The notes below the pieces were generated by a model. That model made no database searches. It saw only the letters and a list, made by a program, of their open reading frames with translations, and was not told where the DNA came from. This document shows positions 1 to 64,000 of a stretch of 64,000 nucleotides of DNA, in pieces (positions within the stretch are counted from its first letter, which is position 1; each line of letters opens with the position of its first letter). Source of the DNA: an uncultured Acidobacteriota bacterium (GTDB lineage: Bacteria > Acidobacteriota > Thermoanaerobaculia > Multivoradales > UBA5704); NCBI GenBank assembly GCA_963770895.1, contig CAVYRF010000002.1, forward strand, positions 1,472,001 through 1,536,000, written 5' to 3'. The position numbers were made by a program, and so were the translations under genes.

Positions 1-610
<610 letters not shown>

Positions 611-742
611 GGAGAAAGCGGCGCGCGGCAAGTTGCCCGGAGGTTGGGTCCTGACGAAAGCTCTGCAGGCCTCGGGGCCGCACGGTCGGATGCGCCGTGC
701 TCGGCGCGCGCCGGGCGGCGCGCGACCGGACCCGGCCCCGGA

Positions 743-979
743 TCACGCGCCGGCCGCTTCGTGCCCTTCTTCCGCTTCCAGGTCGTTGGCGATCCCCAGC
801 CGCATACAGGCCGCATCGTACATCTGGCGGGAGGCCTTTTTGGCGTTCTGCAGCTCGGCGAGCCGATCCTTGACCTTCGCCAGCTCTTCCTCGATCAGCC
901 GGTCGAGCTCTTCCATCTCCTGCTTGGTGACCGCCAGCGTGTTCTCATAAAACCGTCTTTGCTGATCGGAAAGGCTCAT
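743..979 (-). CDS. Small acidic coiled-coil hypothetical protein (78 aa)
   Basis: GGGAGGAG RBS upstream of ATG; charged, helical, heptad-like sequence; co-oriented between the kinase gene and accD. Confidence 0.85.
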   Translation of the reverse strand: MSLSDQQRRFYENTLAVTKQEMEELDRLIEEELAKVKDRLAELQNAKKASRQMYDAACMRLGIANDLEAEEGHEAAGA

Positions 980-1054
980 GATCTCCTCCCAATGGGTAAC
1001 GACTGCGGCAGGTCGGCAGTTGCCGATACCGCATCGGCGGCCGCCTAACGGCCG

Positions 1055-4000
1055 TCAGTGTTGAAGCTTGAAGGGAATGCGCAGGCGAGTCCACATCTTG
1101 ACCCGGACACCATCGCGGGTCGCCGGCTTGTAGCGAGCCTGTCGAGCCACTTGCAGCGCGGCCTCATTGATCCCCACATTCTGGCTGATCGGCTCCAACA
1201 GCTGGACGTCTTCGACATGTCCGTCCTCATCGACCAGGACGGACAGGACAACAACTCCCTCGATGCGGAGTTTCCTGGCGAGCGGAGGATACTCCGGATT
1301 CACCGTGCTGACAAGTTTGGGAGGTTCGGCCGCGGCCGCGCCGTGCGCGGCGGCGGCGCCGCGATCCGCGCCGGTGGTGGCGCCGGCCGCACCGGCCGAT
1401 CCCGCCGAGGCGGAACCGGCGGCGGCCGCATCGCCGGATTTTTCCTTGACGGCCGCGGGCGGCGGCACCGGGGCGGCGACGGCCGCCGGCGGGGACGAGG
1501 CGGGCGGCGGAGCCGGCACCGGGGTGGCGCGCTGATCGGCCGCCGGCTGGTGCGCGGGTTCGGCCGCCGGCGGCGACGGCGCGGCGACGGCGGCGGTGGG
1601 CACCGTGTTGGCGGCGGGAGCGGTCTTGGCGGCGGCGGATCCGGCGCCGCCGTTCTTGGCCTTGCTCTTGTCCAGCTCCTGCTGCAAGAGTTTTTGCTGC
1701 GCCTCGAACTTCTGCTTGAGCGCCTCTTCGCGGCGCGCGAGCTCCTGGCCGACCAGCCCTTCGACGTCCACCTTGGGTGCCTCCGCGGCGGTGCCGGGCG
1801 CCGCGCCGGACCCGGCCGCCCCAGGCGCCCCCGTCTGCGCATGGGTCGGCGGCGGCACCGGCGCCGGCGCCGGTGCCGCGGCGTTGTGCCGGTGCACCAG
1901 GTAGGCTACCAGCGCGATCACCAGCGCCGCGACCGCCACCACCAGCAGCAACCTGCGGCGCGGCGCGCCCTCTTCGCTACGCACCTCGCCCAGCGCCGCC
2001 AGCGGCGCCACGTCCTGCGCCGCGGCGCCGCCATCGGCGGCCCCGGCAGGGAGAACGGCGGCGGCCTGGGGCGGCGCGCCGGCCGCCGCCCCTCCGATCG
2101 ATTGCGGCGCGCCAGCCGTAGCCCCTCCGATCGATTGCGGCGCGCCAGCCGTAGCCCCGCCGATCGATTGCGGCGCACCAGCCGCCGCCCCCGCGATCGA
2201 CGGCACAGCGCCGGCCGCCGCCCCGGTGTACGACGGCGACGCCGCGGGGGACGGCGTGCCAGCCGCCGCCGCGGCGATGCCGGCCGCGGCAGCGGCGGCC
2301 AGCGGGGCGGCGTGCGAACCCGGCGGTGCCGGCGGATGAGCCGCCGCGGCATGAGGCGGCGGCAGCGTCGTCCCTCCGGTGCTTGCCGGGAAAGCCGGGG
2401 CCGCCGGAACGGCCGCGGCAAGGCCCGCCGCCGCGGCAGCCAGGTCCGGCGCCGACGGCGCACCCAGGCCGGCCGGCCGCTCCAGCCGGGTCGTCGCCGC
2501 GCCGGGCACCGCGAAGACCCGCCGGATGTACGCCGCCAGGTCGCCGTGGCTGGGCGACGGCTTGAGCGCGTGCAGGACGGTTTCCAGGCGCTGCTCGAAT
2601 TCGTGGGCGGACTGGAAGCGGTCTTCGGGCCGGCCGCTCAGGGCGCGCATGACGATCTCGTCGATCTCGCGCGGGATGGTGGGATCGACCTGGCGGGGCG
2701 AACGCACCTTCACCTGGCGCACCGATTCGAGCACCGACATTTCGGAGTCGCCGTCGAACAGCCGTTCGCCGGTGAGCATTTCGAACAGCACCGTGGCGAG
2801 CGAGAAGATGTCGGACCGCGCATCGACCAGGGTGCCCCGCGCCTGCTCCGGCGACATGTACTGGAGCTTTCCCTTGAGCGCCCCCATCTGCGTCTGCCCG
2901 GCCTTCGAAACCGCCTTGGCGATGCCGAAGTCGCACAGCTTCACGTCGCCGTCAAACGAGATCAGGACGTTTTGCGGCGACACGTCGCGATGCACCAGGT
3001 CCATCTCACGCCCTTCGAAGTCGCGCTTGCGATGGGCGTAGTCCAGGGCGCTCGCCAGGCGCACCGCGATCAGCAGGGCCAGGCCGAGCGGCAGCGGCGC
3101 GCCGCGCTGGCGGCCGGCGTTGAGCAGCGAGCGGAGGTCCTTGCCCTCCACGTATTCCATCGCGATGTAGAAATGCGAGCCGATCTTGCCCAGGTCGTAG
3201 ATATGGATGATGTTGGGATGGCTGAGCTGCGCCGCGAGCTTGGCTTCGTCGATGAACATGCCGACAAAATCGGCGTTGTCCGACATGTACGGCAGGATCT
3301 TCTTGATCGCGACCGTCTTCTGAAATCCCTCGACGCCGCGCATGCGGGCCTTCCACACCTCCGCCATGCCGCCGACGGCAATGCGCTCCATCAGCGTGTA
3401 TTGGCCGAACGGCTCTCCCGGCGGCGGCGGCGTCCCTTCGCGCGGCACCATCTGGATGCGCTGCGTGGCCGCGGCGCTTTCCGGCATGACACTGGGGCCG
3501 GCGCCGCCGCCGGTGGGAGGAGCCGGGCGCAAAGGGATCGCCGGCGGGGCGGGCGCGGCCGGCGCTGGCGACCCCGCCGCCGATCCCGGCAGGCCCGGCG
3601 ACGACCCGGCGGCGGCGACCCCGGGCCGCGAGGCCGCATCCGGCTTGCGACGGGTGCGCGCCAGGTCTTCGAGCTGCGACAGGTCGAGCTCGCCGGTGAA
3701 CCGGCGGCGCGCACCGGTACCGCTGCCGGTGCCGTCGGTCACCGAGGCACCGGAGCCGGCAGGCTGGGGAGGTGGCGACGCCGCGCCCGGACCGGCGGCG
3801 GCTGTCGGCGCCAGCCCTGACGCCGGGGGGCGCGGGCCGGACGCCGGCGCCGACGATGGCGCGGCAGCGGGCGGCGCCAGCGCCGGAGCGGCGAAGAAAC
3901 CGGTCAGGGAGCCGGAGCGAGGTGCGGCCGCAGCGGCCGGGCCGGCGGCCGCCGCACCCGCCCCGGGCGCGGCAGCCACGCCGGCCAACGGAGAGACGCC

Positions 4001-4906
4001 GGAAGGCATGGCCGCGGACGGCGACGCGGACAGTCCAGCCACGGCAGGCGGCGCGGACGAGCCAGCCGCGGACGGCGGCGCGGCGGCAGGCGGAGCGCTG
4101 GCCGCGGCACCGGCGGCGCCGGCGGCTGTCGCGGCCGCGGCGGCGACCGCGGCGGCCGGGCGCGGGGACGGCGCCTTGGGCCGCGCCGCCAGCTCGGACA
4201 GCGTCTTGCTCAACATCGCTTCGATCTCGTCGGTGCCGGCGCCCTCGGGGCGGCGCGGCGGCGCTACCGCGGCCGGCCGCCGCGGCTCGGTGCTGAGCAT
4301 GCCGGAAAGGGTTTTTTCCAGCTTGCGCTGGAGGTCTTCGTCGGCGCGCGCGGCGGCGCGGTTGGCGGCGGGGGAAGCGGCGCCTGGACCCCCGGGAGCC
4401 GCCGCGGTCGGCGCGCCGGGCGGCACCTGCGGCGACCGCGGGGCGGGCGGTGCGCCGGGAGGAAACGGAGTGCGCCCTCCCAGCTGCTGCTCGACTTCCG
4501 CCAGCACGTCGCCAAAAATGTCGTGCGAGGTGAGCCGCAGCGGCGGCGCGCCGGGCGCCGCACCCCTGGGCGCCGCCAGCATGCGACGCACCGCACCCAC
4601 CAGGTCCTGGTCCGCGAACGGCAGGCGCAGTCGATCGTCACCCAGCGCCGTGCCGGCAGCGGCACCCTCGGGCAGCACCACCACCACTCCCGGGCCGCCG
4701 GCGCCCCGCCGAAACGCATTGGCGACCTCTTCCGCACCGGGCACCTCCGTGCCGGTGAGCACCAGGTCGGGCCGCTCCGCCGCCACCGCCGCGAGCGCCT
4801 GCGCACGGTCCTGGGCGAACCGGACGCGCCAACCTTCCGCGCTCAACACCCGGTGGTATCGCTCCAAGGAGCGCTGCTCTTGCCCGACGACCAGGATCGA
4901 GGCCAT
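1055..4906 (-). CDS. Multidomain Hanks-type Ser/Thr protein kinase: degenerate receiver-like N-terminus, Pro/Ala linkers, kinase, TM helix, C-terminal TonB_C domain
   Basis: Kinase motifs GGMAEV, VAIKK, HRDVSPQN, DFGIAK, YMSPE. TM LLLVVAVAALVIALVAYLV. TonB C-terminal PEYPPLARKLRIEGVVVLSVLVDEDG...IPFKL. Start placed at ATG 4906 (TGGAGA upstream). Confidence 0.92.
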   Translation of the reverse strand: MASILVVGQEQRSLERYHRVLSAEGWRVRFAQDRAQALAAVAAERPDLVLTGTEVPGAEEVANAFRRGAGGPGVVVVLPEGAAAGTALGDDRLRLPFADQDLVGAVRRMLAAPRGAAPGAPPLRLTSHDIFGDVLAEVEQQLGGRTPFPPGAPPAPRSPQVPPGAPTAAAPGGPGAASPAANRAAARADEDLQRKLEKTLSGMLSTEPRRPAAVAPPRRPEGAGTDEIEAMLSKTLSELAARPKAPSPRPAAAVAAAAATAAGAAGAAASAPPAAAPPSAAGSSAPPAVAGLSASPSAAMPSGVSPLAGVAAAPGAGAAAAGPAAAAAPRSGSLTGFFAAPALAPPAAAPSSAPASGPRPPASGLAPTAAAGPGAASPPPQPAGSGASVTDGTGSGTGARRRFTGELDLSQLEDLARTRRKPDAASRPGVAAAGSSPGLPGSAAGSPAPAAPAPPAIPLRPAPPTGGGAGPSVMPESAAATQRIQMVPREGTPPPPGEPFGQYTLMERIAVGGMAEVWKARMRGVEGFQKTVAIKKILPYMSDNADFVGMFIDEAKLAAQLSHPNIIHIYDLGKIGSHFYIAMEYVEGKDLRSLLNAGRQRGAPLPLGLALLIAVRLASALDYAHRKRDFEGREMDLVHRDVSPQNVLISFDGDVKLCDFGIAKAVSKAGQTQMGALKGKLQYMSPEQARGTLVDARSDIFSLATVLFEMLTGERLFDGDSEMSVLESVRQVKVRSPRQVDPTIPREIDEIVMRALSGRPEDRFQSAHEFEQRLETVLHALKPSPSHGDLAAYIRRVFAVPGAATTRLERPAGLGAPSAPDLAAAAAGLAAAVPAAPAFPASTGGTTLPPPHAAAAHPPAPPGSHAAPLAAAAAAGIAAAAAGTPSPAASPSYTGAAAGAVPSIAGAAAGAPQSIGGATAGAPQSIGGATAGAPQSIGGAAAGAPPQAAAVLPAGAADGGAAAQDVAPLAALGEVRSEEGAPRRRLLLVVAVAALVIALVAYLVHRHNAAAPAPAPVPPPTHAQTGAPGAAGSGAAPGTAAEAPKVDVEGLVGQELARREEALKQKFEAQQKLLQQELDKSKAKNGGAGSAAAKTAPAANTVPTAAVAAPSPPAAEPAHQPAADQRATPVPAPPPASSPPAAVAAPVPPPAAVKEKSGDAAAAGSASAGSAGAAGATTGADRGAAAAHGAAAAEPPKLVSTVNPEYPPLARKLRIEGVVVLSVLVDEDGHVEDVQLLEPISQNVGINEAALQVARQARYKPATRDGVRVKMWTRLRIPFKLQH
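2071..2225. repeat. 33-bp coding tandem repeat (about 4.5 copies; GAPQSIGGATA) inside the kinase gene
   Basis: Unit gcccctccgatcgattgcggcgcgccagccgta starts at 2088, 2121 and 2154, with a degenerate copy at 2187. Confidence 0.9.
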
Positions 4907-5131
4907 ACTGGAAATCTCCAGAGAGAAGGTACAGCAAGCCTTTCTAACATTCCGTCCCGCCCTCGTCAATCGCGACGCCATCGAAAGATGCTGATTTTTG
5001 AGGGCTTTAACCTTGCGCCGGGCACGCGTCGCGAGCCCTGGCCGGGCGGGGCCGGCCTCCTGTACGATGGGGGCGGCTGCCAGAGGCCGCCCTCACGATT
5101 CGCCGCCACGATTTAGAAGGAGCGCCGTGCG

Positions 5132-5905
5132 ATGTCAGGCCACAGCAAATGGAGCACGATCAAGCACCGCAAGGCGGCCACCGACGCCAAGCGCGGCAAG
5201 CTGTTCAACAAGCTGCTGCGCGAGATCACGGTGGCGGCGCGCACCGGCGGCGGCGACCCCAAGGGCAATGCCCGCCTGCGCACGGCGCTGGTCGAAGCGC
5301 GCTCCAACAGCGTCCCCGGCGACACCATCGACCGCGCGGTCAAGAAAGGCACCGGCGAGCTCGAAGGCGCGTCGTACGAAGAGGTCATCTACAAAGGGTA
5401 TGGGCCGGGCGGCATCGCGGTCCTGGTCGAAGGCTTGACCGACAACCGCAACCGCACCGCCGCCGAGATCCGCCACATGTTCACCCGCCACGGCGGCAAC
5501 CTGGGAGAAAGCGGCAGCGTCACCTGGATGTTCGCCCGCCGCGGCTATTTCGCCATCGAACGCGGCGCCATGGACGAAGACAAATTCATGGAGCTGGCGC
5601 TGGAGCTGGGCGCCGACGACGTCGCCACCGAGCCGGACGTCTACGAGATCTATACCCCCATGGAGGATTTCGCGGCTGTCCAGGAGGAGCTGGAAAAGCG
5701 CGGCGTGCAGCTCGCCGCCAAGCAGCTGGCGATGGTGCCGCAGACCTACATGGCACTGCCGGCGGACCGCGTGGCGCAGCTGCTGCGCCTGGCGGAGGCG
5801 CTGGAAGATCACGACGACGTGCAAAACGTCTGGCTCAACCTCGACGCCAGCTCGATCCCCTCCCCCGGCTCCGACAACGACAAGATGGCGACCGCTCAAT
5901 CCTGA
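5132..5905 (+). CDS. yebC: YebC/PmpR family protein
   Basis: MSGHSKWSTIKHRK, GYGPGG, TDNRNRT, LEDHDDVQNV; AAGGAG RBS. Confidence 0.97.
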   Translation: MSGHSKWSTIKHRKAATDAKRGKLFNKLLREITVAARTGGGDPKGNARLRTALVEARSNSVPGDTIDRAVKKGTGELEGASYEEVIYKGYGPGGIAVLVEGLTDNRNRTAAEIRHMFTRHGGNLGESGSVTWMFARRGYFAIERGAMDEDKFMELALELGADDVATEPDVYEIYTPMEDFAAVQEELEKRGVQLAAKQLAMVPQTYMALPADRVAQLLRLAEALEDHDDVQNVWLNLDASSIPSPGSDNDKMATAQS

Positions 5906-5935
5906 GCCGCCGCCCCCGCCCCGCCGCAGCCGCCG

Positions 5936-6487
5936 TTGCTCATCCTCGGTTTAGATCCTGGCAGCCTCCACACCGGCTTCGCGGTGGTCGAACGCCACGG
6001 CTCCGCGGTGCAGATGATCGACGCCGGGCGCTTCTCGTGCCCGCGCGCCCAGGCCCTGCCGGAGCGCTTGGCGTTCCTGACGGCGGCGCTCGCCGATCTG
6101 CTGGCGCGGCACCCGCCCGACCTGGCGGCGCTGGAAACCCCCTTCGGCGGCATCAACACCCGCTCGCTCATCGTCCTGGCGCAGGCGCGCGGCGCGCTCG
6201 TCGCCGTGCTGGCCGGCCGCGGCGTGCCGATCATGCAGTACAGTCCCGCCGAGGTGAAATCGGCGGTGACCGGCAGCGGCCGGGCCGACAAGACGCAGGT
6301 GGCGCGGATGGTCAGCCTGCTGCTGGGCCGCACCGGCAGCCAGGCGTTGCGGCTGCCCGCGGACGCCACCGACGCCCTGGCCATGGCGCTGTGCTGCGCG
6401 CAGCGCCTGCGCCTCGACCGGCTGAGCGCCGCGGCGCCCCGGTCGGGATCCCCGCGCTCCCCCGGGTCGTCGCGCTCGTCAGGCTGA
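5936..6487 (+). CDS. ruvC: Holliday junction resolvase RuvC
   Basis: ILGLDPG, LAQARG, YSPAEVKSAVTGSGRADKTQV, DATDALA; follows yebC. Confidence 0.95.
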   Translation: MLILGLDPGSLHTGFAVVERHGSAVQMIDAGRFSCPRAQALPERLAFLTAALADLLARHPPDLAALETPFGGINTRSLIVLAQARGALVAVLAGRGVPIMQYSPAEVKSAVTGSGRADKTQVARMVSLLLGRTGSQALRLPADATDALAMALCCAQRLRLDRLSAAAPRSGSPRSPGSSRSSG

Positions 6488-6529
6488 CCCGGCACTTGTG
6501 CTACCATCAACCACTGCTCGAAAAAGCTC

Positions 6530-7360
6530 ATGGCATTCCAAGGTTCTCTCAAGGAGCTACCCCTTCCTGACATCATTCAGCTGGTTTCCGTATCAGGCAA
6601 GACCGGTGTCTTCAACCTGCAACGGAATGCTGATGCGTCGGGCGAGATCTACCTGCGCGGCGGCCAGATCGTCCACGCCCACGTCGGCGACTTGACCGGC
6701 GAAGAAGCGGTCTACGAGCTCGCCATCTGGCCCGAAGGGGAGTTCGTCTTCACTCCCGGCCAGGAAACCGCGCTGACCACCATCCAGAAGTCCAACACCA
6801 ACCTGCTGATGGAGGCCGCCCGCCGCATCGACGAATGGCAGGTGCTGTCCAAGCGCATCCCCTCGACCCGCCTGGTGCCGGTGTTCACCAACCAGGCGGC
6901 GACCACCTCCGTCTCGCTGACGCCGCAGGAATGGGCGCTGATCTGCAAGATCGACGAGCGGCGCTCGATCGAAGAGGTGGCGGTCGGTCTCGACATGAGC
7001 GCGTTCGAAGCCTGCAAGCTGCTCTACGGGCTGATCACCTCGGGCCTGGTGGGCCTGCGCGAAGACCTCAGCCGCCTGCGCACCGAGCGGCTGCACAATC
7101 TCAGTCCCCAGCAGCTCGGCACCCTTGCCGAGGCGATCGATCAGCAGGCGCGCACGCTGCTGTCGGGTCACTACCGGCAGGCTGAGCTGGACGTCCACTT
7201 CCGCATGAGCAAGGCGGAGATGGACGGCGGCCGCGGCGTCGAAGCGGTGCTCGACCTGGTGCGCTCCGAAGAAAAAGTCGTCTCCACCGCGCTCGGCCCG
7301 CACCAGAGCAAGACCTTCCTCGATCGCGTGTCACAGCTGCTGGAACGTACGGTTGCCTGA
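6530..7360 (+). CDS. DUF4388 (PatA_N-like) domain protein
   Basis: MAFQGSLKELPLPDIIQLV...KTGVF...GEIYLRGGQIVHA...LLMEAARRIDEW signature, followed by a LTPQEW HTH-like segment. Confidence 0.88.
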   Translation: MAFQGSLKELPLPDIIQLVSVSGKTGVFNLQRNADASGEIYLRGGQIVHAHVGDLTGEEAVYELAIWPEGEFVFTPGQETALTTIQKSNTNLLMEAARRIDEWQVLSKRIPSTRLVPVFTNQAATTSVSLTPQEWALICKIDERRSIEEVAVGLDMSAFEACKLLYGLITSGLVGLREDLSRLRTERLHNLSPQQLGTLAEAIDQQARTLLSGHYRQAELDVHFRMSKAEMDGGRGVEAVLDLVRSEEKVVSTALGPHQSKTFLDRVSQLLERTVA

Positions 7361-7377
7361 CGGCAGGCGTCCGCTGC

Positions 7378-8751
7378 ATGTGCGCTCGCCCTCACCCGAG
7401 CCCCGCAAGGCTCCTGGCGTCAGCGGTGACGGTGGCCTGCGCCTGCGCTTGTGCCCTGGCCCCCAGCCGCGCCGGCGCCTGGCCGCTGCCGTCGCCGGGC
7501 GTCTTCGCCGACCAGACCGCGCCGGGCGGTGACGCCGCCAACCCGCCGGCGGCCAATCCCCCGGCAGCCAACCCGCCGGCCGCCAACCAGCCGCCGGTCG
7601 CGCCGCCGCAGCCACCGGTGCCGCCGCCTCCTCCCACCCCGGCGGCGGCGGCGGGCGAAGGGGACAGCGGCGACGAGAGCACCGAAGGCGAGCGGCCGAT
7701 CGACCGCCTGCTGCCCGAGCTGGTCCTGCTGGTGCCCGAAGACGCTTTGGACCTAAAGGTCAGCCGGCTGATCAACAAGGTCCTGTTCGAAGGGGAGGTG
7801 CGGTACGCCTTCGTCACCGGCGACATCACCGCCTTCCTGCGCTATCGCTACTATGGACCGACGCGGACGACGCAGGTCGAAGTGTTCGACCAGATCAACT
7901 TCGGCCACCTCGGCCTGCAGGCGGACTTCCAGCGTACGCGCGGCCTGCTCGCCTTCGAAGAGTGGCCGCACAGCTACGGCTTTCGCACCTTCGCGCTGGA
8001 AGAAGTGGATCGCATCAGCTCCAACCAGCAGGCATTCCTTACAACCAACAACCTGACCAATACCTTCGTCCGCCTGGGCGGGCAGCTCGGCTCCCCCGGC
8101 GACAACCGCACCCAGGCCATCGTCGGCGATACGCGCGCCTACGTCCCCAACATCTTTACCGCGGTGCGGGAGATCGGCCCCAACCAGTTCTCGTTCACCG
8201 GCGCGGTCAGCTACGGCTTTCCGCTTGGTAATTTCAACTACGTCAAGGTGGAATCGGAGGCGCTCAAGCGCTTCGACCTGACCGACAGCATTTTCCTGGT
8301 CGGCCGCCTCCACCAGGGCAGCTTCGTCTTCGATCACGTGGTCAACAGCGCCGCGCTCGACCCCGAAGATCGCTTCTCTGTGCCGATCAATGAGCTGTTT
8401 ACCGTTGGCGGAGCTGACAATCTGAAGAGCATCAGCAGCAATTTGATTGGCACCCAGGAGCTGCACAACACGTGGGAGCTCTTCTTCCCCTGGTTTATCG
8501 GCGAGCACCACCCCATCTTCGACACCGACTGGCAGAGCTGGTACTGGATCCTCTACTCCGGCTGGGGGACGCTCGGCGACGACTCCTCCACCTATACCAA
8601 CTTCTCCAACTACATCGTGGACACCGGCTTGGGCTTCGAAGCCGCGGTGCGCCTGTGGCGCTACCGCTTTTTCGTGTCCGGAGTCGTGGCACGACCCTTG
8701 AAAGGAGGAGAGCACGTGGAGGCGCGGCTGTCGATCCGGTCGTACCGCTGA
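7378..8751 (+). CDS. Putative outer-membrane beta-barrel protein (Omp85/TamA-barrel-like, no POTRA recognised)
   Basis: Signal-peptide-like N-terminus, PPAAN repeats, alternating aromatic beta-strands. The GGADNLKS / ELFFP / DTGLGF segments resemble the Omp85 C-terminal barrel. Confidence 0.65.
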   Translation: MCARPHPSPARLLASAVTVACACACALAPSRAGAWPLPSPGVFADQTAPGGDAANPPAANPPAANPPAANQPPVAPPQPPVPPPPPTPAAAAGEGDSGDESTEGERPIDRLLPELVLLVPEDALDLKVSRLINKVLFEGEVRYAFVTGDITAFLRYRYYGPTRTTQVEVFDQINFGHLGLQADFQRTRGLLAFEEWPHSYGFRTFALEEVDRISSNQQAFLTTNNLTNTFVRLGGQLGSPGDNRTQAIVGDTRAYVPNIFTAVREIGPNQFSFTGAVSYGFPLGNFNYVKVESEALKRFDLTDSIFLVGRLHQGSFVFDHVVNSAALDPEDRFSVPINELFTVGGADNLKSISSNLIGTQELHNTWELFFPWFIGEHHPIFDTDWQSWYWILYSGWGTLGDDSSTYTNFSNYIVDTGLGFEAAVRLWRYRFFVSGVVARPLKGGEHVEARLSIRSYR

Positions 8752-8856
8752 CTTTGTTGCGGTTGGGAAGATCGGCTGTGCCAGCGCCTTCCGCTATACT
8801 TTAGTGAGGCGTTACGAGGGTTTGACATGCCCTTGTATATAGCCGGAGGAGAGAGA

Positions 8857-10149
8857 ATGCGATTGAAAACCTGGTTACTCGTGGCTGCACTGGGTCTCTC
8901 GCCGGCCCTTGCATCGGCCGGAGAGCAAGCCAATGCCCCCACCGCTACCGGCGAGACGGGCCTGTTCACCTTGCTGAGCGGCGATACGTTGCCGCAAAAC
9001 GGGTGGGACTTTGGTATTTATTACAACAACTGGAACCCGGTGCTGCGCCAGCCGGGCTACCCGGACCAGAAGATCTTCTTCTGGAATCAGACCAGCGCCA
9101 GCATCGGGTACGGCATCCTGGACCGCTGGGAAGTCACCGTTTCGGTGCCGTATGACAACTACGCGGACACTCCCAGCATCGCCGCCCCCTATCTGAACAA
9201 CGACCGCAGCGGTCTGGGCAACCTTCACATCGGCACCAAGGTCCGCCTGTTCGGCGAGCCCGGCGATCTTTCGACCTTCGCCATCAACGGCTTCGTCGAC
9301 CCGTCGACCGGCAAGAGCGATTTCGCCAACAACCGCACCGGTTTCGGCGGCGGCCTGGACTGGCGGATCGGCGATTTCGTGCTCAACGGCGAATACGCGA
9401 CCCGCACCCAGGCGTTCGGCGGCATCGAGTTCCCCAACCAGTTTTCCGGCGGCATCGGCTACGCCCATCGCGTCGCCAGCCACGTCGACTGGATCACCGA
9501 GCTGACCGGCACCCACTACACCAGCAACGACGTCGTCTCGTTCAAGGATTGGGCCGATCTGTCGACCGGCGTCCGGGTGTGGCTGGGCGATCCGCAGACC
9601 TGGGCGCTCACCGCGGCGTTGCGCCAGAACCTGGAACGGCTCAACGAATTCCGCGAGCATCCGGCGCGCGGCATCGTCGGCGTCAGCTACTTCCCGGCGC
9701 GGGTAAAGGCTGCCCCGCCACCGCCGCCGCCTCCTCCGCCGCCACCGCCGGCACCCACGCCGCCGCCGCCGCCGGCTCCCGAACCGGCTCCGCCGCCTCC
9801 GCCGCCGCCACCCCCGGCACCGGCGCCCAAGGCTGAAGAGCGGGTCACCGTCAACTTCACGCCCGGCAGCGCTCGCCTCTCCAACATCGCCAAGGCGAAG
9901 CTGGACGAAGTGGCGCTCAAGATGAAGCAGGATCCGTCGCTGACGGCGCAGGTCCTCGGCTATTCCGACAGCGCCGAAAAGGGCGGTCAGAAGCTGAGCG
10001 AGCGTCGGGCCCAGGCGGTGAAGAGCTACCTGGTCACGCGGCACGGCATCGACCCCTCGCGCATCAAGATCGAGGGCAAGGGCACTGCCGACAGCACCGG
10101 CGACAAGGCGCAGGATCGACGCGCCGTGGTGATCCTCACCACCCAGTAG
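8857..10149 (+). CDS. OmpA family protein (N-terminal barrel-like domain, polyproline linker, OmpA_C peptidoglycan-binding domain)
   Basis: Signal peptide; GGAGGAG RBS; VNFTPGSARL, LSERRAQAVKSYLV and DRRA motifs. Confidence 0.92.
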   Translation: MRLKTWLLVAALGLSPALASAGEQANAPTATGETGLFTLLSGDTLPQNGWDFGIYYNNWNPVLRQPGYPDQKIFFWNQTSASIGYGILDRWEVTVSVPYDNYADTPSIAAPYLNNDRSGLGNLHIGTKVRLFGEPGDLSTFAINGFVDPSTGKSDFANNRTGFGGGLDWRIGDFVLNGEYATRTQAFGGIEFPNQFSGGIGYAHRVASHVDWITELTGTHYTSNDVVSFKDWADLSTGVRVWLGDPQTWALTAALRQNLERLNEFREHPARGIVGVSYFPARVKAAPPPPPPPPPPPPAPTPPPPPAPEPAPPPPPPPPPAPAPKAEERVTVNFTPGSARLSNIAKAKLDEVALKMKQDPSLTAQVLGYSDSAEKGGQKLSERRAQAVKSYLVTRHGIDPSRIKIEGKGTADSTGDKAQDRRAVVILTTQ

Positions 10150-10190
10150 CGCGCAGCCCGCGCTTCCCGCGCCGGGTTCTGCCCGGCGCT

Positions 10191-10225
10191 CCAAGGCCCC
10201 GCTCCGGCGGGGCCTTTGGCTTTTT
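10191..10225 (+). terminator. Rho-independent terminator after the OmpA gene
   Basis: Stem aaggccccgc-tccg-gcggggcctt followed by tggcttttt. Confidence 0.8.
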
Positions 10226-10356
10226 GGCACGCCCGCCACCGGGTGCAGCGGCGGGCAGCGGGTGCGGAGTTGGACGTCCGCGGCGCGGATCGGTTAGGAT
10301 TGCCAGGCAGCGGTATCCTCATCCCGTCCACCCGTTTTCCCGAAGAGAGAATCACT

Positions 10357-11700
10357 ATGTCTGAAAGCAGCCCGCAAGGGCCGGCTTCCGCCGACCCGTC
10401 CAACGACGCACCGGCCGCGCCGGTGTTAGACCCTGAGCTGCCCAAGCCCCTGTCCATGGGCGCCGTACTGCGCGTCACGGTGATGCGCCGCCTGTGGTAC
10501 GCGCAGCTCATCTCGCTGTTCGGCGACTTCCTGGCGCTCTACGCGGTCATCAGCGTGCTCACCTTCAGGCTGCACGCTACGGCGCAGCAGGTCACCGGGG
10601 TGCAGATCGCCTACCTGCTGCCGATCGCGATTCTGGGCATCTTCGCCGGCGTCTTCGTCGATCGCTGGAGCGTCAAGCCCACCCTGGTCGCCAGCGACGC
10701 CATCCGCGCCGGGCTGGTGCTGCTGCTGCTGCTGGCCACGCAGACGTGGCAGTTCTACGCCGTGCTCGCCGCCATCAGCGTGGTGTCCAGCTTCTTCGCT
10801 CCGGCACAGGGGATCGCCATCCGCTCCGCCGTGCCGATGCACGGCCTGCGCGCCGCCAACACCCTGATGCAACAGGTGATGTTCGGCATGCGCATCCTCG
10901 GCCCCGCCGCGGCGGGCTTCCTGGTCGCGTCGCTGGGTCCGCTCAGCTGTTACCTGCTCGACTCCGCCAGCTTCGTCGGCTCGGCGCTGCTGATCGCCTC
11001 GGTCGGCCTGGTCAGGGCGGGCGGCGGCGCGCCGGCCGCCGCCGCGGCGCCTTCCGAAGGTTCCGCCTTGGGCCGGGTGTGGACCGACATGCGGCAGGGA
11101 TTCAACTTCATCGTCCATCACGCCGGCCTGTTCTTCGTGGTCCTGTCGATGGCCGTCGGCATGTTCGTCATCGGCTGCTTCGGCCCGCTGATCGCCGTCT
11201 ACGTGCGCGACAACCTGCATGCGGCGACCAAGATCTTCGGCATTTCCAGCGCCCTCATCGGCGTCGGCATGCTGGTCGGCGCCAACGTGCTGGCCGTGGG
11301 CTCCAAGAGCATGAAGGACTCGACCCTGGTCTACGTCGGGCTGGGCGGCATCGTGGTCGGCCTCGCCTGGCTGATCGGCCTGACCTACGTGTGGTCGGCG
11401 TTTGTCGGCACCTTCACCATCGGCCTGGCGGTCGCCGGCATCGTCATTCCTTCGCAGACCATGCTGCAGCGGGAGACGCCGCCGGCGCTCCTCGGGCGGG
11501 TGGGTTCCACCATGATGTCGATGATCTTCACCGCCCAGATCCTCGGCCTGGTGCTGAGCGGCTACCTTGCCGCGGCGATCGGCGTCCGCCAGGTGTTCGC
11601 GGTCTGCGCCGTCGCGATGGCCGTCTTCATCGCCGTGGGGCGGCTGTGGATCGAACCGAGAACCCGCGCCAACTTGCCGCAGACCGGCCAGGCGGCGTAG
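10357..11700 (+). CDS. MFS transporter (DHA3/macrolide-efflux-like)
   Basis: About 12 hydrophobic segments; motif A-like AGVFVDRWS; LLGRV in the C-terminal half. Confidence 0.9.
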   Translation: MSESSPQGPASADPSNDAPAAPVLDPELPKPLSMGAVLRVTVMRRLWYAQLISLFGDFLALYAVISVLTFRLHATAQQVTGVQIAYLLPIAILGIFAGVFVDRWSVKPTLVASDAIRAGLVLLLLLATQTWQFYAVLAAISVVSSFFAPAQGIAIRSAVPMHGLRAANTLMQQVMFGMRILGPAAAGFLVASLGPLSCYLLDSASFVGSALLIASVGLVRAGGGAPAAAAAPSEGSALGRVWTDMRQGFNFIVHHAGLFFVVLSMAVGMFVIGCFGPLIAVYVRDNLHAATKIFGISSALIGVGMLVGANVLAVGSKSMKDSTLVYVGLGGIVVGLAWLIGLTYVWSAFVGTFTIGLAVAGIVIPSQTMLQRETPPALLGRVGSTMMSMIFTAQILGLVLSGYLAAAIGVRQVFAVCAVAMAVFIAVGRLWIEPRTRANLPQTGQAA

Positions 11701-11791
11701 GGTCCGGGCCGGGTCCCTGGCCGGCAGGCGCGCGCCGGGAAGGGGCGGCGCGCGCCCGCTGCGCCTCCAACGTCGGCAGGTGGCGCGCGCC

Positions 11792-12688
11792 CTACAGGCT
11801 TTCGCGGCGCAGCGAAGCGACGGCGCCGACCAGGCCGGCAAGGCTGCCGAGCAGCAGCAGCAGGCCCACCTGGGCGGGGCTCAGGAAGTCGGCGGTCAGC
11901 ACCGCGGCAAGCAGCGAATGGGTGCGGGCCTGGAGCAAGCGGTAGCCGGCGTACAGGCCGGCGCCAGCCAGGCTGCCGCCCACCAGTCCCTGGATCAGCC
12001 CTTCGACGTAGAAGGGGCCGCGGATGAAGAACTCCGTGGCCCCCACCAGGCGCATGATCGCGATCTCCTCGTGGTGCAGGTAGGCGGTCAGGCGGATGAC
12101 GCTGGCGATGGTGAAGATGGCGGCGCCCAGCAGGATGGCGCCCAGGACCAGGCCCACCGCGCGCACCACCGCCACCGCCGTCTGCACCTGGCCGACCCAA
12201 TCGCGGTCGTCGTCCACCAGCACCACCTCGGGGCGCTGGCGCCAGCCGGCGAGCCACGTCGCAAGGCCGGCGGCGCCGGCCTGCTCGCGGCGCAGCGTCA
12301 CCTCGAGCGACGCCGGCAGCGGCTCGCCGCCCGCGCCGCCCGCGTCCACCAGGTCCGCCAGGCTGGGAAAGGCTTCGCGGAACCGTTGCCGCGCCGCCGT
12401 AGCCGAGACGACGTCGACCGCCGCCACCCAGGGCGCGGCGCGCGCTTCGGCAGCCAGGCGGGACAGGTCGCCGCCGCCGGCGGTGGGCTTGACGTAGATC
12501 ACCACCCGCAGCTGCCCCTGCCAGCGCTCGACCGAGCCGGCCAGATTGCGGCTGGCAAGCAGGAAGGTGCCGCCCAGAGTCAGGCTGACGGTGATCGTCA
12601 GCACCGCCAGGATGCTGACGCGCCAGCTGCGCACCAGGTTGAACGACGCCTCACGGGCGAAGTAGCGCAGCGCGCGCGCCAGGTTCAT
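11792..12688 (-). CDS. ftsX: Cell division permease FtsX
   Basis: EEIAIMRLVGATEFFIRGPFYVEG motif; 4 TM segments; overlaps the ftsE stop. Confidence 0.93.
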   Translation of the reverse strand: MNLARALRYFAREASFNLVRSWRVSILAVLTITVSLTLGGTFLLASRNLAGSVERWQGQLRVVIYVKPTAGGGDLSRLAAEARAAPWVAAVDVVSATAARQRFREAFPSLADLVDAGGAGGEPLPASLEVTLRREQAGAAGLATWLAGWRQRPEVVLVDDDRDWVGQVQTAVAVVRAVGLVLGAILLGAAIFTIASVIRLTAYLHHEEIAIMRLVGATEFFIRGPFYVEGLIQGLVGGSLAGAGLYAGYRLLQARTHSLLAAVLTADFLSPAQVGLLLLLGSLAGLVGAVASLRRESL

Positions 12689-13605
12689 GCCGGGTCCTCC
12701 GGCACCGGCGGGGCCGACGGCGACGACGGCTGGGACTCGGGAGCGGGCGCCGGCGAACCCGCCACGGCGGGCGCTGGCGGCGTTGGGGCGGGGTCAAGGC
12801 CGGCAGCCGGTGAAGGCGCTGAGGCAGGCGAGGGCGAAGACGGCAGGAACACCGCTTCCCCGCCGCCGTCTTGAGGCGGCTGCTGCTCCGCCGGCGGCAG
12901 CGAGGAAGCCGCGGCGGCAAGGTCGGGGGGATCGGTGCCCGCAAGCGTCACGTCGCCGATCAGCCGCCCGCGGTCCAGGGTGAGCACGCGCCGGCCGATA
13001 CGCTGGATGGTGTCGCGGTCGTGGGTCGCCAGAATGACCGTGGTGCCGCGCAGGTTGACTTCCAGGAAGAGGCGCAGGATCTCGCGCGACAGGTCCGGGT
13101 CCAGGTTGCCCGTCGGCTCGTCGGCGATCAGGATGTCCGGTTCGTTGATCAGCGCCCGCGCGATCGCCACCCGCTGCTGCTCGCCGCCCGACAGCTGCAG
13201 GGGAAAGGCGTTCAGGCGATGCGCCAGGCCCACCCGCCGCAGGGCTTGATAGGCCAGCTGCTTCTGCTGCTTGGTGTCGATGCCCAGGACCCGCGGCAGG
13301 TAGGTGACGTTTTCGAACACCGTCTTGCGGCCGATCAGCCGGAAATCCTGGAAGACCACGCCGATGGTGCGGCGCAGATAGGGGATCTTGCTCGCCGGCA
13401 CCGACGCCACGTTGCGGCCGTTGACGACGATCTGGCCGGAGCTCGGCACCTCCTCGCGGAAGATGAGGCGCAGCAGGGTGGTCTTGCCGGCGCCGCTGGC
13501 GCCGGTCAGGAAGACGAACTCCCCGCGCGGGATGTCGAACGTCACGTCGTCCAGCGCCGTCTGGCCGCCGGGGAAGCTCTTTCCTACGTGAAAGAACTGG
13601 ATCAA
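12685..13605 (-). CDS. ftsE: Cell division ATP-binding protein FtsE with a Pro/Ala-rich C-terminal tail
   Basis: GASGAGKTT, IPYLRRTIGVVFQDFRL, LSGGEQQRV, ADEPTGNLD. Confidence 0.95.
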   Translation of the reverse strand: MIQFFHVGKSFPGGQTALDDVTFDIPRGEFVFLTGASGAGKTTLLRLIFREEVPSSGQIVVNGRNVASVPASKIPYLRRTIGVVFQDFRLIGRKTVFENVTYLPRVLGIDTKQQKQLAYQALRRVGLAHRLNAFPLQLSGGEQQRVAIARALINEPDILIADEPTGNLDPDLSREILRLFLEVNLRGTTVILATHDRDTIQRIGRRVLTLDRGRLIGDVTLAGTDPPDLAAAASSLPPAEQQPPQDGGGEAVFLPSSPSPASAPSPAAGLDPAPTPPAPAVAGSPAPAPESQPSSPSAPPVPEDPA

Positions 13606-13653
13606 GGTGCGGGGTTTCCCTCTGCCTGCCGCCGCGCCCGCGCGTCCATGCCG

Positions 13654-15144
13654 CTAATCGGCAGGTGCGTCGGCGACAGGCGCGGTCTCCAAGGCCTGGC
13701 GCATCAGGCGCTGCAGGGTCTTGGGTTCGGCGCGGCCGCCGGAGCGCTTCATCGCCTGGCCCACCAGGAAGCCCAGGGTCTGGGTCTTGCCCGCCCTGAA
13801 CTGAGCCACCGGGCCGCCGTGCTCCTCGATGACCTGGGCGACCCAATGCTCGATCTGCGGCAGGTCGCTGACCTGACCCAGGCCGAGGCGCGCCGCCGCC
13901 GCCGCCGGCTCTTCGCCGGTGCCGGCAATGGCGGCGAAGACTTCCTTGGCGGCGCTGTTGGAGATCTTGCCCGAGTCCACCATCGCCACCAGGGCCGCCA
14001 GCCGCGCCGGCGTCAGGATGTCGACCAGCGCCGTCCCCGGCTGGCGCTCCTTGCGTTCGCGCAGCACCTCGGTCATCACCCAATTGGCGACGGCCTTGCC
14101 GGCAGCCGGCGTGCCCGGCGACAGCGCCACGGCCGCCTCGTAATAGTCGGCGAGGTCGCGAGTCTGGGTGAGCACCAGGGCGTCGGCCGCCGGCAGCTGG
14201 AAGAGCGCCTGCAAACGGGCGCGGCGTTCCCAAGGCAGTTCCGGCAGCTGGGAGGACAGCGCCGCCAGGCGTTCGGCGGTCAGCACCAGCGGCGGCAGGT
14301 CGGGTTCGGGGAAGTAGCGGTAGTCGTGCGCCTCTTCCTTGCTGCGCAAGGTGCGCGTGGTGCCGGTGTCGGCGTCGAAGCTGCGCGTCTCCTGCACCAC
14401 CCGGCCGCCGCTTTCCAGCAGCGCGACCTGGCGCGCGATCTCGTGCTCGACGGCGCGGCCGATGTTGCGGAACGAATTGAGATTTTTCACTTCGGCGCGG
14501 GTGCCAAGCTGGCTTTGACCGCGGCGGCGCACCGACACGTTGGCGTCGCAGCGCAGGCTACCCTCTTCCATGTTGCCGTCGCTGGCGCCGGTGTAGAGCA
14601 GTAGCTGGTGGAGCGTCTGCAGGTAGTCCTGCGCCTCGGCGGCGCTCGCCATGTCGGGGTGCGACACGATCTCGACCAGCGGCACGCCACAGCGGTTGAA
14701 GTCCACCAGGCTCTGGCCCGGCGCCATCAGGCCGCCCGGACCTTCGTGCAGGAGCTTGCCGGCGTCCTCTTCCAGGTGCAGGCGCTGGATGCGGATGGTC
14801 TTGGCGTGATGGGTGAGCGGCAGGCGGCCGTGCTCGGCCAGGGGCCGGTCGTACTGGCTGATCTGGTAGCCCTTGGGCAGGTCGGGATAGAAATAGTTTT
14901 TGCGCGCGAAGACGGAGACCTGGCGCACCTCACAGCCCAGCGCCAGCGCCAGCTTGATGGCAAGGTCGATGGCAAGGTGGTTGGGGACCGGGAGGGTGCC
15001 CGGGTAGCCCAGGCAGGTCGGGCAGATCAGGGTGTTGGGGTCGGCGCCGAACCGGTTGGGGCAGCGGCAGAACATCTTGCTCGCGGTGAGCAGCTGCACG
15101 TGGACTTCCAGTCCGATGACGGCTTCGTAGTCCAGCGGCGCCAT
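13654..15144 (-). CDS. gatB: Asp/Glu-tRNA amidotransferase subunit B
   Basis: VIGLEVHVQL, RKNYFYPDLPKGYQISQY, LRCDANVS, YRYFPEPDL. Confidence 0.98.
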   Translation of the reverse strand: MAPLDYEAVIGLEVHVQLLTASKMFCRCPNRFGADPNTLICPTCLGYPGTLPVPNHLAIDLAIKLALALGCEVRQVSVFARKNYFYPDLPKGYQISQYDRPLAEHGRLPLTHHAKTIRIQRLHLEEDAGKLLHEGPGGLMAPGQSLVDFNRCGVPLVEIVSHPDMASAAEAQDYLQTLHQLLLYTGASDGNMEEGSLRCDANVSVRRRGQSQLGTRAEVKNLNSFRNIGRAVEHEIARQVALLESGGRVVQETRSFDADTGTTRTLRSKEEAHDYRYFPEPDLPPLVLTAERLAALSSQLPELPWERRARLQALFQLPAADALVLTQTRDLADYYEAAVALSPGTPAAGKAVANWVMTEVLRERKERQPGTALVDILTPARLAALVAMVDSGKISNSAAKEVFAAIAGTGEEPAAAAARLGLGQVSDLPQIEHWVAQVIEEHGGPVAQFRAGKTQTLGFLVGQAMKRSGGRAEPKTLQRLMRQALETAPVADAPAD

Positions 15145-15156
15145 GGTGGGAGCAGT

Positions 15157-15855
15157 TTATCGTAACCGCGGCGGAGCCCCCCGCGACGCGATGAAGGCGT
15201 GGTTGCGGCCGGCGGACTTGCCGTCGCGGCGGTAGCTGTACAGCAGGTCGGGGTGGCAGCGCGTGCACACGGCCAGCGTTTCGACGTCGTGGACGCCGGC
15301 GGCGTGCAGCTGGTGGCGGACGGCTGCCTGCAGGTCCAGCACCGGGCGGCCGCGCGGGCCCGGCGTGGCGATGGCGGAGGTAGAGGCGGCGACGACCTGG
15401 GCGGCCACGTCTTCGCCGGTTTCGTAGCAGCAGCGGCCGATGGCGGGGCCGATCCAGGCCTGGACCTGGGCGGCCGGGGCGGCCAGCGTGTGCAGAGCGT
15501 TGGCCAGGATGTTGGCGGCGATGCCTCGCCAGCCGGCATGGACGGCGGCGACGTGCGTCGCGGTAGCCAGCAGGATGGGCACGCAGTCGGCGGTGACGAC
15601 GCTCAGGGCGCAGCCGGCGGTGCGCGGTTGGACCAGGGCGTCGCCTTCGCCGCAGGCGCCGGGGTGGGCGGCCAGAACCTGGGCGGAATGGACCTGGGTG
15701 GCCCAGGCGACGGGGCGGGCATCCCCGGTGAGCTGGCGGTACACGTCGTCGCGGGCGGCTGGGGCGGGGCCGCGGCCGGCGAACAGGACGGTCAAGCCGG
15801 GAGCGTCGGCGCGCCACAGGGCATGTCCCGCCACGGTCTCGGGGCCGGACAGCAT
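15157..15855 (-). CDS. pgeF: Peptidoglycan editing factor / purine nucleoside phosphorylase PgeF (YfiH)
   Basis: QVHS, TADCVPILL, HAGWRG, IGPAIGRCCYE, YSYRRD. Confidence 0.93.
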   Translation of the reverse strand: MLSGPETVAGHALWRADAPGLTVLFAGRGPAPAARDDVYRQLTGDARPVAWATQVHSAQVLAAHPGACGEGDALVQPRTAGCALSVVTADCVPILLATATHVAAVHAGWRGIAANILANALHTLAAPAAQVQAWIGPAIGRCCYETGEDVAAQVVAASTSAIATPGPRGRPVLDLQAAVRHQLHAAGVHDVETLAVCTRCHPDLLYSYRRDGKSAGRNHAFIASRGAPPRLR

Positions 15856-15860
15856 GCGAT

Positions 15861-17075
15861 TCAGAGGGGGCGCTGGCGGAAGCCGCGCGGATCGCGGGCG
15901 AAGGCGCGCAGCTGGCCGCAGGCGGCGCTGACGTCGTCGCCGCGGCGGCGGCGCAGCGTCACGGTCATGCCGCGCTGGATGAGGCGCTGCTGGAACGCTT
16001 CGATGCGGGCGGCGGGCGGCGGCTGCATCGCGGAGCCGAGCACCGGGTCTGGGTTGATGGGGATGAGGTTGACCTTGGCGCGCACCCTCGCGAGCACCCT
16101 GACCAGGTGGTCGGCGTCGGCCAGCGCGTCGTTGAAGCCGTCGATCAGCAGGTATTCAAAGGTGATCTTGCGCCCCCGCTCCAGCGGATAGCGGGCCAGC
16201 ACCGCCAGCAGGTCGGCCAGCGGGTAGCTGCGGTTGATCGGCATGATCTGCGAGCGGCGCGCGTCGTCGGGCGCGTGCAGGGAGACGGCCAGGTTGGGCC
16301 GCCGCGGCCAGCCGGCCAGCTCTTCGATGCCGGGGATCACGCCCGCGGTCGAGATGGTGATGCGCCGCAGCGAGATCGACAGGCAGAGGATATCCAGCGC
16401 GGCGCGCAGGCTGGGCAGGTTGAGCAGCGGTTCGCCCATCCCCATGAACACCAGGCGCAGGCCGGCCGGGGGCAACCCGCGATCGGCGCGGATGGCCAGC
16501 ACCTGCGACACGATTTCGCCGGCGGTGAGATTGCGCCCCGCGCCCCAATACCCGGTGACGCAAAAGGCGCACGCCAGAGCACAGCCCGCCTGGCTGGAGA
16601 TGCACAGCGTCCGGCGATCGCGGTCCGGGATGTCGACCGCCTCTATGCTGGCGCCATCGTGCAGCTTGAACAGGTACTTGCACGTCCCGTCGACGGACTC
16701 CGCGCGCGACGCGATCTGCGGCCAGCCGATGCGAAAGCGCTCGGCCAGACGCGAGCGCAGGTCGCGGTGCAGCTCGGTCATCTCCGCGAACTCGCGCACC
16801 CCGCGCACGTGCAACGCCTGAAAGATCTGATCGGCGCGGAACGGCCGGTCGATCACCTCGCCCAGCGTCGCGCGCAGCGCGCCGGGCGGGAGCCCCAGCA
16901 GGTCCGGCCGCTCTGCCGCGGCCGCATCCGTCCCCGCGGGCAGCACAGCCGAAGCAGCGGGCGCCCCGCCGGCGACGGACGTCGGCAATTCCAGAGCGGT
17001 GGACGCGGAAGACGCGATGGACGCTGCGGACGGAGACGATGGCGCTGCCGGCGTGGGCGGGTTCACGTCAGACAC
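15861..17075 (-). CDS. rlmN: Dual-specificity rRNA/tRNA m2A methyltransferase RlmN
   Basis: CISSQAGCALACAFC radical-SAM motif, FMGMGEP, AACGQL. Start placed at GTG 17075, overlapping the upstream stop. The 754-aa ORF call is over-extended. Confidence 0.95.
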   Translation of the reverse strand: MSDVNPPTPAAPSSPSAASIASSASTALELPTSVAGGAPAASAVLPAGTDAAAAERPDLLGLPPGALRATLGEVIDRPFRADQIFQALHVRGVREFAEMTELHRDLRSRLAERFRIGWPQIASRAESVDGTCKYLFKLHDGASIEAVDIPDRDRRTLCISSQAGCALACAFCVTGYWGAGRNLTAGEIVSQVLAIRADRGLPPAGLRLVFMGMGEPLLNLPSLRAALDILCLSISLRRITISTAGVIPGIEELAGWPRRPNLAVSLHAPDDARRSQIMPINRSYPLADLLAVLARYPLERGRKITFEYLLIDGFNDALADADHLVRVLARVRAKVNLIPINPDPVLGSAMQPPPAARIEAFQQRLIQRGMTVTLRRRRGDDVSAACGQLRAFARDPRGFRQRPL

Positions 17076-17367
17076 TGCTGCGCCGCCGGCGCAGTCGCCG
17101 CGTCGGATCGATGCCGATCGACTTGAGGAACGAGAGATCACGGCTGTCGATCTGGAACAGCGGTTCGCCCGCCGCCGTCTTCGGCAACGCGGCAAGGCTG
17201 GGCACGTCGGGATCGTTCGCTTCCCTCTTGCAGTCCACCAGCAGATAGAGCGAGTAGCCCTCCTCGCGGATCTTGCGCAGCGTTCTGCTGACTTCCGAGG
17301 ATTCTGAGATCGCTTCGGAGAGTGCGCGACGCAGGTCGCGAAGCATGTGATGCAGCTTATCGTCCAG
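17068..17367 (-). CDS. Small hypothetical protein, probable CTG start
   Basis: ORF (M)DDKLHHMLRDLRRALSEAISES...FLKSIGIDP. GGAGG lies 9 nt upstream of CTG 17367; alternative ATG at 17346. Confidence 0.8.
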   Translation of the reverse strand: MDDKLHHMLRDLRRALSEAISESSEVSRTLRKIREEGYSLYLLVDCKREANDPDVPSLAALPKTAAGEPLFQIDSRDLSFLKSIGIDPTRRLRRRRSSV

Positions 17368-17451
17368 CGGACCAACCTCCCGGCGGCCTCACAGGCGGCA
17401 CCGGCATCAACCAAATCGCCCGGCGCAACCATCCAAGGAAGCCGAAGCCGG

Positions 17452-17480
17452 ATTATCCCCTGCCCCCCAGAGGGTGTCAA
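17452..17480 (-). promoter_or_regulatory. Sigma70-type promoter for the hypothetical-rlmN-pgeF-gatB run
   Basis: TTGACA-N17-GATAAT on the minus strand. Confidence 0.75.
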
Positions 17481-17599
17481 ACCAGGCCTGGCGAAGCCGT
17501 TCGTCGAGCACCGCTCCGCCGCCGGCCTCCGCAAAGGAGGCGAACCGGCGGCGGTGCGGAGTTGCAGGGCGCGGAAGGGAGCGGGCCGAGCGGGCGGAT

Positions 17600-18160
17600 C
17601 TAGTAGCCCGTCACGGCAAACCATGCCCCGGCCGGCGACGACGAAGACGGCGGTGAGGCGATGAAAATAAGCGGAGCGAAGCAGGCGGGGGGAAGAGCGA
17701 CCCGGCCGATGATGGTCGCGTCCCCGGCCTGTGATCCGCTCCCGGTCGTGGCGGGCACCAGGTCGGTGAAGTAGAGCTGGCCCGCCGTGGCATCGGCGGG
17801 ATCCTGGCAGCTCAACGCGGCGCGGAACTGCGGCACCGGGTTCTGCCCCTTGTCCTGGCCGCCGGAGATGACCAGCCCCTTGACCACCACGATCAGCTGC
17901 CCGTTGGAGCGCAGCAGCCCATGCACCGAACCGGTGATCGCCCATGGCGACCCGCCGCCGTTGAAGCCGCGAATGACGTTGGCCGCCTCCGTGCTGCCCG
18001 GATTGCCAGTCATAACGTCGAACGACAAGATCGTGAACGTGCCGCGCCGCGCGGCCGTGGTGTCCGGAGTGTCGGAACTGTCCTGCGCCCGTGCCGGCAG
18101 CGCCAGCACCGCCGAGGCGAGACATGCGATGGTGCCGAGTATCCCGAGAGCTCTACGCAT
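17600..18160 (-). CDS. Hypothetical secreted protein
   Basis: AAAGGAG RBS; signal peptide ending ARA; two Cys in the mature part. Confidence 0.75.
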   Translation of the reverse strand: MRRALGILGTIACLASAVLALPARAQDSSDTPDTTAARRGTFTILSFDVMTGNPGSTEAANVIRGFNGGGSPWAITGSVHGLLRSNGQLIVVVKGLVISGGQDKGQNPVPQFRAALSCQDPADATAGQLYFTDLVPATTGSGSQAGDATIIGRVALPPACFAPLIFIASPPSSSSPAGAWFAVTGY

Positions 18161-18478
18161 AAGGACTCCTTTCTCTGGACGGACCTCCGCCAGGAGGCCG
18201 CCGGGACCCGTTGGAACCAAAATCATGGAAGGGGTTTAGCAACCGTGGCTCGAACCGGCTCGCCGGCCGCGCGCCACGCCCTGCACCCGCACCTGGTACG
18301 TCCCCAGCCCGCCCCCTGCGGTTCTCCCCCGACAGCTCCTGCCGCCATGGCGAGGCAGGGAGCTGTCGCCGCCTTGACGCACGGCGCCGCCTCCGCGATG
18401 CTTACCGGACCCACGGACAAGCCGTAGACTCCGGTCCCCGCTGAGGCTGCAGTGCCCAGCCCCTCTAGGGAGGCATTC

Positions 18479-18940
18479 GTGATCGAGTTAAATTGGGAGA
18501 TCGACGTACGAGCCGGCGCCGTGCAGGTCTTCGCACTGCTCGCAGATCTGCGCGACTACCCCCGCTGGCTGCCGCGGTCGTCGGCTTTCAAAGGCACGGT
18601 GCAGATCTCCGACGGTCCGATCGGCGTCGGCACCACCTACGTCGAGCCGGGTCCGTTGGGCACCCGGTTTGGCACGGTCACCGCGTACGTGCCGCCCGCG
18701 CGCCTCGATTTCCGACAACCGATGACGCTGAAGCCGGCAGCCCTTGGCGTCATCGGCATCGAACTGTTCCACACCATCGCTGCCGCAGCCGATTCGGTCC
18801 ACGTCGTCCGCCGCTTGCACCTGTCGCCACGCGGACCGGTGCGGCTGTTCATGCCGCTCGTGATTCGCTCCTTCAAGGCTGAGAACGAGCGGATGATGAA
18901 GACGCTCAAAACTTTCGCCGAAAGCGAGGCGGGCGCGTGA
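18479..18940 (+). CDS. SRPBCC (polyketide cyclase/START-like) family protein
   Basis: VFALLADLRDYPRWLP, GPIGVGTTY, C-terminal helix LKTFAE; GGGAGG RBS before GTG. Confidence 0.85.
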   Translation: MIELNWEIDVRAGAVQVFALLADLRDYPRWLPRSSAFKGTVQISDGPIGVGTTYVEPGPLGTRFGTVTAYVPPARLDFRQPMTLKPAALGVIGIELFHTIAAAADSVHVVRRLHLSPRGPVRLFMPLVIRSFKAENERMMKTLKTFAESEAGA

Positions 18941-19013
18941 CTTTCGTCGCGCCTCAGGAGGCGGCAGTATCGCCGACGCTGGCGAGCAGCCCGGCGGGAT
19001 GCGCGTGCCCCGG

Positions 19014-19778
19014 TCAGATCATCAGGTCGCCGCCGTTGATGTCGATCGAAGCACCGGTGACGTAGCCGGCCGCTTCAGAGGCCAGCCAGCAGATCAGGTC
19101 GGCGACTTCGGCGGCGGTGCCCAGGCGCTGGATGGGGAAGGAGCGGGCGTAGGAGGCCAGCTCCTCGTCGGTGGCGTGCTCGCGGGTGAGCTCGGTGTCG
19201 ATCAGGCCCGGGCAGACCGCGTTGACGGTGATGCCGTGGCACCCCAGCTCCTTGGCGGCCGCCCGCGTCAGGCCGAGCAGCCCGGCCTTGGACGCCGTGT
19301 AGTGAGCGCCGCCCAGGGTGCTGACGCTCTTGCCGGCGGTCGACGAGAGGTTGATCACCCGCCCATAGCCGTTGGCCTGCATCGGCGCCAGCGCCGCCTG
19401 GATGCACAGAAACGCCGCCGTCAGGTTGACGTCCATGGCGCGCCGCCACTCCTCCTCGGTGATCTGGGCGAAGCGGGTGGAGTAGGCAGCGGCGGCGTTG
19501 TTGACCAGGATGTCGAGGCGCCCGAAGCGGGCCACCGTGTCGCCCACCATCGACCGCACGACCGCCGCGTCCGTGACGTCGCCGGTAAGGATCAGCAGCC
19601 GGCCGCGCTCCTCTTCCGATCCCCACTGCGCCGCCGCCAGCTCCGCCGCGCTTGCGGCCCGCCGCACATTGATCGCCACCGCCGCGCCGCGCGCCAGCAT
19701 CCCCGCCGCCGCCGCCCGTCCCAAACCCCGCGCCGCCCCGGTGATCAGCGCCACCCTGCCGCTCAGCATCGCCGCCAC
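19014..19778 (-). CDS. SDR family oxidoreductase (FabG-like)
   Basis: TGAARGLG, NNA, YTASK, NAVCPG, YVTGASIDINGG. Confidence 0.95.
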   Translation of the reverse strand: MAAMLSGRVALITGAARGLGRAAAAGMLARGAAVAINVRRAASAAELAAAQWGSEEERGRLLILTGDVTDAAVVRSMVGDTVARFGRLDILVNNAAAAYSTRFAQITEEEWRRAMDVNLTAAFLCIQAALAPMQANGYGRVINLSSTAGKSVSTLGGAHYTASKAGLLGLTRAAAKELGCHGITVNAVCPGLIDTELTREHATDEELASYARSFPIQRLGTAAEVADLICWLASEAAGYVTGASIDINGGDLMI

Positions 19779-19942
19779 CTCCCCGTCTACGCATCCAGTC
19801 GCCGGGCAATATATCGTGCCCCCGGCTGCGCGCAGTTGCGCCAGCTACCGCCGCCACCCTCCCGGCTCACCCATAGCTCGATGGCCCACGCGGCAGTGTC
19901 TACCGTAAGATTTCGACGCGCCGCTGCGGCGCCGGGAGGACC

Positions 19943-20911
19943 ATGGGCGAGAGCTTGGCGGAGGCGGATCGGCAGGGGCTGCGGGAGTGGCTCGCGGGGG
20001 CGGGTTTTGCGCTGCGCGCGGCGCGGCCGCTGGCGGGCGACGTATCGCCGCGGCGGTACGAGCGGCTGGCGGCGACAGACGGACGGACGGCGATCCTGGC
20101 GCTCTATCCGCCGGAGGTGCATGGCACCTGCGCGCGCTTTGCCGCGACGACGGAGCTGCTGGCCGGCGCCGGGGTGCCGGTGCCGCGGGTGTTGGGTGTC
20201 GACTGCGAGCGCGGGTGGATGCTGGTGGAAGACCTGGGCGAGCAGACGCTGGCGGACCTGCGGCAGCGGCCCTGGGAGGAGCTGGCGGCCTGGTTCGAGG
20301 ATGCGGCGGCGCTCGCCCGCCGCATCGCCGCGCTGCCGTCCGCGGCCGTCAGCGAGCTCAACCCGCCGCTGGACCTGGCGCTCCTGGAACGAGAGCTGGC
20401 GCAGACCCGGCGGCTGTTCCTGGCGCCGCGCGGCCTGACGGTGGCCGGCCTGGACGCAGCGATGCACACGGTCTGCGAGCTGCTGGCCGCTGACGCGCCG
20501 GTGCCGTGCCATCGCGACTACATGGCACGCAACCTGATGCCGCTGGCACCGGGACGGGTCGCGGTGCTCGACCACCAGGACCTGCGCCTGGGGCCGCCGG
20601 CCTACGACATGGCTTCGCTGCTCAACGACACGCTGTTTCCGCCGCCGGCGGTCGAAAGCCGCCTCCTGGAGAGTGCTTTCCCAGCCGGATCGGCCGCCCG
20701 GACCCAGTACCACCGCGCGGCGGCACAGCGCACGCTCAAGGCGGTCGGCACCTATGCAGCTTTTGCCGAACGCGGTTCGGACCGCCACCTGCCGTTGATC
20801 GGCCCCACCCTGGCCCGCTTCGGGGCACACCTGGCCCAGCTAGCCGAAGGCGAACGGCTGGCTGCCGAGCTGCCACGCGCCTGGGCCGGCGTCCTGCCGC
20901 CCACCACCTGA
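19943..20911 (+). CDS. Aminoglycoside phosphotransferase-family kinase (AmgK-like MurNAc/GlcNAc kinase)
   Basis: GDVSPRRYER, EDLG, HRDYMARNLM, LDHQD, YDMASLL. Confidence 0.85.
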   Translation: MGESLAEADRQGLREWLAGAGFALRAARPLAGDVSPRRYERLAATDGRTAILALYPPEVHGTCARFAATTELLAGAGVPVPRVLGVDCERGWMLVEDLGEQTLADLRQRPWEELAAWFEDAAALARRIAALPSAAVSELNPPLDLALLERELAQTRRLFLAPRGLTVAGLDAAMHTVCELLAADAPVPCHRDYMARNLMPLAPGRVAVLDHQDLRLGPPAYDMASLLNDTLFPPPAVESRLLESAFPAGSAARTQYHRAAAQRTLKAVGTYAAFAERGSDRHLPLIGPTLARFGAHLAQLAEGERLAAELPRAWAGVLPPTT

Positions 20912-21026
20912 GTCAAGCAAACTGCGGCGGCCCGCCCTGGCCGCACGTTCACCGTCGAGGCGGCTGTCGCCTGTCGCGGGTGTCGTGCATCGAGACGACC
21001 GCCGCGAAGCACGACCTGGCGGAGGG

Positions 21027-21245
21027 TTACGTCTGGCGCGGGGGGTCGGCGGGAGGCGGGGGCGGCGGGAGCTCGCCGTTGCGCCTGTCGGCTTCGGGTG
21101 GACGGGAGCCGTGCTGCATGCCTTCCCGGAAGTTGCGGATGCCTTCGCCCAATCCCTTGCCCAGGCCCCCGATACGCTTGGGGCCCCAGAAGATCAGGAC
21201 GATCAGGACGATGACGAGGATTTCGCCCAAGCCCCAGGGGTGCAT
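21027..21245 (-). CDS. tatA: Twin-arginine translocase TatA/E subunit
   Basis: GLGEILVIVLIVLIFWGPKRIGGLGKGLGEGIRNFREG (TM plus amphipathic helix). Confidence 0.9.
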   Translation of the reverse strand: MHPWGLGEILVIVLIVLIFWGPKRIGGLGKGLGEGIRNFREGMQHGSRPPEADRRNGELPPPPPPADPPRQT

Positions 21246-21372
21246 GAGCGAAGTTTAGCACCCAGCACGTTCGGCGGCGACGCCCAGATCGGGTGCCGGG
21301 CAACGGAGACGGCTACGGGGTATGCTTTCGGCGGCGCGGCAGGCGCCGCGACACATGCACCGGGAGGTCCCC

Positions 21373-22101
21373 ATGACGACAGACACGACAACCGTTCCCC
21401 ATCCACCGATCGTGACGCAGGACGAGTGGCTGGCCGAGCGCAAGAAGCTGCTGGCGCGGGAAAAGGAGCACACCCGTCAAGGCGACAGCATCAGCGCCGA
21501 GCGGCGGCGGCTGCCGATGGTGAAACTGGACAAGCAGTACTCCTTTGAAGGGCTGCAGGGCAGGTGCAGCCTGCTGGACCTGTTCGACGGGCGCCGGCAG
21601 CTGATCGTCTACCACTTCATGTTCGACCCCGCGTGGGACAAGGGCTGTCCCGGCTGCACCAACTTCGTCGATGCCCTGGGCGACCTGTCGATGCTGGCGG
21701 CGCGCGACACCACGTTCGTCCTGGTGTCGCGCGCGCCGCTGGCAAAGCTGGAAAAGTACAAGGCGGAGCGGGGTTGGAACCGCCCCTGGTTCTCCTCCTT
21801 TGGCAGCGACTTCAACTACGACTTCCACGTCACCCTGGACCCGCGCGTGGCGCCGGTGGAATACAACTTCCGCACCGCGGCGCCCGCCACTGCGCAGGAC
21901 GGCCCCAAGTCCGGCGAAATGCCCGGCTTGAGCGTCTTCTTCCGCCTCGGCGGCGATGCCTTTCACACCTACTCGACCTACGCCCGCGGCGGCGAGGCTC
22001 TGACCGACGCCTACCCGCTGCTCGACATCACCCCCTACGGCCGGCAGGAGGACTTTGAATCCTCGCCGCCCGGCTGGCCGCAAAAGCCGACGTACGGCTA
22101 G
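21373..22101 (+). CDS. DUF899 thioredoxin-like protein
   Basis: [46 protein letters not shown]; GGGAGG RBS. Confidence 0.92.
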
Positions 22102-22103
22102 GG

Positions 22104-22136
22104 CGAGGGCCGATCCAGAAATCTGGATCAGCCTCG
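22104..22136. terminator. Hairpin between the convergent DUF899 and SLT genes
   Basis: cgagg..gatccaga-aa-tctggatc..cctcg inverted repeat; no U-tract. Confidence 0.4.
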
Positions 22137-22231
22137 GTGCGGAGCTCAATCTCTGCCACCCCGGCGCATCGCCGCGCCGAAAGGGCGCGCGGGGCGACTA
22201 CAGCCTCTCGCCCCAGGCGCCGGCGGCGGCC

Positions 22232-23017
22232 CTACAGGTTGCGGTGGACGTGTGCCACCGCCGTCGCTGCCAGCTGGGCGACCGGTGCCAGCAGCTGCAG
22301 CTCGGCGTCGGCGGGGATGGCGCCGAGGTCGCGGCAGTGCTGGGTGTAGCTGGCGACGACCCGTTTCACGAAATCCTGCGTCTCGCGGAAGGGGGGCACG
22401 CAGCCGTAGCGAGCCACCACTTCGGGGCCGGTGTTGTAGGCGGCGATCGCCAGCATCGGCCGCTCCTTGAAGCGATCGAGCAGCGCCCGCAGGTAGCGGC
22501 TGCCGGCGTCGATGTTGGCGTAGGGATCGAGCAGATCGCGTGCGCCGTATTCCCTGCCGGTGGCGGGCAGCAGCTGCATCAGGCCGACGGCGCCGCAGGG
22601 CGACACGGCACGCGGGGCAAACTGCGACTCCGCTTCCACCATGGCTGCGAGCAGCAGCGAATCGACGTGATTGCGGTCGCCGGCCGCCGCCAGGATGGGG
22701 CCGAAGGGCAGGCTCCGCAGCAGCAGGCGGCGGGAATCCACCGCGCCTTCGGGGCGAAAGGCACTGAAGCGGCGCGGCGGCGCGCCCAGGGCGGCGCTCA
22801 CGTCCTGCGGGCTCACCACCTCGAAGGAGTCCGGCGGCGCGCCGCCGGCCATCAGGACGGCCAGGCCACCGGGAACGAAGCTGGAGGAAATCGCCGTCGC
22901 ATGGAAGGAGCGCGACTTGGCGGGGTTTGAAGGTGTGGCGTTCACAGCAAGGGCCGCAAACAGAAGGAGCGCCAAAAGGGCCGACGCCGGTCTGGTACGG
23001 GCTCTTTGATCCGTCAT
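22232..23017 (-). CDS. Lytic transglycosylase (SLT domain)
   Basis: AES, GAVGLMQL, NIDAGSRYL, AAYNTG, ETQDFV; N-terminal hydrophobic segment. Confidence 0.92.
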   Translation of the reverse strand: MTDQRARTRPASALLALLLFAALAVNATPSNPAKSRSFHATAISSSFVPGGLAVLMAGGAPPDSFEVVSPQDVSAALGAPPRRFSAFRPEGAVDSRRLLLRSLPFGPILAAAGDRNHVDSLLLAAMVEAESQFAPRAVSPCGAVGLMQLLPATGREYGARDLLDPYANIDAGSRYLRALLDRFKERPMLAIAAYNTGPEVVARYGCVPPFRETQDFVKRVVASYTQHCRDLGAIPADAELQLLAPVAQLAATAVAHVHRNL

Positions 23018-23186
23018 CAGGTTCAATCCTCTTCCAGGTCCCACCACGGACGACGCTGCCACGCACAGGTCCTGCGGACCGGGCGGCAGCGGCGGATGCC
23101 GCGGCAGAACTTCCTAACGAAGCCTTACCCGACAGCCCCAGGGGGCTGGCGGCGAGGCGGACACACGAACTCCAGGTGGGTTTGCT

Positions 23187-23202
23187 TGCTAGATCGGTGC
23201 CA
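23187..23202 (-). promoter_or_regulatory. Candidate sigma-54 (-24/-12) promoter upstream of the SLT gene
   Basis: TGGCACCGATCTAGCA has GG-N10-GC spacing with a perfect TGGCAC box; the -12 box (TAGCA) is imperfect. Confidence 0.45.
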
Positions 23203-23255
23203 CGAGCGTCACCAAAAGGGGACGATCGGCTTCGTCAGGTGGTCTTACAGGGTTT

Positions 23256-23534
23256 CTACAGCGGGGGCAGGTGACCCTTGCGGCGGGCTTGACGGCGGCC
23301 CGGCAGGTCGTAGTCTTCGCAGCCGATCCCAAGGTCGGAAACCTTGTTGCGGAGGGTGTTGCGGTGCACGCCCAGCGACTTGGCGGAGCGGCAGAAGTTG
23401 CCGCGGTTGGATTTGAGCGAGGCCACGATGAACTGGCGCTCGAACTCCCGCCGCGCCTGCTCCAGGGTCAGACCGCGGCGTACCAGCTCGTCGACGATCT
23501 GATACAAACGCCCGTTGAGATTCTGTTCTGGCAT
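23256..23534 (-). CDS. Stand-alone Fis-family (HTH_8) protein
   Basis: EFERQFIVASLKSNRGNFCRSAKSLGVHRNTLRNK. Confidence 0.9.
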   Translation of the reverse strand: MPEQNLNGRLYQIVDELVRRGLTLEQARREFERQFIVASLKSNRGNFCRSAKSLGVHRNTLRNKVSDLGIGCEDYDLPGRRQARRKGHLPPL

Positions 23535-23704
23535 GAGGCCTCAAAAAAAGGGAAGTCGTAGCCTACCACAGCGCAGCGACGCCGATGCCAAGATCTCTTT
23601 GTGACAGATCGCCCCTGTCTATCGCGCTGCGCGCGGCGTCGCAGGCAAGGAAGGTCGGCCGCGAACCACACGCAGGCCGCGGCGGTCAGGGTCCTTGAGG
23701 GGTT

Positions 23705-24898
23705 CTACTTGGGATCGAGGCGGTCGCCCAGGTAGACCGGGTACCGCGACTCGGTGATCTTGATCAGCGACGAGCGCTTGGCGACCGAGAGCACCGCCAC
23801 TTCGCCGATGGGCAACGGCGGCAGGCCGCGCTCGCTGGGACGGTAGATGGTGAAGACGTCTCCAGGGGTGACGTTCTGGTCGGCGCCGCGATCCATGAAT
23901 GCCACGTGATCCTGACCGACCGCGATGATGCCGCCGGTGTAGATGATGACCGGATCGTCCTCGAGCTTGGTCGCCGCCACCGGCAGGTTGACCGGCCGCT
24001 GCGCCGTCGGCCGCCCGAGCGGCACCGGTTCGGGCTCGAAAGGCCGCAGCCGGGCGCCGAGCAGGATGCCGTCGCAGCCGGTGACGATCTCAGCGATCGC
24101 CGAAGTCTCCTGGACCGAGAGCACCCGCACCCGCCCTTGATAGGGGTAGAAGCGGCCAAATTCCTTGCCGGTCACCGGGTGCACGATCGGCACGTCGGGG
24201 CCGATGACGGTGAACAGGGTGCCTGGCGTCAGGCCCTGCATGGAAGCGCCGGTCAGGTACACGATGTCGCCGGGCGTGAGGTTGACCTTGGCGGTACCCG
24301 GCGCGTCCAGCTCGTGCAGCTGCTTGTAGCCGGGGTTGAGCTTGGCTTGCAGGTTGTCGTATTCGGAGCCGACGATGCTGAACGGGAACTGCTCGCCGGC
24401 GTCGCCCACGTAGCCGCTGCAATAGATGTCGCTTTCCGCCCCCAGCGGCACCGGCGCGCCCAGCGCCTTGACGGCGCTCTCCACTCCCGGGACCTGCGGC
24501 GGCGGGATCGGCGTCTCACCGGTGGCCGTCTGTTCTGCACCGGCCGCTCCACTGTCGACCTGCGCCAGGTTTTGCACCGGCGCGACCTGCAGGCCGGTGA
24601 CCAGCGGATCGCCGGGATAGATCCAGTGGGCGTCCTTGATGTACTGGTTCTTTTCCCACAGCTGCGGCCACAGGTAGGGGTCGCCGTAGAAGCGCTTGGC
24701 CAGGTTCCACAGCGTGTCGCCCTTGGCGACCTTGTAGATCTGGACGCTGCCGTCAGCCGGAGGCGTCGGCGGGTTCCAGGCTGTCCAGTGACCGTCGTCG
24801 GCCTGGTGGAGGCCCCGCGGCGGTCGCGTCGATGCTTGCGCGCCGCTGGCTCCCAGGATGAAGACGGCAAGGACGATACCGGAAAGCCGCACTGTCAT
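23705..24898 (-). CDS. LysM peptidoglycan-binding secreted protein
   Basis: Signal peptide; YKVAKGDTLWNLAKRFYGDPYLWPQLW...HWIYPGD. Confidence 0.92.
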   Translation of the reverse strand: MTVRLSGIVLAVFILGASGAQASTRPPRGLHQADDGHWTAWNPPTPPADGSVQIYKVAKGDTLWNLAKRFYGDPYLWPQLWEKNQYIKDAHWIYPGDPLVTGLQVAPVQNLAQVDSGAAGAEQTATGETPIPPPQVPGVESAVKALGAPVPLGAESDIYCSGYVGDAGEQFPFSIVGSEYDNLQAKLNPGYKQLHELDAPGTAKVNLTPGDIVYLTGASMQGLTPGTLFTVIGPDVPIVHPVTGKEFGRFYPYQGRVRVLSVQETSAIAEIVTGCDGILLGARLRPFEPEPVPLGRPTAQRPVNLPVAATKLEDDPVIIYTGGIIAVGQDHVAFMDRGADQNVTPGDVFTIYRPSERGLPPLPIGEVAVLSVAKRSSLIKITESRYPVYLGDRLDPK

Positions 24899-24989
24899 AC
24901 AGCGCCTCCTCGGGATGAATCGCGGGCTGCTTTCAGAATCCCGGCCCTGGGCACGGATCTCCAGGGTATAGAGAAGTCTCTATCTGTCG

Positions 24990-25019
24990 AGAGTACTGCG
25001 AGTTGCCTTGTTCTGTCAA
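24990..25019 (-). promoter_or_regulatory. Possible sigma70 promoter of the LysM gene
   Basis: TTGACA-N18-TACTCT in an AT-richer intergenic stretch. Confidence 0.5.
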
Positions 25020-25076
25020 GTTTTACCCGCCCGAACCTCAAGTGGTGCTTGAGCTTCCAGTGGGCCGCATAAGCCA

Positions 25077-26054
25077 CTAAGGGATCTTGGCGCGCCGCTC
25101 TTCGGCGACCGCGGCGACCGCGGTGCCGGGGAACCGCCGCAGGATCTCCTGGTAATCGGTGCGCGCCCCTTCGCGGTCGCCCAGCGCTTCGAGCGACATT
25201 CCGGCCTTGAGCATGGCGTCCGGCGTCTTGTTGCCGTTGGGATAGTGCGCCACGGTCTCGCGGAAGGCGGCCAGGGCGCCGCGCATGTCGCCGCGGGAGT
25301 ACCGGCATTCGCCGATCCAGTATTGCGCGTTGTCGGCCAGCTCGCTATGCGGCTCCGCCTGCAGGAAGCGTTGGAAGCTGGTCTCGGCGTCCACGTAGTG
25401 CTTCTGGTGGTAGAGGGTATAACCGCGGTCGTAGAGCGCCTGCACCGCCGGCGTCACCGGCTCGCCCTTGGGACTGCCACCGGCCGGGCTTTCCACCGGC
25501 GCGGCGTTGGGAGCCGCATTGGCGCGCTTGGGCGCGGCGGGAACGACGATATCGGTGACGTCGATCTGCTGGCCCTGCTGCGCCGGTGGAGGCTGGTAGG
25601 TCTGCGGTCCCTGGCTGTACGGTTGGGATGGCTGGGGCTGTGCGGCCTGCCGACGCGGCGGGGCCGCGGCCGGCGGGTAGGCCGGCTCCGCGTAGCTGGG
25701 CGGGCTCTGCTGCTGCCGCGCCGCCGGCGGCGCGGTGCTGGAACCACCGCTGACGACCGGCGCCACCGGCGCGCCCTGGCTCTCACCAGTCAGCTCGGCC
25801 AGCCGCTGGCGCAGGCGGGCCAGCTCGACGTCGCTGACCGCCGCCTTGCGCTGCAGGTCGAGGACCCGCTCCTGCAGCTGCTTGATCTGATCCGCTTCGT
25901 CGTCGCCTTCGGAAGCGCAGCCGAGCGCCATGCCGGCCACCAGCGCCAGCGGCAGCAGGGCGGCAGCGGCTCGGCGCAGACGTCTGCCGGCGTGGGCGCC
26001 GCCGGCACCGTGGGCACCGCAAGCGGCGGCGCTCGGGGCGGCGGCGCGCCTCAT
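25077..26054 (-). CDS. cpoB: Tol-Pal associated cell division coordinator CpoB/YbgF (lipoprotein, TPR)
   Basis: Lipobox-like ALGC, coiled coil, LADNAQYWIGECRY, KTPDAMLKAG, FPGT. Confidence 0.88.
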   Translation of the reverse strand: MRRAAAPSAAACGAHGAGGAHAGRRLRRAAAALLPLALVAGMALGCASEGDDEADQIKQLQERVLDLQRKAAVSDVELARLRQRLAELTGESQGAPVAPVVSGGSSTAPPAARQQQSPPSYAEPAYPPAAAPPRRQAAQPQPSQPYSQGPQTYQPPPAQQGQQIDVTDIVVPAAPKRANAAPNAAPVESPAGGSPKGEPVTPAVQALYDRGYTLYHQKHYVDAETSFQRFLQAEPHSELADNAQYWIGECRYSRGDMRGALAAFRETVAHYPNGNKTPDAMLKAGMSLEALGDREGARTDYQEILRRFPGTAVAAVAEERRAKIP

Positions 26055-26893
26055 GACGGCGCCTTGGTCGGAGTCGCGGCGGCCTGGGCGGGGGGCGGCG
26101 GCGGCGGCAGCGGCGGCGGCAAATCCGTGGGGATTTTCTTGACCAGCTTGCTGTTCGGGTAGACCGATTTGAGCATGTCGAAGGTCTTACGGGCATCCTC
26201 GGGCTTGCGGATGCGCGCGTAGGCGACGCCCAGCTCGAAGTAGACCTTGTCCAGACGAGTGAACTTGGGGTAGGTCTGCATCAGGTAGATGAAGCGGCCG
26301 ATCGCGGCGGTGGGGACACCGTAGCGCAGGTAGAAATGGCCGATCACGTATTCGTGCTCCGCCAGGTTGGAGTTGACCACGTCGATCTGCTCCTGCGCCT
26401 TGGTGGCGTACTCGCTGGTCGGATAGAGCCGGATCAGCTCCTGGTATGCCTCAAGGCTCTTCTTGGTGACGCTCTGGTCGCGGTCGGCGCGTTCCATCCG
26501 CTTGGCCAGGCTGTTGGCGATCTGGAACTGCACGTAGGCCGCCTGGTCGCTGGTGGGGAAGCGGTTCAGGTAGTCGCGGTACTTGGCTTCCGCCTGGATG
26601 AAGTTGTCGTTGCCGGCTTCCAGGTAGTAGGTGTCGGCGGCCAGCAGCAACCCTTCGCGGCCGACCTTGGAATTGGGCTCGACCTCGAAGGCGTGGGTGA
26701 ACAGCGGCCGGGCGCGGCCGTAGTTCTTCTTGGCCAGAAAGTCCTTGCCCTGCACCAGCGATTCTTCGGCCGACAGTTTGATCAGCGGGTCCGAGCTGCC
26801 GCCCCGGTGACAGGCGGCGACGGACAGCAGCAGGCCACCGCACAAGAGGGTGGTCCATGCCAGGCGAGCGGGATGCTTCGGGATGGTAATCAT
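26051..26893 (-). CDS. bamD: Outer membrane protein assembly lipoprotein BamD
   Basis: Lipobox VAAC; TPRs; RDQSVT, YPTSEYA, LAEHEYVIGHFY. Start at ATG 26893 overlaps the rpe stop. Confidence 0.92.
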   Translation of the reverse strand: MITIPKHPARLAWTTLLCGGLLLSVAACHRGGSSDPLIKLSAEESLVQGKDFLAKKNYGRARPLFTHAFEVEPNSKVGREGLLLAADTYYLEAGNDNFIQAEAKYRDYLNRFPTSDQAAYVQFQIANSLAKRMERADRDQSVTKKSLEAYQELIRLYPTSEYATKAQEQIDVVNSNLAEHEYVIGHFYLRYGVPTAAIGRFIYLMQTYPKFTRLDKVYFELGVAYARIRKPEDARKTFDMLKSVYPNSKLVKKIPTDLPPPLPPPPPPAQAAATPTKAPS

Positions 26894-27555
26894 AGGTTCT
26901 CCGACCGGCCGATCGCGATCAGTTCGGCCATCTCCCGTGCCGGGTCGGCCGAGTTGAAGATCGCCGAGCCTACCACGCAAAGCCCCACTCCGGCGGCGAT
27001 CGCCGGCCCCATGGTATCGCGGTCGATGCCGCCGTCGATCGCGATCTGCACCGGCAGGTTGCCGCCGTCGCGGATCATCGCCTGCAGCCGCCGCGCCTTG
27101 TCCAGGGTGCGGGGCAGAAACTTCTGCCCCGAGAAGCCGGGGTTGACCGACATCAGCAGCACGTAATCCAGGCGCGGCAAGGCGTCCACCAGCACCTCGG
27201 CCGGCGTCGCCGGGTTGATCGCCACGCCGGCCGCCGCGCCGCCCTCGCGGATCTGCTCCAGCAGCCTGTCGAGATGCGGCGTCGCTTCCCAGTGCACCGC
27301 CACCCGTGCCGCGCCGGCGCGCAGGTATTCGCCCAGCAGGCGCTCGGGGTTGGACACCATCAGGTGCACCTCCAGCGGCAGGCGGGTGCGGCGCTTGAGC
27401 GCGGCCAGCACCGGGATGCCAAAGGTCAGGTTGGGCACGAAATGGCCGTCCATGACGTCCACGTGCACCAGGTCGGCGCCGCCCGCCTCGCAGGCGGCAA
27501 GCGCCCCGGCCAGGTCGGCAAGATCGGCGGCCAGGATCGACGGCGCCAGCTTCAT
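26890..27555 (-). CDS. rpe: Ribulose-phosphate 3-epimerase
   Basis: APSILAAD, HVDVMDGHFVPN, MSVNPGFSGQ, DGGI. Confidence 0.97.
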   Translation of the reverse strand: MKLAPSILAADLADLAGALAACEAGGADLVHVDVMDGHFVPNLTFGIPVLAALKRRTRLPLEVHLMVSNPERLLGEYLRAGAARVAVHWEATPHLDRLLEQIREGGAAAGVAINPATPAEVLVDALPRLDYVLLMSVNPGFSGQKFLPRTLDKARRLQAMIRDGGNLPVQIAIDGGIDRDTMGPAIAAGVGLCVVGSAIFNSADPAREMAELIAIGRSENL

Positions 27556-28304
27556 GGGTTGGGTCCTCCTCCATCGGCGGTCGCGACCACCAGGGAAATC
27601 GGGTCGTTGGCGGTCAGCGGATGTCCGGGCAGCGGGAACTGGCGCAGGATGACCCCGGCCGCGACGCCTTCATAACGCTCGAACTTGACGTTGCCGAAGC
27701 GGAAGCCCCGCGCCTCGAAGAACTGCTTGACCGGGTCGTAGTGGCGGTACACCAGGTCCGGCATCAGGTACCGGCGGCCGGGAGCAGCCATCACCAGCAG
27801 CAGGTCGACCGGCGACGCCGGCGGCACCTCGTCGCCGGCGCCGGGTTCCTGCTCCATCACCGCGCCCGCGGGGCGCCGCGCATCGAAGGCGCCCAGGATG
27901 CTCCCCACCTCCAGGCCGATGGCCGACAGCGTCACCTGCGCCGCCGGCAAGGCCTTGCCCACCAGGTCGGGCACCCGCACCCGGCGCGGCCCCAGCGACA
28001 GCACCACGTCGACGCCGCTGCCGCGCTTGACCAGCGTATGGGCATCCGGGTTCTGGCGCACGATGCGGCCCGCGGCGACCTTGTCGTCATAGCGGCCGCC
28101 ACCTTCGGCACGGTGCAGCGTCAACCCCAGGTCGGCCAGCAGGTCGGTGGCATCGGCGCGGCTCATGCCGGTGACGTCGGGCACCGCCATCACCCCGCTG
28201 CGCACGAAAAAGCTGAAGGCGAAATAGCTGGCGGCGACGAAGGCGACAAAGACCAGCGCCGCGTAGGCGACCAGTCCGAGCCCTGCCAGGAGTCGCCGCA
28301 GCAT
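27552..28304 (-). CDS. PASTA domain-containing membrane protein
   Basis: N-terminal TM; three PASTA repeats (VPDVTG, VPDLVG, MPDLV). Confidence 0.92.
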   Translation of the reverse strand: MLRRLLAGLGLVAYAALVFVAFVAASYFAFSFFVRSGVMAVPDVTGMSRADATDLLADLGLTLHRAEGGGRYDDKVAAGRIVRQNPDAHTLVKRGSGVDVVLSLGPRRVRVPDLVGKALPAAQVTLSAIGLEVGSILGAFDARRPAGAVMEQEPGAGDEVPPASPVDLLLVMAAPGRRYLMPDLVYRHYDPVKQFFEARGFRFGNVKFERYEGVAAGVILRQFPLPGHPLTANDPISLVVATADGGGPNP

Positions 28305-28352
28305 GCAGCCAGTCTACCAAAGCCCCAGCGATGCCACCTGTACAATCCCCGC

Positions 28353-29432
28353 ATGAAAACTCCCCGCAGGATTGCGACGGGCGGCGGGAGCACCGGTGCG
28401 GCAAAGGCGCCGCGGACCGCGCGCCGCCCAACGCCACCCCCCGCGGTGGCGACTTCGGCTGTGCGCCCGCGGCGGGCGAAGCCCGCCAAGGCGCCCGGGG
28501 AGCGGCCGGCACCCTCGCCGCCGCTGGGGGCGCACGTGTCGGTGGCCGGCGGCCTGGCGACCGCGTTCCCGCGCGCCGCCGACCTGGGCTGCGACACCAT
28601 CCAGATCTTCGTCAAGAACGCCAACCAGTGGCGCGCCCGCCCGCTGGCCGCGGAGGACGCCGCGGCGTTCCGCGCCGCGCATGCCGCATCGGGCATCGGC
28701 ACGGTGATGGCGCACGCGTCATACCTGATCAACCTTGCCGCCACCGACCCGCACATCCTGGAGCAGTCGCTCGCCGCCCTGGCCGACGAGCTGGAGCGCT
28801 GCGCGGCGCTGGGCGTGGCGGGGTTGGTGCTGCATCCGGGCGCGCATCTGGGAACGGGCGACGAGGCCGGCTGCGAGCGCGTCGCCGCCGCCTTGGACCG
28901 CACGCTTGCCGCGCTGCCGGCCGTCGCCACCCGCATCCTGCTCGAGAACACCGCCGGCCAGGGGACCTGCCTGGCGCACCGGCTGGAACACCTGGCGGAC
29001 ATCCGCGCGCGCCTGGCGGCGCCGCATCGCGTCGGCATCTGCATCGACACCTGTCACGCCTTCGCCGCCGGGTACGCCCTGCACGAGCCCGCCGGCTGGC
29101 GCGATTTCGTCGCCGAGCTGGCCGCCCGCTTCCCCGCCGACACCCTGGCCTGCATCCACGTCAACGATTCGCTGCGCGCGTTCGGTTCGCGCCGCGACCG
29201 CCATGCCCACATCGGGGAAGGGGAGATCGGCCTGGAGGCCTTTGCCCGGCTGCTCGCCGAGCCCGCCCTGGCCGGCGTGCCGATGATTCTGGAAACCGAG
29301 CCCGGCGACGACATGGCCGGGCATCGCCGCGACCTGGCGACGCTGCGCGGCCTTATGAGCCCGGCAGCAGAGAAGCCGGCAGGTTCTTCGAAAGGTCGAA
29401 GTAGATCACGACCATCATCAGCATCAGGATGA
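28353..29432 (+). CDS. nfo: Endonuclease IV
   Basis: GAHVSVAGG, HASYLINL, VLHPG, LENTAGQG, DTCHAFAAG, HVNDS, DRHAHIGEG, ILET. Confidence 0.96.
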   Translation: MKTPRRIATGGGSTGAAKAPRTARRPTPPPAVATSAVRPRRAKPAKAPGERPAPSPPLGAHVSVAGGLATAFPRAADLGCDTIQIFVKNANQWRARPLAAEDAAAFRAAHAASGIGTVMAHASYLINLAATDPHILEQSLAALADELERCAALGVAGLVLHPGAHLGTGDEAGCERVAAALDRTLAALPAVATRILLENTAGQGTCLAHRLEHLADIRARLAAPHRVGICIDTCHAFAAGYALHEPAGWRDFVAELAARFPADTLACIHVNDSLRAFGSRRDRHAHIGEGEIGLEAFARLLAEPALAGVPMILETEPGDDMAGHRRDLATLRGLMSPAAEKPAGSSKGRSRSRPSSASG

Positions 29433-30663
29433 GCACCAGCCCCACCTGGCTCATGACTTCCTTGAAGCGCAGCGGCAGGTCGTGGCGGATGACCTCTTCG
29501 ATCAGCAGGATGAAGATCTGCCCACCGTCCAGAATGGGGATCGGCATCAGGTTGAGGATGGCGATGCTGATGCTGATCAAGCCCATGACATAGAACAGGC
29601 TCTTGAAACCGCTGCGCGCCGCGGCTCCCGCCACGCCGGCGATCTCGATCGGCCCGGACAGCGCGCCCTTGGGCGACATCTCGCGGCGGAAGATCTTGCC
29701 CAGCACCTGGAAGGTGTCGGCGACGATCTGGACGTTGAGCTGCAGGCTGGCCACCAGCGCCTGGCCCGGCGGCAGGCGGAAGCCCAGGCTGACGCCGATC
29801 CGTCCCACCTTGCCCTCCAGCGCCGGCACCACGGACAGCACCACCAGCTTGCCCTGGCGCGCCACGGTGATCGCCAGCCGCTGGCCCGGCCGTTTGCCGA
29901 TGGCGTCGACAAAGTCCTGGGAGTCGGTGATGGGGCGCCCGTCGACGGCGCGAATCTGGTCGCCGGGGAGAATGCCGGCGGCGATGGCCGGCTTGCCCAC
30001 CACCTCCAGGATCTCGGGGCGGACTTCGGGACCGATGCCGGGATCGCCGACTTCGTAACGCGGCACCCGCTTGGGCGTCACCGTCACGCCGAAGGACCGT
30101 TCGCCACGCCGCACCAGCAGCGGCACCGGCTTGTCCGGCGAGGTGACCAGCGCCATCTCCACGTCCTGCCAGTTGTGCGCCGGCTCGCCGCCGACCCTGA
30201 CGATGCGGTCGCCAGGCGCCAGGCCGGCCTTGGCCGCCGACGAGCCTTCGTCGACGGCGCCGACGACCGGCGGCACGTTCGGCAGGCTCGGCATCGGCAT
30301 GCCGATCATGAACAGGACGGCGAAGATGGCGCTGGACAGCACCACGTTCATCGCCGGCCCGGCCAGGAACACCAGCACCCGCTGCCAGCGCGGCTTGCTC
30401 AGGAACTGGCGGGGGTCGCCGGACTGCTCGTCGGGGCTTTCGCCATCGAGCCGCACGTAGCCGCCGAGCGGGATGGCAGCGATGCGATAGTCCGTCTCGC
30501 CGCGCTGGATGCCGATCAGGCGCTTGCCGAAGCCGATGGAAAACGTCAGCACGCGCACGCCGAAAGTCTTTGCCATGAGCAGGTGACCGGCTTCGTGCAC
30601 CACGATGATGATGCCCAGGGAAAAGCCGACCGCCAGCAGGTTGATCAGGATGTTGTTCATCAC
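29353..30663 (-). CDS. rseP: RIP metalloprotease RseP
   Basis: HEAGH, AGPAMN, two PDZ domains, NLMPIPILDGG. Confidence 0.96.
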   Translation of the reverse strand: MMNNILINLLAVGFSLGIIIVVHEAGHLLMAKTFGVRVLTFSIGFGKRLIGIQRGETDYRIAAIPLGGYVRLDGESPDEQSGDPRQFLSKPRWQRVLVFLAGPAMNVVLSSAIFAVLFMIGMPMPSLPNVPPVVGAVDEGSSAAKAGLAPGDRIVRVGGEPAHNWQDVEMALVTSPDKPVPLLVRRGERSFGVTVTPKRVPRYEVGDPGIGPEVRPEILEVVGKPAIAAGILPGDQIRAVDGRPITDSQDFVDAIGKRPGQRLAITVARQGKLVVLSVVPALEGKVGRIGVSLGFRLPPGQALVASLQLNVQIVADTFQVLGKIFRREMSPKGALSGPIEIAGVAGAAARSGFKSLFYVMGLISISIAILNLMPIPILDGGQIFILLIEEVIRHDLPLRFKEVMSQVGLVLILMLMMVVIYFDLSKNLPASLLPGS

Positions 30664-30681
30664 GGAACGCCCTTTGATTCC

Positions 30682-31539
30682 CTACCGGGAGAGACCCGGC
30701 AGCAGCAGCCAGGTGCCGATCTGCAGCACCGGCGCCGCGAACAGCAGCGCGTCGCAGCGGTCCAGGATGCCGCCGTGGCCGGGCAGGATGTGGCCGGAAT
30801 CCTTGACGCCGACCCCGCGCTTGAGCATCGATTCGACCAGGTCGCCCACCTGCGCCGCCACCGCCGTCACCGCCGCCAGCAGCAGCAGCCACGGCTCCAG
30901 CCGCCCCAGCCGGAAGACCCCCCAGACCCCCGCCGCCAGCACACCGGTCAGGAACCCGGCGGCGGCGCCCTCCCAGCTTTTTTGCGGGCTGACGGTCGGC
31001 GCCAGCTTGTGGTGGCCGAAGCGCTTGCCGACGTAGAAGGCGGCGGTGTCGCCCAGAAACACGATCGCGAGCAGCAGGAAGACCAGCCAGGGATCGGCGT
31101 GCTGCAGACGGTAGATGCTGGCGATCGGCACCGCGAAGTAAGGCAGTCCGAAGGCGAGGATGCCGATGCTCTCCATGGCTTCGGCGATCGGCGTGCGGGC
31201 CAGCAGCACGACGCTGCCGACACCCACCGAGAGCAGGGCGGCAAAGGCGATCAGCAGCTGCTGCTCGCGGTCGGGGTCGAGCGCCAGCGTCATCGCCACC
31301 GCCGCGATCAACACCAGCACCGGCAGCACCACCAGCGGCGCGTGCGGCGCCCGCGCGCGTGCGATGGCGATGTATTCGAACGCCGCCCAGATGATGAACA
31401 CGGCGGTGAAGACGAAAAACCAGGCGCCGCTCAACAGGAAGATCCCGGCCAGCAGGATCGGGGTCCCGACCACCGCGGTCAGCACGCGCTGCACCGAGGA
31501 CGTGGGAGCGCTGGGCGACGGGTGCGTGACGTGTTCCAT
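30682..31539 (-). CDS. cdsA: Phosphatidate cytidylyltransferase
   Basis: SPQKSWEG, GDLVESMLKRGVGVKDSG, PGHGGILDRCD. Confidence 0.96.
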   Translation of the reverse strand: MEHVTHPSPSAPTSSVQRVLTAVVGTPILLAGIFLLSGAWFFVFTAVFIIWAAFEYIAIARARAPHAPLVVLPVLVLIAAVAMTLALDPDREQQLLIAFAALLSVGVGSVVLLARTPIAEAMESIGILAFGLPYFAVPIASIYRLQHADPWLVFLLLAIVFLGDTAAFYVGKRFGHHKLAPTVSPQKSWEGAAAGFLTGVLAAGVWGVFRLGRLEPWLLLLAAVTAVAAQVGDLVESMLKRGVGVKDSGHILPGHGGILDRCDALLFAAPVLQIGTWLLLPGLSR

Positions 31540-31633
31540 GAGGGTGGGTTCGGCGCGGCGGCGGATTCAACAAGTTACCACAACAGGCAGGCCCCGGACA
31601 TGGAGGCGGCGCCTGTTGCGTAAGTTCGCGGCA

Positions 31634-32446
31634 TCATCCCCCGCCCTGCCGGCCGCCCGCCTGCTCGGGGGGCTCCTCGGGCGGCTGGGGCGCGGTCCAG
31701 GATGGCGGATAGAAGACCCGCTCCAGCACCAGGCCGTGGGCGGGCGCCTTGGGACCGGCGGCGCTGCGGCAGCCGCCCGACAGCAGGGCGGCCAGGTCCG
31801 CCGGCGACCGCCGCGCCAGCCCCACCTCCAGGAGCGTCCCCGCCAGCGCCCGCACCATGCCGCGCAAAAATCCGTCGGCGACGATGCGAAAGCGCAGCTC
31901 CTCGCCGTCTTCCTGCACGACCGCCGATTCGACGGTGCGCCACGGTTGCGTGTGCGACCCGCCCGCCTGGGCAAAGGCCGAAAAGTCGTGCCGCCCGACG
32001 AGCGCCCCGACCGCGCGCTGCATGGCGGCGGCGTCGACGCGCGCCGGAACCCGCAGCGCAAAGGGCGCGTCGAGCGGCGACAGCACGTCGGCGCGGCTCA
32101 TGCGGTAGCAATACTGCTTGGCGCGGGCGGCGCGCCGAGCGTGGAACCCGGCGCCCACCGGCTGCGCCGACAGCACCCGGACGTCCGCCGGCAGCCAGTG
32201 GTTGGTGCCGTGGACCAATTTCCGCGGCGGCAGACGCGCCACCCGCTCGGACGGCTGCACGTGCGCCGCCTGGCCGCGGGCGTGGACCCCGGCATCCGTG
32301 CGGCTGGCGCCCACCAGGCGCACCGGCGCGCCCAGCAGCTCAGCCATGGCATCCTCCACAACCTGTTGCACGCACAGGGCATTGGCCTGCCATTGCCAGC
32401 CGGCGTAGGCGGTGCCGCAATAGGAGAGGGTCAGCAGAACCGACAT
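31634..32446 (-). CDS. truA: tRNA pseudouridine(38-40) synthase
   Basis: GWQWQ, SRTDAGVHARGQ, FHAR, GRHDFSAF, FLRGMVR, APAHGLVL. Confidence 0.96.
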   Translation of the reverse strand: MSVLLTLSYCGTAYAGWQWQANALCVQQVVEDAMAELLGAPVRLVGASRTDAGVHARGQAAHVQPSERVARLPPRKLVHGTNHWLPADVRVLSAQPVGAGFHARRAARAKQYCYRMSRADVLSPLDAPFALRVPARVDAAAMQRAVGALVGRHDFSAFAQAGGSHTQPWRTVESAVVQEDGEELRFRIVADGFLRGMVRALAGTLLEVGLARRSPADLAALLSGGCRSAAGPKAPAHGLVLERVFYPPSWTAPQPPEEPPEQAGGRQGGG

Positions 32447-32751
32447 GGGATCCGGCGGGCAGGCGTCGAGTTTGCATGGCTTGGCGGCAAGCCCATGGAG
32501 CGCCGGTCGATCGGTCCGAGGCTTGGCTTGCGCGGCCCAGCCGCTATACTGTTGGCCGCGATCGCGAGCGGGTGGATGTTCGCGCGCTTATTGCGCGTCG
32601 TCGGACGGCGTCCAAGGCAAAGGCCGCGAGCGCGGAGCTCCGGCGAGGACAGCGAGTGCGAGGAAGAGACAATGACCCAGGTACGCCGCGATCGACCGCG
32701 CGATAGGCGCGATACCGCCCGCTTTGCCGGCGCCAGCGCGGGGCCCGCGCG

Positions 32752-34251
32752 ATGATCCCGGCAGCTCTGGGGCCGGCGGTGCTGGGCCTCTATTACCTGA
32801 TCCTGTCGATCCTGGCTTTCTTCGGCGTCCATCGCCTGTGGATGGTGCTGCTCTACCTGCGCACGCGCAACCACGGCACCCAACGCCCTCCCGATCCTGA
32901 AACGTGGCCGCTGGTCACGATCCAGCTGCCACTCTACAACGAGATGTACGTAGCGGCGCGCCTGATTGATTCAGTCTGCCGCCTGGACTACCCGCGCGAC
33001 CGGCTGGAGATCCAGGTGCTCGACGACTCGACCGACGAGACGATCGCCATCGTCGATCGCCTGATCGAGGAGCACCGCGCCGCGGGCATCGACATCAAGG
33101 TGGTGCGGCGGGCGGAGCGCACCGGCTTCAAGGCCGGCGCCCTGGCCCACGGCCTCACCCTGGCGCGCGGCGAGCTGCTGGCGGTGTTCGACGCCGATTT
33201 CGTGCCGCAGGCCGAGTTCCTGCGCCTGTCGGTGCCCTACTTTGCCGATCCGCGCATCGGCCTGGTGCAGGGGCGCTGGATGCACATCAACCGCGGGTAT
33301 TCGCTGCTGACGCGGGTGCAGTCGATCTTCCTCGACGGGCACTTCCTGATCGAGCACATCGCCCGCAACCGCAGCAACTGCTTTTTCAACTTCAACGGCA
33401 CCGCCGGCATCTGGCGGCGCGACGCGATCGTGCAGGGCGGCGGCTGGGAGCACGACACCCTGACCGAGGACCTCGACCTATCCTACCGGGCGCAGCTGAT
33501 CGGCTGGAAGTTCATCTACCTGCCCGAGCTGGCCGTGCCGTCCGAGCTGCCGGTGGACGTCAACGGCTTCAAGACCCAGCAGTACCGCTGGGCCAAGGGC
33601 GCCATCCAGACCGGCCGCAAGCTGATCGGCAGGGTGCTGCGGGCGCCGCTGCCGCTGCGCGTCAAGTTCGAGGCGTTCGTCCATCTCACCAACAACATCA
33701 GCTATCCGCTGATGCTGCTGCTGTCGCTGCTGATCTTCCCGGCCATGCTGCTGCGCCACGGCAATACGCCGCGCATGCTGCTGCTGGTGGACCTGCCCTT
33801 GTTCCTGTCGGCGACGCTGTCGGTGCTGGTCTTCTACCTGATGAGCCAGGTGGCGGCGGGCACCGGCTGGCGCAAGCAGATCCGTTACCTGCCGGCGCTG
33901 ATGGGCCTGGGCATCGGCCTTTCGGTGGTGAACGCCCACGCCGTGCTGACCGGCCTGGTGCAGCGCGGCGGCGTGTTCCTGCGCACGCCCAAGTACAGCA
34001 TCGAAAGCCGCGGCCAGGACTGGCGCCGCAAGCGCTATCGCGCCGGCGTCAGCTCTTCGTTCGTCACCGAAGCCGCGCTGGGCGTCTACTTCGTCTTCTG
34101 CACGCTGTACGCCGCGCTGCACGGCATGTGGCTTTCGGTCCCCTTCCTGCTGCTGTTCGTGCAAGGTTACGGCTACATGGCGCTGCTCTCGATCCTGCCG
34201 GCGCTCGACGGTCTGCGCCTGGCGCGCACCGGAGCCAGCTGGCAGAGCTGA
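32752..34251 (+). CDS. Processive GT2 glycosyltransferase (cellulose synthase-like)
   Basis: QLPLYNE, DDSTD, KAGAL, DADF, TEDLD, QQYRW (D,D,D,QxxRW), multiple TM segments. Confidence 0.93.
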   Translation: MIPAALGPAVLGLYYLILSILAFFGVHRLWMVLLYLRTRNHGTQRPPDPETWPLVTIQLPLYNEMYVAARLIDSVCRLDYPRDRLEIQVLDDSTDETIAIVDRLIEEHRAAGIDIKVVRRAERTGFKAGALAHGLTLARGELLAVFDADFVPQAEFLRLSVPYFADPRIGLVQGRWMHINRGYSLLTRVQSIFLDGHFLIEHIARNRSNCFFNFNGTAGIWRRDAIVQGGGWEHDTLTEDLDLSYRAQLIGWKFIYLPELAVPSELPVDVNGFKTQQYRWAKGAIQTGRKLIGRVLRAPLPLRVKFEAFVHLTNNISYPLMLLLSLLIFPAMLLRHGNTPRMLLLVDLPLFLSATLSVLVFYLMSQVAAGTGWRKQIRYLPALMGLGIGLSVVNAHAVLTGLVQRGGVFLRTPKYSIESRGQDWRRKRYRAGVSSSFVTEAALGVYFVFCTLYAALHGMWLSVPFLLLFVQGYGYMALLSILPALDGLRLARTGASWQS

Positions 34252-34310
34252 TCGGCCCATGGATGCCACACCCGGCACGCGCCAGGCATATGCAGGCATA
34301 GAATGAATTG

Positions 34311-34862
34311 ATGTTTGCCGAGCGCACCTCCTCGCCGGTCGTGACGCTGCGGCCGGCGGCGCCGCGCGACGCGGAGCTGCTGCGGCTGTGGCGCTCCGAA
34401 ACCAGCGTGCGCCGCTTCCAGCCGCTCAACGACCTGCCGACCTCGCAGCTGCGCGCCGACGTGGCCAGCCAGCGGATGTCCGAGCTGTACCGCGGCCAGG
34501 GCGACAAGTTCCAATGGATCGTGCAGGTGGACGGCCAGCCGGCGGGGTGGATCACGCTGGTGGTGAGCAATTGGGAGCACGGCCTGTCGGAAGTCGGCTA
34601 TGCGCTGTCGAGCGCCTTTCAGGCGCGCGGCCTGATGACCGAAGCCCTGGGCCTGCTGCTCGCCGACCTGTTCACCAACACCAACCTGGAGCGCATCGAA
34701 GCGCGCTGCGCGGTCGAAAACGACGCCTCCAGGCGGGTGTTGGAAAAGAACGGCTTCCGCCTGGAGGGCCAGCTGCGCGGCTACTTCAAGCTGCGCGGCC
34801 GCCGCGTCGACAACTACCTGTTCGCGCTGCTGCGCGAGGAATACACCCTGCCGCGCCGCTAG
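34311..34862 (+). CDS. GNAT N-acetyltransferase (RimJ/RimL family)
   Basis: EVGYAL, QARGLMTEAL, NDASRRVLEKNGFRLEG. Confidence 0.92.
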   Translation: MFAERTSSPVVTLRPAAPRDAELLRLWRSETSVRRFQPLNDLPTSQLRADVASQRMSELYRGQGDKFQWIVQVDGQPAGWITLVVSNWEHGLSEVGYALSSAFQARGLMTEALGLLLADLFTNTNLERIEARCAVENDASRRVLEKNGFRLEGQLRGYFKLRGRRVDNYLFALLREEYTLPRR

Positions 34863-37256
34863 TCACAGCACTTCGAGGTTGGCGTAGCGGGCGATCAGCT
34901 TGCGCTTGCCGGTCTTGTCAAAAAAGACCGTGATCTTGGCCTCTTCCCCCTGCCCTTCCAGCTCCAGCACCACGCCGTGGCCGAGCGACGGATGGCGCAC
35001 CCGGCTGCCGCGGCGCAGCCGCTGGCGCTGGGGGCCCGGCGCCGCATCGCCGCCGTCTCCGTCGGGGTCGGGGACCACCCGGCGCCCCGCCGGCGAAGGC
35101 TGGCCGGTGCGCGCCGGCTGGCGGTAGCCGCCGCCGGACCACGCCGGGGCCGACCCCGGCCGGCCGACCCCCGCGGCCCCACCGCCGGTCGAGCGGCCGC
35201 CGCCGGCGGCGCCGGCGCCGCCCGGAGCCGCGCCGCCCGCCGGACCGCCGCCGAAGAACGAATAGATCCCCTGGGCGCGGGAGTCGTAGCGCGGCGCGGC
35301 GAACAGCGTCGGGCTCTGCCGCACGTCCATCAGCTCGCCGGGCAGCTCGGCCAGAAAGGGCGACTCCATCTGGTCCTGGTAGCGGCCGGCGATCCGCCGC
35401 CGGCCGCAGCACGTCAGCAGCAGCCGCTCGCGCGCGCGGGTCATCCCCACGTACAGCAGGCGGCGCTCCTCTTCGATGTTTTCGGGCTGCCCCTGGGAGT
35501 TGAAATGCGGCAGCAGCCCGTCCTCCAGCCCGGTCACCACCACCACCCTGAATTCCAGCCCCTTGGCGCTGTGCAGCGTCATCAGCGAGATGCCGCGTTC
35601 GCCCTGGTAGGAATCCAGGTCGCTGACCAGCGACACGTGGTCCAGGAAGGCGGTCAACAGGTCGGGGTCGCTGCTGTTGTAGCTGTTGGCCTCGGTGAAG
35701 CCCTGCGCCGCCGACAGGAACTCGCGGATGTTTTCCAGCCGCGCCTGGTCGTCGGGGTCGTCCTGGCGATAGAGATCGGCGTAGCCGGTCGCCGCCAGCA
35801 GGCGATCCAGCAGGGCCGGCAGCGGCAGCTCGGCGGCGTCCTGCTGCAACCCCACGATCAGCTCGCGGAAGCGGCCCACGGCGGCGGCGCTGCGCGCCGG
35901 CAGCCCCCCCAGCTGCTCCAGGTACACCACGTCCCACAGCGTCTGCCCGAGCTGCAGGGCCTGGTCGCGCAGCAGCTCCAGCGTCGACTTGCCGATGCCG
36001 CGCGGCGGCTGGTTGACGATCCGCGCCAGCGAGAAGTTGTCGCGCGGGTTGCGCAGCACGCGCAGGTAGGCCACCAGATCCTTGATCTCGGAGCGGTCGT
36101 AGAAGCGGACGCCGCCGACCAGGGCGTACGGAATCTCGCGCTTGAGCAGCTCTTCTTCAATGGCGCGGGTCTGCGCGTTGGTGCGCACCAGGACCCCCAT
36201 GTCGCGCAGCTTCACCTGCCGGCTGGCCGACTGCAGGGTGTCCACCACCCAGGCCGCCTCCTCCAGCTCGTCGGCCGCCCGGTAGAGCTCGACCTTGGCG
36301 CCGCTGCCGCTGTCGGTCCACAGCGTCTTGCCGCGGCGGTTGCGGTTGTGGGCGATGAGGGCGCCCGACACGTCCAGGATGGTCTGCGTCGAGCGGTAGT
36401 TCCGCTCCAGCTTGCGGATGGTGGCGCCGGGGAAGACGGTTTCGAAGTTCAGGATGTTGTCCAGGTCGGCGCCGCGCCAGCGGTAGATGCCCTGGTCCTC
36501 GTCGCCCACCGCCGTCAGGTTGCCGTCGTCGCCCGCCAGCTCCTGGATGAGGCGCAGCTGGGCGTGGTTGGTGTCCTGGTATTCGTCCACCAGCAGGTGG
36601 CGGGTGCGGGCCCGCACCCGCGCCCGCACCTCGGGGTCGGTCGCCAGGAGCTTGACCGCCATCGCGATCAGGTCGTCGAAATCGACTCCCGACGCCTGCA
36701 GCAGCAGCCCCTGGTAGCGGCGGTAGAGCGCCGCGACCTTCTTTTCGAAGAAGTTGTGCGCCGCCGACTCGTAGGCCGCGGGCTCGATCAGGCGGTTCTT
36801 GGCGGCGCTGATCTGAGCCAGCACCGCGCGCGGCGAAAACGCCGTTTCGGCCAGCCCTTCGGTGGCCAGCGCCTCCTTGATCAACGCCAGCTGGTCGGCG
36901 GCGTCGTGCACCGCGAAGTCGCGCTTGACGCCCGCCCGCTCGCCGTAGCGCCGCAGCAGCAGCAGGGCGAAGCGGTGAAAAGTGCCGACCGACGCCGGCA
37001 GGGGGTGCAGCCCGAGCAGGTCTTCGACCCGCTCGCGCATCTCGGCGGCGGCCTTGTTGGTGAAGGTGACGGCGGTGATGTGGCCGGGATCGACGCCGCG
37101 CTCCTCCACCAGCCACGAGATCCGATAGGTTATGACGCGGGTCTTGCCCGACCCGGCGCCCGCCAGGACCAGCTGCGGGCCGTCGCCGTGGGTGACGGCG
37201 GCGATCTGCTCGGCGTTGAGGTGGCGGGCAAGGTCGGCTGTGGCGCGGCTGCTCAC
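34863..37256 (-). CDS. pcrA: ATP-dependent DNA helicase PcrA/UvrD
   Basis: AGAGSGKT, TFTNKAA, VDEYQDTN, NYRST, TLHSAKGLEF, EERRLLYVGMTRA; C-terminal Tudor-like RVRHP..G.G. Confidence 0.95.
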   Translation of the reverse strand: MSSRATADLARHLNAEQIAAVTHGDGPQLVLAGAGSGKTRVITYRISWLVEERGVDPGHITAVTFTNKAAAEMRERVEDLLGLHPLPASVGTFHRFALLLLRRYGERAGVKRDFAVHDAADQLALIKEALATEGLAETAFSPRAVLAQISAAKNRLIEPAAYESAAHNFFEKKVAALYRRYQGLLLQASGVDFDDLIAMAVKLLATDPEVRARVRARTRHLLVDEYQDTNHAQLRLIQELAGDDGNLTAVGDEDQGIYRWRGADLDNILNFETVFPGATIRKLERNYRSTQTILDVSGALIAHNRNRRGKTLWTDSGSGAKVELYRAADELEEAAWVVDTLQSASRQVKLRDMGVLVRTNAQTRAIEEELLKREIPYALVGGVRFYDRSEIKDLVAYLRVLRNPRDNFSLARIVNQPPRGIGKSTLELLRDQALQLGQTLWDVVYLEQLGGLPARSAAAVGRFRELIVGLQQDAAELPLPALLDRLLAATGYADLYRQDDPDDQARLENIREFLSAAQGFTEANSYNSSDPDLLTAFLDHVSLVSDLDSYQGERGISLMTLHSAKGLEFRVVVVTGLEDGLLPHFNSQGQPENIEEERRLLYVGMTRARERLLLTCCGRRRIAGRYQDQMESPFLAELPGELMDVRQSPTLFAAPRYDSRAQGIYSFFGGGPAGGAAPGGAGAAGGGRSTGGGAAGVGRPGSAPAWSGGGYRQPARTGQPSPAGRRVVPDPDGDGGDAAPGPQRQRLRRGSRVRHPSLGHGVVLELEGQGEEAKITVFFDKTGKRKLIARYANLEVL

Positions 37257-37427
37257 CGGCGGAGTTTGTCCGACCCCCGCATGGATGGCAAGCGGCGCTG
37301 GCGCGTATGCACGCGTAGATGGGGGAATCGGCGCCGCGGTGGCGCGGTTCTCACCATCGCTCGGCGCCCGCCGAGGTCAGGGCCGCCGCGCCGGCACGGC
37401 CGGCGCATCCGGCGCAGGAAGGGAGAT

Positions 37428-38525
37428 ATGAAACCCGTCGATATCTACAATGAGATGGAAACCCAGGTCATCGGCCAGCAGGAGGCGCTGCGCTTCGTGT
37501 CGGTCGCCATCTTCAAGCACCTGGAGGGCGAGCGGTACGGCAACCTCCTGCTGATCGGCAACTCCGGCACCGGCAAGACCACCATCATGCGCGCCATCGA
37601 GTCGCTGTACTCCAACCACGACGACCTGGCGGAGTACCGCGTGGTGATGATCATGAACGCCAACACCTTTGCCACCGACGAGGGCGCGGTCGACACCAGC
37701 CGCCTGTTCGTCCGCCTCGAAGAGAAGGTGCGCCAGGTGGTGGGCCCCGGCGCCTCGGCCGAGCAGATCGGCCGCATGATGGAGCGCGCCACCGTCTGCC
37801 TCGACGAGATCGACAAGGTGTCGGGCATGGTCGGCGGCAAGCCCTACGTCACCGGCATCAACATCCAGCAGGCGCTGCTCACCCTGATCGAGGGCGAGCT
37901 GGTGCCGCGGCAGATCACCGGCATCGAAAACGGCGTTCCCCAGGCGCGCTCGGTGTGGGTGGACACCAGCAAGATGCTGTTCCTGTGCGCCGGCGCGTTC
38001 GAAACCCTGTACGACCAGGTCTTCGCGCGCGTCGTGTCGCCCAAGAGCGGCACCAAGCTGCCCACCGTCACCACCTACGTCAACGGCAAGATCCAGATCC
38101 GCGAATACTTCACCCTGCGCCACCACTTCCGCCAGGAGGACCTCTTCGAGTACGGCATGCAGCCGCAGTTCCTGTCGCGCTTCGACAACGCCGTCATCCT
38201 GGAAGACCTCAACCCGGCGCTGCTGTCGCGCATCTTCACCGAGCCCGAAAACAGCGTGCTGCGCACCTCGCAGGGCTTCTTCCGCCGCTACAACATCGAC
38301 CTCCAGGTCACCGACCAGGCGGTGCAGCGGATCGCCGAAGAGGCCGCCAAGAGCAGCCGTATCGGCGCCCGCGCCCTCAAGTCGATCTACGGCCGCATCA
38401 TCAAGCCGTTCGAATTCGACCCGTTTTCCCACTCCCAGGTGCAGCCGCTGGGCGAAGACGGCGAGGGCTACCGGCTGGTCATCGACGACGGACTGGTCGC
38501 CAACACCCTCAAGCCGCCGATCTGA
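37428..38525 (+). CDS. ClpX/HslU-like AAA+ ATPase lacking the N-terminal Zn-binding domain
   Basis: VIGQ, GNSGTGKT, LDEIDK, QQALLTLIEG, LFLCAGAF, GARAL; AAGGGAG RBS before ATG 37428. Confidence 0.88.
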   Translation: MKPVDIYNEMETQVIGQQEALRFVSVAIFKHLEGERYGNLLLIGNSGTGKTTIMRAIESLYSNHDDLAEYRVVMIMNANTFATDEGAVDTSRLFVRLEEKVRQVVGPGASAEQIGRMMERATVCLDEIDKVSGMVGGKPYVTGINIQQALLTLIEGELVPRQITGIENGVPQARSVWVDTSKMLFLCAGAFETLYDQVFARVVSPKSGTKLPTVTTYVNGKIQIREYFTLRHHFRQEDLFEYGMQPQFLSRFDNAVILEDLNPALLSRIFTEPENSVLRTSQGFFRRYNIDLQVTDQAVQRIAEEAAKSSRIGARALKSIYGRIIKPFEFDPFSHSQVQPLGEDGEGYRLVIDDGLVANTLKPPI

Positions 38526-38587
38526 CCGCCGGCGGCTGACCGGCGGCGCGCGTCACAACGATGTCGCGGTCGCTTACAATCGCCACC

Positions 38588-40681
38588 ATGACAAGCCTTG
38601 ACATCGAGCAAGCCGTGATCACGCAGGGCGGCGCCGCGGCCGGCGCGCGCGAGCGCGCCATCGACCACTTGGTGCAGGCGCACGGCGCGCAGCACGGCGG
38701 CCGCATCCGCACCGGGGTGACCCAGGTCGCCGACCGCTGGTGGCCCCAGGACGGCGACGATCAGCAGTTCGTGGAGTTCTGCGCCGGCGCCTTTCAATCC
38801 GACCCGCAGGCGCTCGACGCCGCCTTCGACCGCCTGCAGCAGGTGATGGAACAGGTGGACGGCCACCTGCACGAGGTGCGGCGGGAGGTGCTGCTGCCCC
38901 TGGACGTGGAGCGCGCGCCGCACGCTCCGCCCTCGCCGGTCGACCGGCTGCTGGTCGACCTGGACCTGGCGCCGCACGTGGACGAAGACCTGTTTCGCGG
39001 CAAGGTCGCCTTTTTCGCGCTGCTCAACTTCCCGGTGCACACGCTGCGCGAGCGCTTGGCCTTGAGCAGCGCAGCCGGCGGCTGGGACCGCGCCACCTGG
39101 GCGCGCTCGCGCATGATGGACCGCTTCGCCTGGCGCGTGCCGGCAGCGGTCTGGCAGACGGTGACGCGGGCGCTGACCGCGGCCGAGGAGTACATCAACT
39201 CCTACTACATCCGCATGGACCGCCTGGTGGACGCCCAAGGCGAGCTGCCCTTCCCCGAAGGGCTGCGGCTGATCAGCCACTGGGGGCTGCGCGACGAGCT
39301 GCGCGGGCATTACGCGGACCCCGATCGCGACGCCGCGCTGTCCGCCCAACGGCTCATCGTCCGCGTCATGGAGCGCATCATCCGGCAGGAGATCCCGGCG
39401 GCGGTCATCGACAACCCCGACCTGCTGTGGGAACCCGACAGCAACCTGGTGACGCCCTGGCCCGGCGGCGACGCGGCCGGCACTCCCGGCGCGCCGGCCC
39501 CGGCCGCGCGCGAGGAGGACCGCCGCTACGCCCATCTGCTCAGCCAGTTTGCGGCCAATCGCGAGCTGGATCCCTATACGCCGACGGCGCCCAGCCTGCG
39601 GGCGCGGCGCTTCGAATCCGAGCGCCAGATCCCGGAAGAAGAAGTCGAGGCCCTGCTGGTCTCGGTTCTGGAGGCGCCTGAGATCGACGGCCTGGCGGGC
39701 CGCATCGCCGCGCGCCTGGGCCGCCCGCTGGAGCCGTTCGACATCTGGTATTCCGGCTTCAAGGCGCGCCGCGGCCACTCCCAGGGCGACCTGGACGCGC
39801 GCGTGCGCCAGATCTACCCCACCGTCGCCGCCTTCAAGAGCGGCCTGCCGGACCTGCTGATGCGGCTTGGCTTTGCCGCCGACCGGGCGGCGTGGCTGGC
39901 CGAGCGCATCGAAGTCGATCCGGCGCGCGGCGCCGGCCACGCCATGCCCGCGATACGGCGCCAGGACCACGCGCACCTGCGCACGCGGGTGGGGCAGGGG
40001 GGCATGGACTACCAGGGGTACAACGTCGCGATGCACGAGCTCGGCCACAACGTCGAGCAGGTCTTTTCGCTCAACGGCATCGACCACTGGTGGTTGGCCG
40101 GGGTGCCCAACAACGCCTTCACCGAGGCCTTCGCCTTCACCTTTCAGGAGCGCGACCTGGAGCTGCTCGGCCTGGCCGAGCCGCGCGCCTCGGCCGGCGC
40201 GACCAGCAACGCCGCCGCCTTTCACGCCCACGCCCAGGCGATGCTGTGGAACACCTACGAGATCGCCGGCGTGTCGCTGGTCGACATGCAGGTGTGGCGC
40301 TGGCTGTACGCCAACCCCGACGCCACGCCGGCGGCGGCGCGCGAAGCGGTGCGGCGCATCGCCCGCGACGTCTGGAATCGCTGGTTCGCGCCGCGCCTGG
40401 GCAGTCCCGACTGCGAGATCCTGGCGATCTACTCGCACATGATCGCCTACGCCCTCTACCTGCCGGACTACGCGCTCGGCCATATCGTCGCCTTCCAGCT
40501 GGCGGCACGGCTGCAGCGGCTGCAGGGCACGGACTGGGGCGCCGAGATCGAGCGCACCACCCGCCAGGGGCGCCTCACCCCCGATGCCTGGATCCGCGGC
40601 GCCGTCGGCGGCCCGCTGTCGGCCGAAGCGCTGCTCGGCGCCGCCCGCGCGGCGCTGGCGGCGCCCGACGACGGCGGCTAG
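38588..40681 (+). CDS. Putative gluzincin metallopeptidase (M2/M3/M32-like fold)
   Basis: HELGH followed by NAFTEAFA (third-ligand Glu), and YSH...Y..DY.LG typical of gluzincins. Confidence 0.7.
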   Translation: MTSLDIEQAVITQGGAAAGARERAIDHLVQAHGAQHGGRIRTGVTQVADRWWPQDGDDQQFVEFCAGAFQSDPQALDAAFDRLQQVMEQVDGHLHEVRREVLLPLDVERAPHAPPSPVDRLLVDLDLAPHVDEDLFRGKVAFFALLNFPVHTLRERLALSSAAGGWDRATWARSRMMDRFAWRVPAAVWQTVTRALTAAEEYINSYYIRMDRLVDAQGELPFPEGLRLISHWGLRDELRGHYADPDRDAALSAQRLIVRVMERIIRQEIPAAVIDNPDLLWEPDSNLVTPWPGGDAAGTPGAPAPAAREEDRRYAHLLSQFAANRELDPYTPTAPSLRARRFESERQIPEEEVEALLVSVLEAPEIDGLAGRIAARLGRPLEPFDIWYSGFKARRGHSQGDLDARVRQIYPTVAAFKSGLPDLLMRLGFAADRAAWLAERIEVDPARGAGHAMPAIRRQDHAHLRTRVGQGGMDYQGYNVAMHELGHNVEQVFSLNGIDHWWLAGVPNNAFTEAFAFTFQERDLELLGLAEPRASAGATSNAAAFHAHAQAMLWNTYEIAGVSLVDMQVWRWLYANPDATPAAAREAVRRIARDVWNRWFAPRLGSPDCEILAIYSHMIAYALYLPDYALGHIVAFQLAARLQRLQGTDWGAEIERTTRQGRLTPDAWIRGAVGGPLSAEALLGAARAALAAPDDGG

Positions 40682-41388
40682 CCGCAGTAGCGGGTGAGGG
40701 CGGCGCGGTCCAGGACGTGGATGCGGTGGTCGGAATCGACGGCGATCAGGCCGCGCTGCTTGAAGTCCACGATGGCCTGGTTGACCCGCTCGCGCGACGC
40801 GCCGACGACCTCCCCCAGGTCGCTCTGCGTCAGGCGCAGCGGGATCTTGGTCGGACCGCCGGCCGCCGCTTCCCCGGCGGGCGGCTGGCCGTAACGGTCG
40901 GCCAGCGCCAGGATCTGGCGCGCCACGCGGCCGGGCACGTCCAACGTGCACAGCGCCTGGATCTGTTCGTTGGCGAAGCGCAGGCGGCGCGACAGCAGGC
41001 GCACCAGGTTGTTGGCGAGCGGCGCCATGACGCGCAGGCAGGACTGGAACGAGGCGCGGTCCAGCCACAGCAGGCGGGACGGCTCGGTGGTCACCACGTT
41101 GGCGGAGCGGCCGGCGCTGTCGACCAGGCTCATTTCGCCCACCGTGTCGCCGGGACCCAGAAAGGCCAGGATGACCTCGCGGCCGTCGGACTGGCTGACG
41201 TAGATCTTGACCGTGCCCTGCAGCAGCACGTAGACCACTTCGCCCGGCTGCTCGGCGGTGATGAAGTTGGCGCCGGCGGGCACGCTGCTGGCGTGCAGGA
41301 GCTGGTTGAGCCGCACCAGCTGATCCGCTTCCAACCCCTGGAACAGCTCGAGGTCTCCAAGCCTGTTCGGGTCGGCGACGGCTCCCAT
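40678..41388 (-). CDS. Crp/Fnr family transcriptional regulator
   Basis: GEMSL..RSANV cNMP pocket; LTQSDLGEVVGASRERVN HTH. Confidence 0.95.
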   Translation of the reverse strand: MGAVADPNRLGDLELFQGLEADQLVRLNQLLHASSVPAGANFITAEQPGEVVYVLLQGTVKIYVSQSDGREVILAFLGPGDTVGEMSLVDSAGRSANVVTTEPSRLLWLDRASFQSCLRVMAPLANNLVRLLSRRLRFANEQIQALCTLDVPGRVARQILALADRYGQPPAGEAAAGGPTKIPLRLTQSDLGEVVGASRERVNQAIVDFKQRGLIAVDSDHRIHVLDRAALTRYCG

Positions 41389-41395
41389 GGCACCC

Positions 41396-42562
41396 TCAGG
41401 AGCCCAGCAGCTCGGCCAGCACGGCGACGCCGCGGTCCACCACGTCGGGCGGCGCGGCGGTGAAGCAGACCCGCACGTGCGTCGGATAGGGACCGAAGCT
41501 GGGCCCCGGCGCCACGAACAGGCCGCGCTCCACGCAGTCCTCCAGGAAGCCGCCCAGCCCGCGGGCGTCCAGGCGGTGGGCGACGTCGAGGAACAGGAAG
41601 GTGCTGCCGCCGGGAGCCGGCAGGCCCAGCCGCGCCGCGGCCCGCGCGCCGGTCTGCCGGTACTGGTCGCGCGCCTGCTCGATCCAGGCGTCGCCGGCGC
41701 CGCTCAGCACCTTGACGGCGGCGATCTGCGACGCCGTGGGAGTGCTGTAGAAGCTGTGCAGCCCGACCTTGCCCAGCTGCGGCATGGCGGCGGCCGGGCC
41801 GACGACGTAGCCGCAGCGGTTGCCGGCCATGCCGTACGCCTTGGAAAACGAATGGACCGCAAAGGTGCTGTCCGGCGCCAGCGGCCGGCACCAGGTGTGG
41901 TCGCCGTCGTAAACGTAGTCTTCGTACACCTCGTCGGCGAGGATCCACAGGTCGTGGCGGACCGCCCAGGCGACCAGCGCTTCGACGACGGGGCGCGGGA
42001 TGACCAGCCCGGTCGGGTTGCTGGGGGTGTTCAGGTACAGCGCCACCGTGCGGCCGGTGCGGTGCGCGGCGACCGCCTCGATCGCGGTTTCGGGCGAGTC
42101 GGCGCGAGCGAAGAACGGCACCTCGACGGGCTGTCCATGAAAGGATCTGACGATGCCGGAAATGAGCGGCCAGTGCGGTGCGAGCAGCAGCACTTCGTCA
42201 CCGGGCTCGAGGATCGCGCCGGCAACCGCGCCCAGGGCGCCCGTGGCGCCGGTCGCCACCAGGATGTTTTCGCGCCCGGTCGGGACGCCGGTGCGCCGGC
42301 GGACCCGCTCGGCCACGGCGTCGAGCAGCGCCGGCATGCCCTGCGGCGCGGCATAGCGATGCATGCCGGGATATTGGGCGACGGTGAGGTCCTCCATCCG
42401 GCAGCCCGGCGGCGGCTCCATCCAGGTATCGCCCACGTGCAGGGGGTATGCCTCGCCGGCAAAGGTTGCCAGGCGGTGGGCCAGGGTCGAGTAGACGGCA
42501 CCCGAGATATCGGCCAGCGACGGCGAAAAGTGGGGATGTCCGGGCATGGCGACGGCACTCAT
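41396..42562 (-). CDS. PLP-dependent aminotransferase class I/II
   Basis: NTPSNPTG, DEVY, SFSKAYGMAGNRCGY. Confidence 0.93.
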   Translation of the reverse strand: MSAVAMPGHPHFSPSLADISGAVYSTLAHRLATFAGEAYPLHVGDTWMEPPPGCRMEDLTVAQYPGMHRYAAPQGMPALLDAVAERVRRRTGVPTGRENILVATGATGALGAVAGAILEPGDEVLLLAPHWPLISGIVRSFHGQPVEVPFFARADSPETAIEAVAAHRTGRTVALYLNTPSNPTGLVIPRPVVEALVAWAVRHDLWILADEVYEDYVYDGDHTWCRPLAPDSTFAVHSFSKAYGMAGNRCGYVVGPAAAMPQLGKVGLHSFYSTPTASQIAAVKVLSGAGDAWIEQARDQYRQTGARAAARLGLPAPGGSTFLFLDVAHRLDARGLGGFLEDCVERGLFVAPGPSFGPYPTHVRVCFTAAPPDVVDRGVAVLAELLGS

Positions 42563-42685
42563 GCTATCGCAGAGGCATGCTACGCGCGCGCCCGGCCGCC
42601 GGCACCACCGGCGGCGCCGGCTGTTGACGGAATGCTGGCAATTGACTCGATAGCGTATACTTTGTGGTGATCCCGAGACTCTCTA

Positions 42686-44965
42686 TTGCGCGATGATCGA
42701 CCCATCCGCGCCGCGCTCGCCCTGGCTCTGATCCTGGGCGCCTTGGCGTTGCTGTACCTCCAGGTTACCGAGACGGCACGCAGCGAAGCGCGCCGACTCG
42801 GTTACAACCTGGTGAACCAGCCGGAAGGCATTCGCATCCAGCCGGTCATCCCGGGCCTCCCCGCCGACCGTGCCGGCCTGCGCGACAACGACCTGGTGAC
42901 CGCGGTCAACGGCGTGGCGGTGCACGATCAGGCGGACTACGGCCCCATCGCCAAGCGCTTCCGCGCCGGCGCGCCGGTGGTCTTCCGCGTCGTGCGCCAG
43001 GGCCGCACCCTGGAGCTGACGGCGCATCCGGGCGTGGCATTCCCGCTGTTCGCCGTCCTGTTCAATGCCGTAGCCGCCTTCGGCTTCCTGGCGGTAGCCC
43101 TGCTGGCCGTGATGCAGGGGTTCAAGGACCTGCGCACCCGGCTGCTGCTCGGGTTCACCGGCGCGGTGGCGCTCGAGCTGCTGCTGCCGGGCGCGATCCT
43201 CTCCGTCATCGGCAGCGGCTGGCTGGGCGCCGCCTCCACCAGCGCCTTCTACCTGCTCGCCGGCGTGCAGTTCGCCCTGGAGCTCCACCTGGCGTCGCTG
43301 ATCCCCGAGCGCCCGCGATGGCTGCAGCGGCGCGGGTGGGTCGTGCCCCTCTACTACGCCGTCGGCATCGGCGTCGGCTGCACCCTGTGCGCCACCTACC
43401 TGACCGACGAGGTGATGGGCAAGCGGGTCTTCCCCTGGAGCAGCCTGCAGGCCGACAGCTGGCTCAATCAGATCGCCCTGCCGTTCTGGGCGCTGGCGGT
43501 GTCGGTGCTGCTCGGCGCGCAGGCGCTGCGGCACGCCGAACCGCGCGGGCGCCACCAGGCGGGGCTGGTGCTGTCGGCGACGGCGGCCTGGTTTTTCTTC
43601 ACCCTGTACAGCTCGGTGGTGCTGCAGACGGGAGCGCCGGTGCCGCGCTGGATCGTGCCGCTGCAGACCTTCGTCCTGCTCTGCTACCCGGTGGCGATGT
43701 TCGCCGCCATCTTCCGCTATCACCTGTTCGACATCGAGCTGGCGGTGCGCCGCGGGCTGCTCTACACCACCGTGAGCGGCGCCCTGGTGCTGGTCTTCTA
43801 CGGCGCGCTGGGCGGGCTGTCGCTGCTGCTGCCCTCGTCGTTCCGCGGCCAGCCGCCGATGTGGGCGGTGGCCATCGCCATGCTGTTGCTGGGTCTGCTG
43901 TTCGCGCCGCTGCGCCGCTTCGCCCACCGCCTCATCGACCGCGGTTTCTTCCCCGAGCGCAACGAGATGCGGCAGCGGCTCATCACCCTGGCCGCCGAGC
44001 TGCCGGCGCTCGGCAAGCTGCCGCTGATGGGGCGCCACCTGGTGTCGCGGCTCGAACCGATCTTCGGCTCGCGCGGCGCGATGCTGCTGATCGCCAGCCC
44101 CGAAAGCGGCCTGCTCAAGGTGCTGGCCGCCACCGGCAGCCGCTGGGGAGCGATGGAGCGCTCGTTCCTGGTGGCGCTCGACGACCCCGGCGTCGAGATG
44201 CTGCGGCGCGCCTCGCGGCCGTGCGCCATGGCGCAGCTTGCCGCCCGCAGCCCGGCGCTCGCGCACCGCATGGCGGACCTGGACCCCGCCGGGCTGTGGG
44301 TGCCGCTGCTCAGCCACCAGCGGCTGATCGGCGCGCTGTTGATCGGCGCCCGCGAAGACGGGCAGCCCTACCTTTCCGAGGAACAGGACCTGCTGATCCT
44401 GCTGGCCCACCATGCCGCCTCGGTGATCGAGAACGCCCGCCTGTTCGAATCCGCCACCTACGAGAGCCTGACCGGCCTGCTGCGCCGCGAGGCGATCCTG
44501 GAGCAGCTGGACAAGGAGCTGGAGCGGGCACAGCGCTACGGCCGGCCGCTGACCCTGGCGATGGCCGACCTGGACTACTTCAAGGAGGTCAACGACCGCT
44601 ACGGCCACCTGGCCGGCGACACGCTGCTCAAGGCGATCTCGACGGTCGCCGCCGAGGGGCTGCGCAGCACCGACCTGATCGGCCGCTACGGCGGCGAGGA
44701 ATTTCTGGTGCTGCTGCCCGAAACCGAGATCGCCGGCGCCGTCAGCGTCGCCGAAAAGATCCGCAACCTGGTGCAGGCCACGTCAGTGCCGATGGACGAC
44801 GGCTCGCTGGTCGGCGTCACCATCTCGATCGGCCTGGCTTCGTTGCGCGACGACCACCCACGGCAGGACCGCCTGACCAGCCGCGACCTGATCGCCGCCG
44901 CCGACCGTTCCCTCTACGAAGCCAAGAACGCCGGCCGCAACCGCGTCTTCCCCATGGTCGCCTGA
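42686..44965 (+). CDS. Membrane diguanylate cyclase (PDZ, multi-TM, GAF-like, GGDEF)
   Basis: PADRAGLRDNDLVTAVNG (PDZ); DLDYFKEVNDRYGHLAGD; RSTD I-site; GGEEF. Confidence 0.93.
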   Translation: MRDDRPIRAALALALILGALALLYLQVTETARSEARRLGYNLVNQPEGIRIQPVIPGLPADRAGLRDNDLVTAVNGVAVHDQADYGPIAKRFRAGAPVVFRVVRQGRTLELTAHPGVAFPLFAVLFNAVAAFGFLAVALLAVMQGFKDLRTRLLLGFTGAVALELLLPGAILSVIGSGWLGAASTSAFYLLAGVQFALELHLASLIPERPRWLQRRGWVVPLYYAVGIGVGCTLCATYLTDEVMGKRVFPWSSLQADSWLNQIALPFWALAVSVLLGAQALRHAEPRGRHQAGLVLSATAAWFFFTLYSSVVLQTGAPVPRWIVPLQTFVLLCYPVAMFAAIFRYHLFDIELAVRRGLLYTTVSGALVLVFYGALGGLSLLLPSSFRGQPPMWAVAIAMLLLGLLFAPLRRFAHRLIDRGFFPERNEMRQRLITLAAELPALGKLPLMGRHLVSRLEPIFGSRGAMLLIASPESGLLKVLAATGSRWGAMERSFLVALDDPGVEMLRRASRPCAMAQLAARSPALAHRMADLDPAGLWVPLLSHQRLIGALLIGAREDGQPYLSEEQDLLILLAHHAASVIENARLFESATYESLTGLLRREAILEQLDKELERAQRYGRPLTLAMADLDYFKEVNDRYGHLAGDTLLKAISTVAAEGLRSTDLIGRYGGEEFLVLLPETEIAGAVSVAEKIRNLVQATSVPMDDGSLVGVTISIGLASLRDDHPRQDRLTSRDLIAAADRSLYEAKNAGRNRVFPMVA

Positions 44966-45051
44966 GCGCCTCCCGGCTTCCCGGCGTCCCCGGGGCTGCC
45001 CGCGGCAAGGCGCGGTTCGGGCAACGCGGCAGGTGCTAGCATGGCCCCGGC

Positions 45052-45426
45052 ATGGAACCGGTCCTGATCGAAGTGCTGCGGCAGCCTGAGGTGCGGCGGC
45101 TGCGGCTCACCTGGAGCGACGGCCACGCGGCCGCGTACGACTGCGACTACCTGCGGGCCTGGTGCCCCTGCGCCGGCTGCCAGGGACACGTGGGTCTGAC
45201 CATCCGCTACCAGCCGGCGGCGGGGCCGGTGAAGGCGGACGGCATCCAGGCGGTGGGCAACTACGCCATTTCGATCGCCTGGTCGGACGGTCACTCGACC
45301 GGCATCTACCGCTTCGATTTCCTGCGCCAGATCTGCCCCTGCGCCGTCTGCCAGGGCGGCGCGGCGGACGCGGCCGGCACGGCGGGCGCGGTGGGCGCCA
45401 AGGGCAGCGTCACTCTGGAACCCTGA
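45052..45426 (+). CDS. DUF971 / gamma-butyrobetaine hydroxylase-like N-terminal domain protein
   Basis: LRAWCPCAGC, VGNYAISIAWSDGHSTGIY. Confidence 0.92.
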   Translation: MEPVLIEVLRQPEVRRLRLTWSDGHAAAYDCDYLRAWCPCAGCQGHVGLTIRYQPAAGPVKADGIQAVGNYAISIAWSDGHSTGIYRFDFLRQICPCAVCQGGAADAAGTAGAVGAKGSVTLEP

Positions 45427-46138
45427 GCGCCAGCCAGCGGTCCAGGTCCAGCGGCGTGTTCAGATTGAGAAACAGCTCTTCCGGCGGGCCAAAACGCCTC
45501 AGCCGGGGGCCTTCCAGGTAGCCCACCTTCAGGCCGGGGACGTGGCGCAGGCGGTGCGGCGCCGCATCCCCCCGGCGCACCGCGGCCGCCAGCGCGGCCA
45601 GCGCCGCCGGCTGATAGAGGGCGCACAGCGGCTCGATGCCGCGGCGCCAGCGCGGCACCACCAGGTCCGCGGCAGGCCTTTCAGGCGACCCCTGCCGGCC
45701 ACGCCCAGGGGCCGCCGGCGACGCCTCGCTGCCGGTGGTGCCGGCGGGGCCGGGACGTCCGCCGCGGCCGGCACGGCCGGCAAGCATCGCCAGCAGCGCC
45801 ACCGGTACCCGCGGCAGGTCGCAGGCCAGAACCAGCAACGGCTGGCCGGGCCGCGCCGCCGCCGCGGCCAGGATGCCGCCGGCGGGCCCCTGGACCGGCT
45901 GGTCAGGCAGCGACAGAAAACCCGCCACCAGCTGGCGCTGGCCGTCGGCGATCAGGACTTCGCCGCACACCGCCAGCAGCCGTTGGGCCGCCAGCTCCGT
46001 CAGCGACGGACCGCCGGCGGTCAGCATCGCCTTGTCCTGTCCCATGCGCCGCGAGCGCCCGCCGGCCAGCACGACGCCCACGACGCCGGCGGCCGGTGGC
46101 GCCAAAGGCAGCGTGGTAGCATCGCCGCCCGTCTGCAT
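45410..46138 (-). CDS. mobA: Molybdenum cofactor guanylyltransferase
   Basis: LAGGRSRRMGQDKA, GPAGGI, ACDLP, EPLCALY, NLNTP; start position uncertain. Confidence 0.9.
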   Translation of the reverse strand: MQTGGDATTLPLAPPAAGVVGVVLAGGRSRRMGQDKAMLTAGGPSLTELAAQRLLAVCGEVLIADGQRQLVAGFLSLPDQPVQGPAGGILAAAAARPGQPLLVLACDLPRVPVALLAMLAGRAGRGGRPGPAGTTGSEASPAAPGRGRQGSPERPAADLVVPRWRRGIEPLCALYQPAALAALAAAVRRGDAAPHRLRHVPGLKVGYLEGPRLRRFGPPEELFLNLNTPLDLDRWLALRVPE

Positions 46139-46162
46139 CTTCAAGCAAGGAGGAGATTCCAT

Positions 46163-46732
46163 ATGCATGCCAGCTTAGCTCTGATCGCCGCGCTGCTGGC
46201 CGCCATCGCGCCGGCCACGCCGGCGCCGGCGCCCGCGGCCAAGCCCAACCCGCGCGTCACCCTGGAAACCAGCAAGGGGAAGATCGTCATCGAGCTGTTC
46301 CCCACCAAGGCGCCCAAAACCGTCGAAAACTTCCTGCACTACGTCAAGACGGGCCACTACGACGGCACCGTGTTCCACCGGATCATCGCCGGCTTCATGG
46401 TCCAGGGCGGCGGCTTCGACACCAAGGGTGTCGAAAAGCCCACCGGCGCGCCGATCCACAACGAATCCAACAACGGCGTCTCCAACGTGCGCGGCACCAT
46501 CGCCATGGCGCGCACCGGCGACCCGCACAGCGCCACCGCCCAGTTCTTCATCAACGTGGTGGACAACAGCCGCCTGGACTACAGCGCCACCCCGCAGCGC
46601 TGGGGCTATACGGCCTTCGGCAACGTGGTCGCCGGCATGGACGTGGTGGATGCCATCGCCGCCGTGCAAACCGGAGCGGGCGACCAGCCGGTGCAGCCGG
46701 TGATCCTGCAGAAGGCGACGCTCACCCACTGA
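46163..46732 (+). CDS. ppiA: Cyclophilin-type peptidyl-prolyl cis-trans isomerase (secreted)
   Basis: APKTVENF, FHRII, QGGG, RGTIAMART, SATAQFFIN, GYTAFG; AAGGAGGAG RBS. Confidence 0.93.
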   Translation: MHASLALIAALLAAIAPATPAPAPAAKPNPRVTLETSKGKIVIELFPTKAPKTVENFLHYVKTGHYDGTVFHRIIAGFMVQGGGFDTKGVEKPTGAPIHNESNNGVSNVRGTIAMARTGDPHSATAQFFINVVDNSRLDYSATPQRWGYTAFGNVVAGMDVVDAIAAVQTGAGDQPVQPVILQKATLTH

Positions 46733-46962
46733 CAAAGCGTAGGACCGCCGGCCGCCGGGCCGCAGCGCGGCCTGGCGCCGCCTGTGCCCGGCGGCTCGCG
46801 GGCTGCCGCGGCGGCAAGCAACTCGGCTGATGCTGGCGCGCGGCGCGGTGCCCGCGGCGCGCGGGCAGCAGGCAGGCGGTGCCTGCGGCGCAAGGCCGGA
46901 ATGTCAGGGCGTCACGACATCGGGTATCGGGTGCCAGGTGCCTGGCCAGGTGTCAGGAGGGA

Positions 46963-47047
<85 letters not shown>

Positions 47048-47091
47048 TCAAACGTCATTCTACTGGCCCTGGCGCCGTTCAGCGTGTGTCG

Positions 47092-47535
47092 CTAGTGGGC
47101 CGGCGCGGGGCTGGGAGTCTGCGGCGCCGGCGCGCTGGACCCCTTGGGGGGCGAGACGGGCGCCGGAGAGGCCGGGTTGGGTGCCGCCGGACGGGGCGCG
47201 CTGGTGCCGGCGCCGGCGGGAGGCGTGGCCGGCGCCTGCGTCTTGCGTGCCGCGGCGGCCTTGCCCGCCGCCGTGGTCTTACCGGCCGCGTCGCTCAGGA
47301 CCGACTTGCCGCCACCGAAGTGGATGCCGATCGCCAGGGTGGTCAGCACGAAGATGATGAACGAGGCGACCGTGAGCTTGTGCAGGAAGGTGGTGGCCCC
47401 CCGCGCGCCAAAGGCGGTCTGGGTGCTGCCGCCGCCGAAGACGGAAAGATCGGCGCCCTTGCCCTGCTGCAGCAGGACGACCAGGATCAAGAAGACGCAA
47501 ACCAGCACGTGCAGCGTGTACACCAGGTAGATCAC
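47092..47535 (-). CDS. secG: Preprotein translocase subunit SecG
   Basis: LILVVLLQQGKGADLSVFGGGS, FGARGATTFLHKLT. Confidence 0.95.
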   Translation of the reverse strand: MIYLVYTLHVLVCVFLILVVLLQQGKGADLSVFGGGSTQTAFGARGATTFLHKLTVASFIIFVLTTLAIGIHFGGGKSVLSDAAGKTTAAGKAAAARKTQAPATPPAGAGTSAPRPAAPNPASPAPVSPPKGSSAPAPQTPSPAPAH

Positions 47536-47603
47536 GGATCAAGCCTCCAAGCAGGTGAAGGACCGGGAATCAGGCTGGAGCGCTTCTCGCGCGAGACGGC
47601 CCT

Positions 47604-48413
47604 TCAACCGGAGCCCGCTATGATAGCAAGGAACTGCCGCGGGTCAAGACTTGCGCCGCCGACCAGAAAGCCGTCGATGTCGGGTTCGGCGATCAGCGTC
47701 GCCGCGTTGGCCGGCGTGACCGAGCCGCCGTAGAGCAGCGTCACCGCGTCGGCGTCCACCCGGGCCAGCGCGCAGACGGTGCGCCGCACCACGGCGTGCA
47801 CCTCCTGGGCGATCTGCGGGCTGGCGGTCAGGCCGGTGCCGATCGCCCACACCGGCTCGTAGGCGACGACCAGCGGCACCGGCGGACCGGGGTGCCGGGC
47901 AAGGCCTCCCAGCAGCTGGCGTTCGAGCACCCCGAAGGTGCTCCCCGCCTCGCGCTGCTGCTGCGTCTCGCCGACGCAGAGCAGCGGCACCAGGCCGTGG
48001 CTCGCCGCCGCCTCCACCTTGTGGGCGATCAGCTCGTCGCTTTCGCCGTGATCGCGGCGGCGCTCGCTGTGGCCGCACAGCACCCAGCGGCACCCGGCGT
48101 CGGCCAGCTGCGGCCCCGACACGTCACCGGTGTGCGCCCCCTTGGCGGCGGGGTGGAGATCCTGCCCCCCCACCTCCACGGCGCTGCCGGCCAGCTCGCG
48201 GGCCACCACCGGGAGCAGCGGAAACGAGGGAAACAGCAGCACCCGCGGAGTGCCTCCCGGCTGCGCCGCACTTGCGGCTTCGGGCAGACCGCGCAGCAGG
48301 TCGGCGCAATAGGCGGCCGCATCCGCCCGCCCCAGATTCATCTTCCAGTTGCCGGCGTAGATGCGGCGCCGCGCGCCCCCGCCCTCGCTCCCCACCCCGC
48401 TGCCGGCGCTCAC
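47604..48413 (-). CDS. tpiA: Triosephosphate isomerase
   Basis: AGNWKMN, GAHTGDVS, GHSERR, AYEPVWAIGTG, YGGSV, LVGGASL; GTGA overlap with pgk. Confidence 0.97.
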   Translation of the reverse strand: MSAGSGVGSEGGGARRRIYAGNWKMNLGRADAAAYCADLLRGLPEAASAAQPGGTPRVLLFPSFPLLPVVARELAGSAVEVGGQDLHPAAKGAHTGDVSGPQLADAGCRWVLCGHSERRRDHGESDELIAHKVEAAASHGLVPLLCVGETQQQREAGSTFGVLERQLLGGLARHPGPPVPLVVAYEPVWAIGTGLTASPQIAQEVHAVVRRTVCALARVDADAVTLLYGGSVTPANAATLIAEPDIDGFLVGGASLDPRQFLAIIAGSG

Positions 48414-49612
48414 GAGCGGTACTCCAGCACGGCGATGCCGGGCAGCTCGCGGCCGGCCAGAAACTCCAGCGAGGCGCCGCCGCCGGTCGAGACGTGTCCG
48501 ATCCGGGCGGCGACTCCGGCCTGGTGCGCCGCGGCAACGGTTTCGCCGCCGCCGATCACCGAGAAGCCGGCGCAATCGGCCAGCGCCTGCGCCACCTCGC
48601 GCGTGCCGGCGTCGAAGGGCGGGCGCTCGAAGACACCGAGCGGGCCGTTCCAGAAGAGCGTGCGGGCGGCGCCGATCGCCGCCGCGAAGTCGCGCCGGGT
48701 GGCCGGCCCGACGTCCACCGCCTTCATGCCCGGCGGCACGGCGCCGGCGGCGACGGTTTCGACGCGGCGCGGGTTGTCCAGGTCGTCGGTGACCACCAGA
48801 TCGGACGGCAGCTTCACCGTCACCCCATGGCGCTCGGCGCTGGCCAGGATGTCGCGCGCCACGTCCAGGCGCTCTTTTTCGAAGAGCGACGCCGCCATGT
48901 CGTGACCCTGGGCAGCCAGAAAGGTGTTGGCCATGCCGCCGCCCACCAGCACCACGTCGAGGCGCGGCAGGAGGTTGGCCAGGGTGTCGATCTTGCCCTC
49001 GATCTTGGCGCCGCCCAGAAGCGCGGTAAAGGGGCGCTCCGGCTCGCCCAGCAGCCGGCCGAGCGACGTCACCTCTTTTTCCATCAGGCGCCCGGCGGCC
49101 CGGCGCGGCAGGTGAGCGACGATGCCCACCACCGAGGCGTGCGCGCGATGGGCGCTGCCGAACGCGTCGTCCACGTAGGCGTCGGCCAGCTCGGCCAGCG
49201 CCGCCGCGAAGCCGGGGTCGTTCTGCGTCTCGCCGGCGTGGAAGCGGAGGTTCTCCAGCAGCACCACGCCGCCCGGGATCACCTCTTCGACCGCCTCGTG
49301 GGCAGCGGCCCCCACGCAGTCGGTGGCAAAGGCGACCGGCGAGCGCAGCAGCTCGGCCAGCTTGCGCGCCACCGGCCGCAGGCTGTACCGCGGGTCGGGG
49401 GCGCCCTTGGGGCGGCCGCAATGCGAAGCCAGGACCAGGCGGCCACCGGCGGCGGCCAGCTCGCGCAGGGTCGGCACGGCCTCCTGCAGGCGCGTCGCGT
49501 CCATCACCTCGCCGTCCGGCGACAGCGGCACGTTGAAATCGACGCGCACGAAGATGCGCTGCCCGGCAAGGCGCCGGAAATCGAGATCGGACAGGGTCAG
49601 CAAGGGGATCAT
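48410..49612 (-). CDS. pgk: Phosphoglycerate kinase
   Basis: RVDFNVPL, LLENLRF, DAFGSAHRAHAS, WNGPLGVFE, STGGGASLEFL. Confidence 0.98.
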   Translation of the reverse strand: MIPLLTLSDLDFRRLAGQRIFVRVDFNVPLSPDGEVMDATRLQEAVPTLRELAAAGGRLVLASHCGRPKGAPDPRYSLRPVARKLAELLRSPVAFATDCVGAAAHEAVEEVIPGGVVLLENLRFHAGETQNDPGFAAALAELADAYVDDAFGSAHRAHASVVGIVAHLPRRAAGRLMEKEVTSLGRLLGEPERPFTALLGGAKIEGKIDTLANLLPRLDVVLVGGGMANTFLAAQGHDMAASLFEKERLDVARDILASAERHGVTVKLPSDLVVTDDLDNPRRVETVAAGAVPPGMKAVDVGPATRRDFAAAIGAARTLFWNGPLGVFERPPFDAGTREVAQALADCAGFSVIGGGETVAAAHQAGVAARIGHVSTGGGASLEFLAGRELPGIAVLEYRS

Positions 49613-49627
49613 GGCGTGGCTCTCTCC

Positions 49628-50677
49628 TCAGCGCGAAGGTGGTGGCACAGCGGCAGCGGCGGCAGCGTCAGTGGCAAGCCGCACCAGCAGGTCGGCCAGG
49701 CGGTTGGCATAGCCCCACTCGTTGTCGTACCAGGCGACGACCCGCACCAGGCCGTCCCGCTCTTCGATCAGCGGCAGGTCGACGACGCCCGAGCGCGGCT
49801 CGCCGACGAAGTCGGACGACACCAGGGCGTCGTCGACCGCTCCCAGGACCTCCGCCATCGCGCCGTCGGAGGCGGCCCGGAAGGCCTGCCGCACCGCGGC
49901 GGCATCCGGCGCGTCGCGCAGGTCGGCGACCAGGTCGAGCATCGCCACGACGGGTGTCGGCACCCGCACGGTGAGCCCGGCGATCCGCCCGGCGAGCGAC
50001 GGCAGCACCAGGCCCAGCGCCGCCGGGGTGGTGGTCGCAACCGGCACGATGTTCAGCCCCGCGGCGCGCGCCCGGCGCGGATCGGCGTGGGCGCCGTCGA
50101 GCAGACGCTGGCTTTCGGTATAGCTGTGGATCACCGTCGCCACGCCGCGCCGCAGCCCGAACGAGTCGTCCAGCACCTTGGCCACCAGGGCCAGGCAGTT
50201 GGTGGTGCACGACGCGCCGCTGATCACGAACTGGCGGGCAGGATCCAGGTCGCCATCGTTGACGCCCCGGCACACCGTGACGTCGGCAAGGTCGCCGGGG
50301 TCGGGATTGGCGCTCAGCACCACGTGCCCCGCGCCGCCCGGCGCGGCCAGGTGACCGGCGGCCTGGGCCCGGCCCAGAAACCGTCCAGTGGCCTCCACCA
50401 CCACGTCCACCCGCTGCGACCGCCAGTCGATGCGCGCCGGGTCGGGCTCGTGCCATATCGGCACGAAGCGCCCGTCGATCTCCAGCCCGCCGGCAACCTC
50501 GGCGACCCGGCTGCCGAAGGGTCCGCGCACCGAGTCGCGCGCCAGCAGCCGCGCCAGGACGGGGGCCGCCACCACGTCGTTGACCGCCGCCAGCTGCAGC
50601 TCCGGCCGCTGCCCGGCGACGCGCGCCAGCGCCCGCCCGACGCGGCCCAGACCGTTGATACCGAAGCGCAATGCCAT
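49628..50677 (-). CDS. gap: Type I glyceraldehyde-3-phosphate dehydrogenase family protein (divergent)
   Basis: GINGLGRVGR, ASCTTNCLA, RVPT, WYDNEWGY; first gene of gap-pgk-tpiA. Confidence 0.88.
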   Translation of the reverse strand: MALRFGINGLGRVGRALARVAGQRPELQLAAVNDVVAAPVLARLLARDSVRGPFGSRVAEVAGGLEIDGRFVPIWHEPDPARIDWRSQRVDVVVEATGRFLGRAQAAGHLAAPGGAGHVVLSANPDPGDLADVTVCRGVNDGDLDPARQFVISGASCTTNCLALVAKVLDDSFGLRRGVATVIHSYTESQRLLDGAHADPRRARAAGLNIVPVATTTPAALGLVLPSLAGRIAGLTVRVPTPVVAMLDLVADLRDAPDAAAVRQAFRAASDGAMAEVLGAVDDALVSSDFVGEPRSGVVDLPLIEERDGLVRVVAWYDNEWGYANRLADLLVRLATDAAAAAAVPPPSR

Positions 50678-50866
50678 GATCAGTCTCGCCTGGCCCGCGG
50701 GCCGGCGGCCAGGTACTCTATCAGGCGGTGTCCCGTTGCGGGCTCGCGCCTGCACCATCTTCTAGCGAACGGCTTGAGGGTCTACCGCGCGCCACGTGGC
50801 GGCGGACTGGCGCCAGGCCGCCGGCCGACGAGACCACCGGCACGGCGAACAAGGAGGACCACGACC

Positions 50867-51217
50867 ATGGAAATGGGTAACTACTGCAAGGCCTACCTGG
50901 CCCAGCAATTCCGCCAGTATTCCGGCTGGACCGAGAACAAGGCCAACGTCCGCAAAGAGAAGAAAGAGATCGACGGCAAGGAAGTCGAAGTCGACCGCGA
51001 CCTCGACGACGATTCGATCCTCTACCTGCAGGAGAACTACATCGTCACCGACGGCATCTTCAAAGATGAGAACATCATCTTCGAGAACGTGACCGACGAC
51101 TGGAAGCACTTCTGCACCGAAACCCTCGCCTTCGAGATCCCGGTCTACGAGCCGATCGAGATCCCCAAGGCCCCCGAGGCCGAAGCCCAGCCAGTCGCCC
51201 CGGCTCCCGCCGGCTAG
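50867..51217 (+). CDS. Small acidic hypothetical protein (116 aa)
   Basis: AAGGAGG RBS; MEMGNYCKAYLAQQFRQYSGW...YLQENYIVTDGIFKDENIIF...W..FC; strongly biased codon usage. Confidence 0.88.
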   Translation: MEMGNYCKAYLAQQFRQYSGWTENKANVRKEKKEIDGKEVEVDRDLDDDSILYLQENYIVTDGIFKDENIIFENVTDDWKHFCTETLAFEIPVYEPIEIPKAPEAEAQPVAPAPAG

Positions 51218-51380
51218 CGATCCGCACCCGCCGGGCCGCGCCCAGGCGCACCCGGCGACAGGCCCCACCCCGGCGTGGGGCCGGGCTCAGTCGCAAGCCC
51301 GCCTGCCGTCCCGCCAAGGCCCCGCGGCAGCCGCCGCAAAGCCGGGGCCGGCGGGGCGGGCGTTCGCATACACTGTCGCG

Positions 51381-52562
51381 GTGCGCCAGCCCCTGGTCTT
51401 AGGCATCGAGACATCCTGCGACGACACCGCCTGCGCCGTGCTGGACGGCGCCGGCCGCGTCCTGTCGTCGATCGTCAGCAGCCAGGTCGCCGCCCACCGC
51501 CCCTACGGCGGCGTCGTCCCCGAAATCGCCTCGCGCGAGCACCTCGCCAACTGGCTGCCGGTCAGCGACGCCGCCCTGGCAGCCGCCGGCGTCACCGTCG
51601 CCGACCTGGACCTCATCGCCGCCACCCGCGGCCCCGGCCTGGTCGGCGCCCTCCTGGTCGGCCTCTCCCTGGGCAAGGCCCTGGCCTACGCCCTGGGCCG
51701 CCCCTTCCACGCCGTGCACCACCTGGAAGGGCACCTCTACTCCCCCTTCCTGGCCCCTCCCACCAGCCCAACGGCCAAAAGCCCATCCTGCCCGCCAGCC
51801 GGCGAGGCGCCAGGCGTCGCACCCCCTGCCGCCGCCGGCGACGACGCCGCGGAGGTCCCCCAGGCCTTCTACGGCCTCATCCTGTCCGGCGGCCACAGCG
51901 GCCTGTTCTCGGTCCTCCAGGGGCAGGTCGAAACCCTGGGAGAAACCCGCGACGACGCCTTCGGCGAAGTCTTCGACAAAGTGGGGAAGCGCCTGGGCCT
52001 GCCCTATCCCCAGGGCCCGCGCGTCGACGAGCTGGCCGAGCGAGGCGACGCGCAAGCCTTTCGCCTCCCCATCCCCGCCTGCGGCGACGCCTTCGAGTTT
52101 TCATACTCCGGCCTCAAAAGCCGCACCCTGACCGAAATCGAGCGCCTGGAGACCCGCCTGGGCCCCCTGGACGGCGAGCTACCCCCCGGCAGCGACGCCC
52201 GCCACCTGCCCCAGCCCGTCCTGGACCTGCTGGCCAGCTTCCGCCACGCCGCCGTAGCCCAGGTGCTCGACCGCCTGGACCGCCTTGTCGCCGCCGGGTG
52301 GCACCGCCAACAGCACGCCAACCGCCCCCCCCTGGCCGTCTCCGGCGGCGCCGCCGCCAACCGCCTCCTCCGCCGCCAGCTCCCCGCCTGGAGCGCCCAT
52401 CACGGCATCGACCTCCGCCTGGTGCCCCTCCCCTACGCCGGCGACAACGCCGCCATGATCGCCTTCGCCGCCCTCCAGCGCCAATCCCGCGGCCAATCCG
52501 ACGACCCCTTCGCCGCCGAAGCCGAAAGCCGCATCCCCTTCACCCACCCCATCGGCAACTGA
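51381..52562 (+). CDS. tsaD: tRNA N6-threonylcarbamoyltransferase TsaD
   Basis: LGIETSCDDT, GGVVPEIASREH, GPGLVGAL, HHLEGH, SGGHS, TRDDA, FSYSGLK, DNAAMIA. Confidence 0.97.
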   Translation: MRQPLVLGIETSCDDTACAVLDGAGRVLSSIVSSQVAAHRPYGGVVPEIASREHLANWLPVSDAALAAAGVTVADLDLIAATRGPGLVGALLVGLSLGKALAYALGRPFHAVHHLEGHLYSPFLAPPTSPTAKSPSCPPAGEAPGVAPPAAAGDDAAEVPQAFYGLILSGGHSGLFSVLQGQVETLGETRDDAFGEVFDKVGKRLGLPYPQGPRVDELAERGDAQAFRLPIPACGDAFEFSYSGLKSRTLTEIERLETRLGPLDGELPPGSDARHLPQPVLDLLASFRHAAVAQVLDRLDRLVAAGWHRQQHANRPPLAVSGGAAANRLLRRQLPAWSAHHGIDLRLVPLPYAGDNAAMIAFAALQRQSRGQSDDPFAAEAESRIPFTHPIGN

Positions 52563-52651
52563 TACTCCGACAAGCAGGCGTCTACGCCTGTGTTGACACT
52601 GAAAAATCAGGGATGTTGGCAGCGGACCTTCAGGCCAGGTCGGATCGCCGT

Positions 52652-52869
52652 GTTGCCCCGATCGCGACGCGCCTGGCGGCGCGTGCGCAATCGGGCCGGG
52701 GGGGCGGGGCGAGGCGTCTTGCCACGCATGGAGGGTGTGCGGCGACGGTGGCCTGTGGAGCCGGGCCAAAGACGAAGCGCCTTTCGTCGCGGCAAGACCT
52801 TCCCTCTTCGCTCCCCGGCCCGAGCGCGGTCGCGCCGTCAGGCGCGCCGCGGTCGGGGCAACCAGCCGC
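52652..52869 (+). repeat. Palindromic REP-doublet (REPIN/MITE-like) element, copy 1 (complete)
   Basis: Begins gttgccccga; ...tcggggcaac ends at 52862. The two ~49-bp arms are inverted copies, each a hairpin itself; internal gtcttgcc/ggcaagac inverted pair. Confidence 0.85.
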
Positions 52870-53026
52870 CGGCCTGGGCGTTCTTCCTGATACCGTAGGT
52901 GCACCAGGCCGCCGCCGTGGGGGGCGGCCTTGATGACACCACCCCGCTGCCGCATGCCGGCGCGCGTGCTTGCAGCCGCGGCAAGGCGCGCCAGCGATAC
53001 CCAGCCTGCCGGAGAACCCAGCACCG

Positions 53027-54013
53027 ATGCCATTTGACCAGAGAGCGACCAGTTCTGCCTCCCAGGGCCGCCTCCCCGAGCCAGGGCCAGAGGTCCTTGC
53101 CTGGCTGCTTGATTCCGATCCGGCGATCCGCTGGCAGGTGATGCGCGACCTGACCGGCGCCGCTCCAGACGAGGTGGCGGCCGAGCGCGAAAAGGTCGCG
53201 CACGAAGGTGCGGGCGCACGGCTGCTCGCTCTCCAGGCACCCGATGGGCGATGGGGCGGCGCGGCGTGGAACCGCGGCTGGGACTCCACGATGCACGTCC
53301 TGTCGCTCCTCTGGGAGATGGGTCTCGATCCCGCCAGCGACAAGGCGCGGCGCGCGGTGGGCCTGGTTCGCGACCGCGTGACCTGGCGCGGGTGCGGCCC
53401 GCAGGAGGCGGACAACAACTCCTACTTCGCCGGCGAGGTCGAACCCTGCATCAACGGCCAGGTGGCGGCGCCCGGCGCCTATTTCGGCCAGGACGTCCAG
53501 GGCATCGTCGATCGCCTGCTCGGCGAGCAGCTGGCCGACGGCGGCTGGAACTGCGAAGCGCCCAACGGCTCGACGCGCTCGTCCTTCCACACCACGATTT
53601 GCGTGCTCGAGGCCCTGCTCGAGCACGAACGGGCCGGCGGCGGCGGCCCGGCGGTGACCGCGGCCCGGCTCCGCGGGCAGGAGTACCTTCTCGAGCGCCG
53701 CCTCTTCCGCCGCCGCTCGACCGGAGAGGTGATCGACGCGGCCTGGACGCGCTTCGCCTTCCCGACCTGGTGGCACTACGACGTGCTGCGGGGGCTCGAG
53801 TACCTGCGCCGCGCCGGCGTCGCGCCCGACGAACGCGTCGCCGAGGCAATCGATCTGGTCGTATCGAAACAGGACCACGACGGCCGCTGGCTGCTCGACA
53901 CCCGCTACCCGGGCAAGATGCCCCTCGAAACCGGCGAGGCCGAGGGCCAGCCGAGCCGCTGGAACACCCTTCGCGCCTGGCGAGCGCTGAGCTGGTATTC
54001 GTCACTGGTCTGA
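53027..54013 (+). CDS. Hypothetical alpha/alpha-toroid protein (prenyltransferase/squalene cyclase-like QW repeats)
   Basis: QAPDGRW, QLADGGWNC and QDHDGRW repeats; WLLDSDPAIRWQV N-terminus. Confidence 0.8.
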   Translation: MPFDQRATSSASQGRLPEPGPEVLAWLLDSDPAIRWQVMRDLTGAAPDEVAAEREKVAHEGAGARLLALQAPDGRWGGAAWNRGWDSTMHVLSLLWEMGLDPASDKARRAVGLVRDRVTWRGCGPQEADNNSYFAGEVEPCINGQVAAPGAYFGQDVQGIVDRLLGEQLADGGWNCEAPNGSTRSSFHTTICVLEALLEHERAGGGGPAVTAARLRGQEYLLERRLFRRRSTGEVIDAAWTRFAFPTWWHYDVLRGLEYLRRAGVAPDERVAEAIDLVVSKQDHDGRWLLDTRYPGKMPLETGEAEGQPSRWNTLRAWRALSWYSSLV

Positions 54014-54039
54014 CGCAGAGGCGGAACTGCGCCGCGGTG

Positions 54040-55461
54040 TCAGCGGCCGCTCAGGCCGTTCCCATTCCCACCGCGGGGCTTTCTCCATGCTGAGGCGGAG
54101 CCCCTCCTGTTCGGCACTCTCTCTAACTTTCCGGCATCTCTCAAGCGATAAAAGACCTCCTTCACCTTGTTCTCTGAAGCAATACCTGTAAGATCACGCG
54201 CTATTGAGTTGGTGATCTCGTCATGATCGCCAAGGTAGGCAAGGATCGCCTCTTCGGGAGCCGCGAGCCGTTCGTGCCGTATGAAGACTATTACGCTATT
54301 CTGTCGCTCCTCGATAACTGGTTCCTTAAGGCGAAGGGCTCGCATTGCTTGGAATGCCGTATTCAACCCCTCGCCGACGTCCTTATTGGGCGGATCGGGA
54401 AATTTGTTAATGAGGCGAACGATCGCGCCATTACGAGCAAACTGCTCTTGCAATATATTGTTCGGAGTTACGTGGCCCGGCAATGTTCCCGGGCTCTCAA
54501 TCTCTACTCGGTTGTCGAAAACCCTGATGTGGATATCAGCGGGTATGCTGTAATCGCGATGCAGCGCAGCGTTTGTAATGATCTCATGCAAAGTCTCATT
54601 GGGGTATTTGATAGCCTCAAGGCCAGACGGCCCCATTACTTGGACGCCCGCTACCAGGCGAACAGTCTCTTCTACAGCTCTGGCTATCTGGTCATAGAGA
54701 TGACCCTCGATTGTTAAAATATCTCCCGCCAGCGTATCTCTGCTGCCTTGACCTCCAGTTGTCTTATATCTATAGAGTTTAATGCTGCATCGCTTTGGCA
54801 GGATCGCCTGCGGCAGCTCTGTAAACAATAGAACTGCCGCCACCACAAGCTTGCCCCCGACGATCATCAATTGCTTCCGCAACCAAGGCTCAGGCTCAGC
54901 AGTGGGGACCACAGACAAAAGAAATTGAAGAATTACAACGGAGTTCGTGGCCAACCGCAAGCCTGCTACAACAGTTTCGTTCTCAAATGAAGTGACGCCC
55001 TTGTCGAGGCGTAGGCGGGCAAGTTCCTCCTCGGTAAGAATTGGCAGATTCTGCGCGCCTCGGCGAAGGTATGTCCTGCCATCGGACGCCTTGTAAATGT
55101 CTCTCGTCTTCAATACCTGCACCTGCAGAACCAGCCCATTTTCGGAAGCGCATTTCAAAAATGTTGCGGTGAAATATGATCCGAATGGGAGGGTGTTCGC
55201 GAACACTTGCACATGGCCATTTGCAGCTTCTGGATCAGGGAAACCTCGCCAGGTCCTAATCTTGCCACCACCAGGTCCTAAGGTTTCATCGATACCGATA
55301 TAGAGTTCACCGCCGGCGGCATTAGCAAAACCAGATATGGTTCTTGTCAGCTTGCCCGGCGCTATGTCTCGGGATTTAAGGTCGTGGAAATGCCCTTCGG
55401 GCAAGCTCAGGACTATGTCTCGCTGCTGCTGGGTGATTTCGACGGTGTCTAGACTCGTCAT
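54040..55461 (-). CDS. Schlafen/AlbA_2 domain + HATPase-like (RecG C-terminal-like) + winged-HTH protein, low GC
   Basis: EGHFHDLKS...ISGFANAAGGELYIGID (AlbA_2); EIITNAALHRDY...FDNRVEIESPG...RNGAI (HATPase_c_4-like); C-terminal ITNSIARDLTG HTH. Confidence 0.9.
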   Translation of the reverse strand: MTSLDTVEITQQQRDIVLSLPEGHFHDLKSRDIAPGKLTRTISGFANAAGGELYIGIDETLGPGGGKIRTWRGFPDPEAANGHVQVFANTLPFGSYFTATFLKCASENGLVLQVQVLKTRDIYKASDGRTYLRRGAQNLPILTEEELARLRLDKGVTSFENETVVAGLRLATNSVVILQFLLSVVPTAEPEPWLRKQLMIVGGKLVVAAVLLFTELPQAILPKRCSIKLYRYKTTGGQGSRDTLAGDILTIEGHLYDQIARAVEETVRLVAGVQVMGPSGLEAIKYPNETLHEIITNAALHRDYSIPADIHIRVFDNRVEIESPGTLPGHVTPNNILQEQFARNGAIVRLINKFPDPPNKDVGEGLNTAFQAMRALRLKEPVIEERQNSVIVFIRHERLAAPEEAILAYLGDHDEITNSIARDLTGIASENKVKEVFYRLRDAGKLERVPNRRGSASAWRKPRGGNGNGLSGR

Positions 55462-55465
55462 CGCA

Positions 55466-55702
55466 TCAGTCCTCGGTCTTCAGGAACTGCCGCAGCGCTT
55501 CCCGCATGATCTCAGAGGCAGCCACCGCCCGCTCGACGGCCGCCGTCTTGAACGCTTTCCTCTCGTCCTGGTGCATGCAGGCCAAGCCCCGCACGGTGAC
55601 AGTCGTCTTGCCCCCATCGGACCCAGCCTCGTCTTTTCCGGCATGACAGTAGGTTACACAGGCGACCTTGGGTCCAATTGACGCTAGCGACAATACTGAC
55701 AT
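55466..55702 (-). CDS. Small ribbon-helix-helix (CopG-like) protein, possibly degenerate
   Basis: C-terminal DERKAFKTAAVERAVAASEIMREALRQFL fits two RHH helices; stop is 4 nt before the next ATG; start uncertain. Confidence 0.5.
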   Translation of the reverse strand: MSVLSLASIGPKVACVTYCHAGKDEAGSDGGKTTVTVRGLACMHQDERKAFKTAAVERAVAASEIMREALRQFLKTED

Positions 55703-55785
55703 GGATTAATCGCCATGAACAGCGATTTGACGGCGCCTAAGCCTACGTAGCCATGAGAAAGATTGCGTTCTAACTGCCGGCAACA

Positions 55786-55944
55786 GTTGCCCCGATTGCG
55801 ACGCGCCTGGCGGCGCGTCGCAATCGAGGTGGGAGGGCAGCCGAAGCGTCTTGCCACGCATGGTGGCGATGATGGCATGTGGAACCGGGCCGAAGGCGAG
55901 GCGCCCTCGTCGCGGCAAGACCTTCCCTCTTCGCAACCAGCCGC
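55786..55944 (+). repeat. REP-doublet element, copy 2 (right arm deleted)
   Basis: Aligns with 52652-52811, then jumps to the shared tail aaccagccgc. Perfect hairpin cgattgcgacgcgcc-tggc-ggcgcgtcgcaatcg. Confidence 0.85.
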
Positions 55945-56233
55945 TAGTGCAAACCGGAGGCGTAGAGTGGGCCGCAGTCCGACTTTAGCGGCCCGGGCGA
56001 AAGGGGTCGTGGCCCTGGCATCCACCGCACCAACCAAAGGTCCATCTTTTCCAGGCAAGCCCGCAGCGAGCCCCTCTTCGTATCCGCCCGCGATCTGAAG
56101 GCTACAAAGCGTCCACGCCAAGCCGGAAAAGCCAAAACGCCTGCCTCCACCCTTCTCGCCTCCGTTCACGACTCAAAAGGCGCCCCTCGCCGACGATCGT
56201 TCGGTAGATCGGGCTTATCGCCGAACAAATCTC

Positions 56234-56262
56234 TTGCGTTGCGCCTGATTTCGCCATATCGT
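56234..56262 (+). promoter_or_regulatory. Possible sigma70 promoter of the lrp-eamA pair
   Basis: TTGCGT-N17-TATCGT; upstream inverted repeat gttcgg...ccgaac. Confidence 0.4.
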
Positions 56263-56285
56263 CTTGGAGAGAGGCGAGGTGGCGA

Positions 56286-56825
56286 ATGATCGACGCTATT
56301 GACCGTGAAATTCTGAATATCCTTCAGCAGAACGCTCGTACTTCCAACGCAGAGATCGCTCGGCAGGTGGGGATGGCGCCTTCGGCCATCTTGGAGCGGG
56401 TGCGCAAGCTGGAGGGGCGTGGGGTGATCAGGGGCTACCAGGCTCAGATCGACCCCGAAGCGATTGGGCTCCACCTGCTGGCATATATCTTCGTGCGCAC
56501 GACCGACCGCGCCGGCGAGGTGCGCACCGGCGAGGTGCTGGCTGAGATCGACGAGGTGCAGGAGATCCACCACATCGCCGGCGAAGACTGCTACCTGGTC
56601 AAGGTGCGGGTCAGCGATCCGCGATCGCTCGGCCGTCTGCTGCGCGAACGGTTCACTGCCGCGATCGGGGTGCTGTCGACCCGGACCACGATCGTGCTCG
56701 AAACCTTGCACGAAAACACCCAGCTGCCGCTCCCGGCCGCGCCGGAGACGCCCGAAGCCATCGCCGCGGTGGAAATTGGCGCCCTTGCGGAGGTGAACCA
56801 TGTCCGCGAAGAGGTGGCGCCGTGA
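56286..56825 (+). CDS. Lrp/AsnC family transcriptional regulator
   Basis: IDAIDREILNILQQNARTSNAEIARQVG...RVRKLE...GVIRGY; AGEDCYLVKV. Confidence 0.96.
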   Translation: MIDAIDREILNILQQNARTSNAEIARQVGMAPSAILERVRKLEGRGVIRGYQAQIDPEAIGLHLLAYIFVRTTDRAGEVRTGEVLAEIDEVQEIHHIAGEDCYLVKVRVSDPRSLGRLLRERFTAAIGVLSTRTTIVLETLHENTQLPLPAAPETPEAIAAVEIGALAEVNHVREEVAP

Positions 56826-57847
56826 GCGCTGCGGCGCGCGGCACGGCACCGATCAAGGTCAGCACCGCCAGCATCGCCCTGGCCCTGGCCGCGGTGTACG
56901 TGCTCTGGGGCTCGACCTATTTAGGCATGCGGCTGGCGATGGCGACGCTGCCGCCCTTCACCATGGCTGGCCTGCGCCAGACCACCGCCGGCGTCCTGCT
57001 GTACGTGTTTGCGCGGGCGCGCGGCGCCGCTCCGCCGCGGCCGGTGCATTGGGGGTCGACGGCGATCGTCGGCGCGTTGCTGCTGCTGATTGGCAACGGC
57101 GGCGTGGCGTGGGCGGAGATGCGGATCAGCACGGGGATGGCGGCGCTCCTCATCTGCTCCGAACCGATGTGGATCGTGTTGCTGGTGTGGCTGCTCCCTG
57201 GCGGGCAGCGGCCGAGCGCGCGGGTGCTGGGCGGCCTGCTGGTCGCCTCGGCGGGGCTGGTGATCCTGGTGCGGCCGGCCGCCGGCGGGTCCCTGGCGGT
57301 CAATCCGGCGGCCGTCGCGGTGCTGTTGATCGCGGCGATCGGCTGGGCGGCCGGTTCGATCTACGTGCAGCGCGCCACGCTGCCGGAGTCGCCGCTGCTG
57401 GCGACGTCGATGCAGATGCTGTGCGGCGGCGGCCTGCTGCTGGCGGCCGGGGCGCTCACCGGCGAATCCCCTGCGCGCGCCCTGGCGCACATTTCGACCG
57501 GTTCGGTGCTGGCGCTCCTCTACCTGGTCGCCTTCGGATCGCTGGTCGGCTTCTCCTGCTACACCTGGCTGCTGCGCGTCGCGTCGCCGGTGCTGGTTTC
57601 CACCTACGCCTACGTCAACCCGGTGGTGGCGGTGCTGCTCGGTTGGGCGTTGATCGGCGAGCCGGTGACGCGCGGGACGCTGCTCGGCGCCGCGGTCATC
57701 CTGGGCGGCGTGGTGCTGATCACCACCGCTTCCCACCGCCCGGCGGCGACGCGCCAACCCGGCAGCGCGACACGGTCAGTGGAGAGCGGCGCCGGCCTTG
57801 AATTGGGTAGTGGTCGGAGTCCCGGCAAGGCCGGCGCGACGGGCTAG
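56822..57847 (+). CDS. EamA/DMT family transporter (YedA-like)
   Basis: VYVLWGSTYLGMR, STYAYVNPVVAVLLG; about 10 TM segments; GTGA overlap with the Lrp gene. Confidence 0.93.
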   Translation: MSAAARGTAPIKVSTASIALALAAVYVLWGSTYLGMRLAMATLPPFTMAGLRQTTAGVLLYVFARARGAAPPRPVHWGSTAIVGALLLLIGNGGVAWAEMRISTGMAALLICSEPMWIVLLVWLLPGGQRPSARVLGGLLVASAGLVILVRPAAGGSLAVNPAAVAVLLIAAIGWAAGSIYVQRATLPESPLLATSMQMLCGGGLLLAAGALTGESPARALAHISTGSVLALLYLVAFGSLVGFSCYTWLLRVASPVLVSTYAYVNPVVAVLLGWALIGEPVTRGTLLGAAVILGGVVLITTASHRPAATRQPGSATRSVESGAGLELGSGRSPGKAGATG

Positions 57848-59047
57848 CGACAGCTGCGGATGGGGTTCGCCGCCGGCCAGGATGACGCCGGCGGCGTATT
57901 CGCCCAGCGCCGGACCCAGCTTGAAGCCGTGGCCGGAGCCGCCGCCCAGCAGCCAGACGTTGGCGGCTTCGGGATGGCGGTCGAACAGCAGGTGGCCGTC
58001 CTCGCTATTTGCGTATTGGCAGACGCGGGCCTCGAGCAGCGGCGCTCCGGCCAGGCCGGGGAAGCGCCGGGCGAGCGCGGCGCGGGCGCGCTCCAGGCCG
58101 GCCGCCGAGGGCGTGCGATCGCCGCCGGTCGGATCGAAGCGCTCGCCGCGGGTATCGTCGGCGACCTTGAAGCCGCGCCCCTCGTTGCCCGGCACGCCGT
58201 AAAAGATGCGCTCGCCCATGTCCAGCCACGCCGGCAGGCAGGTGTCGTCGTGGCGCGCGCCGTCCAGCCTGGGAGTGCCAAAGTAGAAGACCTCTTGCCG
58301 GGTGGGCAGCAGGCGCTGCCCCAGAACGTCGGGGAACAGCTGGCCCAGCCAGGGTCCGCAGGCAAAAACGTACAGGTCGGCAGCCAGGCGGCTGCCGTCG
58401 GCCAGCTCCAGCGGCGCCATCTGCCTGCCGCCGGCGCCGTGGGCCTGCGTCAGGGCGCCGGGCGCGGCGGCGACGCAGCGCACCGTGCCGCCGGCGGCGG
58501 CAACAGCGCCGGCAACCGCCCGGCAGGCGCGCCGCGCCATCAGGTAGCCGGCGTGCTCTTCGAAGAAGACGCTGTGGATCCCCGCGAACGACACCGCGGG
58601 GAAGCGCAGGGAGGCGGCGGCCAGGTCCAGCTGCGCGGCCGGCAGGCCGGCCGCGGCCAGGTGCGGCAGCGAGGCGCGGGCATAGCTGTCGTCGCCGGCA
58701 AACATCCACAGCACGCCGGTCTGCCGGTAGAGCCGCTGGCCCCACGCCGCCTCGGCCTCCTGCCACAGGCCGAGAGCGCGCGCCACCCATTGGGTGTACA
58801 GGCCGTCGCGGCCGTACGTGCCGCGCAGCACGCGGGTTTCGCCGCCCGAGCTGGCGCGCGAGTTGCCCGGCCCCCAGGCGTCCACCAGGGTCACCCGCGC
58901 GCCGCGCCGCGCCAGCCACAGCGCCAGCCAGCCGCCGAAGGCGCCGGCGCCGACCACCGCGCAGTGCGGCGCGGCGGTTGCCGGTGCGTCCGGCGGGGCG
59001 GGCGCCCCGCTATCCCTGGCGCCGTCCCGAACCGGCGGCGCCGACAT
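57776..59047 (-). CDS. FAD-dependent oxidoreductase (monomeric sarcosine oxidase/DAO family)
   Basis: VVGAGAFG, SSGGETRVLR, CQY, GGSGHGFKLGP. Confidence 0.9.
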   Translation of the reverse strand: MSAPPVRDGARDSGAPAPPDAPATAAPHCAVVGAGAFGGWLALWLARRGARVTLVDAWGPGNSRASSGGETRVLRGTYGRDGLYTQWVARALGLWQEAEAAWGQRLYRQTGVLWMFAGDDSYARASLPHLAAAGLPAAQLDLAAASLRFPAVSFAGIHSVFFEEHAGYLMARRACRAVAGAVAAAGGTVRCVAAAPGALTQAHGAGGRQMAPLELADGSRLAADLYVFACGPWLGQLFPDVLGQRLLPTRQEVFYFGTPRLDGARHDDTCLPAWLDMGERIFYGVPGNEGRGFKVADDTRGERFDPTGGDRTPSAAGLERARAALARRFPGLAGAPLLEARVCQYANSEDGHLLFDRHPEAANVWLLGGGSGHGFKLGPALGEYAAGVILAGGEPHPQLSLARRAGLAGTPTTTQFKAGAALH

Positions 59048-60824
59048 CGCTGGTCTTGGCGAAGCCCGTGACGATGTAGGTGCCCGAGCGCTGATCCTTT
59101 TTCAGCTTGACGATGCTCTTGCGCTCGGCGTCCTCCAGCAGCTCGGAGAAGGTGCTGTAGCCGTAGTAGCCCTCGTTGAACGAAGGCTTTTTGCGCTGCA
59201 TCGTCTGCTTGATCATCGATCCCCACAGCACGTCTTTGTTCTCACGCACCAGCGCCTGGATCGACTCGACCATCAGGCTGAACGCTTCGGCCGTCTTCTT
59301 GCTCAAGCCGTCCAGCTTGGGGCCTTTTTGCGAGTCGCGCCAGATGTCTTCGTAATAGATGAACTCGTCGCAGTTGTCGACCAGCAGGTTCGACGAAGAG
59401 TTCTTGACGCCGATGCCGATGACGTACTTGTTGTTCTCCTTGAGCTTGGACACCAGCGGCGAAAAGTCGCTGTCGCCCGAAAGGATCACGAAGGTGTCCA
59501 GGTGCTCCTTGGCGTAGGAGAGATCCATCGCGTCGACCACCATCTTGATGTCGGCGCTGTTCTTGCCCGAATAGTACTTCTGCGGGATATCGATCAGCTC
59601 GATGGCCGCTTCGTGGAACGGGCGCTTGTAATCGCTGTAGCGCTCCCAGTCGGCATAGGCCTTCTTGACGATGATCTTGCCCTTTTCCAGCAGCCGCTCC
59701 AGGATGAGATTGATATCCAGCTTGCTGATCTCGGAGTCCCGCACGCCCAGGGCGATGTTCTCAAAATCGCAGAACACCGCGATCTTGCGCTCTTCGTGCT
59801 GCGGCCGCTGGCGATCGGGGACGGAGATGATGATTTCGCGGGTCATCGAGTCCAGATCGCCGCCCGAGATCACGTAGCTTTCTCCGGAACGGGCCGGGCG
59901 GACGCTGGGGAAGATCTGCGCCGGTGCCGGCGGAGGGGGCGCGGCCACGGCGAGCGCCTCTTCCAGCGCCAGGGGCGCCAGGTCTTCGTCGTCTTCGTCG
60001 GCAAGGTCGGCCGGGCCGCCCGCCAACGCCGTGCGGCCGTTCTTGCGCCGGCCGCCGCGGCTGCGGCGCGAGCGCTTCTTCTTGGCTCCGGCGGGTTTGC
60101 CCTCTTCGTCGCGCTCTTCGGTTTCACCCTCACCTTCGTCGCCTTCGGCGTCCAGGTCGGCCGCGTCGCCGAGCGTCTGCGAGCTGGCCGCGAACGCCGG
60201 GCTGGCCGGTGCCGCCGAGGAGTCCGCGCCGGCGGTGGCGTGATCGTCCTGGGTGTGGGAGGAGAGCGCAGCCGGCGGCACGACCGGAATGGGCGGCGCC
60301 AGCGGAGTGAGCGACGTCATCGGGTTGACGGCCGGCGGTTCCGTTGCCGAGTCGGCGGCAGTCCACCCACTGGCGCTGTCCGCGGCGCCCGACCAGGCGG
60401 CGGCCGGAGACGCTCCGTGGTGCGACGTCGAAGCGGGCACCTCGTTCGGAGGGGTTGGAAGGGTTGCAGGGGTTGCGGCGGCCGGCGGCGCCGGGCGCTG
60501 CCAGAAGGGGCGGTAGGGTTCAGGCGGCGCCTGGGTGGTCGTGGTTGAGGACGGGTGCAGCGGCGAGGAATCGGCTGGAGCGTCGGACCACGACCGCACG
60601 CCGGTCTTATCGGCATCCCCGGCGCCGAGTGCGCCATGGGCATCGCCGGCCAGGTTGGTGGAGGAGGCCGCCGCGCTTGCCGGGGCCTGCGCCGCCGGCG
60701 CTTCGGCGCCCGGTGCGGCTGACTCCTTCCCTGCCGCCGGCGGCTTCGGGTTGAGGTCTTTCTGGGGTTCGTTCTCTTCGTTCGCAGCGCCCTCGGATGT
60801 GGGGCGTAGCCACCATGGACTCAA
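59010..60824 (-). CDS. NYN (LabA/DUF88) ribonuclease domain + OST-HTH/LOTUS protein with a long disordered N-terminus
   Basis: IAVFCDFEN, KAYADW, GKNSADIKMVVD, SGDSDFSPLV, CDEFIYY; C-terminal PSFNEGYYGYSTFSELLE. Start placed at TTG 60824 after AAAGGGA (uncertain). Confidence 0.9.
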   Translation of the reverse strand: MSPWWLRPTSEGAANEENEPQKDLNPKPPAAGKESAAPGAEAPAAQAPASAAASSTNLAGDAHGALGAGDADKTGVRSWSDAPADSSPLHPSSTTTTQAPPEPYRPFWQRPAPPAAATPATLPTPPNEVPASTSHHGASPAAAWSGAADSASGWTAADSATEPPAVNPMTSLTPLAPPIPVVPPAALSSHTQDDHATAGADSSAAPASPAFAASSQTLGDAADLDAEGDEGEGETEERDEEGKPAGAKKKRSRRSRGGRRKNGRTALAGGPADLADEDDEDLAPLALEEALAVAAPPPPAPAQIFPSVRPARSGESYVISGGDLDSMTREIIISVPDRQRPQHEERKIAVFCDFENIALGVRDSEISKLDINLILERLLEKGKIIVKKAYADWERYSDYKRPFHEAAIELIDIPQKYYSGKNSADIKMVVDAMDLSYAKEHLDTFVILSGDSDFSPLVSKLKENNKYVIGIGVKNSSSNLLVDNCDEFIYYEDIWRDSQKGPKLDGLSKKTAEAFSLMVESIQALVRENKDVLWGSMIKQTMQRKKPSFNEGYYGYSTFSELLEDAERKSIVKLKKDQRSGTYIVTGFAKTSDVGAAGSGRRQG

Positions 60825-61042
60825 GTTGTATTCCCTTTCTCGAGCCCGGGGTGGGCTCGTCGGATCTCGCCGTCGGTGATCGACCGTGCGAAGCTTGTTC
60901 GGCGGGAGCGGCGGCGGGCGGCGGTTGGGAGCAGGCCACAGCGGCGGAGGGGGCAAGCCGAACCGCCCCTCATTCTACCATTTCTTGAATCGGCATCGCG
61001 AAATGGGGCCGGCGCGGGGTGTTGGCCGGGCGAAACCAACCC

Positions 61043-61351
61043 CTAGTCGAGGTCGAACGGACGCCGTGGCGGCCCCTGGTCGGGTTCCTCTTCGGCCCGC
61101 CGCATGGCCTCGCGGAACTTCTCTTCCAGCAGGCGGTCGCGGTCCTTCAGCGCCGCGACCTCCCGTTGAAAGACGTCTTCCGCCCGCGCCTTGTCCTGGT
61201 CCAGCCCCTGCAGCAGGGAGTCGAGATCCTTGCCCCCCGCCGGCGGCTGCTTGGGCCGGCGATGCGACAGCACTTCGCCGGTCGCGGCGTCCACCACCAG
61301 CTCGGAGCCGCATTCGGGGCAGCGCGCGGTCAGCTTGTGCGTCTCGCTCAC
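61043..61351 (-). CDS. Small hypothetical protein (CxxC N-terminus, coiled-coil, RPFDLD C-terminus)
   Basis: CPECGSELVVDAATGEV...LLEEKFREAMRRA...RPFDLD; TACAAT 6 nt before GTG. Confidence 0.85.
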   Translation of the reverse strand: MSETHKLTARCPECGSELVVDAATGEVLSHRRPKQPPAGGKDLDSLLQGLDQDKARAEDVFQREVAALKDRDRLLEEKFREAMRRAEEEPDQGPPRRPFDLD

Positions 61352-61539
61352 GTCCGCATTGTAGCTCGGTTCGCCGCCTGGTACCTGCGCGCCGGCCGGC
61401 GCGCCCCAGGGGCGCCCGCGAGATTCGGCGCCGCCAACCGTGGCGGTCGCTCCTCCCCGGCCGGCCGGCACAGCCCGATCTGGCGCTGTCGCAGGTCGAG
61501 GCATCGAAGCTCGCGGGCACCCGGAGGCTCACCCGGCGA

Positions 61540-61698
61540 TCAGCAGATGCACTGCGGCCTTGCCAGGCCGGTTTCGGTTGGGGTGCATTTCAGCGAGACA
61601 CCGCCCGCGGCTTCCTTCAGGTTTGCGCTCTCCAGCGCCTTGAGGGTTTCCCGGTGCAGGGTCAGAGGCGTGCTGCGCTTGATGCCCTTCTTTTGCAT
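61540..61698 (-). CDS. Putative RiPP (lanthipeptide-like) precursor peptide, 52 aa, double-glycine leader
   Basis: Manual translation MQKKGIKRSTPLTLHRETLKALESANLKEAAGG-VSLKCTPTETGLARPQCIC*; CAGGAG RBS 6 nt upstream; below the ORF-track length cutoff. Confidence 0.8.
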   Translation of the reverse strand: MQKKGIKRSTPLTLHRETLKALESANLKEAAGGVSLKCTPTETGLARPQCIC

Positions 61699-61747
61699 TG
61701 CGGTCTCCTGTGCCTGAGTTGGAGCCGTCCTTTATCAGGCGGCCCTC

Positions 61748-64000
61748 TCAACGAGGTGTGGGCAAGCCTTGAGAACGATCCGCCCCCAGCTGACCGCGCC
61801 CGCGACCGCGGCTGGTGGACAGCGGGGCAGGCACCCACAGCGCAATTCCGGCGGCGATCGCCAGGGCGGCGATCAGCAGGCCGGCAACGAAGCCGCGCGG
61901 GCGGTAGAGCAAGTCCAGACGATGGGCGCCGGGCGGCAGCGGCGCGCTCAGCAGGCGGCCGGCAGCGGGCGCCGGGGCCGCCCGGCGATCGATCAACAGC
62001 CGCCAGCCACCATCCTGATAAACGCTGGTGACAAGGGTTGCCGCCTGGTCGCGCGGCCGCACGCGCGCCGCGATCTCCTGCTCGTCGCGGTGCCTCAGGT
62101 CCAGGCCGCCCTGCCGCCACTCGCCCGCGTCGCGCGCATCAGCAGTGGCGGCGGCGGTGAGATACAGGCGCGGAGCGACCTCGGGCTGGCGGTAGATCCA
62201 GCCGGCTGGCCGGGCGAAGACCAGCTGCCAGGGGGCCGGCAGGCGGATGCCCGGCGCGGTCAGCAGGTAGCGGACGCCGAGACGGCGGTACAGCGGGTCG
62301 CCGGGCGAGCCCAGCTGCGGCAGCTCGCCCCACCAACCCGCGGTGATCGGCGCCAGCAGCCCCAGATAGGGCGCGGGGGCCATCGGGTTGTAGACGCGGG
62401 CGTCGTCCAGCTCGAAGAGCGATGCCAGGTTGGGCGGCAGCGCCCGGCCCAGGGCGGCGATGCGTTCGCCGCTGCTGGCGGCCAGGTCGGTGAGGACGGC
62501 GAGCGGCGGCGGCGGCAACGCCAGGCGCAGCGGCATCGCGGGGTTGGCCGGAGCATGGGCGAGCAGCAGCTCGGCGGCCACGGCCGCCGCCAGGCCTGCC
62601 GCCACCAGCCCGCGCCAGCCGCGACGCCGCGCGATCAGGCCGGCCGGCAGCGCCAGCAGCAATGTTGCCCCGGCCAGGAAGCGCGCCTGCCAGCGCAGCC
62701 AGCCGAAGCGCAGGACCGCCAGGCGTGCCGGATCGCCCGGCGCGGGATGGGCAAGGTAGCCCCAGGCCAGCACACCCGCCAGGGCAGCAGCCGCCACCAG
62801 CACCGATAGCCGGTCCAGCTCCCCGCGGCGGTGACGCTCCAGCCCGCAGGCGCCCAGGTAGGCCACACAGAACGCCACCACCATCAGGCACCGGCCGCTG
62901 CCCGCGAGCGCCGGAGCCGCCGCCAGCAGCATCCGGTGCACCGGCGCCGGGTCGGCCAGCAGCAGCAGGCACAGCGGCACGGCCGCCGTCGCCACGGCTT
63001 CGCCGGGCAGCCATCGCCGCCGTCCCGCCCCCGGCAGCGCCGCCGCCAGGGCGGCCAGCAGCATCACCGTCCCGGCGAACCCCGCCGCGTCCTCGTTGGT
63101 GTTGCGCAGCCCCCAATAGCCAAAGTAGCGGCTGTTGCCGTACGCGTTGGGCGCCACGATCGGCAGCCAGCGCATCGCCAGCCCGCCACCCGCGGCGACC
63201 TGCCCACCAGAACAACAGTCACCACCCGCACCGGCCCCTTCGCCGGAAGCGCTCGCCAGCGACTGCGTCCGGGCGGCCGGCGCCGGGTGGGCCAGGCGCT
63301 CGGCGCGCAGGGTTTGCGGCAGGTAGTCGACCGCCGGCAGCAGCGCCGGCGCGGCCAGGCCCGCCGCCACCGCCGCCGCGGCGCCATAGCGCCCCAGCAG
63401 GCGCCGCCGCAGGCCGGGCGGGCAGCGCCACAGCGCTTCGCACGCGAAGGCACCGGCCAGCAGGCAGGCATAGAGGATGGTTTCGGGGTGCCCCGCCAGC
63501 AGCAGCGCGGCCAGGCTGCCGGCGAGCAGCAGGGCATCGCGGCCGCCGGCTTCCGGCGCCGCCACCCGCACCAGGGCGTAGAGGACGGCCGGCAGCAGCG
63601 CCGCGGCGCTGGCGAGCGGCCAGCCCACCCACAGGACGACGAATCCGCACAACCCGAAGGCGAGGGCGCCGGCCAGCGCCGGGCCGACGGCCAGCCCCTG
63701 GCGGCGCAACAGCAGATAGGTGAAGACCAGGGCCAGGTAGACCCGCAGCGCCGCCATCACCGCGGCCCCGCGCAGGGGCGGCAGCGGCAACGCCGCCAGC
63801 GCCAGCGGCGCCAGGGCCTGCGCCTGGGGATCGGCCAGCAGCGGCATGCCGGCGCCCACCCGCGCGTTCCACAGCGGCCAGCGGCCGGCGGCGAGGCGGC
63901 GGCGCGCCGCGGCCAGCGACGGCACCACCAGCTCGATCAGGTCGCCCTGCAGGGGGTTTCCCGGCACCGCCGCCGCCGGCAGCTGGCGAAACGGCACCGA
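61748..64000 (-). CDS. YfhO-like multi-TM membrane protein (GT-C-type glycosyltransferase-like); 5' end beyond the window
   Basis: PLWNARVGAGMPLLADPQ, LLAGHPE, C-terminal YQDGGWR...PPGAHRLDLLYRP. Confidence 0.82.
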   Translation of the reverse strand, partial: SVPFRQLPAAAVPGNPLQGDLIELVVPSLAAARRRLAAGRWPLWNARVGAGMPLLADPQAQALAPLALAALPLPPLRGAAVMAALRVYLALVFTYLLLRRQGLAVGPALAGALAFGLCGFVVLWVGWPLASAAALLPAVLYALVRVAAPEAGGRDALLLAGSLAALLLAGHPETILYACLLAGAFACEALWRCPPGLRRRLLGRYGAAAAVAAGLAAPALLPAVDYLPQTLRAERLAHPAPAARTQSLASASGEGAGAGGDCCSGGQVAAGGGLAMRWLPIVAPNAYGNSRYFGYWGLRNTNEDAAGFAGTVMLLAALAAALPGAGRRRWLPGEAVATAAVPLCLLLLADPAPVHRMLLAAAPALAGSGRCLMVVAFCVAYLGACGLERHRRGELDRLSVLVAAAALAGVLAWGYLAHPAPGDPARLAVLRFGWLRWQARFLAGATLLLALPAGLIARRRGWRGLVAAGLAAAVAAELLLAHAPANPAMPLRLALPPPPLAVLTDLAASSGERIAALGRALPPNLASLFELDDARVYNPMAPAPYLGLLAPITAGWWGELPQLGSPGDPLYRRLGVRYLLTAPGIRLPAPWQLVFARPAGWIYRQPEVAPRLYLTAAATADARDAGEWRQGGLDLRHRDEQEIAARVRPRDQAATLVTSVYQDGGWRLLIDRRAAPAPAAGRLLSAPLPPGAHRLDLLYRPRGFVAGLLIAALAIAAGIALWVPAPLSTSRGRGRGQLGADRSQGLPTPR

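Follow-up and report, generated by a model that had tools for sequence, protein, structure and literature searches.

A putative class I lanthipeptide precursor in an uncultured Acidobacteriota bacterium, one of about 96 genome-dispersed paralogs lying mostly far from candidate maturation enzymes

Our analysis of the open reading frame (ORF) at 61540..61698 of the window (the whole 64-kb stretch of DNA analysed, C2:1472001-1536000 in genome coordinates) leads us to interpret it, with moderate confidence, as an orphan class I lanthipeptide precursor (LanA) that is matured in trans, which would make it the class I equivalent of the prochlorosins. In the genome (8.2 Mb, 70.8% GC, three contigs), about 96 dispersed paralogs share a conserved leader, each with a core of its own; this arrangement therefore suggests a library in which one enzyme set serves many substrates, and all of the ~96 precursors are probably made into ring-containing peptides by a single remote set. 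The pathway that we infer, from leader recognition in trans through dehydration and ring formation to cleavage and secretion, is as follows. The 33-residue leader (LxLxRx5L, with a GG end) would be recognised by the single full-length LanB, which would glutamylate and then eliminate the Ser/Thr of the 19-residue core; a LanC cyclase would join the three Cys to the resulting dehydro residues, thereby closing as many as three thioether rings; and a C39-peptidase ABC exporter with its HlyD-type partner would cut after GG33 and secrete the product. Class I dehydratases draw on glutamyl-tRNA-Glu (PMC9993889). The enzymes proposed for these steps are encoded 1.2 to 3.7 Mb from the peptide gene. To our knowledge, there is no published class I precedent for a LanB acting in trans on ~96 cores. 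Were one LanB/LanC set to process them all, it would surpass every known class I lanthipeptide machinery in substrate tolerance, and the family would be a combinatorial library of natural origin in a soil phylum that is abundant yet poorly cultured, of use in peptide engineering and in studying the purpose of such libraries.

The features on which this interpretation is built are:
61540..61698, minus strand, LanA-like precursor peptide gene, ATG to TGA (52 codons plus TGA)
61600..61698, minus strand, predicted leader, residues 1-33, MQKKGIKRSTPLTLHRETLKALESANLKEAAGG, with LxLxRx5L and a double-glycine end
61543..61599, minus strand, predicted core, residues 34-52, VSLKCTPTETGLARPQCIC, 19 aa with three Cys, one Ser and three Thr
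61705..61709, minus strand, Shine-Dalgarno (SD) sequence AGGAG, 6 nt 5' of the ATG
61376..61747, minus strand, intergenic segment carrying the peptide gene, boundaries approximate (tblastn and DNA alignment, five congener loci)

The encoded peptide has 52 residues, MQKKGIKRSTPLTLHRETLKALESANLKEAAGGVSLKCTPTETGLARPQCIC (from the ORF listing and the sequence). The preliminary description had proposed a 52-codon frame behind a well-spaced ribosome-binding site, the motifs LTLHRETL and L-x4-L-x4-GG in the leader, and a 19-residue core with one Ser, three Thr and three Cys, all of which are borne out: the frame runs from ATG to TGA behind its AGGAG, and both motifs and the core composition are as claimed. 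Relative to the end of the leader, Leu occupies positions -7, -12 and -15, Ala -4, and the two Gly -2/-1. GC content by codon position is 0.56/0.52/0.81 (the median GC3 of the picked genes is 0.89), and judged by these features the ORF looks like a real gene. Equally accurate was the statement that the surroundings hold no LanB, LanC, LanM, YcaO or C39 gene and a single radical-SAM gene. Searches with the Pfam models for LanB (PF04738), Lant_dehydr_C (PF14028), LanC (PF05147), LanM (PF13575), C39 (PF03412) and YcaO (PF02624) returned no match in the 64-kb window, in which the only radical-SAM match lies at 16125-16598, 45 kb from the peptide gene. No immunity or transport gene adjoining the peptide gene was found in the window sequence.

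A scan of window positions 61250-61950 gave no promoter-like site, and a terminator scan of the same interval gave one site, on the wrong strand and inside the CDS, with 0.6 expected. In four sequencing runs, the sole contig from an RNA library covers 61170-61320, inside the downstream Zn-ribbon gene, leaving the peptide gene uncovered; the peptide region is present in two soil DNA runs. The RNA-library contig, from a rhizosphere metatranscriptome, differs from the Zn-ribbon gene at 2 of 151 bases, and DNA carry-over is possible. The Zn-ribbon gene itself (within window 61043-61363, minus strand) probably starts at GTG 61351 rather than at ATG 61504, because conservation over five genomes begins there; a conserved TACAAT box at 61358-61363, 6 nt upstream of this GTG, suggests that its mRNA is leaderless.

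Comparison with congeners suggests how the peptide gene may have arrived. The YfhO-like and Zn-ribbon genes that flank it are adjacent in four of five congener loci (G001, G002, G003 and G007; G009 differs upstream), and none of the five has the peptide gene at this junction. With ~300 bases more here than at the congener junction, the peptide gene therefore looks inserted. An ortholog in G007 occupies a different locus, beside an unrelated secreted protein, and the precursor genes therefore appear to move as very small units. There was no repeat or mobile-element signature, and a blastn search of window 61352-61760 against the genome produced one weak 50-bp match.

The closest ortholog, P0002, has 52 residues and 85% identity, with the core VSLKCPETQTGLVRPQCIC and the same length and Cys pattern as the query. 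That of the congener G007 (contig G007:C87) is 67% identical, starts at a GTG behind AAAGGAG and has the core ITRLCPPTYTGIEGKPCIC. A homologue search that depends on shared 5-residue words returned, for that reason, two candidates only, the query itself and P0002. The three orthologous cores are equal in length and keep S/T2, C5, T8, T10, G11, C17, I18 and C19, so that all three Cys and three Ser/Thr positions are retained in 3/3 orthologs. Against G007, dN/dS amounts to 0.26 for the whole gene, with 0.12 for the leader and 0.69 for the core; RiPP precursors usually combine a constrained leader with a free core. This pattern bears on whether the ORF might be a decaying or silent copy without a product, a reading that would suit the recent-looking insertion into a conserved junction, the absence of promoter-like sites from the scanned interval and the lack of RNA cover on the gene. 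Given the intact frame, the strong SD site, the low leader dN/dS and an ortholog 85% identical with its length and Cys pattern preserved, we consider it very improbable.

To delineate the family, a profile was iterated from the query ORF over a database of 119,748 stop-to-stop ORFs with a minimum length of 25 aa (cut-off E<=1e-3). Searching the genome with the single peptide had retrieved four loci besides its own at E<=1e-3 (40 matches at E<=10); the profile rounds converged at 76, 95, 96 and 96 matches, with no match in the reversed database and an E-value of 1.8e-10 for the query ORF itself. Each of the 96 matches sits at the C-terminal end of its frame, with the stop 5-44 residues after the leader, and the leader MKK..LxLxRETLxxL..GG (consensus MKKxxxKLxLxRETLRxLxxxxLxxxAGG) is present in 96/96 members. 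These genes form 86 loci spread over all three contigs. A start codon was assigned for 93 of them; among these, the start is ATG in 87, an SD-like site (GGAG/GAGG/AGGA at -17..-4) precedes it in 85, GC3 is the highest of the three codon positions in all 93, and the length is 42-75 aa (median 54). The only upstream words enriched across the family were SD-type (AAGGAG-type) hexamers, with no other shared motif. The cores are 18.4% Cys, 13.1% Thr and 8.4% Ser (proteome: 1.0, 4.9 and 5.1%, respectively), i.e. Thr is enriched 2.7-fold; Cys occurs in 93/96 (three are Cys-less), and two or more Cys in 85/93. All of the 93 cores compared are distinct, with a median nearest-paralog identity of 0.42.

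Most of these precursors are orphans by location. For 88 of 96, no Lan or C39 gene lies within 10 kb, which means that cluster-based genome mining misses nearly all of the family; the eight that do have one within this distance are to be set against 5.2 expected from random placement. The two largest recurrent neighbour clusters of the 86 loci, beta-propeller/BNR-like secreted repeat proteins (a mixed set) and HD/GAF signalling proteins, were examined as dedicated partners and ruled out, their distances varying from 86 to 5748 bp. Giant NRPS genes (up to 7597 aa) occur 86 bp to 5 kb from precursors at nine of the 86 loci (e.g. C1:2007280-2023954 and C1:1807574-1830614). The genome also has 48 above-cut-off matches to TIGR03434, the Acidobacterial duplicated orphan permease (ADOP) of MacB/FtsX type, of which six lie within 300 bp, and 11 within 5 kb, of a family precursor, with roughly 1-2 immediate neighbours expected by chance; examples are C2:3875885-3879853 (L059), C2:4834755-4840023 (L060) and C1:1413072-1415882 (L048). 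These pairs may be a first functional hint for the 'orphan' permeases, as exporters or immunity pumps. The number of ADOP matches is also in line with a place of the genome in Acidobacteriota.

The family extends well beyond this genome. A 31-sequence profile run against 1.84 billion public proteins matched 11,279 representatives of 50%-identity clusters at E<=1e-3 (48 at E<=1e-10), and 15/15 representatives inspected have the same layout. Among 20 entries of ten public clusters, eight are named, six as 'hypothetical protein' and two as 'ribosomal protein S25', the latter a wrong name for these family members. It is possible, and we propose it tentatively, that the family, which numbers over 11,000 public clusters at the 50% identity level, goes almost entirely unannotated.

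Candidate maturation and export enzymes are encoded elsewhere in the genome. The only full-length LanB (C2:5180053-5183589) is 3.65 Mb from the query (a second LanB-like match is weak and covers the N-domain only). It is 46-49% identical to the LanBs of G030 and G027 and 63% to that of G002, adjoins a LanC with WCYG and CHG motifs (Zn ligands), and lies in a locus syntenic with that of G002 (chorismate synthase, RNase II) that lacks a precursor. A C39 ABC exporter at C2:2970256-~2972600, 1.44 Mb from the query and 58-60% identical to the exporters found in clusters of relatives (see below), is accompanied by an HlyD/GAF protein and another LanC. The LanC nearest to the query is 1.17 Mb away, and strong C39 exporters are at least 1.44 Mb away. 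Besides LanB and its neighbouring LanC, the Lan-type genes comprise two LanM, a LanKC, a LanL-like enzyme and eight further stand-alone LanC-like genes. Of the eight precursors within 10 kb of a Lan or C39 gene, five lie 145-316 bp from a stand-alone LanC-like gene; three of these five LanC-like genes keep the Zn ligands (two CHG, one CCG), and the two others, devoid of Zn ligands, adjoin Cys-less cores. In the latter two (C1:1579909-1581510 and C2:2707653-2709298), GWAYADAG and IGFGPAG stand where WCYG and CHG are expected, and the peptide 145-147 bp away is of an 'ETLLPL' sub-type whose Cys-less core contains His; such pairs may carry out a different modification. The LanKC-type class III synthetase (RamC_N, kinase and LanC-like domains; L064:3989-7093 = C2:3859988-3863092) has an N-terminal signal-peptidase S26 domain, which may be a built-in leader protease.

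Two of the three refuting conditions named in the preliminary description, a lack of paralogous or orthologous leaders and a lack of RiPP maturases anywhere in the genome, were thus tested and do not hold: 96 leaders in this genome, 1-56 in each congener (n=9) and two orthologs of the query on the one side, and LanB with LanC, two LanM, LanKC, a LanL-like enzyme and C39-ABC exporters on the other. Its idea of a dispersed family modified in trans is supported, the dispersal (88/96 more than 10 kb from a Lan or C39 gene) fitting it, and modification in trans is what we infer.

The link of this leader to class I enzymes comes from same-order genomes with few family copies. In G030, the gene order is LanA-LanC-LanB-methyltransferase-GAF protein-C39 ABC; G027 has two clusters, HlyD-C39 ABC-LanA-LanC-LanB on contig C11 and HlyD-C39 ABC-six tandem LanA-LanC-LanB on contig C7; and in the congener G002 the chorismate synthase and RNase II genes flank the single family copy, which has LanC at ~2 kb and LanB at 3.5 kb. 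Gene order in relatives thus shows the leader type linked to LanB/LanC/C39 clusters. Since orthologs of LanB/LanC and the C39 ABC are intact but scattered in the present genome, an ancestral cluster therefore appears to have been present and then dismantled.

The leader type itself is already described; scale and dispersal are what is new. According to Walker et al. 2020 (PMC7268733), an LxLxKx5L leader motif replaces FxLD in some Bacteroidetes class I LanAs, and many such leaders end in Gly-Gly, with a C39 protease often in the cluster. The query reads L12-T-L14-H-R16-ETLKA-L22 at LxLx[K/R]x5L and has G32-G33 ahead of the core, in which four Ser/Thr and three Cys provide the residues required for (methyl)lanthionine; the LanB and LanC genes (often with a C39 protease) that lie next to such precursors are absent beside it. 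Against NCBIfam NF038153 (lant_leader_L1a, class I lanthipeptide), its residues 3-33 align to profile positions 3-32 of 32 with 13.7 bits (E 0.055), short of the cut-off of 22, which is passed by three paralogous loci in the genome and by 4/4 cluster-embedded peptides tested (23.0, 39.5, 40.3 and 29.2 bits). At E<=10 the NCBIfam scan of the query listed NF038153 and NF042906 only, with no Nif11- or NHLP-type leader, and the Pfam scan gave no match. The likeness to the LanAs described by Walker et al. (PMC7268733) and modelled by NF038153 covers the L12-x-L14-x-R16-x5-L22 plus GG leader and the Ser/Thr/Cys-rich core and, in Acidobacteriota relatives, a leader that adjoins LanB, LanC and C39 ABC and passes NF038153. 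The cases published there are clustered and come from Bacteroidetes, whereas the query is an Acidobacteriota sequence, scores below the cut-off, lies megabases from the enzymes and is one of ~96. The earlier suggestion of an uncharacterised peptide system has accordingly to be corrected as regards the leader type, which is already covered by Walker et al. 2020 (PMC7268733) and by NF038153. In the library searched, the motif word 'LxLxK' occurs only in Walker et al. 2020, and no account of an expanded or scattered family of class I precursors in Acidobacteriota came up.

In prochlorosin biosynthesis (ProcA and ProcM of marine picocyanobacteria), class II precursors with a Nif11-type leader are processed by a LanM, and the Zn-ligand motif of ProcM is CCG. 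The present family resembles this system in its many dispersed precursors, conserved leader, hypervariable cores and very few synthetases. It differs in that the leader is of the class I L1a type, the LanMs of this genome have substrates of their own, and the dehydratase is a protein distinct from the cyclase, of which there are several paralogs. The prochlorosin-like logic proposed at the outset applies to the dispersed library but most likely not to a ProcM-type LanM, the probable agents being class I LanB/LanC. A strict prochlorosin fashion, in which one of the two LanMs dehydrates and cyclises all of the dispersed peptides as class II precursors, has to be weighed against the gene context of these LanMs. 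Both are intact, one (LanM-1) has a family member 3.5 kb away, and LanM occurs in 18/24 peptide-positive and 3/17 peptide-negative genomes; yet each LanM gene has its own co-directional upstream precursor, with a leader of a different kind (AWKDP/AWRDE...NPA...GG):
L062:8213-8461, minus strand, LanM upstream precursor
L061:7448-7696, minus strand, LanM upstream precursor

Both cyclase domains carry CHG, not the CCG of ProcM-type enzymes. The distinct leader of these own precursors, together with CHG, argues against a strict class II reading; in addition, six peptide-positive genomes have no LanM, including G018 (100% complete, 32 peptides, LanB present), and the cluster-embedded copies of the leader accompany LanB, not LanM. 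Thus, even with GG leaders being typical of class II (as stated in PMC7268733), we give this alternative little credence. The abstract of PMC10783134 speaks, for the prochlorosin system, of 'a solitary promiscuous enzyme'. As a side observation, LanM-2 adjoins NRPS condensation and adenylation genes.

A similar leader could also serve another class of RiPP enzymes, e.g. a radical-SAM protein as for the GG family of Bacteroidetes modelled by TIGR04149 (GG_sam_targ_CFB), which has in common with the query a K-rich N-terminus, an LxLxKE(T) box and a GG end. Cluster-embedded relatives indeed match TIGR04149 weakly (18.8 to 27.1 bits, cut-off 25), and one of the 31 radical-SAM matches of the genome lies ~0.9 kb from a family member. 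However, TIGR04149 did not match the query at E<=10, the neighbours of the 86 loci include no recurrent radical-SAM family, and the only such gene in the window is 45 kb off, which leaves this explanation a very slight chance.

The preferred class I assignment was further assessed by co-occurrence in 41 related genomes, 24 of which have the family (88 copies in this genome by the cross-genome search, 1-56 in each of nine congeners and 0-54 in the rest of the taxonomic family). At E<=1e-10, PF04738 (LanB) was found in 24/24 peptide-positive vs 5/17 peptide-negative genomes, at E<=1e-100 in 21/24 vs 2/17, and LanC in 24/24 vs 8/17, counts that are descriptive only, because these genomes are related to one another and the stricter threshold was set once the data had been seen. 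Of the peptide-positive genomes, three give no PF04738 match at E<=1e-100 (G005, which is 84% complete; G020, with two adjacent pieces; and G024, with fragments), and of the peptide-negative ones two, G017 and G029, have this LanB type. Such exceptions count against the class I reading, as do the sub-threshold NF038153 score, the remoteness of every enzyme gene, the family member near LanM-1, the 26/93 cores with more Cys than Ser plus Thr, the three Cys-less ones and the promoter scan that gave no site. This co-occurrence has to be taken into account when asking whether the product is a lanthipeptide at all. The query is like C39 (PCAT) double-glycine peptides in having GG at -2/-1, hydrophobic residues at -4, -7, -12 and -15, and C39 ABC and HlyD genes in the genome, and unlike them in that the exporter is 1.44 Mb away, with cleavage after GG33 being a prediction. 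A secreted peptide, unmodified or disulfide-bonded, could thus be cut and exported by a C39 ABC or, for some paralogs, by an adjacent ADOP-type permease (6/48 within 300 bp of a family peptide), and would be in keeping with the double-glycine layout, the C39 exporters of the genome and cores in which Cys (18%) is much commoner than Ser or Thr and outnumbers Ser plus Thr in 26/93. We regard it as unlikely, though deserving of consideration, in view of the odd number of Cys (three) in the query, the Ser/Thr positions kept among orthologs, the Thr enrichment of the cores, the tight co-occurrence with LanB and LanC, and the presence of the family inside LanB/LanC clusters of relatives.

Over a wider range, 150 further genomes were sampled evenly from the phylum, each with a completeness of 90% or more (up to 44 candidates scored per genome); they included five with a match, having 1, 1, 2, 15 and 1 copies (one of the five, G182, is unpublished). 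With so few positive genomes and copies, the large expansion therefore looks lineage-specific. We tentatively suggest, as a broader scenario for which the chances are somewhat less than even, that the prochlorosin strategy was reached independently with class I chemistry in one soil Acidobacteriota family, where a single LanB and LanC paralogs (some with their own peptide) would mature up to ~100 precursors per genome, the precursors would spread by insertion into unrelated intergenic regions, and ADOP permeases would provide export or immunity.

Two further occurrences were noted outside this lineage. G150, a 3.5-Mb genome from another family of the phylum, has 15 matches, several of them in tandem pairs, and represents an apparently independent, smaller expansion. 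Outside Acidobacteriota, a contig of an uncultured Planctomycetaceae MAG (L080:6001-6099) has a leader-plus-core match with 46% identity over residues 14-48.
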